Virus record (IMG/VR): IMGVR_UViG_2585427782_000007
Source of the DNA: a virus
Lineage: Duplodnaviria > Heunggongvirae > Uroviricota > Caudoviricetes
Length of the DNA stretch: 14,205 bases
Strand: one strand, 5' to 3'
Part shown: piece after piece, positions 1 through 14,205 of the stretch
Position numbering within the stretch: the stretch's first letter is position 1
Layout: the number at the start of each line of letters is the position of its first letter
The notes under the pieces: model-generated
What the model was told of the DNA's origin: nothing
Databases searched by the model: none
Seen by the model: the letters and a program-made list of their open reading frames with translations, nothing else
Position numbers and translations under genes: made by a program

Positions 1-504
1 CTTAAGCTCCGGATACATGGCGTTAACTTCTGGCATTTTCATCAACGCTTCAACGATATGTCCGTCGAATGTTGCCATGTCTTCCTGCAACAATTCCTGT
101 GCGCTAATAACCATATCAACGGTGATGTTTTCACATGTGTCGAACTTAACCATGACAGCGTTCTGTACTTCAGGGGCCAGCTTGTCAAAAGTGACGTTCA
201 TCGGATCGGATTCAGTCTCAACCGGGACAAAAGAAGCAGACTCCTCATCCCAGCGGTTTTCCTGCATATATTCAGCATCCCATGAATCGAGGGCAGGGCG
301 GGGTATGCCAGGTTTATCCTCGCAGACAATAAATTTATAAGCGCAGTCCTGAGCAGCCGGATAATGTTCCAGGAATTGCCAGTGAAATTTTGCTCGAGCA
401 CGGCGTTCGTCGCCAGCTTCAATGGCTGTGGCTACAGCCACAGCGCCTTCTTCCCTTGTTGCCAGTTCGTCAGGAATAGCGGCGCAAATAAAGACTTTAC
501 TCAT
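1..504 (-). CDS. Hypothetical prophage protein, N-terminal 168 codons; gene runs off the 5' edge of the window. By position downstream of dicB-ydfD it corresponds to ydfE of Qin.
   Basis: Minus-strand ATG at 502-504 with GAGG about 9 nt upstream; frame open for all 168 codons to position 1 (MSKVFICAAIPDELATREEGAVAVATAIEAGDERRARAKFHWQFLEHYP...). Not in the ORF table because no stop lies inside the window. Confidence 0.55.
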   Translation of the reverse strand, partial: MSKVFICAAIPDELATREEGAVAVATAIEAGDERRARAKFHWQFLEHYPAAQDCAYKFIVCEDKPGIPRPALDSWDAEYMQENRWDEESASFVPVETESDPMNVTFDKLAPEVQNAVMVKFDTCENITVDMVISAQELLQEDMATFDGHIVEALMKMPEVNAMYPELK

Positions 505-596
505 TTGTTTTAACCTCATGACAGATTTAAGGATGAACAAATCCCTGCCATTGCTGGCATATAAGAATGAAACCGGATATTTATTACGGAACTGTT

Positions 597-788
597 TTAA
601 AGACCTGCCGGGATTTCGATATTATCCTGGTGAATAACTTTATCGACCGGGTAACAGTTACCGGGAATTTTCTGTTCGGTTGCTGCAGTCATACACTCCT
701 GCATTGTCCTGTGAACACTGACTGCAATATCAACTGGCTCTCCGGAAACAAGAAAAACTGTCAGAACAAGCACAAATGCTGAATTCAT
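597..788 (-). CDS. ydfD: YdfD-like 63-aa protein with N-terminal hydrophobic segment (Qin prophage lysis protein)
   Basis: Internal Met of table ORF 597..842 gives MNSAFVLVLTVFLVSGEPVDIAVSVHRTMQECMTAATEQKIPGNCYPVDKVIHQDNIEIPAGL (63 aa). Its ATG overlaps the dicB stop as ATGA (plus-strand tcat at 785-788). Length and position match K-12 ydfD from memory. Confidence 0.6.
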   Translation of the reverse strand: MNSAFVLVLTVFLVSGEPVDIAVSVHRTMQECMTAATEQKIPGNCYPVDKVIHQDNIEIPAGL

Positions 789-973
789 TGTGCACATCCT
801 TTTGGCATCAGACGTAAACGAGCCAGCATTGAAACAATGCATATTTTATTTAATAGCTCCCGTTCTTGTTTTCTCTTGTTAATGGCATCTTCAGTAAATA
901 CTGGGTTACTGATAGTGACACCAATTTCAAAACAACCTTCAGACGTATTAACGTTTGGTAATAACGTTTTCAT
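785..973 (-). CDS. dicB: DicB cell-division inhibitor (62 aa)
   Basis: C-terminal 62 codons of table ORF 785..1180: MKTLLPNVNTSEGCFEIGVTISNPVFTEDAINKRKQERELLNKICIVSMLARLRLMPKGCAQ, with SD GAGGA upstream of ATG at 971-973. The upstream in-frame extension is H-rich and non-protein-like. Confidence 0.7.
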   Translation of the reverse strand: MKTLLPNVNTSEGCFEIGVTISNPVFTEDAINKRKQERELLNKICIVSMLARLRLMPKGCAQ

Positions 974-1202
974 TATCGCGTCCTCAACAATGAATTTTGT
1001 GATGCAGTGCCTGGTGCCTCCAGGTGACGTTAACCAGTTAACAATTAACGCCGGATACGAACAGGCAGCCAGTGATGATGGCGAGATCATGCGACCAAAA
1101 GAGCCTACGCGGTGGAAGTGCTGCTGATGTCGAATCCTAGCGTGATGACTATGAAGCGGGAAAAACTCCGGTCGAAGCATATTGTGATGAGTGGGGCGAT
1201 GA

Positions 1203-1490
1203 ATGAGCGAGATTAATTATCAGGAAGGGCATGAAACGGCGGGGCAAGCAAAACCAGTGGCATGGCGATATCGCTACGTGAAAAAAGGCGTTACGGACTT
1301 TCAGGGGAAGTAGTGGTCTGGTGACTGGAAATATGTACCGAAAAAAGAGGATTGTAACGACAGGCCGAACTATCAAATTCAGGCCTTATTCACTGCCTCA
1401 CCAGTCCCAGTTACATCAGAAGAACTGGTTAAAGCTGTGCACTTTTATGAACAACTAAAACGCGAAAATCCACCAACATCCGGCAACTAG
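1203..1490 (+). pseudogene. 95-codon ORF interrupted by a single in-frame TAG at 1311-1313 (candidate nonsense pseudogene)
   Basis: ATG 1203 gives MSEINYQEGHETAGQAKPVAWRYRYVKKGVTDFQGK, then TAG, then the same frame continues WSGDWKYVPKKEDCNDRPNYQIQALFTASPVPVTSEELVKAVHFYEQLKRENPPTSGN to stop at 1488-1490. Both halves look protein-like and there is no start codon after the TAG. Confidence 0.3.
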
Positions 1491-1744
1491 ATTAATGGAT
1501 TAACTATGTCGGTTAAACGACCAGCCAACTGAAAAAGCGGAAACCTGATTACAGGTTGCCAGATAAGGCAATGAGCTACCTGGCGCGGAACGGACTGATA
1601 AGTATGGGGAATGTTTTACGATGAACCTTTAGACTAAAGAGTTTGTAACGCTATGTAAGTGATTTTTTCTGGTTTAGATATTTATATGTCCGGCCAAATT
1701 GAGGTGTGTTTAAATGTAATTGCACATTGATTGTAGGAGGAATA

Positions 1745-1924
1745 ATGAAAAACGCATTGCAGTTTTTGTTTGTTGCGTTCTGGTTGTTCGCATCATGTAT
1801 GCCCATCATCTTCACAGCAAGGTATATGGAAAAAGTTGATGTTTTGATATTAATATTTGGATATATAAATGCCCTTTTTTTAGGGGTGTTCATGGCGGTC
1901 ATGTGCATTGAATACTGGCGGTAA
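1745..1924 (+). CDS. Small hydrophobic protein (59 aa, predicted two transmembrane segments), function unknown
   Basis: AGGAGG at 1735-1740, 4 nt before ATG 1745. MKNALQFLFVAFWLFASCMPIIFTARYMEKVDVLILIFGYINALFLGVFMAVMCIEYWR. The table ORF 1706..1924 starts at a GTG with no usable SD. Confidence 0.45.
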   Translation: MKNALQFLFVAFWLFASCMPIIFTARYMEKVDVLILIFGYINALFLGVFMAVMCIEYWR

Positions 1925-2072
1925 ATACAGCGAACTCCATTGGTTTAGTTGGATATTTACTGTGCTGGACAAAAACGGTTTGCGGGGAAATCTTAGTTAA
2001 GTAGAATGACTGCGGGTGCTTGAGGCTATCTGCCTCGGGCATGGACACCAACGGCAGATAGAGAAAAGCCCC

Positions 2073-3921
2073 AGTTAACATTACGCGTCCTGCAAGACGC
2101 TTAACATTAATCTGAGGCCAATTTCATGCTAGACACATGTAGGTTAGCCTCTTACGTGCCGAAAGGCACGGAGAAGCAGGCTATTGTTAACACCAAGCTG
2201 TAATGTCCCCTTTGAACCATTCTAAAATGTCCCCAGACAATTCTCTGGGGGATTTTTCATGATCAAAGAGACTGTTACGATGAGTCATAAGGAACTCCAC
2301 CGACTTCAGATTATTCAGGAACAAGCTGCGGCACGCATTGGCATTTCTATTCGGCAGGTTAAACGTCTGGTGCAACGGTATAGAAATGAAGGGCCTTCTG
2401 GTCTGGTTTCCCACCGACGTGGAAAGCGTCCTAATAATTCCTTTTCTACTGAATTCAGAGCAACAGTAATTTCACTCCTCAAAGGCCGTTACGCTGATTT
2501 TGGACCTACGTTTGCGTGCGAAAAATTGCGCGAGATACACGGTTTATCTTTATCCGTTGAAACTCTCAGAAAGTGGATGATAGAAGAGGGGTTATGGCGT
2601 GAACGCCGTCGTAAAATTGCCCGTATATATCAACGCCGCATGCGACGACCATCTTACGGTGAACTGATCCAGATTGATGGCTCACCTCATGACTGGTTTG
2701 AAAATCGAGGCCCCAGATGTACACTGATCGTTTTCATTGATGATGCCACCAGTGCGTTGATGGCGTTGCGTTTTGTGCCTGCTGAAACAACCCGGGCTTA
2801 CATGGAAACCCTCCGGGGTTACCTTAATGATCATGGCGTACCGCTCGCTCTCTACTCTGATAGACACAGTATATTCAGGGTAAATAACCCAGAGCGGGAA
2901 GGTGAGCTGACCCAGTTCACTCGTGCGATAAAGACACTGGGCATCGAGCCAATCCATGCCAACAGCCCGCAGGCAAAAGGGCGGGTAGAGCGCGCCAATC
3001 AGACACTACAGGACAGGCTGGTCAAAGAAATGCGGCTTCAGAATATCAGTGATATTGAAACAGCAAATGCATGGTTGCCGACCTTTATTGAAGCCTATAA
3101 CAACCGGTTCGCTACGTCGCCTCGTACTACTGATAATGCTCATCTTGATGTGCACCATTCTGAAGAGGAACTGGGTTATATCTTCAGCCTACAGGCGAAG
3201 CGCGTTCTGTCTAAAAATCTCACTTTCCAGTACAAAAGCAGTGCGTTTCAGGTACGCAGTGAGGGCCGGGGATATCGACTTAGGCATTCGGTTGTTACTG
3301 TATGCGAGAACTTTGACGGTGAAATTAACGTTCTGTATGACGGGAAAGCGCTGGGCTGGGAAAAGTATGTTGATGGCCCGGAGCCTATACCACTGGATGA
3401 TGAAAAGAGTGTCCATGAACGAGTGGATAATGCCCGTATTGATTTACGCTCAAAATACTATGTTAAACCTAAAGCTGACCATCCCTGGCTTACGCGCCGA
3501 ACGCAAAGTCATCAGCAAGTTAAGCCCCCGAAGTTACCTAAAAAGAAGCCTGATCCCGATAAAAAAGATTGAAACCAAGATCGATTCGGTTGAGTGCATA
3601 TCCATTCATAGGGTAGATTCTTAAGTCGCGTTTCTGGTGTTCATTTTCGGGTGGTTTGTTACTTGTTTTACCGGGGATATGCCAGAAACGCGCTGAGTCA
3701 GTCTGGGCGGTGCGCGTAATGAGGCGTTATGGTAAATAGCCTATGCTAATGTCCGCTAAGAGCAAGAAGCGGAAGTTGGCAGTTTTGTGGACTGTCCCCA
3801 CAAAAGTGACTACAGAAATAGTTGCAATTCATAATTGATCATGGGTTGTCAGTTAAACTCGTGGCGATTTAAATAGACTAATTGGGAGTGCGTCCATTAC
3901 TTATATCTTGTAATGTTAACT
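2073..3921 (+). mobile_element. Putative insertion sequence carrying the DDE transposase; boundaries tentative
   Basis: Single transposase ORF 2259..3572 flanked by an exact 12-bp inverted pair: AGTTAACATTAC at 2073-2084 and GTAATGTTAACT at 3910-3921. No similarity beyond the 12 bp and no flanking direct repeat, so the ends are uncertain. Confidence 0.3.
2259..3572 (+). CDS. DDE-type transposase with N-terminal helix-turn-helix (retroviral-integrase-like core; IS481/ISNCY-like, family not resolved)
   Basis: 437-aa ORF. N-terminal HTH-like segment (AARIGISIRQVKRLVQRY), then candidate catalytic residues in VFIDDATS, LYSDRHSIF and GRVERANQTLQDRL. GGGGGA precedes ATG 2259. Confidence 0.85.
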   Translation: MIKETVTMSHKELHRLQIIQEQAAARIGISIRQVKRLVQRYRNEGPSGLVSHRRGKRPNNSFSTEFRATVISLLKGRYADFGPTFACEKLREIHGLSLSVETLRKWMIEEGLWRERRRKIARIYQRRMRRPSYGELIQIDGSPHDWFENRGPRCTLIVFIDDATSALMALRFVPAETTRAYMETLRGYLNDHGVPLALYSDRHSIFRVNNPEREGELTQFTRAIKTLGIEPIHANSPQAKGRVERANQTLQDRLVKEMRLQNISDIETANAWLPTFIEAYNNRFATSPRTTDNAHLDVHHSEEELGYIFSLQAKRVLSKNLTFQYKSSAFQVRSEGRGYRLRHSVVTVCENFDGEINVLYDGKALGWEKYVDGPEPIPLDDEKSVHERVDNARIDLRSKYYVKPKADHPWLTRRTQSHQQVKPPKLPKKKPDPDKKD

Positions 3922-3964
3922 ATCAGAAATGATACAAAGATAATATGTCTTTAAAGAAAAGGCT

Positions 3965-3995
3965 GATGGCGAAAAGTGGCCCGATGAGGGCCACA
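3965..3995 (-). terminator. Rho-independent terminator of flxA
   Basis: Minus strand reads GTGGCCC-TCAT-CGGGCCAC (plus 3977-3995) followed by CTTTTC just after the flxA stop at 4009. Confidence 0.5.
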
Positions 3996-4008
3996 ATACG
4001 GCTGTCAC

Positions 4009-4341
4009 TTAGACGTAAATATCAATGGTGCCAGCGGTATTTGTATCGTCTTTTTTCTCTTCTTTTTTATCAGGCTGAACTGTCGCGTCTTCATTCTTTT
4101 TCTCTGCCTGCTGCCTTAACAACTGCTCCAGTTGAGCCCAGAGGCTTTCAATTTGCTTCTGTACCAATGCAGCCATTTCTTTTTTCTGCTGTGTCGTCAT
4201 CCCCTCTTCCGATGAGATTTTCCCAAGCTTTTCAGTCAGCACCTGAATTTGTCTTGTGATTTTGGCTATTTCTGATGTTCCTTCCGGGGCGGAGTTGTTT
4301 GAAATAACGGTTGAGGTATTTCCCTGAATTGTGACAGACAT
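4009..4341 (-). CDS. flxA: FlxA (110 aa), sigma-28-dependent prophage protein
   Basis: Table ORF 4009..4341; MSVTIQGNTSTVISNNSAPEGTSEI...; SD AGGAG upstream; consensus sigma-28 promoter immediately upstream. Confidence 0.8.
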   Translation of the reverse strand: MSVTIQGNTSTVISNNSAPEGTSEIAKITRQIQVLTEKLGKISSEEGMTTQQKKEMAALVQKQIESLWAQLEQLLRQQAEKKNEDATVQPDKKEEKKDDTNTAGTIDIYV

Positions 4342-4364
4342 AGATTTCTCCTTTTAAAAAAGCA

Positions 4365-4391
4365 CTATCGGCATGCACAAAAAAATCTTTA
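4365..4391 (-). promoter_or_regulatory. Sigma-28 (FliA) promoter of flxA
   Basis: Minus strand reads TAAAGATT-N11-GCCGATAG against consensus TAAAGTTT-N11-GCCGATAA (plus 4384-4391 and 4365-4372), about 23 nt upstream of the flxA ATG. Confidence 0.6.
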
Positions 4392-4543
4392 ATCGTATTT
4401 CTTGTGTCATTAATTGTTTGATGTTCAGATTGTTTTCCTCGCGGGCTGGCGCGCCTCAGAAAGTAAAGCTTGTTGACAGGGGTAAACGTTCGGCAATAAT
4501 TTTCTGCCGCATGCGGGTGTTGCATAAAACGTGTTACGTTCCT

Positions 4544-4849
4544 TTATCGACAGGTCAGGTCACCGCTCACCCGCCGACGAGAAAGCAACACTGACATGCT
4601 AAAGCAAAAAATAGATGAATAAGTTGAGTTGTGCATATGTAGCCTGACCGTCACAAAGTATATGGTGTCTGTACCAGTAAGATGATGGCCGGACTCTTTA
4701 AAAACGAGCTGACCTGCACAATACAGGATGGACTTAGCAATGGCTGCTCCTGGCACAAAGCGGACAGTGATCACCGTTCTTACGACTACTTTCTGACTTC
4801 CTTCGTGACTTGCCCTAAGCATGTTGTAGTGCGATACTTGTAATGACAT
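4544..4849 (-). CDS. ydfV: YdfV-like hypothetical protein (101 aa); weak coding evidence
   Basis: Table ORF of 101 aa diverging from relB, matching remembered K-12 ydfV length and position. No SD, and its start codon lies inside the relBE operator, so it may not be translated. Confidence 0.35.
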   Translation of the reverse strand: MSLQVSHYNMLRASHEGSQKVVVRTVITVRFVPGAAIAKSILYCAGQLVFKESGHHLTGTDTIYFVTVRLHMHNSTYSSIFCFSMSVLLSRRRVSGDLTCR

Positions 4850-4862
4850 TTGTAATTACAAG
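4836..4862 (+). promoter_or_regulatory. relBE promoter/operator (relO)
   Basis: TTGTAAT repeated at 4838-4844 and 4850-4856; perfect palindrome TTGTAATTACAA at 4850-4861, directly upstream of the relB SD AGAGG and ATG 4874. Confidence 0.6.
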
Positions 4863-4873
4863 AGGTGTAAGAC

Positions 4874-5113
4874 ATGGGTAGCATTAACCTGCGTATTGAC
4901 GATGAACTTAAAGCGCGTTCTTACGCCGCGCTTGAAAAAATGGGTGTAACTCCTTCTGAAGCGCTTCGTCTCATGCTCGAGTATATCGCTGACAATGAAC
5001 GCTTGCCGTTCAAACAGACACTCCTGAGTGATGAAGATGCTGAACTTGTGGAGATAGTGAAAGAACGGCTTCGTAATCCTAAGCCAGTACGTGTGACGCT
5101 GGATGAACTCTGA
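4874..5113 (+). CDS. relB: RelB antitoxin (79 aa)
   Basis: MGSINLRIDDELKARSYAALEKMGVTPSEALRLMLEYIADNERLPFKQTLLSDEDAELVEIVKERLRNPKPVRVTLDEL, near-identical to remembered K-12 RelB. Stop overlaps relE start (TGATG). Confidence 0.95.
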   Translation: MGSINLRIDDELKARSYAALEKMGVTPSEALRLMLEYIADNERLPFKQTLLSDEDAELVEIVKERLRNPKPVRVTLDEL

Positions 5114-5400
5114 TGGCGTATTTTCTGGATTTTGACGAGCGGGCACTAAAGGAATGGCGAAAGCTGGGCTCGACGGTACGTGAACAGTTGAAAAAGAAGC
5201 TGGTTGAAGTACTTGAGTCACCCCGGATTGAAGCAAACAAGCTCCGTGGTATGCCTGATTGTTACAAGATTAAGCTCCGGTCTTCAGGCTATCGCCTTGT
5301 ATACCAGGTTATAGACGAGAAAGTTGTCGTTTTCGTGATTTCTGTTGGGAAAAGAGAACGCTCGGAAGTATATAGCGAGGCGGTCAAACGCATTCTCTGA
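5113..5400 (+). CDS. relE: RelE mRNA-interferase toxin (95 aa)
   Basis: MAYFLDFDERALKEWRKLGSTVREQLKKKLVEVLESPRIEANKLRGMPDCYKIKLRSSGYRLVYQVIDEKVVVFVISVGKRERSEVYSEAVKRIL, translationally coupled to relB. Confidence 0.95.
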   Translation: MAYFLDFDERALKEWRKLGSTVREQLKKKLVEVLESPRIEANKLRGMPDCYKIKLRSSGYRLVYQVIDEKVVVFVISVGKRERSEVYSEAVKRIL

Positions 5401-5471
5401 ACCAAAGCATGACATCTCTGTTTCGCACCGAAGGTGACACTTCTGCTTTGCGTTGACAGGAGAAGCAGGCT

Positions 5472-5627
5472 ATGAAGCAGCAAAAGGCGATGTTAATCGC
5501 CCTGATCGTCATCTGTTTAACCGTCATAGTGACGGCACTGGTAACGAGGAAAGACCTCTGCGAGGTACGAATCCGAACCGGCCAGACGGAGGTCGCTGTC
5601 TTCACAGCTTACGAACCTGAGGAGTAA
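5472..5627 (+). CDS. hokD: HokD/RelF Hok-family membrane toxin (51 aa)
   Basis: Below the table cutoff; read manually from ATG 5472: MKQQKAMLIALIVICLTVIVTALVTRKDLCEVRIRTGQTEVAVFTAYEPEE, stop TAA 5625-5627. Confidence 0.9.
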   Translation: MKQQKAMLIALIVICLTVIVTALVTRKDLCEVRIRTGQTEVAVFTAYEPEE

Positions 5628-5696
5628 GAGACCCGGCGGGGGAGAAATCCCTCGCCACCTCTGATGTGGCAGGCATCCTCAACGCACCCGCACTTA

Positions 5697-5728
5697 ACCC
5701 GCTTCGGCGGGTTTTTGTTTTTATTTTC
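5697..5728 (+). terminator. Rho-independent terminator of the relB-relE-hokD operon
   Basis: AACCCGC-TTCG-GCGGGTT hairpin at 5697-5714 followed by TTTTTGTTTTTATTTT. Confidence 0.6.
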
Positions 5729-5843
5729 AACGCGTTTGAAGTTCTGGACGGTGCCGGAATAGAATCAAAAATACTTAAGTAGCGCGCAGGGATAAGAGGG
5801 ATGGTCCCTTAAAGGGGAGAGCTAATTATCCGGAAGGATTCTG

Positions 5844-6095
5844 ATGATGAACATCGAAGAACTGCGTAAAATTTTTTGTGAAGATGGCCTCTATGCTGTG
5901 TGCGTTGAAAATGGAAATCTTGTTAGTCATTACCGCATTATGTGTTTGCGAAAGAATGGGGCTGCGTTAATTAATTTTGTGGATGCTCGGGTCACGGACG
6001 GATTTATCTTGCGCGAAGGTGAGTTTGTCACTTCATTACAGGCATTGAAAGAGATCGGAATAAAAGCTGGCTTTTCTGCTTTTTCAGGAGAATAA
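5844..6095 (+). CDS. rem: Rem-like hypothetical protein (83 aa)
   Basis: Table ORF with GGAAGG SD; the 83-aa length and position between hokD and ydfU match K-12 rem from memory. Sequence identity not verified. Confidence 0.55.
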   Translation: MMNIEELRKIFCEDGLYAVCVENGNLVSHYRIMCLRKNGAALINFVDARVTDGFILREGEFVTSLQALKEIGIKAGFSAFSGE

Positions 6096-6161
6096 ACTCA
6101 TCTACAATCTTGCGCGGGGCTGAACTCCCGCTGAGTAACACCGTGCCACCGGAGAAAACCG

Positions 6162-6440
6162 ATGGCACGCAACGCAAAATATTACAATTCTGATAATTCG
6201 CCCGTTCTTGCCTGCACGCACGGGCGGTATTCTCACGCATTCAAGTCTGAATGGTTCCAGCACCCTCCATGCACTGCAGAACAGGCCGAATGGCTGATTC
6301 ATTCTTACCGCAGGCGCGGGTTCGAGGTTAAGAAAGCTCTCAGTCTCGACTATCGGCACTGGATAATCTCTGTCAGGCTGCCTTATTCCGAACGCCCACC
6401 ACGTGCGTCCCGCACTTTCCAGCAACGGATCTGGAGGTAA
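6162..6440 (+). CDS. Hypothetical 92-aa protein, translationally coupled to ydfU
   Basis: GGAG about 9 nt before ATG 6162; stop TAA 6438-6440 lies 1 nt before the ydfU GTG 6442, and the ydfU SD GGAGG is inside this ORF's 3' end. I do not recall a K-12 gene at this position. Confidence 0.5.
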   Translation: MARNAKYYNSDNSPVLACTHGRYSHAFKSEWFQHPPCTAEQAEWLIHSYRRRGFEVKKALSLDYRHWIISVRLPYSERPPRASRTFQQRIWR

Positions 6441-6441
6441 C

Positions 6442-7491
6442 GTGCGGGTATTACTTAGACCTGTTCTGGTGCCTGAGCTTGGGCTGGTGGTCCTTAAGCC
6501 GGGCCGTGAATCCATACAGATATTTCATAATCCTCGAGTGCTGGTGGAACCGGAACCAAAAAGCATGCGTAATCTGCCATCCGGAGTCGTTCCTGCCGTT
6601 CGCCAGCCGCTGGCGGAAGACAAAACATTGCTGCCGTTTTTTAGTAACGAACGGGTGATTCGTGCTGCTGGCGGCGTTGGCGCATTGTCCGACTGGCTAT
6701 TACGTCATGTTACATCCTGCCAGTGGCCTAATGGCGATTACCATCACACTGAAACAGTCATTCACCGTTATGGTACCGGCGCAATGGTGTTGTGCTGGCA
6801 CTGCGACAACCAACTGCGTGACCAGACATCGGAATCACTGGAGCTGCTTGCTCAACAAAATCTGACAGCATGGGTGATTGACGTCATCCGTCACGCAATA
6901 AGCGGTACGCAGGAGCGGGAATTATCTTTGGCTGAATTATCCTGGTGGGCGGTCTGCAATCAGGTGGTGGATGCACTACCTGAGGCTGTATCGCGTCGTT
7001 CGCTGGGATTACCAGCGGAAAAAATCTGCTCGGTGTACCGCGAAAGCGACATCGTACCGGGAGAGCAGACCGCCACCAGCATATTGAAACAACGCACAAA
7101 AAATCTTGCACCGTTGCCTTACGCCCACCAGCAACAAAAATCACCACAGGAAAAGACGGTGGTAAGCATCACCGTTGATCCAGAGTCTCCGGAATCTTTC
7201 ATGAAGCTGCCTAAACGTCGCCGCTGGGTTAAGGAGAAATACACACGTTGGGTTAAGACACAGCCGTGTGCTTGCTGCGGTATGCCAGCCGACGATCCGC
7301 ATCATCTGATTGGTCACGGGCAGGGCGGAATGGGAACAAAAGCACATGATCTCTTTGTGTTGCCTTTGTGCAGAAAGCATCACAACGAGCTGCATACGGA
7401 TACAGTGGCATTTGAAGATAAGTATGGCTCCCAACTGGAGCTGATATTTCGTTTTATCGATCGCGCGCTGACAATTGGCGTACTGGCGTAA
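6442..7491 (+). CDS. ydfU: YdfU-like DUF968 protein (349 aa) with C-terminal HNH-like Cys/His motif
   Basis: Table ORF 6403..7491 (362 aa); GTG 6442 preceded by GGAGG gives 349 aa, the remembered K-12 YdfU length. C-terminus QPCACCGMPADDPHHLIGHGQGGMGTKAHDLFVLPLCRKHHNELH. Confidence 0.8.
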   Translation: MRVLLRPVLVPELGLVVLKPGRESIQIFHNPRVLVEPEPKSMRNLPSGVVPAVRQPLAEDKTLLPFFSNERVIRAAGGVGALSDWLLRHVTSCQWPNGDYHHTETVIHRYGTGAMVLCWHCDNQLRDQTSESLELLAQQNLTAWVIDVIRHAISGTQERELSLAELSWWAVCNQVVDALPEAVSRRSLGLPAEKICSVYRESDIVPGEQTATSILKQRTKNLAPLPYAHQQQKSPQEKTVVSITVDPESPESFMKLPKRRRWVKEKYTRWVKTQPCACCGMPADDPHHLIGHGQGGMGTKAHDLFVLPLCRKHHNELHTDTVAFEDKYGSQLELIFRFIDRALTIGVLA

Positions 7492-7504
7492 GTGGAGAAC
7501 GAGC

Positions 7505-8257
7505 ATGAACCTTGAAGCCTTACCAAAATATTACTCCCCAAAATCTCCAAAATTGAGCGATGACGCTCCAGCGACAGGCACCGGTTGTTTAACAATTACG
7601 GATGTAATGGCAGCGCAGGGGATGGTGCAGTCGAAAGCACCACTTGGGTTGGCCTTATTTCTGGCAAAAGTTGGTGTTCAGGACCCTCAGTTTGCGATTG
7701 AAGGCCTGCTAAATTACGCGATGGCACTGGATAACCCGACATTGAACAAATTGAGTGAAGAAATCCGGTTACAGATTATTCCTTACCTCGTGAGTTTTGC
7801 CTTTGCTGATTACTCCAGGTCTGCGGCAAGTAAGGCTCGCTGTGAGCATTGTTCAGGTACGGGATTTTATAATGTATTGCGCGAAGTGGTGAAACACTAC
7901 AGACGCGGGGAATCTGTAATCAAGGAAGAATGGGTGAAGGAACTATGTCAGCATTGCCATGGTAAGGGCGAAGCCAGCACAGCGTGCAGAGGGTGTAAGG
8001 GTAAAGGGATTGTTCTGGATGAAAAAAGAACCCGGTTTCATGGCGTACCGGTATATAAGATTTGTGGGCGTTGTAATGGAAACCGGTTTAGTCGTTTACC
8101 GACCACGCTGGCACGACGTCATGTCCAGAAGCTGGTACCAGACCTGACCGATTATCAGTGGTATAAGGGGTATGCGGACGTCATTGGTAAACTGGTAACA
8201 AAGTGCTGGCAGGAAGAAGCATACGCGGAAGCGCAATTGAGGAAGGTGACGAGATAA
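7505..8257 (+). CDS. quuQ: Q-type late antiterminator QuuQ (250 aa) with four DnaJ-like CxxCxGxG repeats
   Basis: ATG 7505 preceded by GGAG at 7493-7496 (MNLEALPKYYSPKSPK...). Repeats CEHCSGTG, CQHCHGKG, CRGCKGKG, CGRCNGN. Sits directly upstream of a promoter plus short terminator, as for lambdoid Q. Confidence 0.85.
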   Translation: MNLEALPKYYSPKSPKLSDDAPATGTGCLTITDVMAAQGMVQSKAPLGLALFLAKVGVQDPQFAIEGLLNYAMALDNPTLNKLSEEIRLQIIPYLVSFAFADYSRSAASKARCEHCSGTGFYNVLREVVKHYRRGESVIKEEWVKELCQHCHGKGEASTACRGCKGKGIVLDEKRTRFHGVPVYKICGRCNGNRFSRLPTTLARRHVQKLVPDLTDYQWYKGYADVIGKLVTKCWQEEAYAEAQLRKVTR

Positions 8258-8288
8258 ATGATTTTTGCTGAAGATGGCGACATGATGT

Positions 8289-8317
8289 TTGCATTTTTCA
8301 AAAAATATGGATAAAAT
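8289..8317 (+). promoter_or_regulatory. Candidate late promoter (pR'-like) downstream of quuQ
   Basis: TTGCAT (8289-8294), 17-nt spacer, TAAAAT (8312-8317); followed about 50 nt later by a strong terminator, the arrangement expected for a Q-utilisation site. Confidence 0.5.
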
Positions 8318-8363
8318 TTTTTCAACGATGGGCTTTGTATACCCGACGTTAAGAAAAAGTAGA

Positions 8364-8393
8364 AAACCCGCTGATGAGCGGGTTTTGTGCTTT
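8364..8393 (+). terminator. Rho-independent terminator (tR'-like) of the short late leader transcript
   Basis: Perfect 9-bp stem AAACCCGCT-GATG-AGCGGGTTT (8364-8385) followed by TGTGCTTT. Confidence 0.6.
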
Positions 8394-8678
8394 AAATGGG
8401 GCAATGGTAATGTTGAATCTCATCCCGGGACTCATGTCTGTTAACTTATTATTTAGCTGGTGACTTGGTTATTTGCCTGATGTTTAAAATGTTTTCTTCC
8501 AGTACAATGTCCCTAAACACAATGAGTCTGCTTATTATATTATTAGCAGAGCTATTACGGCCAAAGTACAGCATAAGCTTTTAAAGCCAATCAACCAGTC
8601 ATCAAGACAGACGGGGTTATTCATAAAAACTCTCCATGTGTGATCCGATGGGGCCTGAAATTAAAGCTTTAATATAGC

Positions 8679-8891
8679 TCATGAAAGGTAAACATTGGCA
8701 GCTGAAGGGCCACGCAGACCATTTATCCGGCAAAATTCCACGCGTAATCCGGTGGTAATTTCTTCTGCATCGCGGAGATTGAGCGCTGAAACATGAAGCT
8801 GGACATCGATACGACCATCGGATGGGGTGATAAGACCCTTGCCGCTTTTGCCGTCAAAGGTTTTGACAATTCCTGTCATTTTACGGGACAA
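8679..8891 (-). CDS. cspF: Cold-shock protein family member CspF (70 aa)
   Basis: [70 protein letters not shown]; divergent from cspB as in Qin. Confidence 0.9.
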
Positions 8892-9191
8892 AAAAATTCC
8901 TTAATACTGATAACTTGGCGCACTATACACACGTTCCTGAAGAAAGCTATAGTTTTTTGATGGGGTTGAAGATGGCTGGATGTCTAAAATAAACATTGCT
9001 TCATATGTTCAACTATGCGTTAATGATTGCGTCGGTTTGAAGAACAGACGATATACGAAGTAGTTTACTAAAGCAGTTCTCATTTCAGGTGTTATTCACT
9101 TATTCCTTCTTTGAGTCTCTCCAATTAAGTACGAAGTCGTTTCTGTTATGCAAACCATTTATGCCGAAAGGCTCAAGTTAAGGAATGTAGA

Positions 9192-9407
9192 ATGTCAAAT
9201 AAAATGACTGGTTTAGTAAAATGGTTTAACGCTGATAAAGGTTTCGGCTTTATTTCTCCTGTTGATGGTAGTAAAGATGTGTTTGTGCATTTTTCTGCGA
9301 TTCAGAATGATAATTATCGAACCTTATTTGAAGGTCAAAAGGTTACCTTCTCTATAGAGAGTGGTGCTAAAGGTCCTGCAGCAGCAAATGTCATCATTAC
9401 TGATTAA
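9192..9407 (+). CDS. cspB: Cold-shock protein CspB (71 aa)
   Basis: [71 protein letters not shown]; SD AAGGAA; roughly 300-bp upstream region typical of csp leaders. Confidence 0.9.
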
Positions 9408-9688
9408 AATTCATCGCTCGTCTGTATACGATAACGAAGAAGGCTGATGCCTGAGTAGAGATACGGACAGAGTAGTGAATATTGGATCTCTTTAATAAAA
9501 AGTAAGGAGGTCCAATACATGAAACAATGGCTAGCATATTTGGCAAAATCTTAATCAGGAAAAGTATGCTAACCATTGTGGTGAAGTGCAGGTTTGCTGC
9601 ATGAATAGTTTTACAGCAGAAGCTAACTGCTGGCATGGCAAAACAAAGTGCGTAAGTGGATGACTCCCACAAAAAGCACCACAATCTC

Positions 9689-9712
9689 AAACCCGCTCAG
9701 GCGGGTTTTTTA
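9689..9712 (+). terminator. Rho-independent terminator about 280 nt downstream of cspB
   Basis: AAACCCGC-TCAG-GCGGGTTT hairpin followed by TTTTTTATT. No terminator is visible directly after the cspB stop. Confidence 0.55.
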
Positions 9713-9770
9713 TTATCTGCTTTAAATATATTATTAAAATATAAAAAATACTTGTTACTAATAAAATCAA

Positions 9771-9941
9771 TCAGGCTACAGCTTTAAGATTTGTCTGGAA
9801 TACTTTGTTGCAATGAGGGCAGATCAAAAGGGCACCTTTTTGTACTCTTGAAAAACTGTGTTCTGACTCTTGGGTGCAGTTTGGGCAGGAACATTTAACG
9901 AGATAATTACGGCGTGATTTTGAGTTTTTACGTTCTGACAT
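9771..9941 (-). CDS. Small zinc-ribbon protein (56 aa), function unknown
   Basis: Internal Met of table ORF 9771..9992 with AGGAAAAG SD: MSERKNSKSRRNYLVKCSCPNCTQESEHSFSRVQKGALLICPHCNKVFQTNLKAVA. Two CxxC pairs 18 residues apart. May correspond to a small zinc-binding Qin protein, but I cannot confirm this. Confidence 0.5.
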   Translation of the reverse strand: MSERKNSKSRRNYLVKCSCPNCTQESEHSFSRVQKGALLICPHCNKVFQTNLKAVA

Positions 9942-10160
9942 AGGCTTTTCCTGTATAAATGGCCGTATACAGTACACTAAATATGAAAACATTTCTCGTA
10001 TTATTATTTTATATATGACTTTCTTTCAAAATAATTACCCACATTTTTAATGTGTATGTTTTTTTAGCGCCGTTGAGAACAACGTGTGCTGTCAAAACTA
10101 CCCCGTAGACTCCGATCTTTTCAAACATATTGCACCATCCGTGTACATCGGGGTGAGGAT

Positions 10161-10376
10161 ATGAAATCAATGGATAAGTTAACAACAGGTGTTGCCTATG
10201 GCACATCGGCGGGGAATGCTGGTTTCTGGGCATTGCAGTTACTCGATAAAGTAACTCCGTCACAGTGGGCTGCAATCGGTGTGCTGGGTAGCCTGGTTTT
10301 TGGCCTGCTGACGTATCTGACAAATCTTTATTTCAAGATTAAAGAAGACAGGCGTAAGGCTGCGAGAGGAGAGTAA
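10161..10376 (+). CDS. essQ: Class II holin / pinholin EssQ (71 aa), phage 21 S-like with dual-start motif
   Basis: ATG 10161 preceded by GGTGAGGA: [71 protein letters not shown]. Met1 and Met4 suggest an antiholin/holin pair; two TM segments. Confidence 0.85.
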
Positions 10377-10380
10377 TCCA

Positions 10381-10688
10381 ATGACTCAAGACTATGAACT
10401 GGTTGTGAAAGGAGTCCGTAATTTTGAGAATAAAGTTACGGTAACTGTAGCCTTACAGGACAAAGAACGCTTTGACGGTGAAATTTTTGACCTGGATGTC
10501 GCCATGGACCGTGTTGAAGGAGCTGCGCTGGAGTTTTATGAGGCAGCAGCCAGAAGGAGCGTCCGGCAAGTCTTCCTGGAAGTAGCAGAAAAATTGTCAG
10601 AAAAAGTTGAGTCTTATCTGCAGCATCAGTACTCCTTTAAGATTGAAAATCCTGCCAATAAGCACGAGCGTCCTCATCATAAATATCT

Positions 10689-10692
<4 letters not shown>
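10381..10692 (+). CDS. ydfR: YdfR (DUF1327-like) acidic protein of unknown function, inside the lysis cassette
   Basis: 103-aa table ORF; starts 5 nt after the essQ stop and its stop overlaps the rrrQ start (ATGA at 10689-10692). Confidence 0.85.
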
Positions 10693-11716
<1,024 letters not shown>

Positions 11717-12078
11717 GGTAATATTAAATCGGAACATTTACATCGCGGAATGTAAAATTTAAATAAAAAGGACTCTTCCATGAGCCAAAATTCCTGAAAT
11801 CTTAAGGGTAAGATAAAAGGTCTTAATCAGAATGACACGTTTTATTAATAAATAAAGCTATTCTTTCATTGCTGTGTTTTTCTTTACAAAAGTAATCCTT
11901 GCTATGGGTGGTTAATCATGCGTTAATGGTGTTCTGGTTTGTTACAAATTTATCTGAAGCAGTCATTGTTATAATTTTATTATTTGTACCTCTTGAGATT
12001 TCCTTGTTGGTTTTTCTCTCTGATATTTTTTTTCGGACCATTCTGCCCAAGGGCTAATTTCTTCAAAAGGTAATAATT

Positions 12079-12291
12079 ATGTCTAACAAAATGACTGGTT
12101 TAGTGAAATGGTTTAACCCTGAAAAAGGTTTTGGTTTCATCACGCCGAAAGATGGCAGCAAAGATGTGTTTGTCCATTTCTCAGCAATTCAGAGCAACGA
12201 TTTCAAAACATTAACTGAGAATCAGGAAGTTGAATTTGGTATTGAGAACGGACCTAAAGGTCCTGCCGCTGTTCATGTAGTGGCGCTTTGA
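12079..12291 (+). CDS. cspI: Cold-shock protein CspI (70 aa)
   Basis: [70 protein letters not shown]; about 360-bp AT-rich upstream leader. Confidence 0.9.
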
Positions 12292-12322
12292 GGTAGACAA
12301 TATTACAAACCATATTCACTTT

Positions 12323-12490
12323 AGATGCCCGTGTTGTCATGGTTCCCAGTATAGAACATCATCTTTTGATGTTTCTGACATGAATCCTTTCGGGGCAAAA
12401 TGTATCTTTTGTAAATCAATGATGATTACATTTGATAATATTTCACAATACTTAAATGCCAGCCGTCTGTCGTTGGATTTAAAAAAGTGA
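12323..12490 (+). pseudogene. Degenerate zinc-ribbon ORF lacking an in-frame canonical start before its first Cys pair (candidate decayed paralogue of 9771..9941)
   Basis: Frame reads ...HFRCPCCHGSQYRTSSFDVSDMNPFGAKCIFCKSMMITFDNISQYLNASRLSLDLKK, stop 12488-12490. First in-frame ATG is at 12380, after the first Cys cluster. Confidence 0.25.
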
Positions 12491-12495
12491 AAATG

Positions 12496-12518
12496 AAGGC
12501 TCCTTCGGGAGCTTTTTT
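12496..12518 (+). terminator. Rho-independent terminator about 200 nt downstream of cspI
   Basis: AAGGCTCC-TTCG-GGAGCTT hairpin followed by TTTTTTG. Confidence 0.55.
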
Positions 12519-12562
12519 GCTTGGTGTCTATTCGATGGATACTCACATACTACGGTAACATC

Positions 12563-12793
12563 ATGAAAAAAATCATAGTTTTTTTTAACTCTGAACCAGC
12601 AGTGGTAGTGCCAGCGATGACTGGAGTTAACACCATCATGCGTGAATATCCAAATGGCGAAAAAACACACCTTACTGTAATGGCCGCAGGGTTTCCATCT
12701 CTGACCGGAGATCATAAAGTCATTTATGTAGCCGCGGATCGACATGTTACTTCAGAAGAAATTCTGGAAGCAGCAATAAGGCTCTTGAGTTGA
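12563..12793 (+). CDS. YnfN-like small protein (76 aa from ATG 12563; 51 aa from ATG 12638, which has a GGAG SD)
   Basis: Table ORF 12521..12793; position between cspI and gnsB matches ynfN in Qin from memory, and the 51-aa internal start matches the length I recall for YnfN. Confidence 0.5.
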   Translation: MKKIIVFFNSEPAVVVPAMTGVNTIMREYPNGEKTHLTVMAAGFPSLTGDHKVIYVAADRHVTSEEILEAAIRLLS

Positions 12794-12961
12794 TTTGATG
12801 CTATTGCATTGATAATTCAGGAAAATTCTCTTTGTCTGTTTGTGTAAAATTTAGACTATCGTATGTTGATTATTGCGATGTTTCATCTTATCTTTTACAC
12901 GTTTGCACCATATAATCGACTTACTGTGTAACTGGAAAGTCATAACAGACTAAAAGAGGAA

Positions 12962-13138
12962 ATGATGAATATTGAAAACTTAAAAACAAAAGCAGAAGCA
13001 GATATTTCTGAATATATAACAAAAAAAATTATTGAACTTAAGAAAAAGACCGGGAAAGAAGTTACCAGTATTCAGTTTACCGCACGGGAAAAAATGACGG
13101 GTCTTGAAAGCTATGATGTCAAGATTAATTTAATCTGA
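12962..13138 (+). CDS. gnsB: GnsB (Gns family small protein, 57-58 aa)
   Basis: Below the table cutoff; read manually: MMNIENLKTKAEADISEYITKKIIELKKKTGKEVTSIQFTAREKMTGLESYDVKINLI, stop TGA 13136-13138, SD AGAGGA. Tandem ATGs at 12962 and 12965. Confidence 0.8.
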   Translation: MMNIENLKTKAEADISEYITKKIIELKKKTGKEVTSIQFTAREKMTGLESYDVKINLI

Positions 13139-13289
13139 TGTATTCAATAATAAAATTTATCCATAAACCTCGTTTTTACGGGGTTTTGTTATATTTGAAT
13201 GGTTCCGAATATCTAAATCACAATTGTTGATGGTTTTTATTAAACCAATGCAGTCCGGCTCAGGAGTGAGAGAAGCCGGACGTTATGGT

Positions 13290-13700
13290 TTAGCGTGGTA
13301 AGATCTGTGTAGTTTTCTGGATGCTTTCAGTAAATAGTAATGAATTATCAAAGGTATAGTAATATCTTTTTTGTTCGTGGATATTTGTAACCCACCGAAA
13401 AACTCCTGCTTTAGCAAGGTTTCTTCTGTATTCCTGAAATGTGATCTCTCTGGATTTCAGCTTATTAGAGGTCGTTTCTATAAGATGCCTATCCTTTGAA
13501 AATTTGACAGACACAATGTTTTTTAGGCCCTTTAATAACACTGTATTATCATTTTTTAATACAATATGAACATTCTCTGTGGCTAAATAGTAAATGTAAT
13601 GTGAGACATTGTGACGTTTTAGCTCAGAATAAAACCATTGATAGTTTAAATCGTTTCGAACTTTATCAAATATTTGTTTAAAAATGACTACCTGATCCAT
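13290..13700 (-). CDS. ydfO: YdfO (DUF1398) hypothetical protein (136 aa; table ORF extends 5 codons further to 13715)
   Basis: Second Met [30 protein letters not shown]... is preceded by GAAGG and gives 136 aa, matching remembered ydfO length. Confidence 0.8.
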
Positions 13701-13757
13701 AGATAAACCTTCCATGTGATATGAGGGGGCGTAGTCTGCACGATTATCTAAATTGCT

Positions 13758-13991
13758 TCAATCTGGTCTGACCTGTTTTCTGAGCAATTCAGTAATGTCA
13801 CTCTTTTCTTTGTTTGCTTCAGAAGAAACTCTTTTTTCTGAGCACAGTCTCCGGCGGCAGGCTTCAATGACCCAGGCTGAGAAATTCCCGGACCCTTTTT
13901 GCTCAAGAGCGATGTTAATTTGTTCAATCATTTGGTTAGGAAAGCGGATGTTGCGGGTTGTTGTTCTGCGGGTTCTGTTCTTCGTTGACAT
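13758..13991 (-). CDS. ynfO: YnfO-like small protein (77 aa), possible ribbon-helix-helix fold
   Basis: MSTKNRTRRTTTRNIRFPNQMIEQINIALEQKGSGNFSAWVIEACRRRL...; sits between ydfO and cos, as ynfO does in Qin. Confidence 0.65.
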   Translation of the reverse strand: MSTKNRTRRTTTRNIRFPNQMIEQINIALEQKGSGNFSAWVIEACRRRLCSEKRVSSEANKEKSDITELLRKQVRPD

Positions 13992-14040
13992 GAGGTTGCC
14001 CCGTATTCAGTGTCGCTGATTTGTATTGTCTGAAGTTGTT

Positions 14041-14205
14041 TTTACGTTAAGTTGATGCAGATCAATTAATATGATACCTGCGTCATAATTGATTATTTGA
14101 CGTGGTTTGATGGCGTAGATGCACGTTGTGACATGCAGATGATAATTATTATCATTTTGCGGGTCCTTTCCGGCGATCCGACAGGTTACGGGGCGGCGAC
14201 CTCGC
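14041..14205 (+). other. Lambda-type cos region (right-end cosQ-side sequence plus cosN 12-nt cohesive end at 14191-14202)
   Basis: GGGCGGCGACCT at 14191-14202, preceded by ...TTTTGCGGGTCCTTTCCGGCGATCCGACAGGTTACG, nearly identical to the phage lambda right end and cohesive end as I remember them. Confidence 0.8.

Follow-up and report, generated by a model that had tools for sequence, protein, structure and literature searches.

The window, by which we mean the whole stretch of 14,205 nucleotides analysed here, is a Qin-like lambdoid prophage whose orientation is inverted with respect to K-12. It is very probably a rare and decayed Qin variant from which dicA, dicC and the promoter dicBp were lost through two deletions at microhomologies, which orphaned dicB-ydfD, and in which the transposase played no part, being the left arm of an older relBE transposon inserted at the start codon of hokD. 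The deletion itself is ordinary prophage decay, and the transposon is the more useful by-product of the analysis.

A first-pass annotation of this DNA had given the K-12 gene order from flxA to dicB, correctly, and had delimited the interval of interest by dicB (785-973, minus strand) and flxA (4009-4341, minus strand), as the alignments confirm. The interrupted ORF and the 59-residue ORF that it listed in between also exist, and both are found in dicA-positive relatives as well. The features of the dicB side of the interval are the following.

597-788, minus strand: ydfD, lysis protein, intact (window 1-1058 is 100% identical to K-12; identical locus so annotated in RefSeq)
785-973, minus strand: dicB, cell-division inhibitor, intact ORF (ORF list, RefSeq annotation, K-12 alignment)
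974-1058, minus strand: the sole 85 bp of native DNA kept upstream of dicB, ending at the recurrent breakpoint that follows ...AACGCCGGATA(C)
1056-1058, no strand: deletion junction 1, microhomology TAC (alignment to strain G1/2 and to the composite reference)
1056-1107, plus strand: stranded 52-bp island from within an O-like replication gene (100% to G1/2 L003 4238-4289, REL606 and ET745)
1106-1107, no strand: deletion junction 2, microhomology TA (alignment to G1/2 and to the composite reference)
1203-1624, plus strand: pseudogene, the "amber-interrupted ORF", distal remnant of the rightward early operon (RefSeq "frameshifted; internal stop" in identical loci)
1745-1924, plus strand: hydrophobic ORF of 59 aa with no family match (ORF list, profile searches)

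The absence of DicA and DicC, noted in the first pass, was borne out, since neither has a homologue in the 14.2-kb window by tblastn at E ≤ 10, where only noise of 13-32 residues was returned. The best match of DicA to the whole window had E = 0.45 over 15 residues, and no CI/C2-like HTH_3 repressor was found; as a positive control, DicA of strain G1/2 matched Pfam HTH_3 at 1e-16. DicC (Cro-like, Pfam P22_Cro) gave no tblastn match in the window at E ≤ 10, and the alignment places dicC inside the first of the two deletions. The regulatory DNA is missing too: the DicA operators (Oc TTGTTAGTCATAACTAACAA) have no match in the window at up to 3 mismatches, and neither they nor dicBp were found there, while on the composite reference deletion 1 contains both Oc (3698-3717) and an operator-like site (3187-3206). 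For DicF, no Rfam match was obtained in the window at the gathering threshold, upstream of dicB or elsewhere, and dicF (composite 2149-2201) also falls inside deletion 1.

The structural steps can be read directly from the alignments, with deletion coordinates given on a composite reference of K-12 and G1/2. Window 1-1058 is 100% identical to G1/2 1002-2059, window 1056-1107 is 100% identical to G1/2 4238-4289, and window 1106-4500 is 99.97% identical to G1/2 5867-9261; homology to K-12 and to G1/2 ends in both cases at window 1058. Deletion 1 corresponds to composite 2060-5113 and comprises dicF, ydfCBA, dicBp with its operators, dicA, dicC, ydaT and the 5' part of the O-like gene, and deletion 2 corresponds to composite 5166-6742 and comprises the 3' part of the O-like gene, DUF977, a methyltransferase and a DUF7167 pseudogene. 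Two microhomology-mediated deletions would thus have stripped about 4.6 kb of the early region, sparing only the 52-bp island between the junctions.

Among 5426 complete E. coli genomes, three span the double junction over its full length, and dicB, dicA and dicC are linked in 723. A further set of junction counts was discarded as inflated, since neighbouring pieces are merged in it into one place. The three are independent complete genomes, from Myanmar, Japan and Hong Kong, and two of them (AST46 and DLI.5a) are near-identical to the entire window, so the arrangement is not an assembly artefact. It could be argued that Qin-type phages of this kind never carried dicA and dicC here, and that an ancestral or common alternative module is present with no deletion at all, given that lambdoid prophages are mosaic and that REL606 has other genes (queH) in part of the region. 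We regard this as vanishingly unlikely: the arrangement is confined to those three genomes, each junction is flanked on both sides by DNA that is 100% identical to an unbroken sequence in fuller prophages, a 52-bp fragment internal to an ORF is stranded between the junctions, and other strains form a graded truncation series of the same collinear sequence. The immunity genes were thus really deleted, and the dicA-less state is derived rather than ancestral, because of the frequencies (3 versus 723) and of the stranded replication-gene fragment. The alignment to K-12 Qin and its relatives that the first-pass annotation had proposed as a check therefore supports a deletion and not a common ancestral form.

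How the deletion arose is a different matter. The first-pass annotation placed a transposase insertion where dicA and dicC would be and suggested that an IS-mediated deletion had removed them; on this model of an adjacent deletion, dicB-ydfD would keep their promoter and need some other silencer. Its premise of a real, derived loss of the immunity module stands, and its mechanism does not. Observations such as the absence of dicA and dicC, the presence of a transposase between dicB and flxA and the lack of a direct repeat within 973-4008 speak for it, but the junctions (1056-1058 and 1106-1107, breaking at 1058 and 1107) touch neither element terminus (2185 and 5458) and lie about 1.1 kb to the left of the transposase, the element is bounded by a perfect 15-bp duplication, and dicBp lies within the deleted DNA (PMC10448788). 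The lost DNA has its proper place at 1058 and 1107 rather than at the transposase. In dicA-positive relatives the transposase has the same location, with about 4-5 kb between it and dicA; in strain G1/2 and E. coli C, dicA and dicC coexist with this transposase, ydfW and flxA. Since the junctions miss the ends of the element and carry microhomology of 2-3 bp, the deletion was not mediated by the element of the window, and we consider the IS-mediated scenario highly improbable. The element is moreover older than the deletion, because it is common to dicA-positive strains and to K-12, where ydfW represents the last 49 codons of the transposase.

The left breakpoint of deletion 1, directly after CCGGATA, is common to five different deletions with different right endpoints, and a cluster of palindromes directly adjoins it on the left. 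Because it is common to four other deletions besides that of the window, a site-specific process may act here rather than random illegitimate recombination. We give some credence, short of an even chance, to the idea that the deletions came from a site-specific or IS-related process at this fixed position, either successive events from a persistent fragile site or the removal of a former IS66 insertion, which would explain deletion 2; this would be a refinement of the two-deletion reading and not a competitor to it. The five right endpoints at one left breakpoint and the adjacent palindromes favour it, as do the endpoints of deletion 2 (composite 5165 and 6743), which lie at distances of 2-44 bp from an IS66 insertion or inversion in MLI105 and from a 232-bp IS remnant in LR-58-1. 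On the other hand, none of the five junctions has an IS terminus, for which reason an IS-mediated origin of the hotspot was rejected, all five show microhomology of 2-5 bp, as expected for slippage or end joining, and three other dicA-less variants have different left breakpoints. A Chi site at the hotspot was also discarded, as only CCTGGTGC, which is not Chi, occurs there. As a deletion hotspot induced by structure or by a protein, the CCGGATA position upstream of dicB is a testable candidate.

The consequence for dicB-ydfD differs from what had been expected. In K-12, dicBp is located between dicA and ydfA and is under DicA repression, with 22-fold derepression when dicA is deleted, and the operon showed no further promoter (PMC10448788). 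On the composite reference, a -35 TTGACC / -10 TAATTT pair at 3152-3180, read by eye and by operator pattern, has operator-like sites on either side and lies inside deletion 1; on our own reading this pair would be dicBp. Deletion 1 took away dicBp with its operators, together with dicF, and left dicB-ydfD with 85 bp upstream. The earlier expectation that the two genes must be silenced in another way falls away, since dicBp was lost along with dicA and they need no substitute repressor. We infer from the sequence that dicB-ydfD have most likely become orphans without transcription, shut off in cis because their promoter is gone rather than derepressed, and that the loss of DicA was tolerated because repressor and promoter disappeared together. 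All eight of the eight dicA-less Qin variants that we mapped lack dicBp as well, which makes the window a clean natural example of a rule, and this joint loss fits the published toxicity of dicA loss when the dicBF operon is intact.

A crude consensus scan found no minus-strand promoter-like site in 560-4400, but the same scan missed the known dicBp in the K-12 dicA-ydfA spacer, so that its negative result is weak evidence; it was also silent at the expected minus-strand Sok promoter, and weak or read-through transcription of dicB is therefore possible. It is accordingly conceivable, if rather unlikely, that transcription of dicB-ydfD persists through read-through or a cryptic promoter in the 85-bp stub or the fused DNA, and that the two genes are either checked in trans by a DicA-like repressor of another lambdoid prophage or expressed at a low level that is tolerated or even useful, since DicB blocks ManXYZ-dependent phages. 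Both ORFs are intact and 100% identical to K-12, the double-junction strain TOE17 has three places that match the dicB upstream query and therefore harbours other lambdoid prophages, and DicB gives protection against some phages (PMC6832061). Against this stand the silent scan, for what it is worth, a terminator-like hairpin on the minus strand at 1557-1542, the lack of any remaining DicA operator on which a repressor could act in trans and the failure to find in K-12 any promoter of the operon beyond dicBp (PMC10448788). Silence through promoter loss is thus the reading that we retain.

The transposase at 2259-3572 had been recognised as a DDE enzyme in the first pass, and NF033594 confirms it. 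The claim that the element has no flanking direct repeat does not hold: a perfect 15-bp repeat, GGAGAAGCAGGCTAT (15/15), is present at 2170-2184 and 5459-5473, the right end lying beyond the interval then considered. The element and its surroundings are made up as follows.

1994-2184, plus strand: orphaned hokD leader, a hok/sok/mok regulatory region (Rfam RF01794 sok, 104 bits, at 2014-2185)
2170-2184, no strand: left copy of the 15-bp target-site duplication (filled/empty-site comparison)
2185-5458, plus strand: ISEsa1-type (IS1202 family) transposon of 3274 bp, with IRL, tnp, flxA, ydfV, relB, relE and IRR (empty site in REL606)
2185-2210, plus strand: IRL TGTTAACACCAAGCTGTAATGTCCCC (independent left flanks diverge exactly here)
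2259-3572, plus strand: ISEsa1 transposase, 437 aa (NCBIfam NF033594, protein alignment)
3778-4746, minus strand: variable cargo segment, with flxA (4009-4341, minus) and most of ydfV (4544-4849) (copy comparison)
4874-5400, plus strand: relB (4874-5113) and relE (5113-5400), conserved right-arm cargo (Pfam RelB E = 1e-32, ParE_toxin E = 2e-13)
5433-5458, minus strand: IRR, reverse complement TGTCAACGCAAAGCAGAAGTGTCACC, 19/26 matches to IRL (read from the sequence)
5459-5473, no strand: right copy of the 15-bp duplication, supplying the Shine-Dalgarno sequence and the AT of the hokD ATG
5472-5627, plus strand: hokD ORF, downstream of relBE (Pfam HOK_GEF 1e-23)

The transposase matches NF033594 (ISNCY) with 456 bits and E = 7e-137 (cutoff 250), together with Pfam HTH and rve_3, and is thus an ISNCY/IS1202-type DDE transposase with an N-terminal HTH. 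It is identical to the ISEsa1 transposase WP_004196353.1 except for an in-frame deletion of 9 aa in the N-terminal HTH region, and being otherwise of full length it does not deserve the PGAP label "incomplete, missing C-terminus", which we rejected. K-12 ydfW corresponds to codons 389-437 (window 3423-3572).

The right end was located by comparing filled with empty sites; within 900-4100 only short chance pairs of repeats occur, and the true right end is outside this range. REL606 provides the empty site, in which leader and hokD are contiguous: window 1994-2184 equals REL606 L005 4895-5085, where the leader joins hokD, and L005 5070-5085 is matched by both window flanks. The termini are imperfect and of the TGT type (IRL TGTTAACACC... 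at 2185; IRR, in reverse complement, TGTCAACGC... ending at 5458), and at IRR 28 of 28 enterobacterial copies continue ...GTTGAC with an A. A proximal IRR-like ...GTTTGGTTGAC, the end of the 1.6-kb ISEsa1 on plasmids, was rejected as the right end because no duplication fits it; plasmid copies there all have the same right flank, and the window copy is degenerate at this point.

The same architecture with 15-16-bp duplications recurs in other loci, with 16/16 matches in L011 and L024/L058 and 14/16 in L018 and L037, of which the last two lie at non-hok sites; window 4747-5476 is 98.5% identical to L011 14647-15376. Related units with duplications of this length occupy the same position in other hok genes, such as a 12.8-kb unit, tnp...relBE, on a Phytobacter plasmid, which is flanked by a perfect 16-bp repeat and sits at the corresponding point of another hok. 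Units bounded by duplications range from 1.9 to 12.8 kb, and plasmid copies have about 10.5 kb of ncr/chr metal-resistance genes in place of the segment 3778-4746. At 3274 bp and with flxA, ydfV and relBE on board, the window unit is no compact IS (about 1.3-1.75 kb, transposase only), and judged by its sequence it acts like a transporter IS or transposon. The support for its mobility is comparative and comes from filled versus empty sites and from duplications specific to each locus.

For the IS1202 family, a class of 15-17-bp duplications, TGT termini and passenger genes are known (bioRxiv 10.1101/2022.12.17.520857), and the termini and the 15-bp duplication of the window, whose length is one of those typical of the family (5-6, 15-17 or 27-28 bp), agree with this. 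The catalogue entry for ISEsa1 gives 1609 bp and no detectable duplication (PMC10132070), whereas here a duplication appears only with the right end downstream of relBE, which would account for none having been found for ISEsa1.

The transposon would have inserted at the Shine-Dalgarno/ATG of hokD, duplicating 15 bp, splitting the leader from the ORF and setting hokD behind relBE. No sok/mok/fbi leader is contiguous with the Hok ORF in the window, as 3274 bp separate the leader at 1994-2184 from hokD at 5472, and this insertion accounts for the missing sok/mok and for the co-transcription of hokD with relBE. Integration of relBE into hokD had been noted before (Ramisetty & Santhosh 2016, cited in PMC6379469), and in the portions of the literature covered its vehicle is not identified. 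The hok start codon is unreported as an insertion target for the IS1202 family, for which xrs/dif targeting is reported only in the 5-bp subgroup. We think it likely, from the copies compared, that ISEsa1 is the left arm of a larger transposon whose conserved right arm consists of relBE and a distal inverted repeat, which makes duplications of 15-16 bp, prefers the hok Shine-Dalgarno/ATG, beheads the type I system and puts hok under the relBE promoter, created K-12 relB-relE-hokD (relBEF) leaving ydfW/intK as a transposase remnant, and moves Ni/Cr-resistance cargo on IncF plasmids. Such a transposon accounts for the identity of K-12 ydfW/intK and ydfX, and it suggests a mobile element that favours hok translation-initiation regions on the strength of their sequence or structure.

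Compared with known systems, K-12 Qin is 100% identical to the window from ydfD through the 85 bp upstream of dicB, and again from the 3' end of the transposase through flxA, relBE and hokD. It keeps dicC, Oc and dicA in divergent arrangement (dicC to the left of Oc, dicA to the right), dicBp, ydfABC and dicF, whereas dicF, ydfABC, dicBp, dicA and dicC are lacking in the window. Conversely, it lacks ydaT' through the 5' part of the transposase (composite 4226-9024), so K-12 is itself another deletion derivative, keeping only the right two-thirds of the 2185-5458 unit. The dicB-ydfD pair corresponds as cargo to kil in the lambda PL operon and to kilR of Rac, division inhibitors in a leftward early operon under repressor control; there the prophage repressor normally blocks toxicity, whereas in the window physical loss of the promoter would take the place of repression. 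As for hokD, Pedersen and Gerdes reportedly described in 1999 that K-12 hokA, hokC and hokE have IS150 or IS186 nearby. As at those loci, a chromosomal hok has been inactivated or rewired by a mobile element in the window, but in contrast to the IS-disrupted hok loci of K-12 the element splits hokD exactly at the Shine-Dalgarno/ATG and brings the promoter of a type II toxin-antitoxin system upstream of it.

Its ORF list, together with what RefSeq annotates in almost identical loci, identifies the window as a lambdoid prophage of the Qin-like kind, in inverted orientation relative to K-12. The loci of AST46 (Japan) and DLI.5a (Hong Kong) match it apart from 1-2 mismatches and a single short gap, and that of TOE17 (Myanmar) is likewise close. 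In K-12 the gene order is flxA, ydfW/intK, ydfX, dicC, dicA, ydfA, ydfB, ydfC, dicF, dicB, just as the first-pass annotation gave it. The layout of the window is as follows:

597-788, minus strand: ydfD (lysis protein), left part of the window
785-973, minus strand: dicB (division inhibitor), left part, with the interval in question coming next
1203-1624: stop-interrupted ORF, labelled a frameshifted pseudogene in RefSeq
1745-1924: hydrophobic ORF of 59 aa
2014-2185: sok/hok leader (Rfam)
2259-3572: DDE transposase ORF (NCBIfam NF033594 'ISNCY', 456 bits; Pfam HTH and rve_3)
4009-4341, minus strand: flxA, middle of the window
between flxA and relB: ydfV, middle of the window
from 4874: relB, middle of the window
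from 5113: relE, middle of the window
5472-5627: hokD, middle of the window, followed by rem
right part of the window: ydfU, Q antiterminator, csp genes and lysis genes

Two matches to the cspA-type thermoregulator 5' UTR (Rfam RF01766; 9031-9423 and 11933-12318, 159 and 113 bits) both precede prophage cold-shock genes, cspB and cspI.

The loss of the immunity genes dicA (repressor) and dicC (Cro-like) is real. With DicA and DicC of strain G1/2 as queries, tblastn against the window at E <= 10 found nothing, and the DicA operator pattern Oc (PMC3441716) had 0 matches in the window with up to 3 mismatches allowed. DicF gave no Rfam match in the window at the gathering threshold. The first-pass annotation was thus right in part: the transposase, the amber-interrupted ORF and the membrane ORF it described are all present, the last without a family match in Pfam and NCBIfam profile searches, and dicA/dicC are missing. 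What did not hold was its proposal that the transposase sits in the place of dicA/dicC.

When window 500-4400 was searched by megablast in 5426 complete E. coli genomes, many loci turned out to contain the whole query, split into 2-4 pieces by additional DNA. In G1/2 the order is ydfD, dicB, dicA, dicC, ydaT, an O-like gene, DUF977, a methyltransferase and a DUF7167 pseudogene, and then the pseudogene of window 1203-1624, the window's transposase, ydfW and flxA. Pairwise BLAST aligned window 1-1058 with G1/2 1002-2059 (100% identity), 1056-1107 with 4238-4289 (100%) and 1106-4500 with 5867-9261 (99.97%). On these three collinear matches, the window carries two deletions, with a 52-bp piece of the O-like gene left stranded between them. 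Their junctions have 3 bp (TAC) and 2 bp (TA) of microhomology, and on a composite reference joining K-12 and G1/2 the deletions span 2060-5113 (deletion 1) and 5166-6742 (deletion 2). The K-12 match to window 1-1058 ends at the same base as that of G1/2, and since homology stops there, 85 bp upstream of the dicB ATG, dicF was lost as well. An IS-mediated deletion, as had been suggested, does not fit this arrangement, since both junctions lie ~1.1 kb left of the transposase ORF, which is at neither endpoint, and the transposase occupies the same place in two dicA+ strains, G1/2 and E. coli C. We regard the deletion as ordinary prophage decay, in which the repressor went along with the promoter. 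A separate deletion, from ydaT to DUF7167, is found in E. coli C, which retains dicA and dicC. Between the replication genes and flxA lies a stretch that draws IS insertions in different strains (ISSen4, IS3, IS1B, and IS66 with an inversion; comparison loci L080, which is E. coli C, L077, L078, L079 and L013). A 241-bp query across both junctions was fully covered in only 3 of the 5426 genomes, the double junction being found in three independent complete assemblies, and a dicB-dicA-dicC query was at least 80% covered in 723. By these counts the state of the window is rare and derived.

Five different deletions have a single left breakpoint, directly after ...GTTAACCAGTTAACAATTAACGCCGGATA (window 1057/1058, composite 2058/2059), and differ in their right breakpoints, which fall at composite 4161 in MLI105 (microhomology GGATA), 5056 in KL53 / NCTC13148 (TA), 5114 in the window (TAC), 5572 in CFSAN061772 (GATA) and 5897 in G4/9 (GATA). 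All five types are rare, at about 1-5 genomes apiece. The shared breakpoint, after CCGGATA, sits 84-85 bp upstream of dicB, with a palindrome cluster (GTTAACCAGTTAACAATTAAC) immediately to its left, and no IS terminus is present at it. Replication stalling with slippage is one possible origin, repeated events at a persistent fragile site another; we describe the breakpoint as a candidate fixed-end deletion hotspot. The endpoints of deletion 2 lie 2-44 bp from an IS66 insertion in MLI105 and an IS remnant in LR-58-1, and a remnant of this kind may have been lost with deletion 2.

In the spacer between dicA and ydfA, a -35 TTGACC and a -10 TAATTT separated by 17 nt can be read with operator-like sites on either side (composite 3152-3206), and this putative dicBp, the DicA-controlled promoter of the dicB operon, falls within deletion 1. 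It is also missing in all 8 of the mapped dicA-less variants (window, KL53, CFSAN061772, G4/9, MLI105, LR-58-1, SW07091 and SCU-118), and the promoter region is retained in the dicA+ forms that still span it (K-12, G1/2 and E. coli C). A consensus scan of the minus strand over 560-4400 found no promoter-like site, the scan being crude enough to miss dicBp in K-12 too, and a terminator-like hairpin lies on that strand at 1557-1542. Since repressor and promoter went together, dicB-ydfD are best read, on sequence grounds, as promoterless orphans and not as derepressed genes. The antirepressor gene rem (5844-6095) is intact, although DicA, the target of its product, and dicBp are both gone; in K-12 that product lifts the repression that DicA exerts on dicBp (PMC10448788). 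In G1/2, ydfABC (876 bp) is missing and the junction (G1/2 locus L003, 2277/2278) falls inside the -10 hexamer assigned to dicBp, so that in this dicA+ strain a hybrid dicBp probably drives dicF-dicB without an intervening gene.

Of everything in the interval, the transposon is of most interest. Its transposase is the ISEsa1 Tnp WP_004196353.1, the sole difference being 9 aa deleted in frame from its N-terminal HTH region (the ISEsa1 transposase of the plasmids has 446 aa); the 27 bp concerned, near window ~2316 (codons 19/20 of ORF 2259-3572), drop the ESINRHITQ region, which probably inactivates the enzyme. ET745 retains the 27 bp, but its transposase is divided into two ORFs. The final 85 bp of the hok leader directly precede hokD in many E. 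coli genomes. In REL606 (locus L005) the leader runs straight into hokD: L005 4895-5085 matches window 1994-2184 and L005 from 5070 on matches window 5458 onward, so that the flanks share 16 bp. Given this contiguity and overlap, segment 2185-5457/8 is, as judged against REL606, an insertion with a flanking duplication. Plasmid ISEsa1 copies are 98% identical to window 2185-3777, and independent left flanks part precisely at 2185, the sequence there being TGTTAACACC... The transposon unit in the window is 2185-5458, and the two copies of its 15-bp duplication, GGAGAAGCAGGCTAT, at 2170-2184 and 5459-5473, match perfectly. We conclude that the transposase is part of a relBE-carrying, hok-targeting ISEsa1-type transposon, for which a AGGAGAAG...AT(G) site is the predicted candidate for a preferred insertion target.

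On the Phytobacter IncF plasmid NZ_AP018757.1 (L011) the order is ISEsa1 tnp, ncrYCBA, chrBA, other genes, relB, relE and Hok. This unit (L011 2517-15357; 12.8 kb) has a perfect 16-bp flanking repeat, AGGAGAAGTCAGCTAT, and is inserted at the position that the window's unit has, in another hok gene. Over window 4747-5476 its right arm is 98.5% identical. On IncF plasmids (L011; also L006, L008 and L010) the same transposon ends enclose ~10.5 kb with genes for resistance to nickel (ncrABCY) and chromate (chrBA), and ncrY is the right neighbour of every plasmid ISEsa1 copy examined. An exact-match scan for the right end, CTTCTGCTTTGCGTTGAC, in one genome per species found it in ~28 Enterobacterales species representatives, with chance matches elsewhere. 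The following base is A in 28/28; the right end therefore reads ...GTTGACA and its reverse complement starts TGTCAAC, in agreement with the 5'-TGT with which the IS1202 family terminus begins (bioRxiv 10.1101/2022.12.17.520857). The left and right terminal inverted repeats match at 19 of 26 positions. A hok start codon lies <=20 nt beyond the right end in 17/28, and the Hok proteins found there are clearly of different types (HokD-like, HokE-like and R1-Hok-like; Pfam HOK_GEF 1e-12 to 1e-23). Locus-specific duplications were seen wherever the fetched DNA holds both ends, among them 16/16 around a unit of 6092 bp (L024/L058) and 14/16 at non-hok sites around units of 2574 bp (L018) and 1937 bp (L037). 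In Leclercia sp. EMC7 (L071, ~4208) AGAAGGCTAT comes after the relBE-side right repeat, and next to it begins another, related element, whose left end reads GTGTTAATCCTATGTAGTAATGTCCC...; this hok site seems to have received two insertions.

By duplication length the IS1202 family is divided into three classes (5-6, 15-17 and 27-28 bp), and passenger genes occur in it occasionally (bioRxiv 10.1101/2022.12.17.520857). ISEsa1 is catalogued as 1609 bp without a detectable duplication (PMC10132070). The present comparisons explain this: no duplication shows unless the right end is placed at the distal position, beyond relBE. That relBE, 'acquired from plasmids', integrated into hokD has been observed previously (Ramisetty & Santhosh 2016, as cited in PMC6379469); we found no description in the searchable literature of ISEsa1 as the vehicle of relBE, of its duplication or of its hok preference. 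K-12 matches the window over 3388-4500, and K-12 ydfW (formerly intK; K-12 locus L001, 4175-4324) corresponds in frame to window 3423-3572, the final 49 codons of the ISEsa1 transposase. Also in K-12, ydfX (L001 4347-4637) straddles the junction of the K-12 deletion, where the 5' part of ydaT meets what remains of the transposase. On the composite, K-12 Qin is a deletion derivative too, having lost 4226-9024. With that segment went the hok leader and the transposon's left arm, which is why the transposon structure is invisible in K-12.

Follow-up and report, generated by a model that had tools for sequence, protein, structure and literature searches.

The 59-codon open reading frame (ORF) at positions 1745–1924 of the plus strand, stop codon included, is probably a genuine gene that is transcribed with the early operon of its prophage and translated into an integral membrane protein with the shape of a helical hairpin, and it belongs to a family carried by prophages of Escherichia coli and Shigella. 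We use “the window” for the whole 14,205-nucleotide stretch of viral DNA analyzed here, which represents a defective E. coli prophage that is lambdoid and resembles Qin. The ORF begins with ATG at position 1745, ends with TAA at positions 1922–1924, and encodes the product MKNALQFLFVAFWLFASCMPIIFTARYMEKVDVLILIFGYINALFLGVFMAVMCIEYWR. Its delimitation relies on a list of open reading frames in the window and on the comparison between lineages described below. The preliminary description of this DNA had pointed to an AGGAGG sequence ahead of the ORF and to two hydrophobic helices in a 59-residue product, and both features are borne out. A perfect AGGAGG Shine–Dalgarno sequence, from which initiation is very probably efficient, lies at positions 1735–1740 (+), 4 nucleotides 5′ of the ATG, and the mRNA fold that was predicted leaves it unpaired, while Kyte–Doolittle hydropathy and an AlphaFold2 model both indicate two helices. 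The arrangement AGGAGG-N(3–9)-ATG occurs twice on the two strands of the 14.2-kb window against 0.52 expected occurrences, and AGGGGG replaces AGGAGG in about half of the homologous loci (A1738G, 62 of 121).

Given that ATG-initiated ORFs of at least 59 codons arise in 12% of dinucleotide shuffles of the AT-rich segment (GC 0.36), and that hydrophobic peptides are a frequent product of T-rich DNA, neither the length of this ORF nor the hydrophobicity of its product exceeds what chance would supply. It is conservation that raises the ORF above chance. Existing annotation of the region is varied. Many older GenBank records carry a “hypothetical protein” here, often in a 72-residue form that starts at an in-frame GTG at position 1706, and RefSeq (PGAP) leaves the 59-codon ORF unannotated in every record inspected. 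The phage record PV340562 (PhiR42_1) instead annotates an 85-codon ORF on the opposite strand (1651–1908, minus) as a “hypothetical protein,” and the name “hornerin” is given to the region in two further phage records. We rejected the antisense ORF as the gene, as its frame is stopped in the distant paralogue introduced below, and its entry in PV340562 is probably a misannotation. The 72-residue form was likewise rejected, since the paralogue has no equivalent in-frame extension, its upstream sequence being out of frame or stopped. Because the Shine–Dalgarno sequence and ATG of the paralogue align with those at position 1745 and the upstream frame is closed, the true start is ATG 1745 and not GTG 1706.

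The ORF product belongs to an undescribed and unnamed family of two lineages, although it is of a familiar kind, the small hydrophobic ORFan proteins of temperate phages. Searches of Pfam, NCBIfam, PHROGs, and PADLOC produced no match to the protein or to any family member (for Pfam and NCBIfam, the cut-off was E ≤ 1 for the protein, and family members were followed to E ≤ 10, where only noise appeared), and the peptide strings occur in no paper found by literature search. Word-indexed protein searches returned only near-identical sequences from E. coli and Shigella. An exhaustive HMMER search of 1.84 billion cluster representatives recovered a single distant relative, P0041/P0046 (MRKILMYLCISIWIVISCVPIILTSEYLTEASIMALMFGHANALCIGVFISIIYIECWR), at an E-value of 1.2e-8 library-wide and 2e-19 in pairwise comparison. 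This paralogue is also 59 residues long, is 41% identical and 71% similar to the window protein, aligns with it free of gaps, and has the same start and stop. It is encoded in a decayed prophage remnant within the ttcA–uspF interval, for example at positions 5001–5180 of our locus L215 (CP042246.1), where fragments of an integrase and of an ABC-3 permease are its only called neighbors. The locus looks like a fossil prophage at the Rac attachment site.

Among 5,426 complete E. coli genomes, 1,570 carry the window lineage and 1,045 carry the paralogue, which is unannotated in the RefSeq records listed. Neither a profile search with the two lineages nor scans of contigs from genomes, viruses, and metagenomes found a third lineage or any carrier outside E. 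coli and Shigella. All 14 loci of the paralogue have an intact copy, and in both lineages a Shine–Dalgarno sequence stands at proper spacing. Thus, the ORF is conserved across homologous loci, a property whose absence the preliminary description had named as grounds for discarding its reading.

Comparison of the two lineages indicates that this conservation is of the coding type. In codon-aligned DNA the lineages are 59% identical, and the differences distribute over the three codon positions as 25, 17, and 31, with pN = 0.34 and pS = 0.72. In 20,000 neutral simulations that used the observed substitution spectrum, the probability of encountering no stop codon was 0.037 and that of a pN/pS ratio at or below the observed value was 0.016, and no run satisfied both. 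Only the frame of the ORF is open in both lineages, the five other frames each being stopped in at least one of them. The between-lineage alignment z-score is 10.8 for the ORF compared to 3.2 and 4.4 for its flanks. We abandoned the argument that the ORF is free of indels where its flanks are not, because the same lenient aligner also places gaps in the ORF; the case for conservation therefore draws on the z-scores together with the protein alignment, which needs no gaps. Between these diverged homologues, frame, length, start, and stop are all kept and pN is well below pS. Based on these data, the ORF very likely is, or recently was, a protein-coding gene, and the comparative evidence consists of a single deep divergence between two lineages within one species complex.

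The ORF resides in an AT-rich module of about 330 bp (positions 1627–1955), delimited by composition and by alignment with nine related prophages (our L002–L010), which resembles moron cargo. Its GC content of 0.36 is the lowest within the first 6 kb of the window. The module is absent from L008–L010 and from the Qin prophage of BL21(DE3), in which the end of the flanking gene and the hok leader still align. It thus shows two traits of a moron, namely presence or absence between otherwise collinear prophages and a deviant base composition. The ORF lies in the nin region and has the orientation of rightward early transcription. Consensus scans of both strands of positions 1400–2300 identified no promoter or terminator flanking the ORF, of the kind that lets a moron be expressed from a repressed prophage, although these scans are crude enough that the hok promoter (TTGCGG-16-TAGAAT) also went unscored. 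Because the gene occupies a nin position on the rightward early strand, it would be transcribed with the early operon. A 13-bp palindrome, CTTTAG-A-CTAAAG, is present at positions 1627–1639, about 105 nucleotides 5′ of the ATG. A counterpart, CTTCAG-T-CTGAAG, occurs at about positions 4876–4888 of the paralogue locus L215, with its arms changed in a compensating way. By its sequence, the palindrome could be an operator-like site, or it could be a chance feature at the end of an upstream gene remnant.

The surrounding prophage lacks its immunity and replication genes. The preliminary description was right that the dicA/dicC region of K-12 is missing here, and comparison with E. coli ATCC 8739 attributes this to the loss of two segments whose junctions fall at about positions 1056–1107. 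The first lost segment comprised ydfC-ydfB-ydfA-dicA-dicC-ydaT and part of an O-like gene, and the second comprised the remainder of the O-like gene together with genes for a DUF977 protein, a methyltransferase, and a DUF7167 protein. A 52-nucleotide island of the O-like gene (1056–1107) is left between the two deletion junctions. As a result of these deletions, dicB (785–973, minus strand) is situated only about 770 nucleotides from the ORF. An Rfam search of the whole window detected no DicF RNA. The arrangement seen over positions 1–4400 is common to only 49 of the 5,426 genomes, and K-12 matches only about 47% of this interval, with ydfX/ydfW retained there. The 59-codon gene itself is missing from the Qin prophages of both K-12 and BL21(DE3), and for this reason small-protein screens based on K-12 cannot have seen it at Qin. 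Elsewhere in the window, the prophage has two paralogous genes for cold-shock proteins, and 5′ of them lie full-length matches to the cspA thermoregulator RNA (9031–9423 and 11933–12318, both plus strand; 159 and 113 bits).

The statement that the ORF lies next to a transposase holds in part. An ISNCY-family transposase ORF, intact and encoding 437 residues (2259–3572, plus), does lie downstream, and the same element is called an incomplete pseudogene by PGAP in ATCC 8739. However, 335 nucleotides intervene, and they contain an orphaned hok/sok leader. This element (2014–2185, plus) is a complete hok mRNA leader, with the start of mok as well as the region of the sok antisense RNA, and it matches Rfam RF01794 over its full length with 104 bits. 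An inserted block that begins with the ISNCY element interrupts it precisely at the start codon of hok (AT|T), such that the window has ATT rather than ATG. In intact prophages (L002–L007), hokD directly follows the ORF and hok leader. In the window, a 3.27-kb block that carries the ISNCY transposase, ydfW, flxA, ydfV, and relBE splits the leader from the hokD coding sequence (5472–5627), and the block is flanked by a 15-nucleotide direct repeat, GGAGAAGCAGGCTAT, at positions 2170–2184 and 5458–5472. Insertion of this block may explain why a leaderless hokD is found right behind relBE, the missing leader having survived 3.3 kb upstream. Thus, the native neighbor of the ORF is a hok/sok locus, and its adjacency to the transposase is secondary. 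We considered a functional link between the ORF and hok and rejected it, because hok occurs without the ORF in L008–L010 and BL21, and the paralogue occurs without hok.

Polymorphism within the window lineage gives a less constrained picture than the comparison between lineages. Among 121–124 viral-contig and genome loci plus 67 metagenome loci, the ORF carries 12 distinct nonsynonymous changes and one synonymous change; by sample, the ratio of synonymous to nonsynonymous changes is 0:11 in the 124 loci and 1:6 in the 67 metagenome loci. For comparison, the nonsynonymous to synonymous counts in the same loci are 16:9 for hokD, 19:15 for the DUF7167 gene, and 10:6 for a gene encoding a 58-residue hypothetical protein. 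Given 34 synonymous and 143 nonsynonymous sites, a binomial calculation places the probability of at most one synonymous change among 13 at about 0.26 under neutrality and at about 0.006 for omega = 0.3. Variable sites number 10 per 180 nucleotides in the ORF, a density not clearly below the 17 per 205 nucleotides of the module's noncoding flanks. No excess of synonymous changes exists within the window lineage, and current purifying selection is undetectable on the window copy. These counts exclude locus L013 (positions 1376–1763; CP178302.1, E. coli ECMA0423), whose module aligns at 91% identity with 19 gaps and whose ORF is disrupted by several single-base indels; this copy is either truly decayed or the product of a noisy assembly.

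One possibility, which we consider unlikely, is that the ORF is a relic, once a real gene but now drifting in a cryptic, decaying Qin-like prophage and open only because its recently spread module has had little time to decay. The polymorphism ratio fits neutrality and would be improbable under appreciable constraint, and the variable-site density resembles that of the flanks. Module identity is 97.6–100% in all but one locus and the neighboring genes are 2–3 times more variable, a pattern that suggests recent spread of the module by recombination. Frameshifted alleles also exist on several backgrounds. The frameshifted products P0019, P0022, P0024, and P0025 come from different haplotype backgrounds and involve a T7 tract within the ORF (1875–1881, plus) that acts as a recurrent frameshift site, and one deletion of a T in this tract was observed among 121 loci. 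The public frameshifted variants diverge at the tract (…ALFFRGVHGGHVH and similar endings), on at least three haplotype backgrounds. These variants could be real inactivations, slippage events, or homopolymer sequencing errors. The loss of immunity and replication genes from the host prophage would likewise suit a relic.

Other observations fit poorly with simple decay. Of 118 loci that were sampled irrespective of protein, 115 (97%) have an intact ORF, as do all 67 full-length copies from metagenomes. Common replacements, which are A/V, V/I, I/M, and L/I, are of a conservative kind, and the variants I37M and Y40H restore residues found in the paralogue, by which the I37 and Y40 of the window protein look derived. 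Moreover, the counts are small, and polymorphism within a species is normally rich in slightly deleterious replacements. Finally, the gene is also found in complete nin regions beside an intact hokD. Taken together, the two scales of comparison suggest that purifying selection on this gene is old and that constraint is now relaxed or weak, as expected for cargo in decaying prophages.

The predicted protein is strongly hydrophobic, with a GRAVY value of 1.27. Hydropathy analysis places two hydrophobic stretches at about residues 3–25 and 33–55 (codons at 1751–1819 and 1841–1909, both plus strand), separated by the sequence R-Y-M-E-K-V-D. An AlphaFold2 model based on a nine-sequence alignment likewise predicts helices at residues 2–26 and 28–58, with a mean pLDDT of 74. 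Between the window lineage and the paralogue, 19 residues are invariant: M1, L5, L8, W13, S17, C18, P20, I21, I22, T24, L36, F38, G39, N42, A43, L44, E56, W58, and R59. The set includes polar and small residues inside the helices as well as a C-terminal E-x-W-R sequence. The first helix contains the invariant W13, S17, C18, P20, I21, I22, and T24, and the second carries a conserved small-xxx-small face formed by G39, A43, and G47, together with the polar N42. Small-xxx-small patterns and Asn residues are features that promote helix–helix association in membrane proteins. A Foldseek comparison of the model with viral structures (BFVD) returned generic helical hairpins only, with a best E-value of 1.3, and sequence profiles of PDB entries gave no match for the 59-residue protein.

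A variant of our preferred explanation, rather than an exclusive alternative to it, is that the product matures as a very small lipoprotein. Signal peptidase II would remove residues 1–17 at F-A-S|C18 and leave a 42-residue N-acylated peptide that helix 2 also anchors in the inner membrane. By analogy, such a peptide could work at the periplasmic face, like the small phage lipoproteins that block receptors or DNA entry. The putative cleavage site is a lipobox-like F-A-S-C sequence at codons 15–18 (1787–1798, plus) that ends in the invariant Cys18. A regular-expression version of the PROSITE PS51257-type rule requires K or R within the first seven residues, an uncharged h-region, and [LIVMF..]2-x-[AGS]-C with the Cys at position 15–35. 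Both the window protein (LFVAFWLFASC, Cys18) and the paralogue (LCISIWIVISC) agree with this rule, which shuffled versions of helix 1 match only 5–7% of the time, and S17 and C18 are invariant across lineages that share just 41% identity. However, seven hydrophobic positions continue past Cys18 (MPIIFTA in the window protein and VPIILTS in the paralogue), as they would in an ordinary 22-residue transmembrane helix. In addition, P20, I21, I22, and T24 are equally invariant, which argues that the conservation is not specific to a lipobox. Lipoboxes with Phe or Val at position −3 and Ile at −2, as found here, are also uncommon. We regard acylation as an unlikely elaboration of the plain hairpin, to be given about the same weight as a gene already adrift.

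We judge it improbable that the protein is a membrane-damaging toxin, whether type I-like or an effector of abortive infection, that is silent in the lysogen. The preliminary description had listed toxins and holin-like proteins among the frequent roles of such ORFs, and neither label suits this one. A toxin would be small and very hydrophobic with a strong Shine–Dalgarno sequence, as this protein is, and the glycine-zipper-like G39xxxA43xxxG47 pattern and the Asn within helix 2 are features of pore-forming peptides. The ORF also adjoins a bona fide type I toxin locus. However, the 59-residue protein has no match in Pfam or NCBIfam to the Hok/Gef profile (PF01848) or to another toxin family. 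The same crude consensus scans, which covered both strands of positions 1400–2300, showed no antisense promoter, and Rfam and folding analyses in and around the ORF gave no RNA element except the neighboring hok leader, so that the one antisense RNA region recovered is sok within 2014–2185, which belongs to the adjacent hok locus. The fold of the ORF leader is not significant (z = +0.7 and −1.2) and leaves the Shine–Dalgarno sequence free, unlike the translationally locked mRNAs of type I toxins. Nor is the ORF consistently linked to hok, or hok to the ORF. As for a neighboring antitoxin, for which a search had been proposed, the paralogue persists intact and without a partner gene in the decayed remnants of more than 1,000 genomes, which is a poor fit to an unguarded toxin.

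A holin function finds no better support. The holin–lysozyme–spanin cassette of the prophage occupies positions 10086–11716, which leaves the ORF 8 kb upstream in the early region, and the prophage has its own holin, essQ, at 10086–10376. The 59-residue protein ends in only E-Y-W-R, has a single Met start with no dual-start motif, and matches no Pfam or PHROG holin family; its matches to “holin” folds are nonsignificant (E = 4.5 and 5.9).

The least credible reading holds that the ORF is no gene at all but a spacer 5′ of the hok promoter, a shadow of the antisense 85-codon ORF, or a structured RNA, and although the 12% yield of comparable ORFs from module shuffles, the antisense entry in the PhiR42_1 record, and the silence of PGAP at this site could be cited for it, this reading appears already largely refuted by the between-lineage substitution pattern, by stops in the paralogue in every frame but +1 (the antisense frame included), by the lack of an RNA family match or significant fold, and by the coding-type conservation of frame, length, start, and stop.

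Returning to the explanation we favor, that of a translated membrane hairpin, the gene would be AT-rich cargo in the delayed-early (nin) region, positioned just 5′ of hok/sok on the rightward early strand. The product would most likely insert into the inner membrane as a hairpin of two helices whose N and C termini face the cytoplasm, joined by a seven-residue loop in the periplasm. Its conserved faces (a polar/small one of W13, S17, C18, P20, and T24 in helix 1; G39, N42, A43, and G47 in helix 2) would then mediate helix–helix contacts, and the partner may be a second copy of the protein itself or a larger membrane protein of the host or phage. By analogy with other prophage cargo, we speculate that it serves a nonlethal accessory role, such as modulation of a membrane complex or superinfection exclusion, rather than killing or lysis. 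The suggestion in the preliminary description of a modulator of membrane complexes falls within this range of candidate roles.

Among the closest parallels are prophage morons that encode small inner-membrane proteins, such as the superinfection-exclusion proteins HK97 gp15 and T4 Imm, which share with this protein a small hydrophobic product of one or two helices and an origin in AT-rich cargo that is present in some temperate phage genomes and absent from otherwise collinear ones. Phages can grow without such morons, which in many cases persist in defective prophages. The 59-residue protein differs from them in that it resembles no viral protein in sequence or fold (best BFVD hit at E = 1.3; no PHROG), and its gene has no promoter or terminator of its own detectable by a crude scan and lies in the nin region, not near tail or lysis genes. 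Hok/Gef proteins are similar in size (about 50–60 residues), hydrophobicity, and prophage location, and are encoded by the immediately adjacent locus. However, Hok is a single-helix protein with a conserved arrangement of periplasmic Cys residues, and its locus includes a mok leader ORF, a folded mRNA, and the Sok antisense RNA. The 59-residue protein, with its two helices, shares none of these traits. Class II holins and pinholins such as S21 are also phage-encoded, with about 60–70 residues and two transmembrane helices, but the ORF stands outside the lysis cassette, its product lacks a charged C-terminal tail (it ends in only E-Y-W-R), and it has no dual start.

Another set of comparisons is provided by MgrB, SafA, AcrZ, and MgtS, which are likewise shorter than 70 residues and were long missed by annotation. 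These proteins act by helix–helix contact with a larger membrane protein, and they consist of a single helix, derive from genes of the core genome or of regulons, and work with partners that have been identified. In contrast, the protein described here has two helices, is borne by prophages, and is absent from the Qin prophages of K-12 and BL21. A more adventurous proposal, to which we assign a somewhat lower chance than to acylation by itself, is that this is a domesticated prophage microprotein, possibly an acylated mini-lipoprotein with a second anchor, which would be kept as the sole intact frame in decayed remnants across a large share of E. coli genomes, would have escaped small-protein research because the Qin prophages of K-12 and BL21(DE3) lack it, and would either guard the host, for instance against the entry of DNA from related phages, or tune a host membrane complex.

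If the ORF is translated, then current RefSeq annotation omits a conserved small membrane protein, and one more prophage ORFan family joins the candidate modulators and exclusion factors. The practical consequence is small, amounting to a corrected annotation and a gene worth including in screens for function, with no new principle involved. With one lineage in active-looking prophages and the other in a fossil remnant, the family would nonetheless offer a clean test case for asking why such genes outlive the phages that carried them.

Follow-up and report, generated by a model that had tools for sequence, protein, structure and literature searches.

ORF92, a 92-codon open reading frame immediately upstream of ydfU, is a genuine gene of lambdoid (Qin-type) prophages. 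Our preferred reading, to which we assign a probability of about 0.6, is that it forms the first cistron of a pair with ydfU in a layout typical of translational coupling, and that Rho silences the region in the uninduced K-12 lysogen. The pair lies in the nin region, directly before the gene for the late antiterminator Q, and the last two codons of ORF92 double as the Shine-Dalgarno sequence of the nuclease gene. Coordinates below refer to the window, that is the whole stretch of 14,205 nucleotides that was analysed, and the main features are as follows.

6151-6154, + strand: Shine-Dalgarno sequence of ORF92 (GGAG), with a 7-nt spacer to the ATG, read from the sequence
6162-6440, + strand: ORF92, 92 aa plus TAA (ATG 6162-6164, TAA 6438-6440), read from the sequence
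6433-6437, + strand: Shine-Dalgarno sequence of ydfU (GGAGG), inside ORF92 codons 91-92 (TGG AGG)
6442-7491, + strand: ydfU, GTG start, 349 aa, a DUF968 / His-Me finger (HNH-type) predicted nuclease
7505-8257, + strand: ydfT/quuQ, late antiterminator Q homologue (Pfam Antiterm, E 4e-54; RefSeq annotation)

Coding status and annotation of ORF92

The frame is intact in the window, where it begins 66 nt downstream of rem. An earlier reading made from the sequence alone (hereafter the sequence-only reading) had allowed that the frame might prove non-conserved or frameshifted in related prophages; instead, an intact frame of 90 or 92 aa is present in all 162 Escherichia-type loci examined, the length variants being in-frame. 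The dN/dS ratio is 0.22 overall and 0.10 over residues 27-92; by region it is 0.70 for the N-terminal extension, 0.10 for the core and 0.10 for the tail, with dS being 0.65 in the core and 0.23 in the tail. The N-terminal 26 residues are thus nearly neutral, and residues 27-92 are under purifying selection. With a frame that survives in diverged relatives and substitutions that are disproportionately synonymous, ORF92 is a real protein-coding gene, far beyond a chance ORF. An antisense ORF of 137 aa (6102-6515) was ruled out as a true gene, since it contains stops in 70 of 74 unique homologous segments.

The K-12 MG1655 record (NC_000913.3) lists nothing between rem and ydfU, despite containing a sequence 100% identical to ORF92 at 1,644,306-1,644,584 on the minus strand, between those two genes. 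In a strain identical to the window, RefSeq/PGAP carries it as the hypothetical protein WP_012304870.1, and PGAP also annotates it in O157:H7 and others; at least one GenBank phage record has a spurious antisense ORF in its place. The earlier suggestion of a new or unannotated gene therefore holds for the MG1655 reference record only, and ORF92 is not new as a gene, being annotated by PGAP and belonging by sequence to the family of PHROG 1212 and phage N15 'Orf QD1'. A search of the literature returned nothing on ORF92 by accession or name, and no evidence of translation for any strain. The gene has its own Shine-Dalgarno sequence, as the sequence-only reading had it, which is weaker (AGAG) in many homologous loci.

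The ORF92 protein

The product is predicted to consist of a domain of about 50 residues followed by a conserved basic/aromatic tail:

Residues 1-26: variable, predicted-disordered extension, Escherichia-specific
Residues 27-75: β-α-β-β core, predicted by AlphaFold
Residues 76-92: conserved tail, SERPPRASRTFQQRIWR

The AF2 model has a pLDDT of about 90 in the core, and the tail is conserved as PRPSRTFQQRIW-R/G. Residues 27-92 match the whole of PHROG 1212 (profile positions 1-66 of 66; E 1.7e-35, 121.9 bits), and thirteen family residues (W31, H34, C37, T38, Y49, G53, L60, D63, W67, L73, P80, R81 and W91) are invariant or at least 90% conserved among 43 to 46 sequences from several genera. These data place ORF92, by direct homology, in the family of phage N15 Orf QD1 (UniProt O21966); an unannotated N15 ORF ends ...PKPSKTFQQRIWE. 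Homologues of 66 aa, with 33-48% identity, are found in N15 and in phages of Cronobacter, Salmonella, Klebsiella, Yersinia and Edwardsiella; the hydrophobic pattern of the domain and the tail motif are kept across genera, where the nucleotide sequences are entirely different. Compared with this family, the Escherichia lineage adds a poorly conserved N-terminal extension of 24-26 residues.

The family consists of hypothetical phage proteins and has no Pfam or NCBIfam model: scans of ORF92 against both gave no match (for Pfam, none at E ≤ 1). There are 539 database clusters, every one named 'hypothetical protein'; among 1.84 billion representatives, clustering at 50% identity leaves 102 clusters. 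The structural search of BFVD provided no informative fold match, its sole significant hit being N15 Orf QD1 itself (E 3.6e-4). Several candidate relationships were rejected. Lambda NinE, lambda NinF and DLP12 NinE gave hhalign probabilities of 0.1-0.2% and a negative HMM search, lambda NinF being a Cys-rich zinc-ribbon-like peptide, in contrast to the β-α-β-β domain of ORF92. The family HMM found nothing significant anywhere in the P7 locus, which disposes of homology to P7 Fdc, nor in the loci of SfV, YeP2, Vibrio phage Len, lambda and DLP12. β-clamp-binding motifs are of the type QxxL/I-F/W, and the tail was discarded as one of these, the Gln being replaced by Arg in many homologues (RWRNRVWG).

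YdfU is a predicted His-Me finger nuclease

The gene downstream fills the position of NinG/YbcO, directly before the late antiterminator gene, and is annotated as ydfU in RefSeq. Its product contains two Cys/His motifs:

6718-6819, + strand: YdfU N-terminal Cys/His motif, residues 93-126 (CQ...LCWHCDNQLR), predicted β-hairpin plus helix
7267-7395, + strand: YdfU C-terminal HNH-type Cys/His cluster, residues 276-318 (CACCG...PHH...HD...PLCRKHHNELH)

The C-terminal sequence reads ...QPCACCGMPADDPHHLIGHGQGGMGTKAHDLFVLPLCRKHHNELH..., and the resemblance to HNH domains that had been read from it is supported by profile comparison. Pfam DUF968 covers residues 160-346 (E 2.6e-76), PHROG 96 'HNH endonuclease' matches with E 7e-171, HNHc_6 reaches 26.3 bits against a cut-off of 26.6, and the cluster aligns to residues 21-73 of YbcO (3g27 sequence) with an hhalign E-value of 2e-4 and a probability of 46%. 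Residues C276, C279, H288, H302, D303, C310, H314 and H318 are invariant in 20 YdfU family members; the distant homologue from P7 has other residues in part of the CRKHHNELH motif. YdfU can thus be assigned by sequence to the His-Me finger (HNH) superfamily as a predicted nuclease. This membership is already in the literature, where group 7 of the superfamily includes YdfU/DUF968 by name together with DUF1364/YbcO (PDB 3g27) (Jablonska et al., 2017, PMC5714182).

YdfU differs from other members of group 7 in a further conserved domain at its N-terminus, about 190 residues long, which carries a CxxC/His motif of its own. In this motif Qin shares C93, Q94, L117, C118, W119, H120, D122, N123 and R126 without variation with the P7 and Vibrio homologues, and AF2 predicts strands at 105-110 and 113-118 and then a helix at 119-125, with block-mean pLDDT of 69-81 across both strands and 65 over residues 121-130. 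It is possibly a second zinc or His-Me-like element. The AF2 model of the whole protein has a mean pLDDT of 60.9, with residues 286-305 below 50, and a Foldseek search of this low-confidence model against the PDB gave no match at E ≤ 0.001 (the HNH proteins Cap5 and ScoMcrA appear at E 6-9). A phmmer search of PDB sequences gave no match, and no biochemical report on YdfU was found in the literature.

The N-terminus of YdfU, MRVLLRPV.PELG, is conserved in the homologues of SfV, YeP2, a Vibrio phage and P7. Since this conservation begins at GTG 6442, the alternative start at GTG 6403 was ruled out, and a frameshift fusion of ORF92 to YdfU was rejected for the same reason; the sole protein of 438 aa is a single database entry, in which a fusion is suggested by length alone.

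The ORF92-ydfU junction

The TAA of ORF92 (6438-6440) is followed by a single spacer base, C 6441, and then by the ydfU GTG (6442-6444), and the Shine-Dalgarno sequence of ydfU lies within the 3' end of ORF92. The sequence-only reading had described both of these points correctly. The junction ATCTGGAGGTAACGTGCG is identical in 158 of 162 Escherichia-type loci; the TGGAGGTAA stop, the Shine-Dalgarno sequence and the GTG are unchanged in all 162, with the spacer base being C in 161, and codons 91-92 (TGG AGG) are invariant in 60 unique nucleotide sequences. A YdfU-like ORF begins 1 nt past the ORF92 stop in every one of the 153 assessable Escherichia loci. In other genera the junction is tgggggTGAnnATGGC, with TGG GGG TGA as the equivalent of TGG AGG; of the 36 genome loci whose small ORF is in frame, 30 have it, as do the phage loci phiES15, SPN3UB and the Klebsiella phage. 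In every lineage examined the stop of the small gene is 1-2 nt from the nuclease start.

This layout, as a matter of sequence, is typical of translational coupling. The trpE-trpD pair is the classical case, in which termination is followed by reinitiation and the downstream Shine-Dalgarno sequence lies inside the upstream ORF, and the MS2 coat-replicase pair represents the type in which the ribosome-binding site is sequestered. ORF92-ydfU shares with these a stop and a start 1-2 nt apart and a Shine-Dalgarno sequence inside the upstream ORF, and its Shine-Dalgarno sequence and start are predicted to be paired with upstream coding sequence. It differs in that the structural basis is a prediction with little covariation behind it. 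Of the coupling that had been proposed, the invariant layout in Escherichia and its recurrence in other genera are thus observed, and coupling itself is predicted.

Predicted RNA structures and a possible promoter

6103-6108, + strand: -10-like hexamer TACAAT upstream of ORF92, possible promoter on weak evidence
6114-6131, + strand: hairpin 1, GCGGGG-CUGAAC-UCCCGC, in the rem-ORF92 spacer, with a conserved CUGAA(C) loop and covarying stems
6142-6169, + strand: hairpin 2, pairing Shine-Dalgarno bases 6151-6152 and the UG of the ORF92 AUG (6163-6164)
6409-6448, + strand: hairpin 3, CCCGCAC-UUUCCAG...CUGGAGG-uaac-GUGCGGG, pairing the ydfU Shine-Dalgarno sequence and GUG with ORF92 codons 83-87

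Hairpin 3 is the predicted basis of an obligatory coupling of ydfU translation to that of ORF92. Its local minimum free energy (MFE) is -19.3 kcal/mol, and nearly all of the 19 junction variants preserve it; two variants (5 loci) refold the inner stem. Variation falls in the loop or is compatible with G-U pairing, apart from one variant with an A-C mismatch (6 loci), and the majority ACA at codon 85 opens the end pair of the inner stem. Little of the variation among these 19 is informative, none of them shows a double compensatory change, and the stability of the surrounding 121 nt is unremarkable (z = 0.17). At 32 junctions outside Escherichia, the Shine-Dalgarno sequence of the nuclease gene is paired with a mean probability of 0.74, the mean z being -1.29.

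Hairpin 2 is predicted to restrict translation of ORF92 itself. Its MFE is -12 to -16 kcal/mol in all variants, 90.9% of its cells are paired as compared to 15-41% for slid controls, and compensatory changes (UA to or from CG, and CG to or from UA) occur at two pairs, one of them involving a synonymous third base in codon 2. The 105-nt rem-ORF92 spacer folds with z = -2.74. The stems found around the same loop in hairpin 1 are GCGGGG/UCCCGC, GCAGGG/CCCUGC, GCCAG/CUGGC and GUCAG/CUGAC, with AAAAUGG/CCAUUUU in one locus. Hairpin 1 was considered as a nut/boxB-like site and set aside, a second copy being absent from the intact Qin-type phage PhiR42_1.

The hexamer TACAAT recurs in most divergent contexts upstream of ORF92, even where the upstream gene is different, with the exceptions of a 20-locus variant having TATACT and of some rows from which it is missing. 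In a consensus promoter scan, TTTTCA-16-TACAAT at 6081-6108 did not score above shuffle expectation. An Rfam scan of 4500-9000 returned only a sub-threshold isrK-like match, outside ORF92-ydfU.

Rho-dependent termination in K-12

Rho reportedly silences cryptic prophage genes in E. coli K-12, a finding said to come from Cardinale et al. in 2008. The RNA of ORF92 contains more C than G (83 C to 65 G, as against 36 to 66 in rem), and the GC skew is -0.04 to -0.14 across 6050-6450 compared with +0.2 to +0.39 in rem. In composition, and in composition only, ORF92 is thus C-rich and G-poor in the manner of a Rho/rut region. A very strong Rho-dependent terminator has been described between rem and ydfU, and RT-qPCR ranks ydfU with the strongest such terminators of MG1655 (Chhakchhuak and Sen, 2022, PMC9160355). 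Expression of ydfU rose by 2.36, 1.95, 1.4, 2.77 and 1.76 when NusG or Rho was mutated or bicyclomycin was added, the conditions being nusG G146D, V160N and L158Q, rho N340S and BCM, with rem unchanged (PMC9160355). The termination zone is resolved there to 'upstream of the ydfU probe', and not to ORF92 specifically (PMC9160355). ydfU belongs with the Rho-silenced K-12 prophage genes, rem being unaffected and the C-rich ORF92 RNA lying between the two. That work treats the region as upstream and untranslated, and does not consider ORF92, translation of which would antagonise Rho.

The preferred reading of these data runs as follows. With its start held in a conserved hairpin and its RNA rich in C, ORF92 would be poorly translated in the uninduced K-12 lysogen, so that Rho would terminate within the ORF92 region and both ydfU and quuQ would be silent; such a terminator would explain the silence in K-12. 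Expression of quuQ would depend on read-through of the ORF92-ydfU region. Where ORF92 is translated, ribosomes finishing it would open hairpin 3, which hides the ydfU Shine-Dalgarno sequence and GUG, and synthesis of YdfU would require translation of ORF92 and scale with it.

Gene neighbourhood and exchange of partners

The sequence-only reading also proposed that the two genes might form a two-component nucleic-acid-processing module. In its favour, the small gene almost always precedes a gene for a His-Me nuclease (DUF968, NinG or YbcO), with a near-identical stop/start junction. Outside the Escherichia type, 37 downstream genes were scanned (33 from genome loci and 4 from phages), of which 21 were NinG, 13 YbcO and one an RNase_T-Lar protein. 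In N15 the small gene is paired with a DEDD exonuclease-Lar protein and in PY54 with an unrelated ORF. Many E. coli matches run from window position 6145 to the ydfU stop, which is exactly ORF92 plus ydfU. The same gene order, NinB/YbcN - small gene - nuclease - [RusA] - Q, in which neighbouring genes abut tightly or overlap, is seen with NinF-NinG(Rap) of lambda and NinE-YbcO of DLP12, where a small nin gene also lies directly upstream of a His-Me finger recombination nuclease. In sequence, no relationship of ORF92 to NinE or NinF could be detected (hhalign probability ≤ 0.2%).

What did not stand is the idea of a fixed pair, since the nucleases are interchangeable. Small proteins before NinG and before YbcO are up to 85% identical, four of 29 are closest to a protein from the other nuclease class, and the tail variants do not sort by nuclease family; judged from these comparisons, the small protein does not appear to be co-adapted to a specific partner. 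Co-occurrence across phages, which had been suggested as a check, is not obligate: a full-length YdfU homologue is present in 173 phage records, of which only 63 have any ORF92-family match and at least 110 have none. Five phages with a YdfU homologue were inspected one by one. In Klebsiella phage Kp4865-4 the two genes are adjacent, and in SfV, YeP2, Vibrio phage Len and P7 an HMM search of six-frame translations found no ORF92-family gene. ORF92 is therefore not an obligatory partner of YdfU. Adjacency is insufficient proof of a functional partnership, because phage nin regions abound in tight stop/start junctions, and the correlation of ORF92 and YdfU divergence (r = 0.71) is expected from linkage alone.

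Alternative explanations

Our best guess is that the protein serves the phage recombination-nuclease cassette as a generic accessory factor, perhaps as an adaptor to DNA or to a host factor that works through its tail. Since one and the same small protein is found with NinG, YbcO or DUF968 nucleases, we think it less likely to be a subunit dedicated to YdfU. Put more broadly, a dedicated partner of His-Me nucleases (an inhibitor or immunity protein, an activator or a specificity subunit), with coupling serving co-synthesis, would account for the position of the small gene directly before such a nuclease in 153 of 153 Escherichia loci (DUF968) and 34 of 37 others, for the transfer of ORF92 plus ydfU as one mosaic unit and for their correlated divergence, and a small gene followed through a tight junction by an enzyme gene is reminiscent of antitoxin-toxin operons. 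We consider it rather unlikely, in view of the exchange of nearly identical small proteins between NinG and YbcO in different genomes, the N15 and PY54 arrangements, the many YdfU phages lacking the small gene, the linkage that suffices for the correlation, and the unrelated NinF or NinE that lambda NinG and DLP12 YbcO have at that position. Distinctly less probable is that ORF92 acts mainly in cis, as a leader-type ORF gating Rho termination, the ydfU ribosome-binding site and Q, with a peptide of little or no function. The hairpins over both start sites, the excess of C over G, the strong terminator upstream of ydfU (PMC9160355) and the nearly neutral N-terminal third are consistent with this, as is the lowered dS of the tail, which points to constraints at the nucleotide level there. 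It fits poorly with a dN/dS of 0.10 on residues 27-92 alongside plentiful synonymous change, with a 66-aa domain pattern and tail motif kept at 33-48% identity across genera, and with a confidently predicted fold, which a pure leader would not need.

The strings 'toxin to Rem' and 'Antitoxin Rem' in GenBank ON470583.1 and PV340562.1, labels of the RAST/SEED style, would make ORF92 the toxin of a Rem/ORF92 toxin-antitoxin pair, and rem does lie directly upstream in the window. We regard this as scarcely credible, because half of the loci lack the antitoxin. Among 149 Escherichia-type loci, just 76 have a rem-like gene before ORF92, and in 58 ORF92 follows hokD without a detected rem-like gene in between. 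In other genera the homologues come after NinB and not Rem, rem being absent outside Escherichia, and no paper supporting the label was found; synteny thus largely refutes it. An extension of the preferred reading, of a coupled-layout pair silenced by Rho, is more speculative than that reading and on balance improbable: ORF92 might be both a translation-gated switch before the late-gene antiterminator and the source of a tail-borne adaptor common to Rap/NinG, YbcO and YdfU. In the lysogen, a hairpin-occluded start would leave the C-rich ORF92 RNA bare, and Rho would stop transcription before ydfU and Q; on induction, translation of ORF92 would both block Rho and unlock the nuclease ribosome-binding site, and the protein would, through its C-terminal tail, adapt whichever His-Me nuclease fills the downstream slot.

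Implications

The finding is an ordinary one, of modest interest, and will cause little surprise to a phage specialist. It does provide a concrete correction to annotation, in that the MG1655 reference lacks a conserved 92-codon gene that is under purifying selection. The published ydfU terminator appears to overlap a real ORF, and models of that terminator should therefore consider translation of ORF92. If the switch and adaptor reading were true, it would represent a previously unrecognised layer of control and a cofactor common to many enterobacterial lambdoid phages. More generally, the ORF92 family marks the junction at which lambdoid phages swap three His-Me finger nuclease cassettes, and this conserved junction therefore offers a clean entry point to the roles of the nin-region nucleases and their small neighbours.

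Genetic setting of ORF92 and ydfU

The window is the cryptic prophage Qin of E. coli; from relB to quuQ its genes run as follows.

4874-5113, relB
5113-5400, relE
5472-5627, hokD
5844-6095, rem
6162-6440, + strand, ORF92, 92 codons
6442-7491, + strand, ydfU, encoding a 349-aa DUF968 protein, a predicted His-Me finger (HNH-type) nuclease
7505-8257, ydfT/quuQ

E. coli strain 7/2 matches the queried stretch (5800-7520) at 100% identity, and over 3388-10746 K-12 MG1655 differs from the window by three bases, none of them within ORF92. At 1059-3387, about 2.3 kb of other DNA replaces the K-12 segment ydfC-ydfB-ydfA-dicA-dicC-ydfX, and the window is therefore a non-K-12 variant of Qin without the immunity region; RefSeq annotates a truncated ISNCY-family transposase there in the identical strain 7/2. 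Just 3' of hokD, positions 5636-5717 resemble the Salmonella Gifsy-1 sRNA isrK in Rfam, though below threshold (25.1 bits where the gathering score is 50; E 0.019), and this match takes in the strong intrinsic terminator found at 5696-5713. Salmonella isrK precedes an anti-Q module, and a related sRNA or leader may therefore exist here.

Coding status and family of ORF92

ORF92 starts at ATG 6162, with GGAG 7 nt 5' of it, and stops at TAA 6438-6440. A single base, C 6441, separates it from the ydfU GTG at 6442, and the ydfU Shine-Dalgarno sequence (SD), GGAGG at 6433-6437, falls in ORF92 codons 91-92. What the sequence-only reading said of this arrangement proved correct throughout on re-reading. 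The ydfU start at 6442 is favoured over an in-frame upstream GTG at 6403 by the conservation of the N-terminus MRVLLRPV.PELG... in homologues of SfV, Yersinia phage YeP2, a Vibrio phage and P7.

A non-conserved or frameshifted frame had been named as an observation that would tell against ORF92. The opposite is seen: the frame is intact in 162/162 Escherichia-type loci from IMG/VR and RefSeq (112 of 92 aa, 50 of 90 aa). Occasional pseudogene copies do exist in decayed prophages (strain M9). Substitution rates also differ along the protein.

Table. Nei-Gojobori estimates for ORF92 from 60 unique nucleotide sequences
Whole ORF92: dN/dS 0.22, dS 0.44
Residues 1-26: dN/dS 0.70, dS 0.33
Residues 27-75: dN/dS 0.10, dS 0.65
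Residues 76-92: dN/dS 0.10, dS 0.23

Judged from these comparisons, ORF92 is almost certainly a real protein-coding gene, in which residues 27-92 are the conserved unit and the N-terminal 26 residues an Escherichia-specific extension under weak constraint.

ORF92 has no match in Pfam or NCBIfam. PHROG 1212 (an uncharacterised 66-position profile) matches residues 27-92 with E 1.7e-35. A word-indexed search found 129 clusters of 90-92 aa, down to about 63% identity for full-length aligned members, from E. coli, Shigella, E. albertii and E. marmotae, every one named 'hypothetical protein'. A shorter form of about 66 aa (33-48% identity by tblastn) is found in N15 and in phages of Cronobacter, Salmonella, Klebsiella, Citrobacter, Hafnia, Yersinia (PY54), Edwardsiella, Erwinia and Pantoea. 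Profile search gave 539 clusters, and an exhaustive HMMER scan of 1.84 billion representatives gave only 102 clusters at 50% identity; the family is small and restricted to Enterobacterales phages.

The suggestion that ORF92 is new or unannotated holds only for the curated K-12 record, NC_000913.3, which has no feature between rem and ydfU. PGAP calls it 'hypothetical protein' WP_012304870.1 in strain 7/2, equivalents are annotated in O157:H7 and other strains, and the family is already catalogued, as uncharacterised, through PHROG 1212 and N15 Orf QD1. In the N15 record AF064539.1 the homologue MKNTPFKQGPMSRTDAENISDLYKKKGHEVV...PKPSKTFQQRIWE (35954-36154) carries no annotation; it lies directly 5' of gp41, whose product joins an RNase_T-type exonuclease to a Lar-like zinc ribbon. 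In phage PhiR42_1 (GenBank PV340562.1) an antisense 137-aa ORF is annotated in place of ORF92 (record 15410-15823; window 6102-6515, minus strand), and ydfU is truncated, its start being placed about 40 codons too late. The antisense frame has internal stops in 70/74 unique homologous segments and is rejected as a gene; the annotation is an error deserving correction.

AlphaFold2, run on a 43-sequence alignment, predicts that residues 1-23 are disordered and are followed by a confidently predicted domain, beta(28-33)-alpha(39-52)-beta(55-60)-beta(67-75), with pLDDT about 90, and by a lower-confidence tail with a short helix at 84-90. Within the family, conservation is highest in the tail motif P-R-P-S-R-T-F/Y-Q-Q-R-I-W-R/G (variants RWRNRxWG, VWQNKAWG, TFRQKVWG). 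The model gave no functional lead, the N15 homologue 'Orf QD1' being its sole significant match in BFVD.

The predicted nuclease YdfU

The proposed resemblance of the YdfU Cys/His cluster to HNH domains is supported by sequence comparison. Residues 160-346 are Pfam DUF968 (E 2.6e-76); PHROG 96 'HNH endonuclease' matches with E 7e-171 and RecA_dep_nuc with E 0.004, whereas HNHc_6, at 26.3 bits, falls short of its cut-off of 26.6. When a 20-member YdfU alignment was compared by hhalign with YbcO (DUF1364), residues 278-329 aligned on YbcO 21-73 (E 2e-4, probability 46%). C276, C279, H288, H302, D303, C310, H314 and H318 are invariant in the family. The HNH assignment is already published: YdfU and YbcO (PDB 3g27) were placed in group 7 of the His-Me finger superfamily by Jablonska et al. 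(2017, PMC5714182), who hypothesised a recombination/repair nuclease role. In DUF968 proteins of Gram-positive phages, an Orf-like domain is fused to HNH (Curtis et al., 2014, PMC4118853). The AlphaFold2 model of YdfU is mediocre (mean pLDDT 61; below 50 in the HNH loop, 286-305), and at this low confidence Foldseek found no significant match in the PDB.

A second motif, C93-Q94...L117-C-W-H-x-D-N-x-x-R126 (CQ...LCWHCDNQLR; window 6718-6819), lies in the N-terminal domain, on a predicted beta-hairpin and helix. Between Qin and homologues as distant as those of P7 and the Vibrio phage it does not vary, and it may represent a second zinc site or a degenerate element of His-Me type; no description of it was found in the literature examined.

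Homologues of YdfU are widespread, with matches in 200 phage records, 173 of them at ≥80% coverage, and the full-length set includes SfV orf45, cdtI, mEp390 and P1/P7 Upf95.7. At the loci inspected, among them SfV, YeP2 and P7, they usually lie directly 5' of a late activator, this being Q in lambdoid phages and Lpa in P7, where Upf95.7 is downstream of phd-doc-fdc. O157-type loci have RusA between the YdfU homologue and Q, and no Q is annotated at the Vibrio phage Len locus. YdfU homologues are wrongly labelled 'antitermination protein Q' in several records. The database also holds several 607-aa YdfU-Q fusions, a 438-aa protein that, judging by its length, could be an ORF92-YdfU fusion, and a 96-aa Salmonella variant of the small protein with an internal duplication, each from one or few contigs; these are probably frameshift or assembly artefacts and not programmed events.

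Pairing of the small gene with nucleases

A YdfU-like ORF begins 1 nt after the ORF92 stop in 153/153 assessable Escherichia-type loci. The stop, GTG and SD are the same in all 162, the 18-nt junction ATCTGGAGGTAACGTGCG is identical in 158/162, and the arrangement is shared by the 330-aa YdfU clade of ST131-type strains. In many E. coli genomes the match to the query is confined to 6145 through the ydfU end, and ORF92 and ydfU are therefore swapped as a single mosaic unit next to a variable upstream gene.

The 66-aa homologue of other genera closes with ...TGG GGG TGA, and 2 nt later the next gene begins (tgggggTGAnnATGGC), in 30/36 genome loci whose small ORF is in frame, as well as in phiES15, SPN3UB and a Klebsiella phage. 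Among the 37 downstream genes scanned (33 genome loci, 4 phages), 21 encode NinG/Rap, 13 YbcO, and one, N15 gp41, the RNase_T exonuclease-Lar fusion. The 5' neighbour is an ORF of about 200 aa, whose identity comes from the annotation of its counterparts in two phage loci, as NinB/Orf (SPN3UB) and a DUF1367 protein (Klebsiella phage). The small-gene family thus lies at the 5' boundary of a 'His-Me finger nuclease slot', the gene order being NinB - X - nuclease - (RusA) - Q. The NinG (MAKLPRRK...) and YbcO (MANLRKA...) genes both open with ATGGCNAA, 2 nt past the identical tgggggTGA end of the small gene. The conserved junction looks like a recombination joint for the exchange of nuclease cassettes.

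Does this adjacency reflect a specific protein partnership, as the 'two-component module' of the sequence-only reading implied? The constant pairing with YdfU, the NinG and YbcO genes elsewhere and the exchange of ORF92 and ydfU together speak for it, but small proteins as much as 85% identical lie 5' of NinG in one genome and of YbcO in another, and the tail variants do not sort by nuclease type. Co-occurrence breaks down across phages: a family member is present in only 63 phage records against 173 with a full-length YdfU homologue, so that at least 110 YdfU-bearing phages are without the small gene. SfV, YeP2, Vibrio phage Len and P7 lack it by family HMM on six-frame translations, and in lambda and DLP12 the equivalent position is held by NinF or NinE, unrelated to ORF92. 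That the two proteins diverge in step (r = 0.71) is expected from linkage alone. Conserved adjacency and a shared mosaic unit stand; an obligate partnership is not supported, and a specific one is considered unlikely. Since any of three nuclease families can accompany the small protein, a general accessory function in a recombination-nuclease cassette is favoured over a dedicated YdfU subunit, for example as a DNA or host-factor adaptor working through the conserved tail.

Predicted RNA structures

Three conserved local RNA structures are predicted at the locus.

6114-6131, hairpin 1
6142-6169, hairpin 2
6409-6448, hairpin 3

Hairpin 1 lies 6 nt 3' of a conserved TACAAT (6103-6108) and about 30 nt 5' of ORF92. 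Its CUGAA(C) loop is constant, and the stems beneath it take several mutually compensated forms (GCGGGG/UCCCGC, GCAGGG/CCCUGC, GCCAG/CUGGC, GUCAG/CUGAC and, in one locus, AAAAUGG/CCAUUUU). It looks like a functional RNA or DNA element, perhaps boxB-like or a processing site. A second copy was not found in the intact Qin-type phage PhiR42_1. Hairpin 2 is predicted to tie up the UG of the ORF92 AUG together with part of the SD in front of it; pairing is seen in 90.9% of cells (15-41% in slid controls), and compensatory UA<->CG and CG<->UA changes occur, one of them at the synonymous third base of codon 2. Hairpin 3 (-19.3 kcal/mol) pairs the ydfU SD and GUG with ORF92 codons 83-87. Its natural variation is mostly in the loop or preserves pairing through G-U, the exceptions being a variant with an A-C mismatch (6 loci) and codon 85, where the majority ACA opens the terminal pair of the inner stem; no double compensatory change was seen among natural variants, and the stability of its 121-nt context is not unusual. 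Across 32 unique non-Escherichia junctions, the SD of the nuclease gene is paired with a mean probability of 0.74 (mean z -1.29), often to the Pro-codon run of the tail.

Probable translational coupling and Rho-dependent termination

The 3' end of ORF92 holds the ribosome-binding site of the nuclease gene, and its stop abuts the nuclease start. Translational coupling of the two genes is likely, with a probability of about 0.75: YdfU would be translated by ribosomes fresh from ORF92, through reinitiation or the unmasking of hairpin 3.

ORF92 is rich in C relative to G (83 C to 65 G), as compared with rem (36 to 66) and ydfU (261 to 286). In published data compiled by Chhakchhuak and Sen (2022, PMC9160355), from microarrays and, for bicyclomycin, RNA-seq, MG1655 ydfU is up in three nusG mutants, rho N340S and bicyclomycin (2.36, 1.95, 1.4, 2.77, 1.76) and rem is unchanged under the same conditions (0.54, 0.41, 0.08, -0.52, 0.04), which places a termination zone downstream of rem and ahead of the ydfU probe, an interval containing ORF92. 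RT-qPCR in the same study ranks ydfU with the strongest Rho-dependent terminators. It is possible, though we lean slightly against it, that translation gates Rho here. In the uninduced K-12 lysogen ORF92 would be poorly translated because hairpin 2 would occlude its start; Rho would then load on the C-rich ORF92 RNA and halt transcription before ydfU and quuQ, keeping the nuclease and the late antiterminator silent. Such gating would also account for ORF92 having been missed by expression-based annotation.

In the literature searched we found neither the gap in K-12 annotation at ORF92, nor the conserved junction joining the small gene to NinG, YbcO or DUF968 nucleases, nor the overlap of a real ORF with a reported Rho-dependent terminator. 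These three points are useful, unsurprising refinements of the biology of the lambdoid nin region.

Follow-up and report, generated by a model that had tools for sequence, protein, structure and literature searches.

The segment at positions 9408-9712 of the window (the whole stretch of 14,205 nucleotides that was analysed) is probably the 3′ untranslated region (3′UTR) of cspB in the Qin prophage of E. coli K-12, in the form of a conserved, multi-domain structured RNA in which a perfect Shine-Dalgarno (SD) sequence and an 11-codon open reading frame (ORF) are incidental. As predicted, this RNA consists of an irregular hairpin (P0), a variable hairpin, a short single-stranded linker, a core of five helices (P1-P5, 9524-9683) and a terminator. 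The SD-like sequence TAAGGAGGT would be an arm of the variable hairpin, 14 bp long in Qin, and not a working ribosome-binding site, and the ORF would be a lineage-specific by-product made up of an ATG in the linker, the 5′ strand of P1 and the variable loop of P1.

Qin is the source of the window, and sequence comparison shows that window positions 9100-10000 match E. coli K-12 MG1655 with 100% identity, as they do about 1,500 further complete E. coli genomes. The Qin genes are ordered quuQ (annotated ydfT), cspF (minus strand), cspB (plus strand), ynfU (minus strand), the holin gene essQ (annotated essD) and cspI. RefSeq annotates cspB and ynfU, and the interval between them is without any annotated feature in all of the E. 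coli records sampled. The upstream gene has both an RF01766-type 5′UTR and the coding sequence, and is therefore a cold-inducible gene of the cspA family. The ynfU gene is a recurrent neighbor of the csp cassette, being annotated beside cspF/csp on the Klebsiella variicola plasmid pKV1, and Pfam PF23499 matches its homologues of both the Qin type and the PHB10 type. The features of the region are as follows:

9031-9191, plus strand: cspB 5′UTR, a cspA-type thermoregulator (Rfam RF01766 match at 9031-9423, 158.8 bits)
9192-9407, plus strand: cspB coding sequence (RefSeq annotation and list of ORFs)
9409-9480, plus strand: P0, a long irregular hairpin (minimum free energy (MFE) fold and RNAalifold)
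9481-9516, plus strand: 14-bp hairpin AUUGGAUCUCUUUA-AUAAAAAG-UAAGGAGGUCCAAU, with arms at 9481-9494 and 9503-9516 (MFE fold)
9503-9511, plus strand: SD-like 9-mer TAAGGAGGT (direct reading of the sequence)
9517-9523, plus strand: predicted single-stranded linker ACAUGAA, containing the ATG (unpaired probability 0.56-0.89)
9519-9554, plus strand: mini-ORF of 11 codons, MKQWLAYLAKS* (direct reading; not annotated in RefSeq)
9524-9579, plus strand: P1, a long helix (9524-9538/9565-9579) with a variable apical loop at 9539-9564 (alignment A3 and MFE fold)
9578-9682, plus strand: P2, a helix GUGGUG/CACCAC (9578-9583/9677-9682) that closes around P3-P5 (pair counts)
9586-9602, plus strand: P3, hairpin GUGCAG-GUUUG-CUGCAU (100% paired, two pairs with compensatory change)
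9614-9632, plus strand: P4, hairpin CAGCAG-AAGCTAA-CTGCTG with the 7-nt loop AAGCUAA (alignment and pair counts)
9645-9656, plus strand: nearly invariant junction sequence AAAGUGCGUAAG (alignment)
9656-9670, plus strand: P5, hairpin GUGG-AUGACUC-CCAC (99.2% paired)
9689-9712, shared by both strands: intrinsic terminator hairpin AAACCCGC-TCAG-GCGGGTTT with a T-run, common to the convergent cspB and ynfU genes (terminator scan)
9771-9941, minus strand: ynfU, encoding a zinc-ribbon small protein (RefSeq annotation)

Structure and conservation of the cspB 3′ RNA

Folding of the single sequence 9405-9715 yields an exceptionally stable structure (MFE -105.2 kcal/mol, z-score -7.3), and this fold agrees with the comparative model. 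The outer stem of P0 (9421-9429/9458-9467) encloses a conserved internal part (9430-9457; GAUAACGAAGAAGG...CCUGAGUA) that by eye resembles a loop-E / sarcin-ricin motif, with GAA opposite AGUA. RNAalifold on 17 sequences retains nine pairs in P0, eight of which show compensatory changes; P0 is missing from the PHB10-type clade. Within the core, six pairs of P1 are changed on both sides in alignment A3, and P2 is 99.5% paired, with an A-U pair replaced by G-C in six sequences and a U-A pair by C-G in three. P3 was flagged as terminator-like by a simple scan and is a conserved part of the core instead. P4 is the CAGCAG-AAGCTAA-CTGCTG hairpin to which the earlier note had called attention, and its loop is nearly invariant, only two variants being found among loci collected with a pattern that leaves the loop free. 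The junction sequence AAAGUGCGUAAG, which likewise hardly changes in loci collected without a constraint on it, is degenerate only in copies with tandem-repeat expansions (L174 and L191), and one pair of P5 is U-A in the Qin type and A-U elsewhere.

There is also an alternative to P2, in which GUGC (9648-9651) pairs with GCAC (9676-9679). This helix can form in all of the sequences and is 99.2% paired, with changes on one side only, and the RNAalifold consensus contains it (as GUGC/GCAY), together with a 3-bp helix, in place of P2. The two pairings, equally possible in all sequences, may represent alternative conformations, and a temperature-sensitive switch between them is possible.

Homologues were sought with a distant BLAST search and with motif patterns, two of which were scanned against viral contigs and one each against species-representative genomes and metagenomes. 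BLAST identified the second half of the cspB 3′ region beside an unannotated csp gene in the SSU5-like phage-plasmid Cyrano, and also downstream of a csp gene in phage PHB10. The pattern scans yielded more than 200 loci, in Escherichia, Shigella, Enterobacter, Kosakonia, Kluyvera, Phytobacter, Raoultella, Leclercia, Superficieibacter, Atlantibacter and Pseudescherichia, and a BLAST search of plasmids added 58 further records, 45 of them from Klebsiella. The core is present in prophages, phage-plasmids, conjugative and Klebsiella plasmids, and the chromosomes of the Enterobacter group.

There are several features that identify the core as a structured RNA belonging to csp transcripts. First, among the 213 loci with enough upstream sequence, a cspA-family coding sequence lies directly upstream in 211, ending 103-166 nt before the anchor motif; the two exceptions carry an IS1 insertion and an IS3-family insertion. 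Every csp gene examined that has the 3′ element also has a cspA-type 5′UTR, and in each of the other clades examined the RF01766 5′UTR lies ahead of csp. Second, the downstream neighbor is not fixed. In the Qin type the terminator and the convergent ynfU come next; in the PHB10 type there is a convergent homologue of ynfU at a distance of about 20 nt; the Enterobacter/Kosakonia/Kluyvera/Klebsiella-plasmid type has a 75-aa ORF in the same direction that belongs to no known family; and in the phage-plasmids the genes are unrelated. With a csp gene always upstream and a changing neighbor downstream, the element is taken to be part of the csp transcript. Third, in alignment A3 (33 non-redundant sequences) 94.8% of cells are paired and 12 of the 35 pairs are changed on both sides, values reached by none of 500 column shuffles (slid-register controls are 22-51% paired), although the family is a narrow one (Enterobacteriaceae) with few independent lineages, and many of the compensatory changes may trace to few evolutionary events. 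Fourth, on the csp strand the scores of a covariance model are 90-211 bits, and on the opposite strand 22 bits or less, with one copy in the window; this asymmetry and the presence of G-U pairs indicate that the RNA is read in the csp direction. Finally, the 121-nt core is 66-91% identical between clades, as compared to 47-68% for the third codon positions of csp and about 50% for the downstream flanks; its conservation equals or exceeds that of the csp coding sequence. Compensatory pairs, strand specificity, conservation above that of the flanks and a consistent genomic context are all in evidence, and the support from variation extends over P0 and the core, with compensatory changes, and the 14-bp hairpin, with changes that preserve pairing.

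The element does not correspond to a described family. Rfam 15 gives no match at the gathering score in 9424-9770 or in seven homologous loci, and at an E-value of 10 the top hits, all below threshold, are terminator look-alikes and FourU (16.6 versus 60 bits), with no ribozyme family. ARAGORN finds no tRNA or tmRNA. A literature search found no report of the peptide, its sequences, a cspB 3′UTR RNA or such a small RNA (sRNA). The closest known structure on the same molecule is the cspA thermoregulator RF01766, which is likewise a structured RNA of cold-shock mRNAs; however, it covers the 5′UTR and coding sequence and stops at 9423, and the 3′ element shows no similarity to it. The csp 3′UTR element appears to be homologous to no described family and to share the general logic of processed 3′UTR RNAs and hairpin stabilisers.

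The abundant RNA 3′ end in the linker

Term-seq of MG1655 at 37 °C (Adams et al. 2021, eLife, PMC7815308; Supplementary file 1) includes an 'orphan' 3′ end at this locus. Window coordinates were obtained as 1,650,746 minus the U00096 coordinate, a conversion fixed by two printed flanking strings, and the positions are:

LB OD 0.4: 1641226(-), U9520, average reads 604,404 (PMC7815308)
LB OD 2.0: 1641224(-), A9522, average reads 1,233,565 (PMC7815308)
M63: 1641224(-), A9522, average reads 2,464,295 (PMC7815308)

These ends are in the linker, 4-6 nt past the 14-bp hairpin and 2-4 nt upstream of the first P1 pair, and U9520 is the second base of the mini-ORF ATG. In the same file CsrB has 1,235,725 and 3,948,680 reads, 6S RNA 392,534 and 456,063, the cspE terminator 94,833 and an end in the cspB 5′UTR 56,964 (PMC7815308). 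The counts at 9520/9522 are comparable to those of CsrB and 6S RNA, with the qualification that Term-seq counts are ligation-biased and are not absolute abundances. Because the ends are at 9520/9522 and none is listed on the cspB strand at the terminator, the dominant RNA of the locus at 37 °C ends at the start codon of the mini-ORF, with the 'SD' hairpin as its cap and the conserved core excluded.

The hairpin at 9689-9712 had been described in the earlier note as a strong terminator. The scan does find a hairpin and T-run there, in which the 8-bp stem contains five G-C pairs, the loop is 4 nt long and the tail reads TTTATTATCT, and both the hairpin and the U-tract of an intrinsic terminator are present. 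Since there is a Term-seq 3′ end on the ynfU strand at 1641060(+), window position 9686, this hairpin probably works as the ynfU terminator; for the cspB strand no end is listed at the terminator in LB OD 0.4, LB OD 2.0 or M63. Immediately downstream of cspB the scan shows no terminator-like site before 9586, in agreement with the previous observation that cspB lacks a terminator of its own, and a promoter scan shows no sigma-70-like promoter on the plus strand inside cspB or its 3′UTR. From the cspB stop codon to 9520 there is no terminator, promoter-like site or Term-seq 3′ end, and a csp gene lies upstream in every intact homologous locus, all of which bears out the proposed co-transcription with cspB.

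The data show a conserved, strand-specific structure that invariably follows a csp gene, and they show where the 3′ end lies and how abundant it is. We infer from them a course of events in which the K-12 transcript would end, or be cut and trimmed, in the linker, through either endonucleolytic cleavage there or trimming by a 3′ exonuclease that halts at the hairpin; the upstream RNA that is left, with its 3′ end capped by the hairpin, would then build up to very high levels. The conserved core would act in cis to influence how the cold-shock mRNA is processed or how stable it is, or would do so for the downstream cistron where one exists; in that case it may uncouple the cistron from csp.

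This course of events has parallels in two groups of known RNAs. Processed RNAs derived from the 3′UTRs of enterobacterial mRNAs include CpxQ from cpxP and SroC from gltI, and the cspB element resembles them in being the tail of an mRNA, in giving a stable processed fragment and in being conserved beyond the coding sequence. However, RNAs of that type run from a cleavage site to the terminator, whereas the cspB fragment ends at an internal hairpin upstream of the terminator, and the conserved part of the cspB 3′UTR is a five-helix junction and not a short seed with a terminator. The second group is that of the 3′ stem-loop stabilisers (REP elements and terminal hairpins), which block 3′ exonucleases. 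A 14-bp hairpin 4-6 nt before the mapped 3′ end has the geometry expected for exonuclease stalling, but in cspB the hairpin is followed by a separately conserved core of 160 nt that is absent from the abundant species, and a simple stabiliser model does not explain this conserved downstream core.

The ends at 9520/9522 are those of a stable processed species from an mRNA tail, as is found in 3′UTR-derived small RNAs, and the suggestion in the earlier note that the region is part of a 3′UTR-derived RNA fits both this species and the conserved structure. A trans-acting sRNA is a further step that we consider unlikely. It would comprise either the P0 and hairpin fragment (to 9520-9522) or the core and terminator (about 9523-9712), and would act by pairing or by protein sequestration through the AAGCUAA loop or AAAGUGCGUAAG. 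The abundance of the 3′ end, on a par with CsrB and 6S RNA, and the strong conservation of unpaired nucleotides are consistent with such a role, as is the U-tailed terminator that follows the core in four clades. On the other hand, no clear terminator follows the core in copies of the Enterobacter and PHB10 types, and the lack of a listed cspB-strand 3′ end at the terminator indicates that a core-plus-terminator species is not abundant at 37 °C. A search within the window for complements of the invariant loop and junction gave nothing beyond chance, with no standout site, and the literature search described above retrieved no such sRNA.

The Shine-Dalgarno-like sequence and the mini-ORF

The earlier note had singled out a perfect SD sequence ahead of a mini-ORF, and both are readily located by direct reading: TAAGGAGGT at 9503-9511 is separated by a 7-nt spacer (9512-9518) from an ATG at 9519, which opens the frame encoding MKQWLAYLAKS (ATG AAA CAA TGG CTA GCA TAT TTG GCA AAA TCT TAA; 9519-9554). 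The exact 9-mer occurs once in the window, and when up to one mismatch is permitted 2.35 occurrences are expected and one is found. By our own estimate the chance expectation is about 0.1 per window for the exact 9-mer, and it falls to about 0.01 when an ATG at SD spacing is required as well. The combination is thus unusual, though not extreme; it is accounted for by the role of TAAGGAGGT as a hairpin arm.

Several observations bear on whether the mini-ORF is translated. First, in the MFE fold the whole of TAAGGAGGT is within the 3′ arm of the 14-bp hairpin and all nine SD bases are paired. This hairpin has a computed free energy of -16.4 kcal/mol at 37 °C, falling to -23.8 at 15 °C, and the SD bases have an unpaired probability of 0.04 or less; the predicted fold offers no accessible ribosome-binding site at TAAGGAGGT. 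The ATG is predicted to be accessible in the 7-nt linker, codons 2-7 form the 5′ arm of P1 and the later codons fall in its variable loop. Second, the 93 Qin-type copies comprise 20 haplotypes, in which three of the four stem substitutions (C9488U, C9490U and G9510A) preserve pairing and the hairpin loop is the most variable part, chiefly at 9500-9502. Because the stem substitutions mostly keep the pairing and the loop varies most, selection appears to act on the hairpin. Third, TAAGGAGGT itself varies among these copies, to TAAGGAGAT and TAAGGCGGT. The AAGGAG core and the ATG are kept in 90 of the 93, the remaining three being two with TAAGGCGGT and one with a W4>stop allele. Fourth, all five variable sites of the mini-ORF among Qin-type copies, admittedly a small sample, are nonsynonymous or nonsense (W4>stop, L5P, A9V, K10I and S11T, proline being the majority allele at position 5), with no synonymous site, and these five sites give no indication of purifying selection on the peptide. 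In K-12, leucine 5 is due to T9532, and the same base brings back a pair in P1. Finally, the SD and ATG are absent in Cyrano, L103, L130, PHB10, the Enterobacter types and one degenerate E. coli copy. The SD, ATG and spacing are confined to Qin-type copies, which are at least 95% identical, and five other clades keep the surrounding RNA without them. Where Qin has the 14-bp hairpin, other clades have an unrelated one.

The proposal of a leader or regulatory peptide, or of a small protein, finds no support in view of the paired SD, the exclusively nonsynonymous or nonsense variation and a 3′ end inside the ATG, although the perfect SD, with its ideal spacing and its retention in nearly all Qin-type copies, leaves room for some translation. 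Conservation of the SD and ATG spacing in homologous loci, whose absence was half of what the earlier note had said would count against its mini-ORF, is not seen outside the near-identical Qin-type clade. Like leader peptides, upstream ORFs and the small ORFs recognized by Ribo-RET, the mini-ORF is short and lies in an untranslated region behind a strong SD; unlike them, it is downstream of a gene, has a sequestered SD, is conserved only in near-identical copies and is without signs of purifying selection. An analogy for the SD itself is STAB-SD of Bacillus thuringiensis cryIIIA, an SD-like mRNA stabiliser that is single-stranded, is located in the 5′UTR and acts by binding 30S subunits. Both are perfect SD-like sequences in untranslated regions with no productive ORF behind them, but that of cspB is in the 3′UTR and is predicted to be base-paired.

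It is improbable, in our estimation, that the mini-ORF is translated as a switch in Qin-type prophages, with ribosomes at 9519 unwinding P1, remodeling the core and altering the fate of the cspB mRNA or read-through of the terminator, and with melting of the SD hairpin as the gate. The exact SD, its 7-nt spacing from an ATG predicted to be unpaired, the retention of AAGGAG and ATG in nearly all Qin-type copies and the exact overlap of the ORF with P1 all speak for such an arrangement. Nonetheless, the SD is locked in a stem that becomes more stable at the low temperatures at which cspB is induced, no other clade that keeps the core has the SD or ATG, the peptide varies only by nonsynonymous and nonsense changes (one of them the W4>stop allele), and the major 3′ end in vivo is inside the ATG.

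One other small ORF within the region was considered, an internal frame MNSFTAEANCWHGKTKCVSG (9602-9664). It is not conserved: in PHB10 it stops after 11 codons, and two Enterobacter-type loci (L141 and L142) have ATA in place of ATG.

Remaining explanations and implications

Self-cleavage is a very improbable origin for the end at 9520-9522. In this explanation the core would be a ribozyme cleaving at the 5′ boundary of its own structure, in the manner of the HDV-like and hatchet ribozymes, and the complex fold, the invariant unpaired nucleotides and the placement of an abundant 3′ end just upstream of the first P1 pair have some appeal in this regard. However, no Rfam ribozyme family matches even at an E-value of 10, and the occurrence of two end positions in different conditions suggests trimming and not a single chemical cut. 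In addition, Term-seq ligates 3′-OH ends, whereas ribozyme products carry a 2′,3′-cyclic phosphate, and the ends seen here are ligatable. That there is nothing functional here, the features being chance ones in decaying prophage DNA or the minus-strand ORF of 97 aa (9397-9690) being the real gene, is scarcely credible: Qin is a defective prophage and phage PhiR42_1 has an annotated hypothetical protein across the region, but the core is conserved across several genera and replicon types with strand-specific covariation that includes G-U pairs, and only Qin-type copies have an open minus-strand ORF, the longest run without a stop elsewhere being 45-60 of 103 codons.

A more elaborate form of the structured-RNA explanation can be put forward tentatively, and we regard it as doubtful. 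The element could represent a new class of functional RNA on mobile cold-shock cassettes (ynfU-cspF-csp), in which a bistable core (P2 versus GUGC/GCAY) directs processing at its 5′ edge or binds a protein or ligand, and thereby releases a hairpin-capped, unannotated regulatory or sponge RNA whose abundance in E. coli K-12 is like that of CsrB and 6S RNA.

If the cspB 3′UTR is a conserved structured RNA in which the SD and mini-ORF are incidental, there are several consequences. A perfect SD sequence with an ATG would be poor evidence of a gene, the motif here being explained by RNA structure. The RNA would constitute a family absent from Rfam 15, with a multi-helix fold and invariant unpaired nucleotides; in Escherichia, Klebsiella, Enterobacter, Kluyvera, Kosakonia and their relatives, its members would always accompany horizontally mobile genes of the cspA type. 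One of the stronger Term-seq signals of E. coli K-12, an 'orphan' 3′ end so far without explanation, would be connected to this family, and there would be an entry point both to the processing or stabilisation of cold-shock mRNAs from their 3′ side and to the question of whether an abundant, stable RNA derived from a cryptic prophage plays an independent role.

Transcript ends and other features of the window

The convergent ynfU transcript uses the terminator hairpin downstream of the cspB 3′UTR (window 9686-9712, both strands), as a Term-seq end on the ynfU strand, with about 1,000 reads, lies at 1641060(+), equivalent to window 9686. No cspB-strand 3′ end at this hairpin is present among the published Term-seq ends of MG1655. 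Three further features of the window are as follows.

9397-9690 (-): 97-aa ORF with a TTG start, antisense to the structured 3′ element of cspB; a hypothetical protein in the phage PhiR42_1 annotation
2014-2185 (+): sok, antitoxin RNA at the hokD locus (Rfam)
11933-12318 (+): second cspA-type thermoregulator, covering cspI (Rfam)

The antisense ORF is probably a spurious call, its reading frame being open only in the near-identical copies of the K-12 locus (Qin-type). The cspI gene is without a copy of the 3′ element.

A mobile csp cassette and its neighbors

The 3′ element also recurs within a mobile cassette composed of a small zinc-ribbon gene (-), a cspF/H-like gene (-), csp (+), the 3′ element, and a 75-aa ORF (+). 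The zinc-ribbon gene belongs to the YnfU family by annotation on pKV1, and its L142 counterpart is different; in Qin-type loci and those of the PHB10-type clade, ynfU is instead located downstream and convergent. The 75-aa protein begins MIKVLVFFNAESCKV and matches no Pfam or NCBIfam family. Matches to the STnc100 sRNA (Rfam RF02076) are located from a few hundred bases to ~1.2 kb 3′ of the cassette, in two unrelated contexts.

L236 460-1912: csp cassette, Klebsiella variicola plasmid pKV1
L142 1048-2518: csp cassette, Enterobacter sp.
L130 2941-3070: STnc100 match
L003 3788-3989: STnc100 match

Insertion sequences are also found at the locus, and several E. coli genomes (matches H1-H5) have IS200/IS605-type and IS1 elements within or beside the region.

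L033 (IMG/VR contig): IS200-like element beginning immediately 3′ of the T-run of the terminator, at a position corresponding to about 9713 in the window
L022: IS1 within cspB
L079: IS3-family element inside P1

Conserved motifs and variant copies of the 3′ element

The conserved interior of hairpin P0 (window 9430-9457) has ACGAAGA.GG opposite CCUGAGUAG and, judged by eye only, resembles a loop-E/sarcin-ricin or tetraloop-receptor-like motif; together with the GUAA in the invariant junction of the core, it is, again by eye only, a possible tertiary contact or protein site.

In some copies an 8-nt unit, CCTGAAAG or GCATGAAA, is expanded in tandem between P3 and P4, and these copies look to be decaying or slippage-prone; in two of them, L191 and L174, the junction is also degenerate (AAAATATGTAAG).

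L137 about 4394-4634: tandem expansion, Raoultella lignicola
L191 445-675: tandem expansion
L174 2046-2236: tandem expansion
L147 7720-7910 (-): degenerate copy, E. coli ECGI0523 (CP178306.1)

The last of these has unrelated sequence in place of P0 and the Shine-Dalgarno (SD) hairpin, and its P3 and terminator are damaged. With a covariance-model score of 100 bits, this copy shows that the core can be retained where the SD and mini-ORF are missing.

Follow-up and report, generated by a model that had tools for sequence, protein, structure and literature searches.

The small prophage protein YnfU, very probably a zinc ribbon, keeps company with cold-shock genes rather than phage lysis genes

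The window analyzed here, the whole stretch of 14,205 nucleotides from a virus record, matches the Escherichia coli K-12 record at 99.86% identity across 10.8 kb and represents a Qin-type prophage. Within it, a 56-codon open reading frame is situated between cspB and the holin gene, on the strand opposite to both (Table 1). The frame occupies a moron-like place, with the Q gene on one side and the lysis genes on the other, and stands outside the late operon; no tRNA genes were found between Q and the lysis genes. Its translated product, MSERKNSKSRRNYLVKCSCPNCTQESEHSFSRVQKGALLICPHCNKVFQTNLKAVA, contains the cysteine pairs CPNC (residues 19–22) and CPHC (residues 41–44), with exactly 18 residues between them, and a fifth cysteine at residue 17. 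An earlier, sequence-only reading of this DNA had described an ORF of this size, with these two pairs at this spacing, with its own Shine–Dalgarno sequence, flanked by cspB and the holin gene and running against the late operon; the ORF, its translation and the annotation bear out that description in full.

Table 1. Features of the window around ynfU
Feature	Position	Strand	Remarks
quuQ/ydfT (Q antiterminator gene)	7505–8257	+	annotation, ORF list
cspF	8679–8891	−	third member of the ynfU-cspB-cspF triad; annotation
cspA thermoregulator RF01766	9031–9423		Rfam match
cspB	9192–9407	+	convergent neighbor of ynfU; annotation
GC-rich hairpin AAACCCGC-TCAG-GCGGGTTT	9689–9718		T-run on + strand, A-run before; terminator scan
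ynfU CDS	9771–9941	−	56 aa + stop; very probably a C4 zinc-ribbon protein; RefSeq "putative zinc-binding protein YnfU", WP_211180497.1
Shine–Dalgarno AGGA	9949–9952	−	7 nt before ATG at 9941–9939
Proposed −10 hexamer TACTGT	9969–9974	−	TAtgGT in most genera; inferred from conservation
Conserved block GAGAAA	9992–9997	−	(G/A)AGC(T/A)A in other genera; 17 nt upstream of proposed −10, at the −35 position
Alternative distal sigma-70-like promoter TTGAAA-18-AATAAT	10000–10029	−	consensus scan, 10/12 matches; good only in Escherichia
Holin essQ/essD	10161–10376	+	divergent from ynfU; annotation, ORF list
Lysis cassette essQ-ydfR-rrrQ-rzpQ	10161–11716		essQ is the first gene
YmcF-like gene (RefSeq label ynfQ)	12302–12490		adjoins cspI

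This frame is, with practical certainty, the gene ynfU (b4776) from a Qin-type lambdoid prophage of E. coli. The K-12 protein is 100% identical to that of the window (tblastn, K-12 locus), and the K-12 gene occupies the same place in Qin, between cspB and essD/essQ; it is the same gene, with no difference. The 1.55-kb region around it agrees at 99.9% identity with E. coli records that carry the ynfU annotation. Both curated family models are matched well above their cutoffs, PF23499 with 107.3 bits (E = 3.5e-31; Pfam cutoff 27) and NF038384 with 79.4 bits (E = 1.1e-22; NCBIfam cutoff 36), which establishes membership of the YnfU family, and the layout of a stand-alone 56-residue protein whose two CPxC knuckles are separated by 18 residues is that of the family as well. 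As the gene is already named, annotated in RefSeq and endowed with Pfam and NCBIfam families of its own, neither the gene nor the sequence-only reading's observation of it is new.

The literature further establishes ynfU as a real, translated gene, whose product is a 56-residue cytosolic protein. YnfU was discovered by Ribo-RET followed by tagging and western blotting, in a study that remarked on its two CPXC zinc knuckles, the same two that the window protein carries, and in which the level of the tagged protein was the highest among the newly found small proteins (10.1101/511675). Complete Ribo-seq coverage with a TIS peak (10.1101/2021.06.08.447495) and detection by PIRT-seq (PMC12350097) complete the translation signal. 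Since ordinary K-12 cultures at 37 °C, in which the cryptic Qin prophage was uninduced, contained tagged YnfU (10.1101/511675), production of the protein is not strictly cold-dependent. In the way of functional or expression data on ynfU, we found in the literature only its detection and the zinc-knuckle remark; a silver-nanoparticle evolution study contains one intergenic ynfU/cspB polymorphism, at a frequency of 0.28 in one population, which is uninformative.

The comparison of leaders delimits the gene and suggests how it is transcribed. In the aligned leaders of 37 orthologues the pentamer CAGGA is invariant. A longer, 73-residue frame beginning at an ATG at 9992 was considered and rejected, because many orthologues have an in-frame stop 4–14 codons upstream and because the conserved upstream block does not keep its frame, lying in frames 0, 1 and 2 in 37, 20 and 7 loci, respectively. 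The proposed −10 hexamer predicts a transcription start near 9962–9964 and a leader of about 22 nt. The G-T-A-n-n-G-T columns of this −10-like block are invariant across genera in the leader alignment, the same block stands upstream of distant members from Hafnia, Cronobacter and the Citrobacter paralogue, and at the matching place Yersinia shows an extended −10 of canonical form (TGgTAGAAT). The GAGAAA block is a poor fit to TTGACA and may represent either a non-consensus −35 element or an activator site. The evidence for the alternative distal promoter is weak, as sigma-70-like sites show no excess in the region (4 observed vs. 3.4 expected from shuffles).

On the other side of the gene, the hairpin lying 63 nt past the ynfU stop is a candidate bidirectional terminator common to the convergent cspB and ynfU. 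Similar AAAACCCGC...GCGGGTTTT hairpins occur 65–80 nt past ynfU in Citrobacter and Klebsiella loci, and a crude scan located a terminator-like hairpin in only 34 of 77 loci. The −10-like block, the block at the −35 position and the Shine–Dalgarno sequence accompany ynfU in all contexts, and the gene is, on these sequence grounds, probably transcribed independently as its own unit. An RNA structure or thermometer in the leader was also entertained and set aside: RNAalifold returned no consensus pair for the 37 leaders, and the hairpins that the eye picks out in single species are out of register between species. In and around ynfU, Rfam at gathering thresholds reported only cspA thermoregulators and sok, and in E-value mode only weak terminator-like matches.

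Among 30 close homologues, C19, P20, C22, C41, P42 and C44 are invariant together with the SEHSF, R, QKG and L residues, so that the inter-knuckle motif SEHSF-R-QKG is kept throughout; among 48 members spanning Yersinia to Escherichia, C19, P20 and C22 remain invariant and C41, P42 and C44 are present in at least 90%. The cysteine pairs that the sequence-only reading had singled out are thus kept across homologous loci over the range of the family, the Enterobacterales. With a median dN/dS of 0.12 and codon-position entropies of 0.59, 0.30 and 1.18 for the first, second and third positions, the third being the highest, ynfU is under strong purifying selection at the amino-acid level; these values, the family scores and the invariant cysteines go well beyond what chance would give. 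The protein is basic (pI 9.6, net charge +6.6), with six Lys or Arg residues among the first 16, and this basic N-terminal tail belongs to the Escherichia/Klebsiella/Enterobacter clade and is not kept in distant clades. The C-terminus that follows the second CxxC (NKVFQTNLKAVA) is variable in the family, reading, for example, STLFKSSQRL or GNIYLPSESK.

An AF2 model (mean pLDDT 72.7) places four short strands at residues 14–18, 25–29, 38–40 and 47–49, and YnfU is very probably a C4 zinc ribbon in which two knuckles sit on beta-hairpins within a small sheet. The best matches among PDB and viral structures are all small zinc ribbons, none of them significant, and structure and profile searches together point to a generic zinc ribbon only. 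The Pfam match that recurs most, in 33 of the 48 members though always sub-threshold, is to the zinc ribbon at the N-terminus of PhnA/YjdM (PF08274; P. aeruginosa PA0128, PDB 2AKL), which is also a PDB profile match to the family at E = 0.087; a likeness by threading had been noted in the discovery paper (10.1101/511675). Both proteins are C4 ribbons with CPxC knuckles, but PhnA/YjdM possesses a C-terminal domain that YnfU is without, the inter-knuckle SEHSFSRVQKG is absent from it in the profile alignment, and the score of 22.4 bits falls below the Pfam cutoff of 30.8, so that YnfU was not assigned to PF08274. The top Foldseek PDB matches are archaeal ribosome-bound zinc fingers (M. acetivorans 9znf_BV and 9o17_AZ; HVO_2753-like 6ydh and 9fhl_C), with 35–39 aligned columns, 25–34% identity and Foldseek probabilities of 0.75–0.91; these are stand-alone C4 ribbons of 50–60 residues, similar to YnfU in size. 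Closer at hand are the cysteine-rich YmcF-like proteins (PF23641), which at about 60 residues share the CxxC...CxxC layout and whose genes adjoin ynfU in Kluyvera, Atlantibacter and C. amalonaticus; one of them, ynfQ, lies beside a csp gene in the same prophage as ynfU. Kinship between the two was rejected, as an hhalign probability of 7.8% leaves them not detectably related.

A csp gene lies within 1.2 kb of ynfU in 49 of 74 species-representative loci, in 11 different arrangements, and none lies nearby in the other 25, nor in the Yersinia and Serratia loci; the ynfU-cspB-cspF triad recurs in 18 of the 74, including non-phage loci of Raoultella, Klebsiella and Kluyvera, all of these counts being inflated by shared ancestry. 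The most constant neighbor across genera is cspB, and genes for YnfN-like, YmcF-like, GnsB and Hsp20 proteins recur. In Kluyvera the genes are contiguous, with ynfN and ymcF pointing one way, ynfU the other, then cspB facing ynfU and cspF oriented like ynfU; Qin has the same order and orientation, interrupted by cspI and the lysis cassette. Among the called neighbors of ynfU in Yersinia, Hafnia, Serratia, Citrobacter, Cronobacter and Erwinia there are no phage genes, and in Klebsiella and Raoultella the nearby ORFs match the acetoin (bud) operon in length, order and N-terminal sequence, as read from cluster representatives. Most ynfU homologues therefore occupy non-phage chromosomal sites, and the gene goes with genes of the cold-shock family, the phage lysis genes being no regular companions; the linkage to the csp cluster is likely genuine. 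Of the sequence-only reading's account, the moron-like location past quuQ/ydfT and ahead of the lysis genes, on the other strand, stands; against the suggested role as a phage transcription factor or an inhibitor of host enzymes, the gene context speaks. Members of this neighborhood have been linked to cold and to prolonged stationary phase: YnfR is cold-induced (PMC6001520), expression of cspB, cspF, cspI, ynfN and ydfK increases jointly in long-term stationary phase, and cspB and cspI mutants are at a disadvantage in cold growth and in competition during that phase (PMC7406224).

Taken together, we lean toward the reading that YnfU is an independently transcribed zinc-ribbon binding module of a cold/stationary-phase stress gene cluster, borne by phages as a moron. 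Cys19, Cys22, Cys41 and Cys44, by their invariance, most likely ligate a single Zn2+, around which the chain would fold as a ribbon. The ribbon would present an invariant inter-knuckle surface composed of S26-E-H-S-F30, R32, Q34-K-G36 and L39, joined in the Escherichia/Klebsiella/Enterobacter clade by the basic tail. Catalytic features are absent from YnfU, so that its most likely mode of action is to bind something larger, which may be RNA or the ribosome, or a protein. Its context points to ynfU as a host-physiology gene rather than a phage gene and suggests a link to cold or stationary-phase adaptation. The cluster of cold-shock and stationary-phase genes appears mobile and has two arms, one of cspF, cspB and ynfU, the other of cspI, the YmcF-like ynfQ, ynfR, ynfN and gnsB; Qin-type phages bear it as morons flanking the lysis cassette, and other enterobacteria have it in the chromosome, without phage genes. 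That the function belongs specifically to RNA or ribosome biology in the cold or in stationary phase is a tentative suggestion.

Alternatively, YnfU may be a prophage zinc-finger factor of transcription or translation, or an inhibitor of a host enzyme, that acts on the late or lysis region, a role of the kind that the sequence-only reading had suggested. P2 Ogr, Mu Com and the gyrase inhibitor YacG would be analogues, and the position is suggestive: ynfU lies between the Q gene and the holin gene, divergent from the latter, not only in Qin but also in the active phages HannyBb, Tritos, 2H10, PhiR42_1 and PhiR63_1, HannyBb having the same layout around it as Qin. (The tiny ORFs annotated in HannyBb proved to be ordinary cspF/cspB DNA, 96.6% identical to the window.) Moreover, since Klebsiella phage ST13-OXA48phi12.4, without any csp gene there, has a homologue of 59% identity that diverges from its holin gene, a role in the late region retains some plausibility. 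However, ynfU is carried by just 8 of 50,697 phage records, YnfU matches no PHROG or PADLOC family, and most of the 74 species loci, as well as all the distant clades examined, are non-phage chromosomal. The protein is expressed in K-12 with Qin cryptic and uninduced (10.1101/511675), and the promoter-like block is the same in and outside phages. A phage-specific regulator is accordingly the less likely of the two, and we regard it as unlikely in its own right.

Two further proposals concern the protein. The first holds that YnfU is a DNL-type zinc finger, like Tim15/Zim17/Hep1, that escorts or modulates an Hsp70-family chaperone such as DnaK. Yeast Tim15 (2e2z_A) is indeed the best PDB-sequence match of the family profile (E = 0.0066), in an alignment that spans both CxxC pairs and the invariant H28, K35-G36 and L39, it ranks second in Foldseek (E = 0.22, prob 0.85), and a few ynfU loci have an Hsp20 gene close by. 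Such E-values are nevertheless marginal for a 35-residue cysteine-rich match. The Pfam model of these domains (PF05180, zf-DNL) gives 13.5 bits (E = 0.074) against a cutoff of 27 and was rejected; it stands outside the 25 families most matched by the 48 members, among which generic zinc ribbons are found; and what follows the second CxxC varies within the family and is without the HLIADNLG-type motif that DNL proteins have there. The escort proteins themselves are eukaryotic organellar proteins of about 100–170 residues, as compared to the 56 of YnfU, and we consider this assignment very improbable. The second proposal, a zinc buffer or metallochaperone that stores or delivers Zn2+ with no macromolecular partner, would suit a C4 site in a very small and fairly abundant protein, and the E. 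coli leader contains GAAATGTT, which resembles half a Zur box. This half-site is not conserved in other genera in the leader alignment, a single structural zinc in a chain of 56 residues is what a scaffold, not a store, typically has, and the SEHSF-R-QKG surface, invariant although it holds no ligands, implies that the partner is a specific one, all of which make a mere zinc store highly improbable.

It is scarcely credible that the transcription unit matters over the protein, with a convergent promoter and terminator, set between cspB (or the late promoter) and the lysis genes, as an insulator or a source of antisense interference against leaky lysis-gene expression in the lysogen: the orientation against the late operon, the strong hairpin terminator between cspB and ynfU, and the habit of morons to bring along a promoter and terminator would all suit it, but the amino-acid-level purifying selection (dN/dS 0.12, invariant cysteines) and the retention of ynfU at chromosomal sites with no lysis genes to insulate argue against it.

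Returning to the stress-cluster module, a more specific version would have YnfU as a dedicated zinc-ribbon RNA- or ribosome-binding partner of CspB, CspF and CspI, and ynfN-ymcF-(cspI)-ynfU-cspB-cspF as a mobile island for survival in the cold or in stationary phase, which lambdoid phages carry around their lysis cassette and which chromosomes retain once the phage is gone, or had before it came. We offer this elaboration as speculation and hold it to be rather doubtful.

As the re-discovery of a catalogued gene, the locus by itself changes little. YnfU is, nevertheless, among the better-expressed E. coli small proteins without an assigned function, and the comparative results supply testable leads: the linkage, in many genera, of a stress gene of host type to cold-shock-domain genes, a promoter-like block kept from Hafnia, Cronobacter and Erwinia to Escherichia, and the observation that the cold-shock genes flanking the Qin lysis cassette stand together, uninterrupted, in other bacteria. 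Should RNA or ribosomes prove to be a joint target of YnfU and the Csp proteins, YnfU would constitute an extra component of cold and stationary-phase adaptation and would illustrate the carriage of such modules by phages.

The 56-codon gene that the sequence-only reading had flagged as a small zinc-ribbon gene is ynfU, which is already known as a named gene with curated families and published detection. Everything in that description is present in the sequence: the reading frame, the cysteine pairs CPNC (residues 19–22) and CPHC (residues 41–44) spaced 18 residues apart, a Shine–Dalgarno sequence (AGGA, 7 nt 5′ of the ATG), and a position between cspB (9192–9407, +) and the holin gene (10161–10376, +), opposite in strand to both. 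The surrounding 1.55 kb shares 99.9% identity with E. coli chromosomes whose Qin prophage carries this ORF, annotated as ynfU (“putative zinc-binding protein YnfU”), between cspB and essD/essQ. The window matches a K-12 record at 99.86% identity across 10.8 kb, and its YnfU protein, identical to that of K-12, hits the dedicated families PF23499 in Pfam (E = 3.5e-31) and NF038384 in NCBIfam (E = 1.1e-22). The gene is accessory in E. coli, present in 1649 of 5426 complete genomes and nearly always in single copy. A longer 73-aa frame was rejected by orthologue comparison as not real, with in-frame stops common upstream and a conserved upstream block that keeps no frame.

Translation is likewise documented. 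Weaver et al. discovered ynfU by ribosome profiling of stalled initiation complexes and then tagged it; of the new small proteins in their study it reached the highest level, and they also remarked on its paired CPXC zinc knuckles and on a match to PA0128 obtained by threading (10.1101/511675). YnfU was detected again by PIRT-seq (PMC12350097), and RiboReport gives full Ribo-seq coverage. The literature that mentions ynfU gives no function for YnfU.

Features in and around ynfU and elsewhere in the window
Feature	Position	Strand	Remarks
ynfU ORF	9771-9941	-	56 codons, translation MSERKNSKSRRNYLVKCSCPNCTQESEHSFSRVQKGALLICPHCNKVFQTNLKAVA
Proposed ynfU -10 hexamer TACTGT (TAnnGT)	9974-9969	-	inferred from conservation
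Conserved block in -35 position	9997-9992	-	17 nt 5′ of proposed -10; cross-genus conservation
Whole upstream block (G/A)AGC(T/A)AT-N16/17-TAnnGT	9942-10000	-	
Alternative distal promoter TTGAAA-18-AATAAT	10029-10000	-	consensus scan; good only in Escherichia
GC-rich hairpin with flanking A- and T-runs	9689-9718		63 nt past ynfU stop, 280 nt past cspB
cspB 3′ element	9519-9686	+	about 165 nt; ends at the hairpin
Mini-ORF MKQWLAYLAKS	9519-9554	+	perfect TAAGGAGGT 7 nt upstream; 9503-9554 with SD-like sequence
Second mini-ORF	9566-9604	+	MLTIVVKCRFAA
Small Cys-rich gene (ynfQ)	12302-12490	+	62 aa, CPCC...CxxC; just 3′ of cspI
Rfam sok antitoxin match	2014-2185	+	104 bits; well upstream of hokD position
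437-aa ORF	2259-3572	+	adjoins sok match; HTH and rve_3 (transposase/integrase-like) domains

Gene context bears directly on whether YnfU is a phage-directed regulator or inhibitor, a role we consider unlikely. A Klebsiella phage carries a 59% homologue divergent from the holin and free of csp genes, as such a role would have it; against this, ynfU occurs in just 8 of 50,697 phage records, has no family in PHROG or PADLOC, and elsewhere lies among chromosomal genes. Five of these records are Qin-type Escherichia phages with the entire quuQ-cspF-cspB-ynfU-lysis region, the others being a RefSeq duplicate of 2H10, the Klebsiella phage and PHB10. A single scan of 185,579 species genomes yielded 74 ynfU loci, all from Enterobacteriaceae bar a few evidently mis-binned or contaminated records. 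The ynfU loci that almost match Escherichia or Enterobacter sequence but lie in assemblies named Veillonella parvula, Vagococcus sp., Kocuria sabuli and Bacillota (L004, L025, L035, L037) most likely reflect contamination or mis-binned contigs of public genomes. Outside Escherichia, Shigella and some Citrobacter, no Qin-type lysis genes accompany ynfU, save for a weak lysozyme-like hit in Superficieibacter and, in one Yokenella locus, a lysozyme gene some 1.6 kb off. On our own reading of ORF cluster representatives, ynfU appears to lie beside acetoin (bud) operon genes in Klebsiella and Raoultella, beside fli genes in Kosakonia and beside ABC-transporter genes in Atlantibacter; among loci of the wider family, fli genes (Pfam) adjoin in Erwinia, dsbB in Yersinia, icd in Serratia and mgtS-dcp at the Citrobacter paralogue.

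The constant companion of ynfU is a csp gene, found within 1.2 kb in 49 of the 74 loci and in 11 different arrangements, of which the Qin arrangement ynfU→ ←cspB cspF→ is the most frequent (18 loci); the Hafnia and Cronobacter family loci likewise have a CSD gene within 1–2 kb. A YnfN-like 76-aa protein (14 loci), YmcF-like proteins, GnsB and Hsp20 also recur. The order in Kluyvera is ynfN← ymcF← ynfU→ ←cspB cspF→ and in Phytobacter ynfN← cspI← ynfU→; Qin has exactly the Kluyvera order and orientation, with cspI and essQ-ydfR-rrrQ-rzpQ intervening between ymcF (ynfQ) and ynfU. From these gene orders, the cold-shock genes flanking the Qin lysis cassette (cspF, cspB and ynfU on one side; cspI, YmcF-like ynfQ, ynfR, ynfN and gnsB on the other) form one cluster elsewhere, both sets being contiguous in the same order and orientation at non-phage chromosomal sites of other genera (window 8679–9941 and 12079–13138 compared with Kluyvera L046 and L059, 4397–6195, and L050, L051 and L053, 3834–5171). 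Judging by gene order, the cluster seems either to have gained the cassette by insertion or to have lost it by deletion; phages may have acquired the cluster, or the chromosomal clusters may be leftovers of decayed prophages. Genes of this cluster are stress genes under common regulation: cold induces YnfR (PMC6001520), AZT co-induces cspI, ynfQ and ynfN (PMC11228462), and cspB, cspF, cspI, ynfN and ydfK rise jointly in long-term stationary phase, during which cspB and cspI contribute to fitness (PMC7406224).

Two further regions of the window deserve mention. The small Cys-rich product encoded 3′ of cspI matches Pfam YmcF-like PF23641 (E = 6.9e-32) and is unrelated to YnfU (hhalign probability 7.8%). 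RefSeq calls its gene ynfQ, “cold-shock protein”, a name also given to a different 37-aa ORF near ydfK (PMC6001520), so that the nomenclature is inconsistent. At the left end, where the sok match and the 437-aa ORF lie, the K-12 alignment begins only at 3388.

Profile and structure searches bore out the proposed zinc ribbon as a prediction, with no significant fold match in the PDB. The AlphaFold2 model built on the family alignment has four strands and resembles a zinc ribbon (mean pLDDT 72.7); its best Foldseek matches in the PDB, none significant, are small zinc-finger proteins seen on archaeal ribosomes (E = 0.18–0.3) and yeast Tim15 (E = 0.22). Tim15, ahead of L44e and PA0128, is also the top match of the family profile among PDB sequences (E = 0.0066), which would suit a Tim15-like Hsp70 escort; zf-DNL membership falls under the Pfam cutoff, however, and only generic zinc ribbons recur in a scan of all 48 family members (PhnA/YjdM in 33), leaving that role very improbable. 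For these reasons YnfU is classed simply as a C4 zinc ribbon, with no closer assignment. That it serves as a zinc buffer seems less credible still.

Median dN/dS over 68 species-representative orthologues is 0.12 and the entropy at codon positions 1, 2 and 3 is 0.59, 0.30 and 1.18, which at the sequence level marks a real gene under selection. Thirty close homologues keep all four cysteines, as the earlier reading required of a genuine ribbon, within an invariant set of C19, P20, C22, C41, P42 and C44 and further K5, L14, S26, E27, H28, S29, F30, R32, Q34, K35, G36 and L39. The low dN/dS and the invariant cysteines speak against the locus being a pure transcriptional insulator, the reading to which we give least credence. 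Profile search of 1.84 billion representatives and an indexed search add family members from Hafnia, Serratia, Yersinia, Erwinia, Brenneria, Providencia, Cronobacter and Mangrovibacter, as well as a second clade, of paralogues, in Citrobacter, Klebsiella, Raoultella and Kluyvera. These proteins are all 53–58 aa long, and the common core of the family reads (V/I)xCPxCxxxSxHSxx(R/K)(V/I)xKxxxL(I/V)CPxCxxx(F/Y); a basic N-terminal tail (6 K/R among the first 16 residues, pI 9.6) is specific to the YnfU clade proper.

Some 70 nt 5′ of the ATG are conserved between genera, in the order (G/A)AGC(T/A)AT, 16–17 nt, G-TA-n-n-G-T, 6–7 nt, CC, CAGGA, 7 nt, ATG. The same promoter-like block precedes the distant members of Hafnia, Cronobacter and Erwinia and the Citrobacter paralogue, whose gene surroundings differ widely; in the Yersinia member a canonical extended −10, TGgTAGAAT, occupies the equivalent position. 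In this comparison (L078, L086, L089, L090, L076) the block is kept in clades whose proteins are only 30–40% identical. We read TAnnGT as the putative −10, giving a leader of about 22 nt that shows no consensus RNA structure; the block 5′ of it may serve as a −35 that departs from consensus or as a site for an activator. To our knowledge it resembles neither TTGACA nor any sigma-factor consensus, and it may point to an activator. The GC-rich hairpin, with comparable hairpins 3′ of ynfU in Citrobacter and Klebsiella, could be a candidate terminator for both convergent genes, ynfU and cspB.

By nhmmer (E down to 4e-44), the conserved, structured non-coding element 3′ of cspB recurs at that site in Escherichia, Citrobacter, Kluyvera, Superficieibacter, Scandinavium and Yokenella, as it does in a record submitted as phage PHB10; in Yokenella it goes with cspB, not ynfU. 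RNAalifold predicts 29 pairs in five helices, with 91% of cells paired versus 29–57% when partners are slid and 10 pairs changed on both sides, values that 0 of 500 shuffles attain; many one-sided changes produce G-U, in agreement with the + strand. It has no Rfam family, and could be a cspB 3′UTR element or a 3′UTR-derived sRNA. Its two mini-ORFs, the first of them preceded by a strong SD-like sequence, are probably non-coding, since neither ATG is conserved among the other aligned genera.

The comparative points on ynfU do not appear in the papers that mention it and are an incremental addition to them. YnfU is translated and conserved, with four invariant cysteines in two knuckles, an invariant polar/basic surface between them and a predicted ribbon fold, and its gene carries a conserved promoter-like block and an SD of its own and is persistently linked to csp genes. 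YnfU would bind one structural Zn2+ and, there being no room for catalysis, would act through binding of a larger partner. Taken as a whole, we regard as reasonably probable a structural-zinc binding module that is csp-linked and expressed from its own transcription unit; more tentatively, its partner may belong to the RNA/translation sphere in which Csp proteins act, the likeliest candidate, or be a protein of that stress response.

Follow-up and report, generated by a model that had tools for sequence, protein, structure and literature searches.

The E. coli genes infC and pcnB are initiated at AUU, a codon against which IF3 discriminates; in infC, the AUU of a free-standing start serves the autoregulation of IF3. 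Two further genes with this start, ymcF and ynfQ, code for small proteins which D'Lima et al. (2017) are said to have found by cold-shock proteomics and whose ATT starts they reportedly mapped by mutagenesis. In strain K-12, ymcF (b4723) is located directly after cspG, and its product of 62 amino acids is 66 % identical to YnfQ (E 9e-34). Both genes begin with ATT 10 nt past a csp stop codon, with the same AGG upstream and the csp stop overlapping the Shine-Dalgarno (SD) sequence, and both proteins contain the motif CPCCHG...CIFC. Either gene has a hairpin and a U-run behind its stop (-12 kcal/mol, z -3.9 for ymcF of K-12), and both are trailed by paralogues, ymcE/ynfN and gnsA/gnsB. ymcF is chromosomal and present in nearly all E. 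coli, whereas the ynfQ copy resides in prophages or phages. Of 5426 complete E. coli genomes, 5414 gave a match in a search for distant DNA similarity; the class of about 73 % identity was cspG-ymcF, and the class of at least 95 % identity, present in about 2130 E. coli genomes, was cspI-ynfQ. Behind their lysis genes, sequenced live lambdoid phages such as Tritos, 2H10 and mEp460_ev081 also carry the cassette cspI-ynfQ-ynfN-gnsB. E. coli-like or Scandinavium-like csp-ymcF units were observed on contigs labelled as Veillonella parvula MAG, Mucilaginibacter MAG and Chryseobacterium sp., probably a result of mis-binning or contamination in public records. A later paper (PMC10191623) cites D'Lima et al. 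2017 (J Proteome Res 16:3722) for the use of AUU as start codon; a literature search on cold-shock microproteins with an ATT start gave no match.

The Qin locus and the identity of ynfQ

The window, i.e., the whole stretch of 14,205 nucleotides that was analysed (IMG/VR record IMGVR_UViG_2585427782_000007), is the Qin cryptic prophage of E. coli; its positions 3746-14205 are the reverse complement of K-12 MG1655 1636542-1647000 with an identity of 99.86 %. Locally, the genes follow each other in the order cspB, ynfU (opposite strand), essQ, ydfR, rrrQ, rzpQ, cspI, ynfQ, ynfR, ynfN and gnsB. The first cistron of the unit considered here, cspI (12079..12291, +; ORF listing and RefSeq annotation), encodes the cold shock protein CspI of 70 amino acids. 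Behind ynfQ, RefSeq annotates ynfR (12493..12558, +; 21 amino acids), whose ATG lies 2 nt past the ynfQ stop, and as next cistron ynfN (12563..12793, +; RefSeq/PGAP), with 76 amino acids according to PGAP. The small ORFs form a tight chain (window 12488-12563): cspI, 10 nt, ynfQ, 2 nt, ynfR, 4 nt, ynfN. The start of ynfN is annotated in two ways: the 76 amino acids of PGAP begin with MKKIIVFF, and ynfN (b1551) in K-12 RefSeq and in phage Tritos comprises the last 51 amino acids only (156 nt). Elsewhere in the window, Rfam matches were obtained to the sok antitoxin (RF01794, 2014-2185, +, 104 bits), outside the K-12 stretch compared, and to a second cspA thermoregulator (9031-9423, +, 158.8 bits) spanning cspB and its leader.

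Read from 12323, the frame behind cspI gives RCPCCHGSQYRTSSFDVSDMNPFGAKCIFCKS... and ends at the TGA 12488-12490. It is open after an in-frame TAG at 12278-12280, and the codons before the first cysteine are TGG CGC TTT GAG GTA GAC AAT ATT ACA AAC CAT ATT CAC TTT AGA; between this upstream stop and the first cysteine, no ATG, GTG or TTG is present. The original prediction, made from the letters alone, had described such a peptide without a canonical start at 12323..12490. The peptide and the missing starts were found as described, the limits were not: the mapped RefSeq CDS and Pfam assign 12302..12490 (+) to ynfQ (b4724), a YmcF-like cold-shock small protein of 62 amino acids. Its start codon in RefSeq, for K-12 and other strains, is the ATT 12302-12304, and its stop the TGA 12488-12490. 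A CDS of 189 nt is annotated at this site in many E. coli genomes as 'cold shock small protein YmcF'; in K-12, b4724 occupies 1638256..1638444. The protein aligned over its full length with Pfam PF23641 (YmcF-like; residues 1-62 on 1-62/62, 109.9 bits at a cut-off of 27, E 6.9e-32). ynfQ is an already known, curated K-12 gene of a described family, and the frame after cspI is very probably this intact gene of Qin, with an AUU start at 12302. Because of the unusual ATT, neither a reader of the sequence alone nor a standard ORF finder sees a start for ynfQ.

The naming of the gene varies. The protein WP_071524604.1 (YnfQ) has the gene symbol ymcF in one E. coli genome and ynfQ in another, and the product names of the ynfQ CDS alternate among E. 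coli genomes between 'cold-shock protein' and 'cold shock small protein YmcF'. The 'ynfQ' of VanOrsdel et al. (2018) is a different ORF of 37 amino acids between ydfJ and ydfK (PMC6001520), which is now named ynfT (b4748) in the K-12 annotation.

Start codon in relatives and alternative readings of the frame

Eighty loci of Enterobacteriaceae from about 20 genera were fetched, with codon 1 of ynfQ (12302) as alignment reference. They included Escherichia, Shigella, Citrobacter, Salmonella, Klebsiella, Raoultella and Enterobacter as well as Kosakonia, Scandinavium, Yokenella, Trabulsiella, Siccibacter, Atlantibacter and others. At the position of 12302, 54 of the 80 loci had ATT, 4 had ATC and 22 had ATG, and nearly all code for a product of 62 amino acids. 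In the ATG orthologues, the ORF starts exactly at the aligned codon 1. The ynfQ start is fixed at 12302 by this codon alignment together with the curated annotation and a methionine in position 27 that is specific to the window allele. A non-canonical start, the fallback of the original prediction, was borne out by the RefSeq ATT at 12302 and the ATG of orthologues at the same aligned codon. Its main proposal, decay, found no counterpart in the comparison of the same locus among relatives: the frame coded for 62 amino acids in nearly all of the 80 loci, with ATT, ATC or ATG at the aligned start.

Two readings dispense with AUU initiation. Among the ORFs with canonical starts, the ynfQ frame contains one only, an ATG ORF of 36 amino acids at 12380..12490 (MNPFGAKC...), and it might be the sole translated part, the first Cys knuckle then being missing. 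This is very improbable. Its initiating residue, Met27, is peculiar to the window allele, the other members having R, K, Q, S, N or G in this position, and residues 1-26, including CPCCHGSQYRTS, are the best-conserved part of the family. Orthologues have an ATG at the aligned codon 1, and no Shine-Dalgarno sequence is evident before 12380.

Alternatively, YnfQ might be synthesised as a CspI-YnfQ fusion via +1 recoding near the end of cspI. The open ynfQ frame does extend back to 12281, in the +1 frame relative to cspI, of which it covers the last 11 nt, and Citrobacter sedlakii possesses a genuine fusion, a single ORF of 130 amino acids from -204 to +188. In that species, however, the fused csp is degenerate (VKEFN for VKWFN, FVPSS for FVHFS) and an ATG is present at the normal ymcF codon 1. 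Stand-alone, ATG-initiated orthologues of 62 amino acids exist without any csp, the distance between the conserved SD and the ATT speaks for initiation, and an obvious slippery motif was not found in the cspI/ynfQ overlap. Recoding is thus highly unlikely, and initiation at the AUU 12302 is the reading followed below.

Protein family, selection and the relation to ynfU

The alignment of 27 YmcF-like proteins contained 19 columns that are invariant across genera, all of them present in the window protein. In the first Cys knuckle, C9-P-C11-C12 (CPCCHG; 12326..12337, +), the invariant residues are C9, P10, C12 and G14, and C11 and H13 reach a conservation of at least 90 %; in the second, C34-I-F-C37 (12401..12412, +), no variation occurs at I35, F36 and C37, and C34 again reaches at least 90 %. 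YnfQ has the complete YmcF-like core FRCPCCHGSQYRTS...NPxGAKCIFCK with four cysteines in two knuckles. An AlphaFold2 model based on the family alignment had an only moderate mean pLDDT of 72.7; the Cys-knuckle core (residues 11-40) reached 80-88 and formed short strands, and the tail was a low-confidence helix. Foldseek with this model against the PDB yielded nothing significant (best E 0.46), the weak top hits (E>=0.46) being zinc ribbons, namely the N-terminal domain of MqsA, TFIIE-alpha and eL43. The search of PDB sequences with hmmsearch was likewise without significant hits (E>=0.025), PHROGs had no family for YnfQ, and in NCBIfam no family scored above its cut-off. A 2026 review presents YnfQ modelled with a rubredoxin topology (PMC13348028). 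By its conserved cysteines YnfQ is a YmcF-like small protein of a putative Cys4 zinc-ribbon type, with metal binding as a prediction. Like generic Cys4 zinc ribbons and rubredoxin-like knuckles, it would have two CxxC knuckles on beta-hairpins, and it has no significant structural or sequence match to the MqsA N-terminal domain, TFIIE-alpha or ribosomal eL43. As for the role, a zinc-binding adaptor for nucleic acid or a larger protein in cold adaptation is a guess that we make with low confidence.

The ORF at 9771..9941 (-), to which the original prediction had likened the frame, is ynfU (b4776; RefSeq), coding for 56 amino acids of a CPxC zinc-knuckle family (PF23499, E 3.5e-31; NF038384). 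Like YnfQ, YnfU is small, has two Cys knuckles, is encoded in Qin and adjoins a csp gene (cspB). Unlike ynfQ, ynfU has a canonical ATG, lies on the opposite strand and is without translational link to csp, and its product has a basic N-terminal tail where YnfQ has the YmcF-type core. The frame after cspI had been taken for a decaying duplicate of this gene that has lost its start. In favour of this descent are the paired CxxC knuckles of both peptides, separated by about 20-25 residues, the position of both genes near csp in one prophage and the hits of both proteins to NCBIfam NF047912 ('ECs_2282 family putative zinc-binding protein'). These hits (E 0.0023 for YnfQ, 0.068 for YnfU) are below the cut-off of 37 bits and probably reflect generic CxxC similarity. 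The supposed resemblance vanished upon pairwise comparison: BLASTP of YnfQ and YnfU returned no alignment at E<=100, and hhalign of the 27 YmcF-like against 20 YnfU-like proteins gave a probability of 3.8 % over 8 columns, with knuckle 1 paired to knuckle 2. Each protein was assigned to its own Pfam family with E~1e-31, YnfQ to PF23641 and YnfU to PF23499, and YnfQ had no hit to PF23499 or NF038384. Homologue searches with either family did not retrieve the other, nor were YnfU representatives among the 42 hits (E<=0.001) of an exhaustive search with the YmcF profile in 1.84 billion representatives. Two long repetitive proteins in the profile search, P0195 and P0203, were rejected as spurious hits due to a repeated 'AKCIFSKS' string. 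What YnfQ and YnfU have in common is, judged by these comparisons, the generic CxxC...CxxC pattern only, and at the level of sequence the families are unrelated.

Selection on the frame was assessed by Nei-Gojobori counts for ynfQ versus ymcF and 14 orthologues. In residues 1-45, pN was 0.05-0.13 versus a pS of 0.6-1.0 per site, with synonymous sites saturated. The C-terminal tail was looser (pN 0.35-0.72); between YnfQ and YmcF it has diverged (residues 46-62) with a pN of about 0.43. By these counts ynfQ is not decaying; it is full length and under strong purifying selection. With separate families, an intact ORF of full length in its own family and pN far below pS, an origin of the frame as a decayed second copy of ynfU has next to no probability. 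Scarcely conceivable is also a chance ORF in a non-coding 3' UTR of cspI, as the absent canonical start and the omission of the frame by standard ORF finders could suggest, in view of saturated synonymous sites with a core protein nearly invariant across genera, the 19 invariant columns, the Pfam E of 7e-32 and the curated K-12 gene. Where a conserved Cys-rich frame immediately follows a csp gene and has no ATG, GTG or TTG, a gene with a non-canonical start is to be assumed, not decay.

The real second copy of cspI-ynfQ is cspG-ymcF. The notion that csp morons arrived with a linked zinc-ribbon gene fits cspI-ynfQ; it does not extend to ynfU as a copy of that gene, the YnfU-like proteins being a separate family that also occurs beside csp-ymcF elsewhere. 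In Citrobacter, Scandinavium, Pseudescherichia vulneris and Atlantibacter, genes for YnfU-like proteins (41-93 % identical to YnfU of Qin) precede csp-ymcF units by a few hundred bases. Counted from codon 1 of ymcF (locus position 2501), they occupy -885..-718 in locus L027, -802..-635 in L033, about -700..-530 in L044, L046, L055, L057, L061, L066 and L076, and -641..-495 in L065 and L070, always on the opposite strand. Thus, two unrelated families of Cys4 small proteins recurrently flank csp genes.

Start codon, csp adjacency and a possible translational coupling

The start codon covaried with the upstream gene. An intact csp ended 9-10 nt upstream in 47 loci, of which 43 had ATT, 4 ATC and none ATG. 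Among the 33 loci without an adjacent intact csp, ATG was present at codon 1 in 22 and at codon 2 in 3, and ATT in 8. The latter belonged to the Pseudescherichia sp. group and two Citrobacter. These are raw counts, phylogenetically uncorrected, and represent roughly four independent changes. AUU or AUC was kept in 47 of 47 loci with intact csp, in at least 10 genera, and AUG appeared in about four csp-losing lineages: Klebsiella/Raoultella, which retained a 3' remnant of csp, Enterobacter/Leclercia/Silvania, with a stronger AGGAG as SD, C. sedlakii, with its in-frame fusion of a degenerate csp and ymcF, and Atlantibacter, with the ATG at codon 2. The covariation of start codon and csp adjacency is possibly the sole new point of this analysis. 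It provides a testable hypothesis for the upkeep of a weak start codon and, if true, a natural example of a start codon that varies with the architecture of its operon.

The transcript architecture was examined for the Qin locus. A cspA-type thermoregulator mRNA element, composed of the 5' UTR and coding region of cspI, was detected at 11933..12318 (+; Rfam RF01766, 112.8 bits at a gathering score of 78, E 1e-28, model 1-428/428), its 3' end extending past the ynfQ start. Between cspI and ynfQ no terminator-like site was found, and a promoter scan of this region revealed no convincing internal promoter (2 weak sites versus 5.6 expected by chance). A GC-rich hairpin with a U-run, resembling an intrinsic terminator, is located at 12495..12518 (+; -13 kcal/mol by RNA folding). 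This hairpin sits inside ynfR, although YnfR and ynfN have been reported as cold-induced or co-induced. RNA-seq showed a co-induction of cspI (6.5-fold), ynfQ (5.9-fold) and ynfN (5.8-fold), with ynfQ denoted as 'cold shock induced' (PMC11228462), and YnfR-SPA rose strongly after cold shock (VanOrsdel 2018, PMC6001520). The thermoregulator, the lack of an intervening terminator, the trailing hairpin and the induction data point to ynfQ as a downstream cistron of the cold-shock transcript, that is, ynfQ would be the second cistron on the cspI mRNA. The RNA around the ATT of ynfQ folded no more stably than shuffled sequences (z -0.39), so no thermosensor at the start site is proposed.

The ynfQ ATT begins 10 nt past the cspI stop. 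This stop, TGA, overlaps the SD of ynfQ, GAGGT (T[AG]AGG; 12289..12294, +), about 8 nt before the ATT, and the overlap of stop and SD (T[AG]A+GG) recurred in all listed orthologous loci that adjoin a csp. Taken together, an AUU that is weak by itself, the spacing of 10 nt and the stop/SD overlap (TGAGG) suggest that YnfQ originates chiefly from ribosomes which have finished cspI immediately before. YnfQ synthesis would then be tied to the translation of CspI and hence to the cold, in which the cspA-type mRNA is stabilised and translated. From the distribution of start codons we infer that the weak AUU or AUC may be sustained by termination-reinitiation coupling to csp translation. The eight ATT loci without csp indicate that AUU can persist without coupling. 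That AUU/AUC is a selected device, by which the translation of ymcF and ynfQ depends on the termination at the upstream csp, is a tentative proposal to which we give somewhat less than an even chance.

With infC and pcnB, ynfQ and ymcF share the rare initiation codon AUU. Unlike in infC, the AUU or AUC of ymcF and ynfQ follows 9-10 nt behind an intact cistron in 47 of 47 such loci. This spacing to csp suggests a coupling to the preceding cistron rather than a sensing of IF3 at ymcF and ynfQ.
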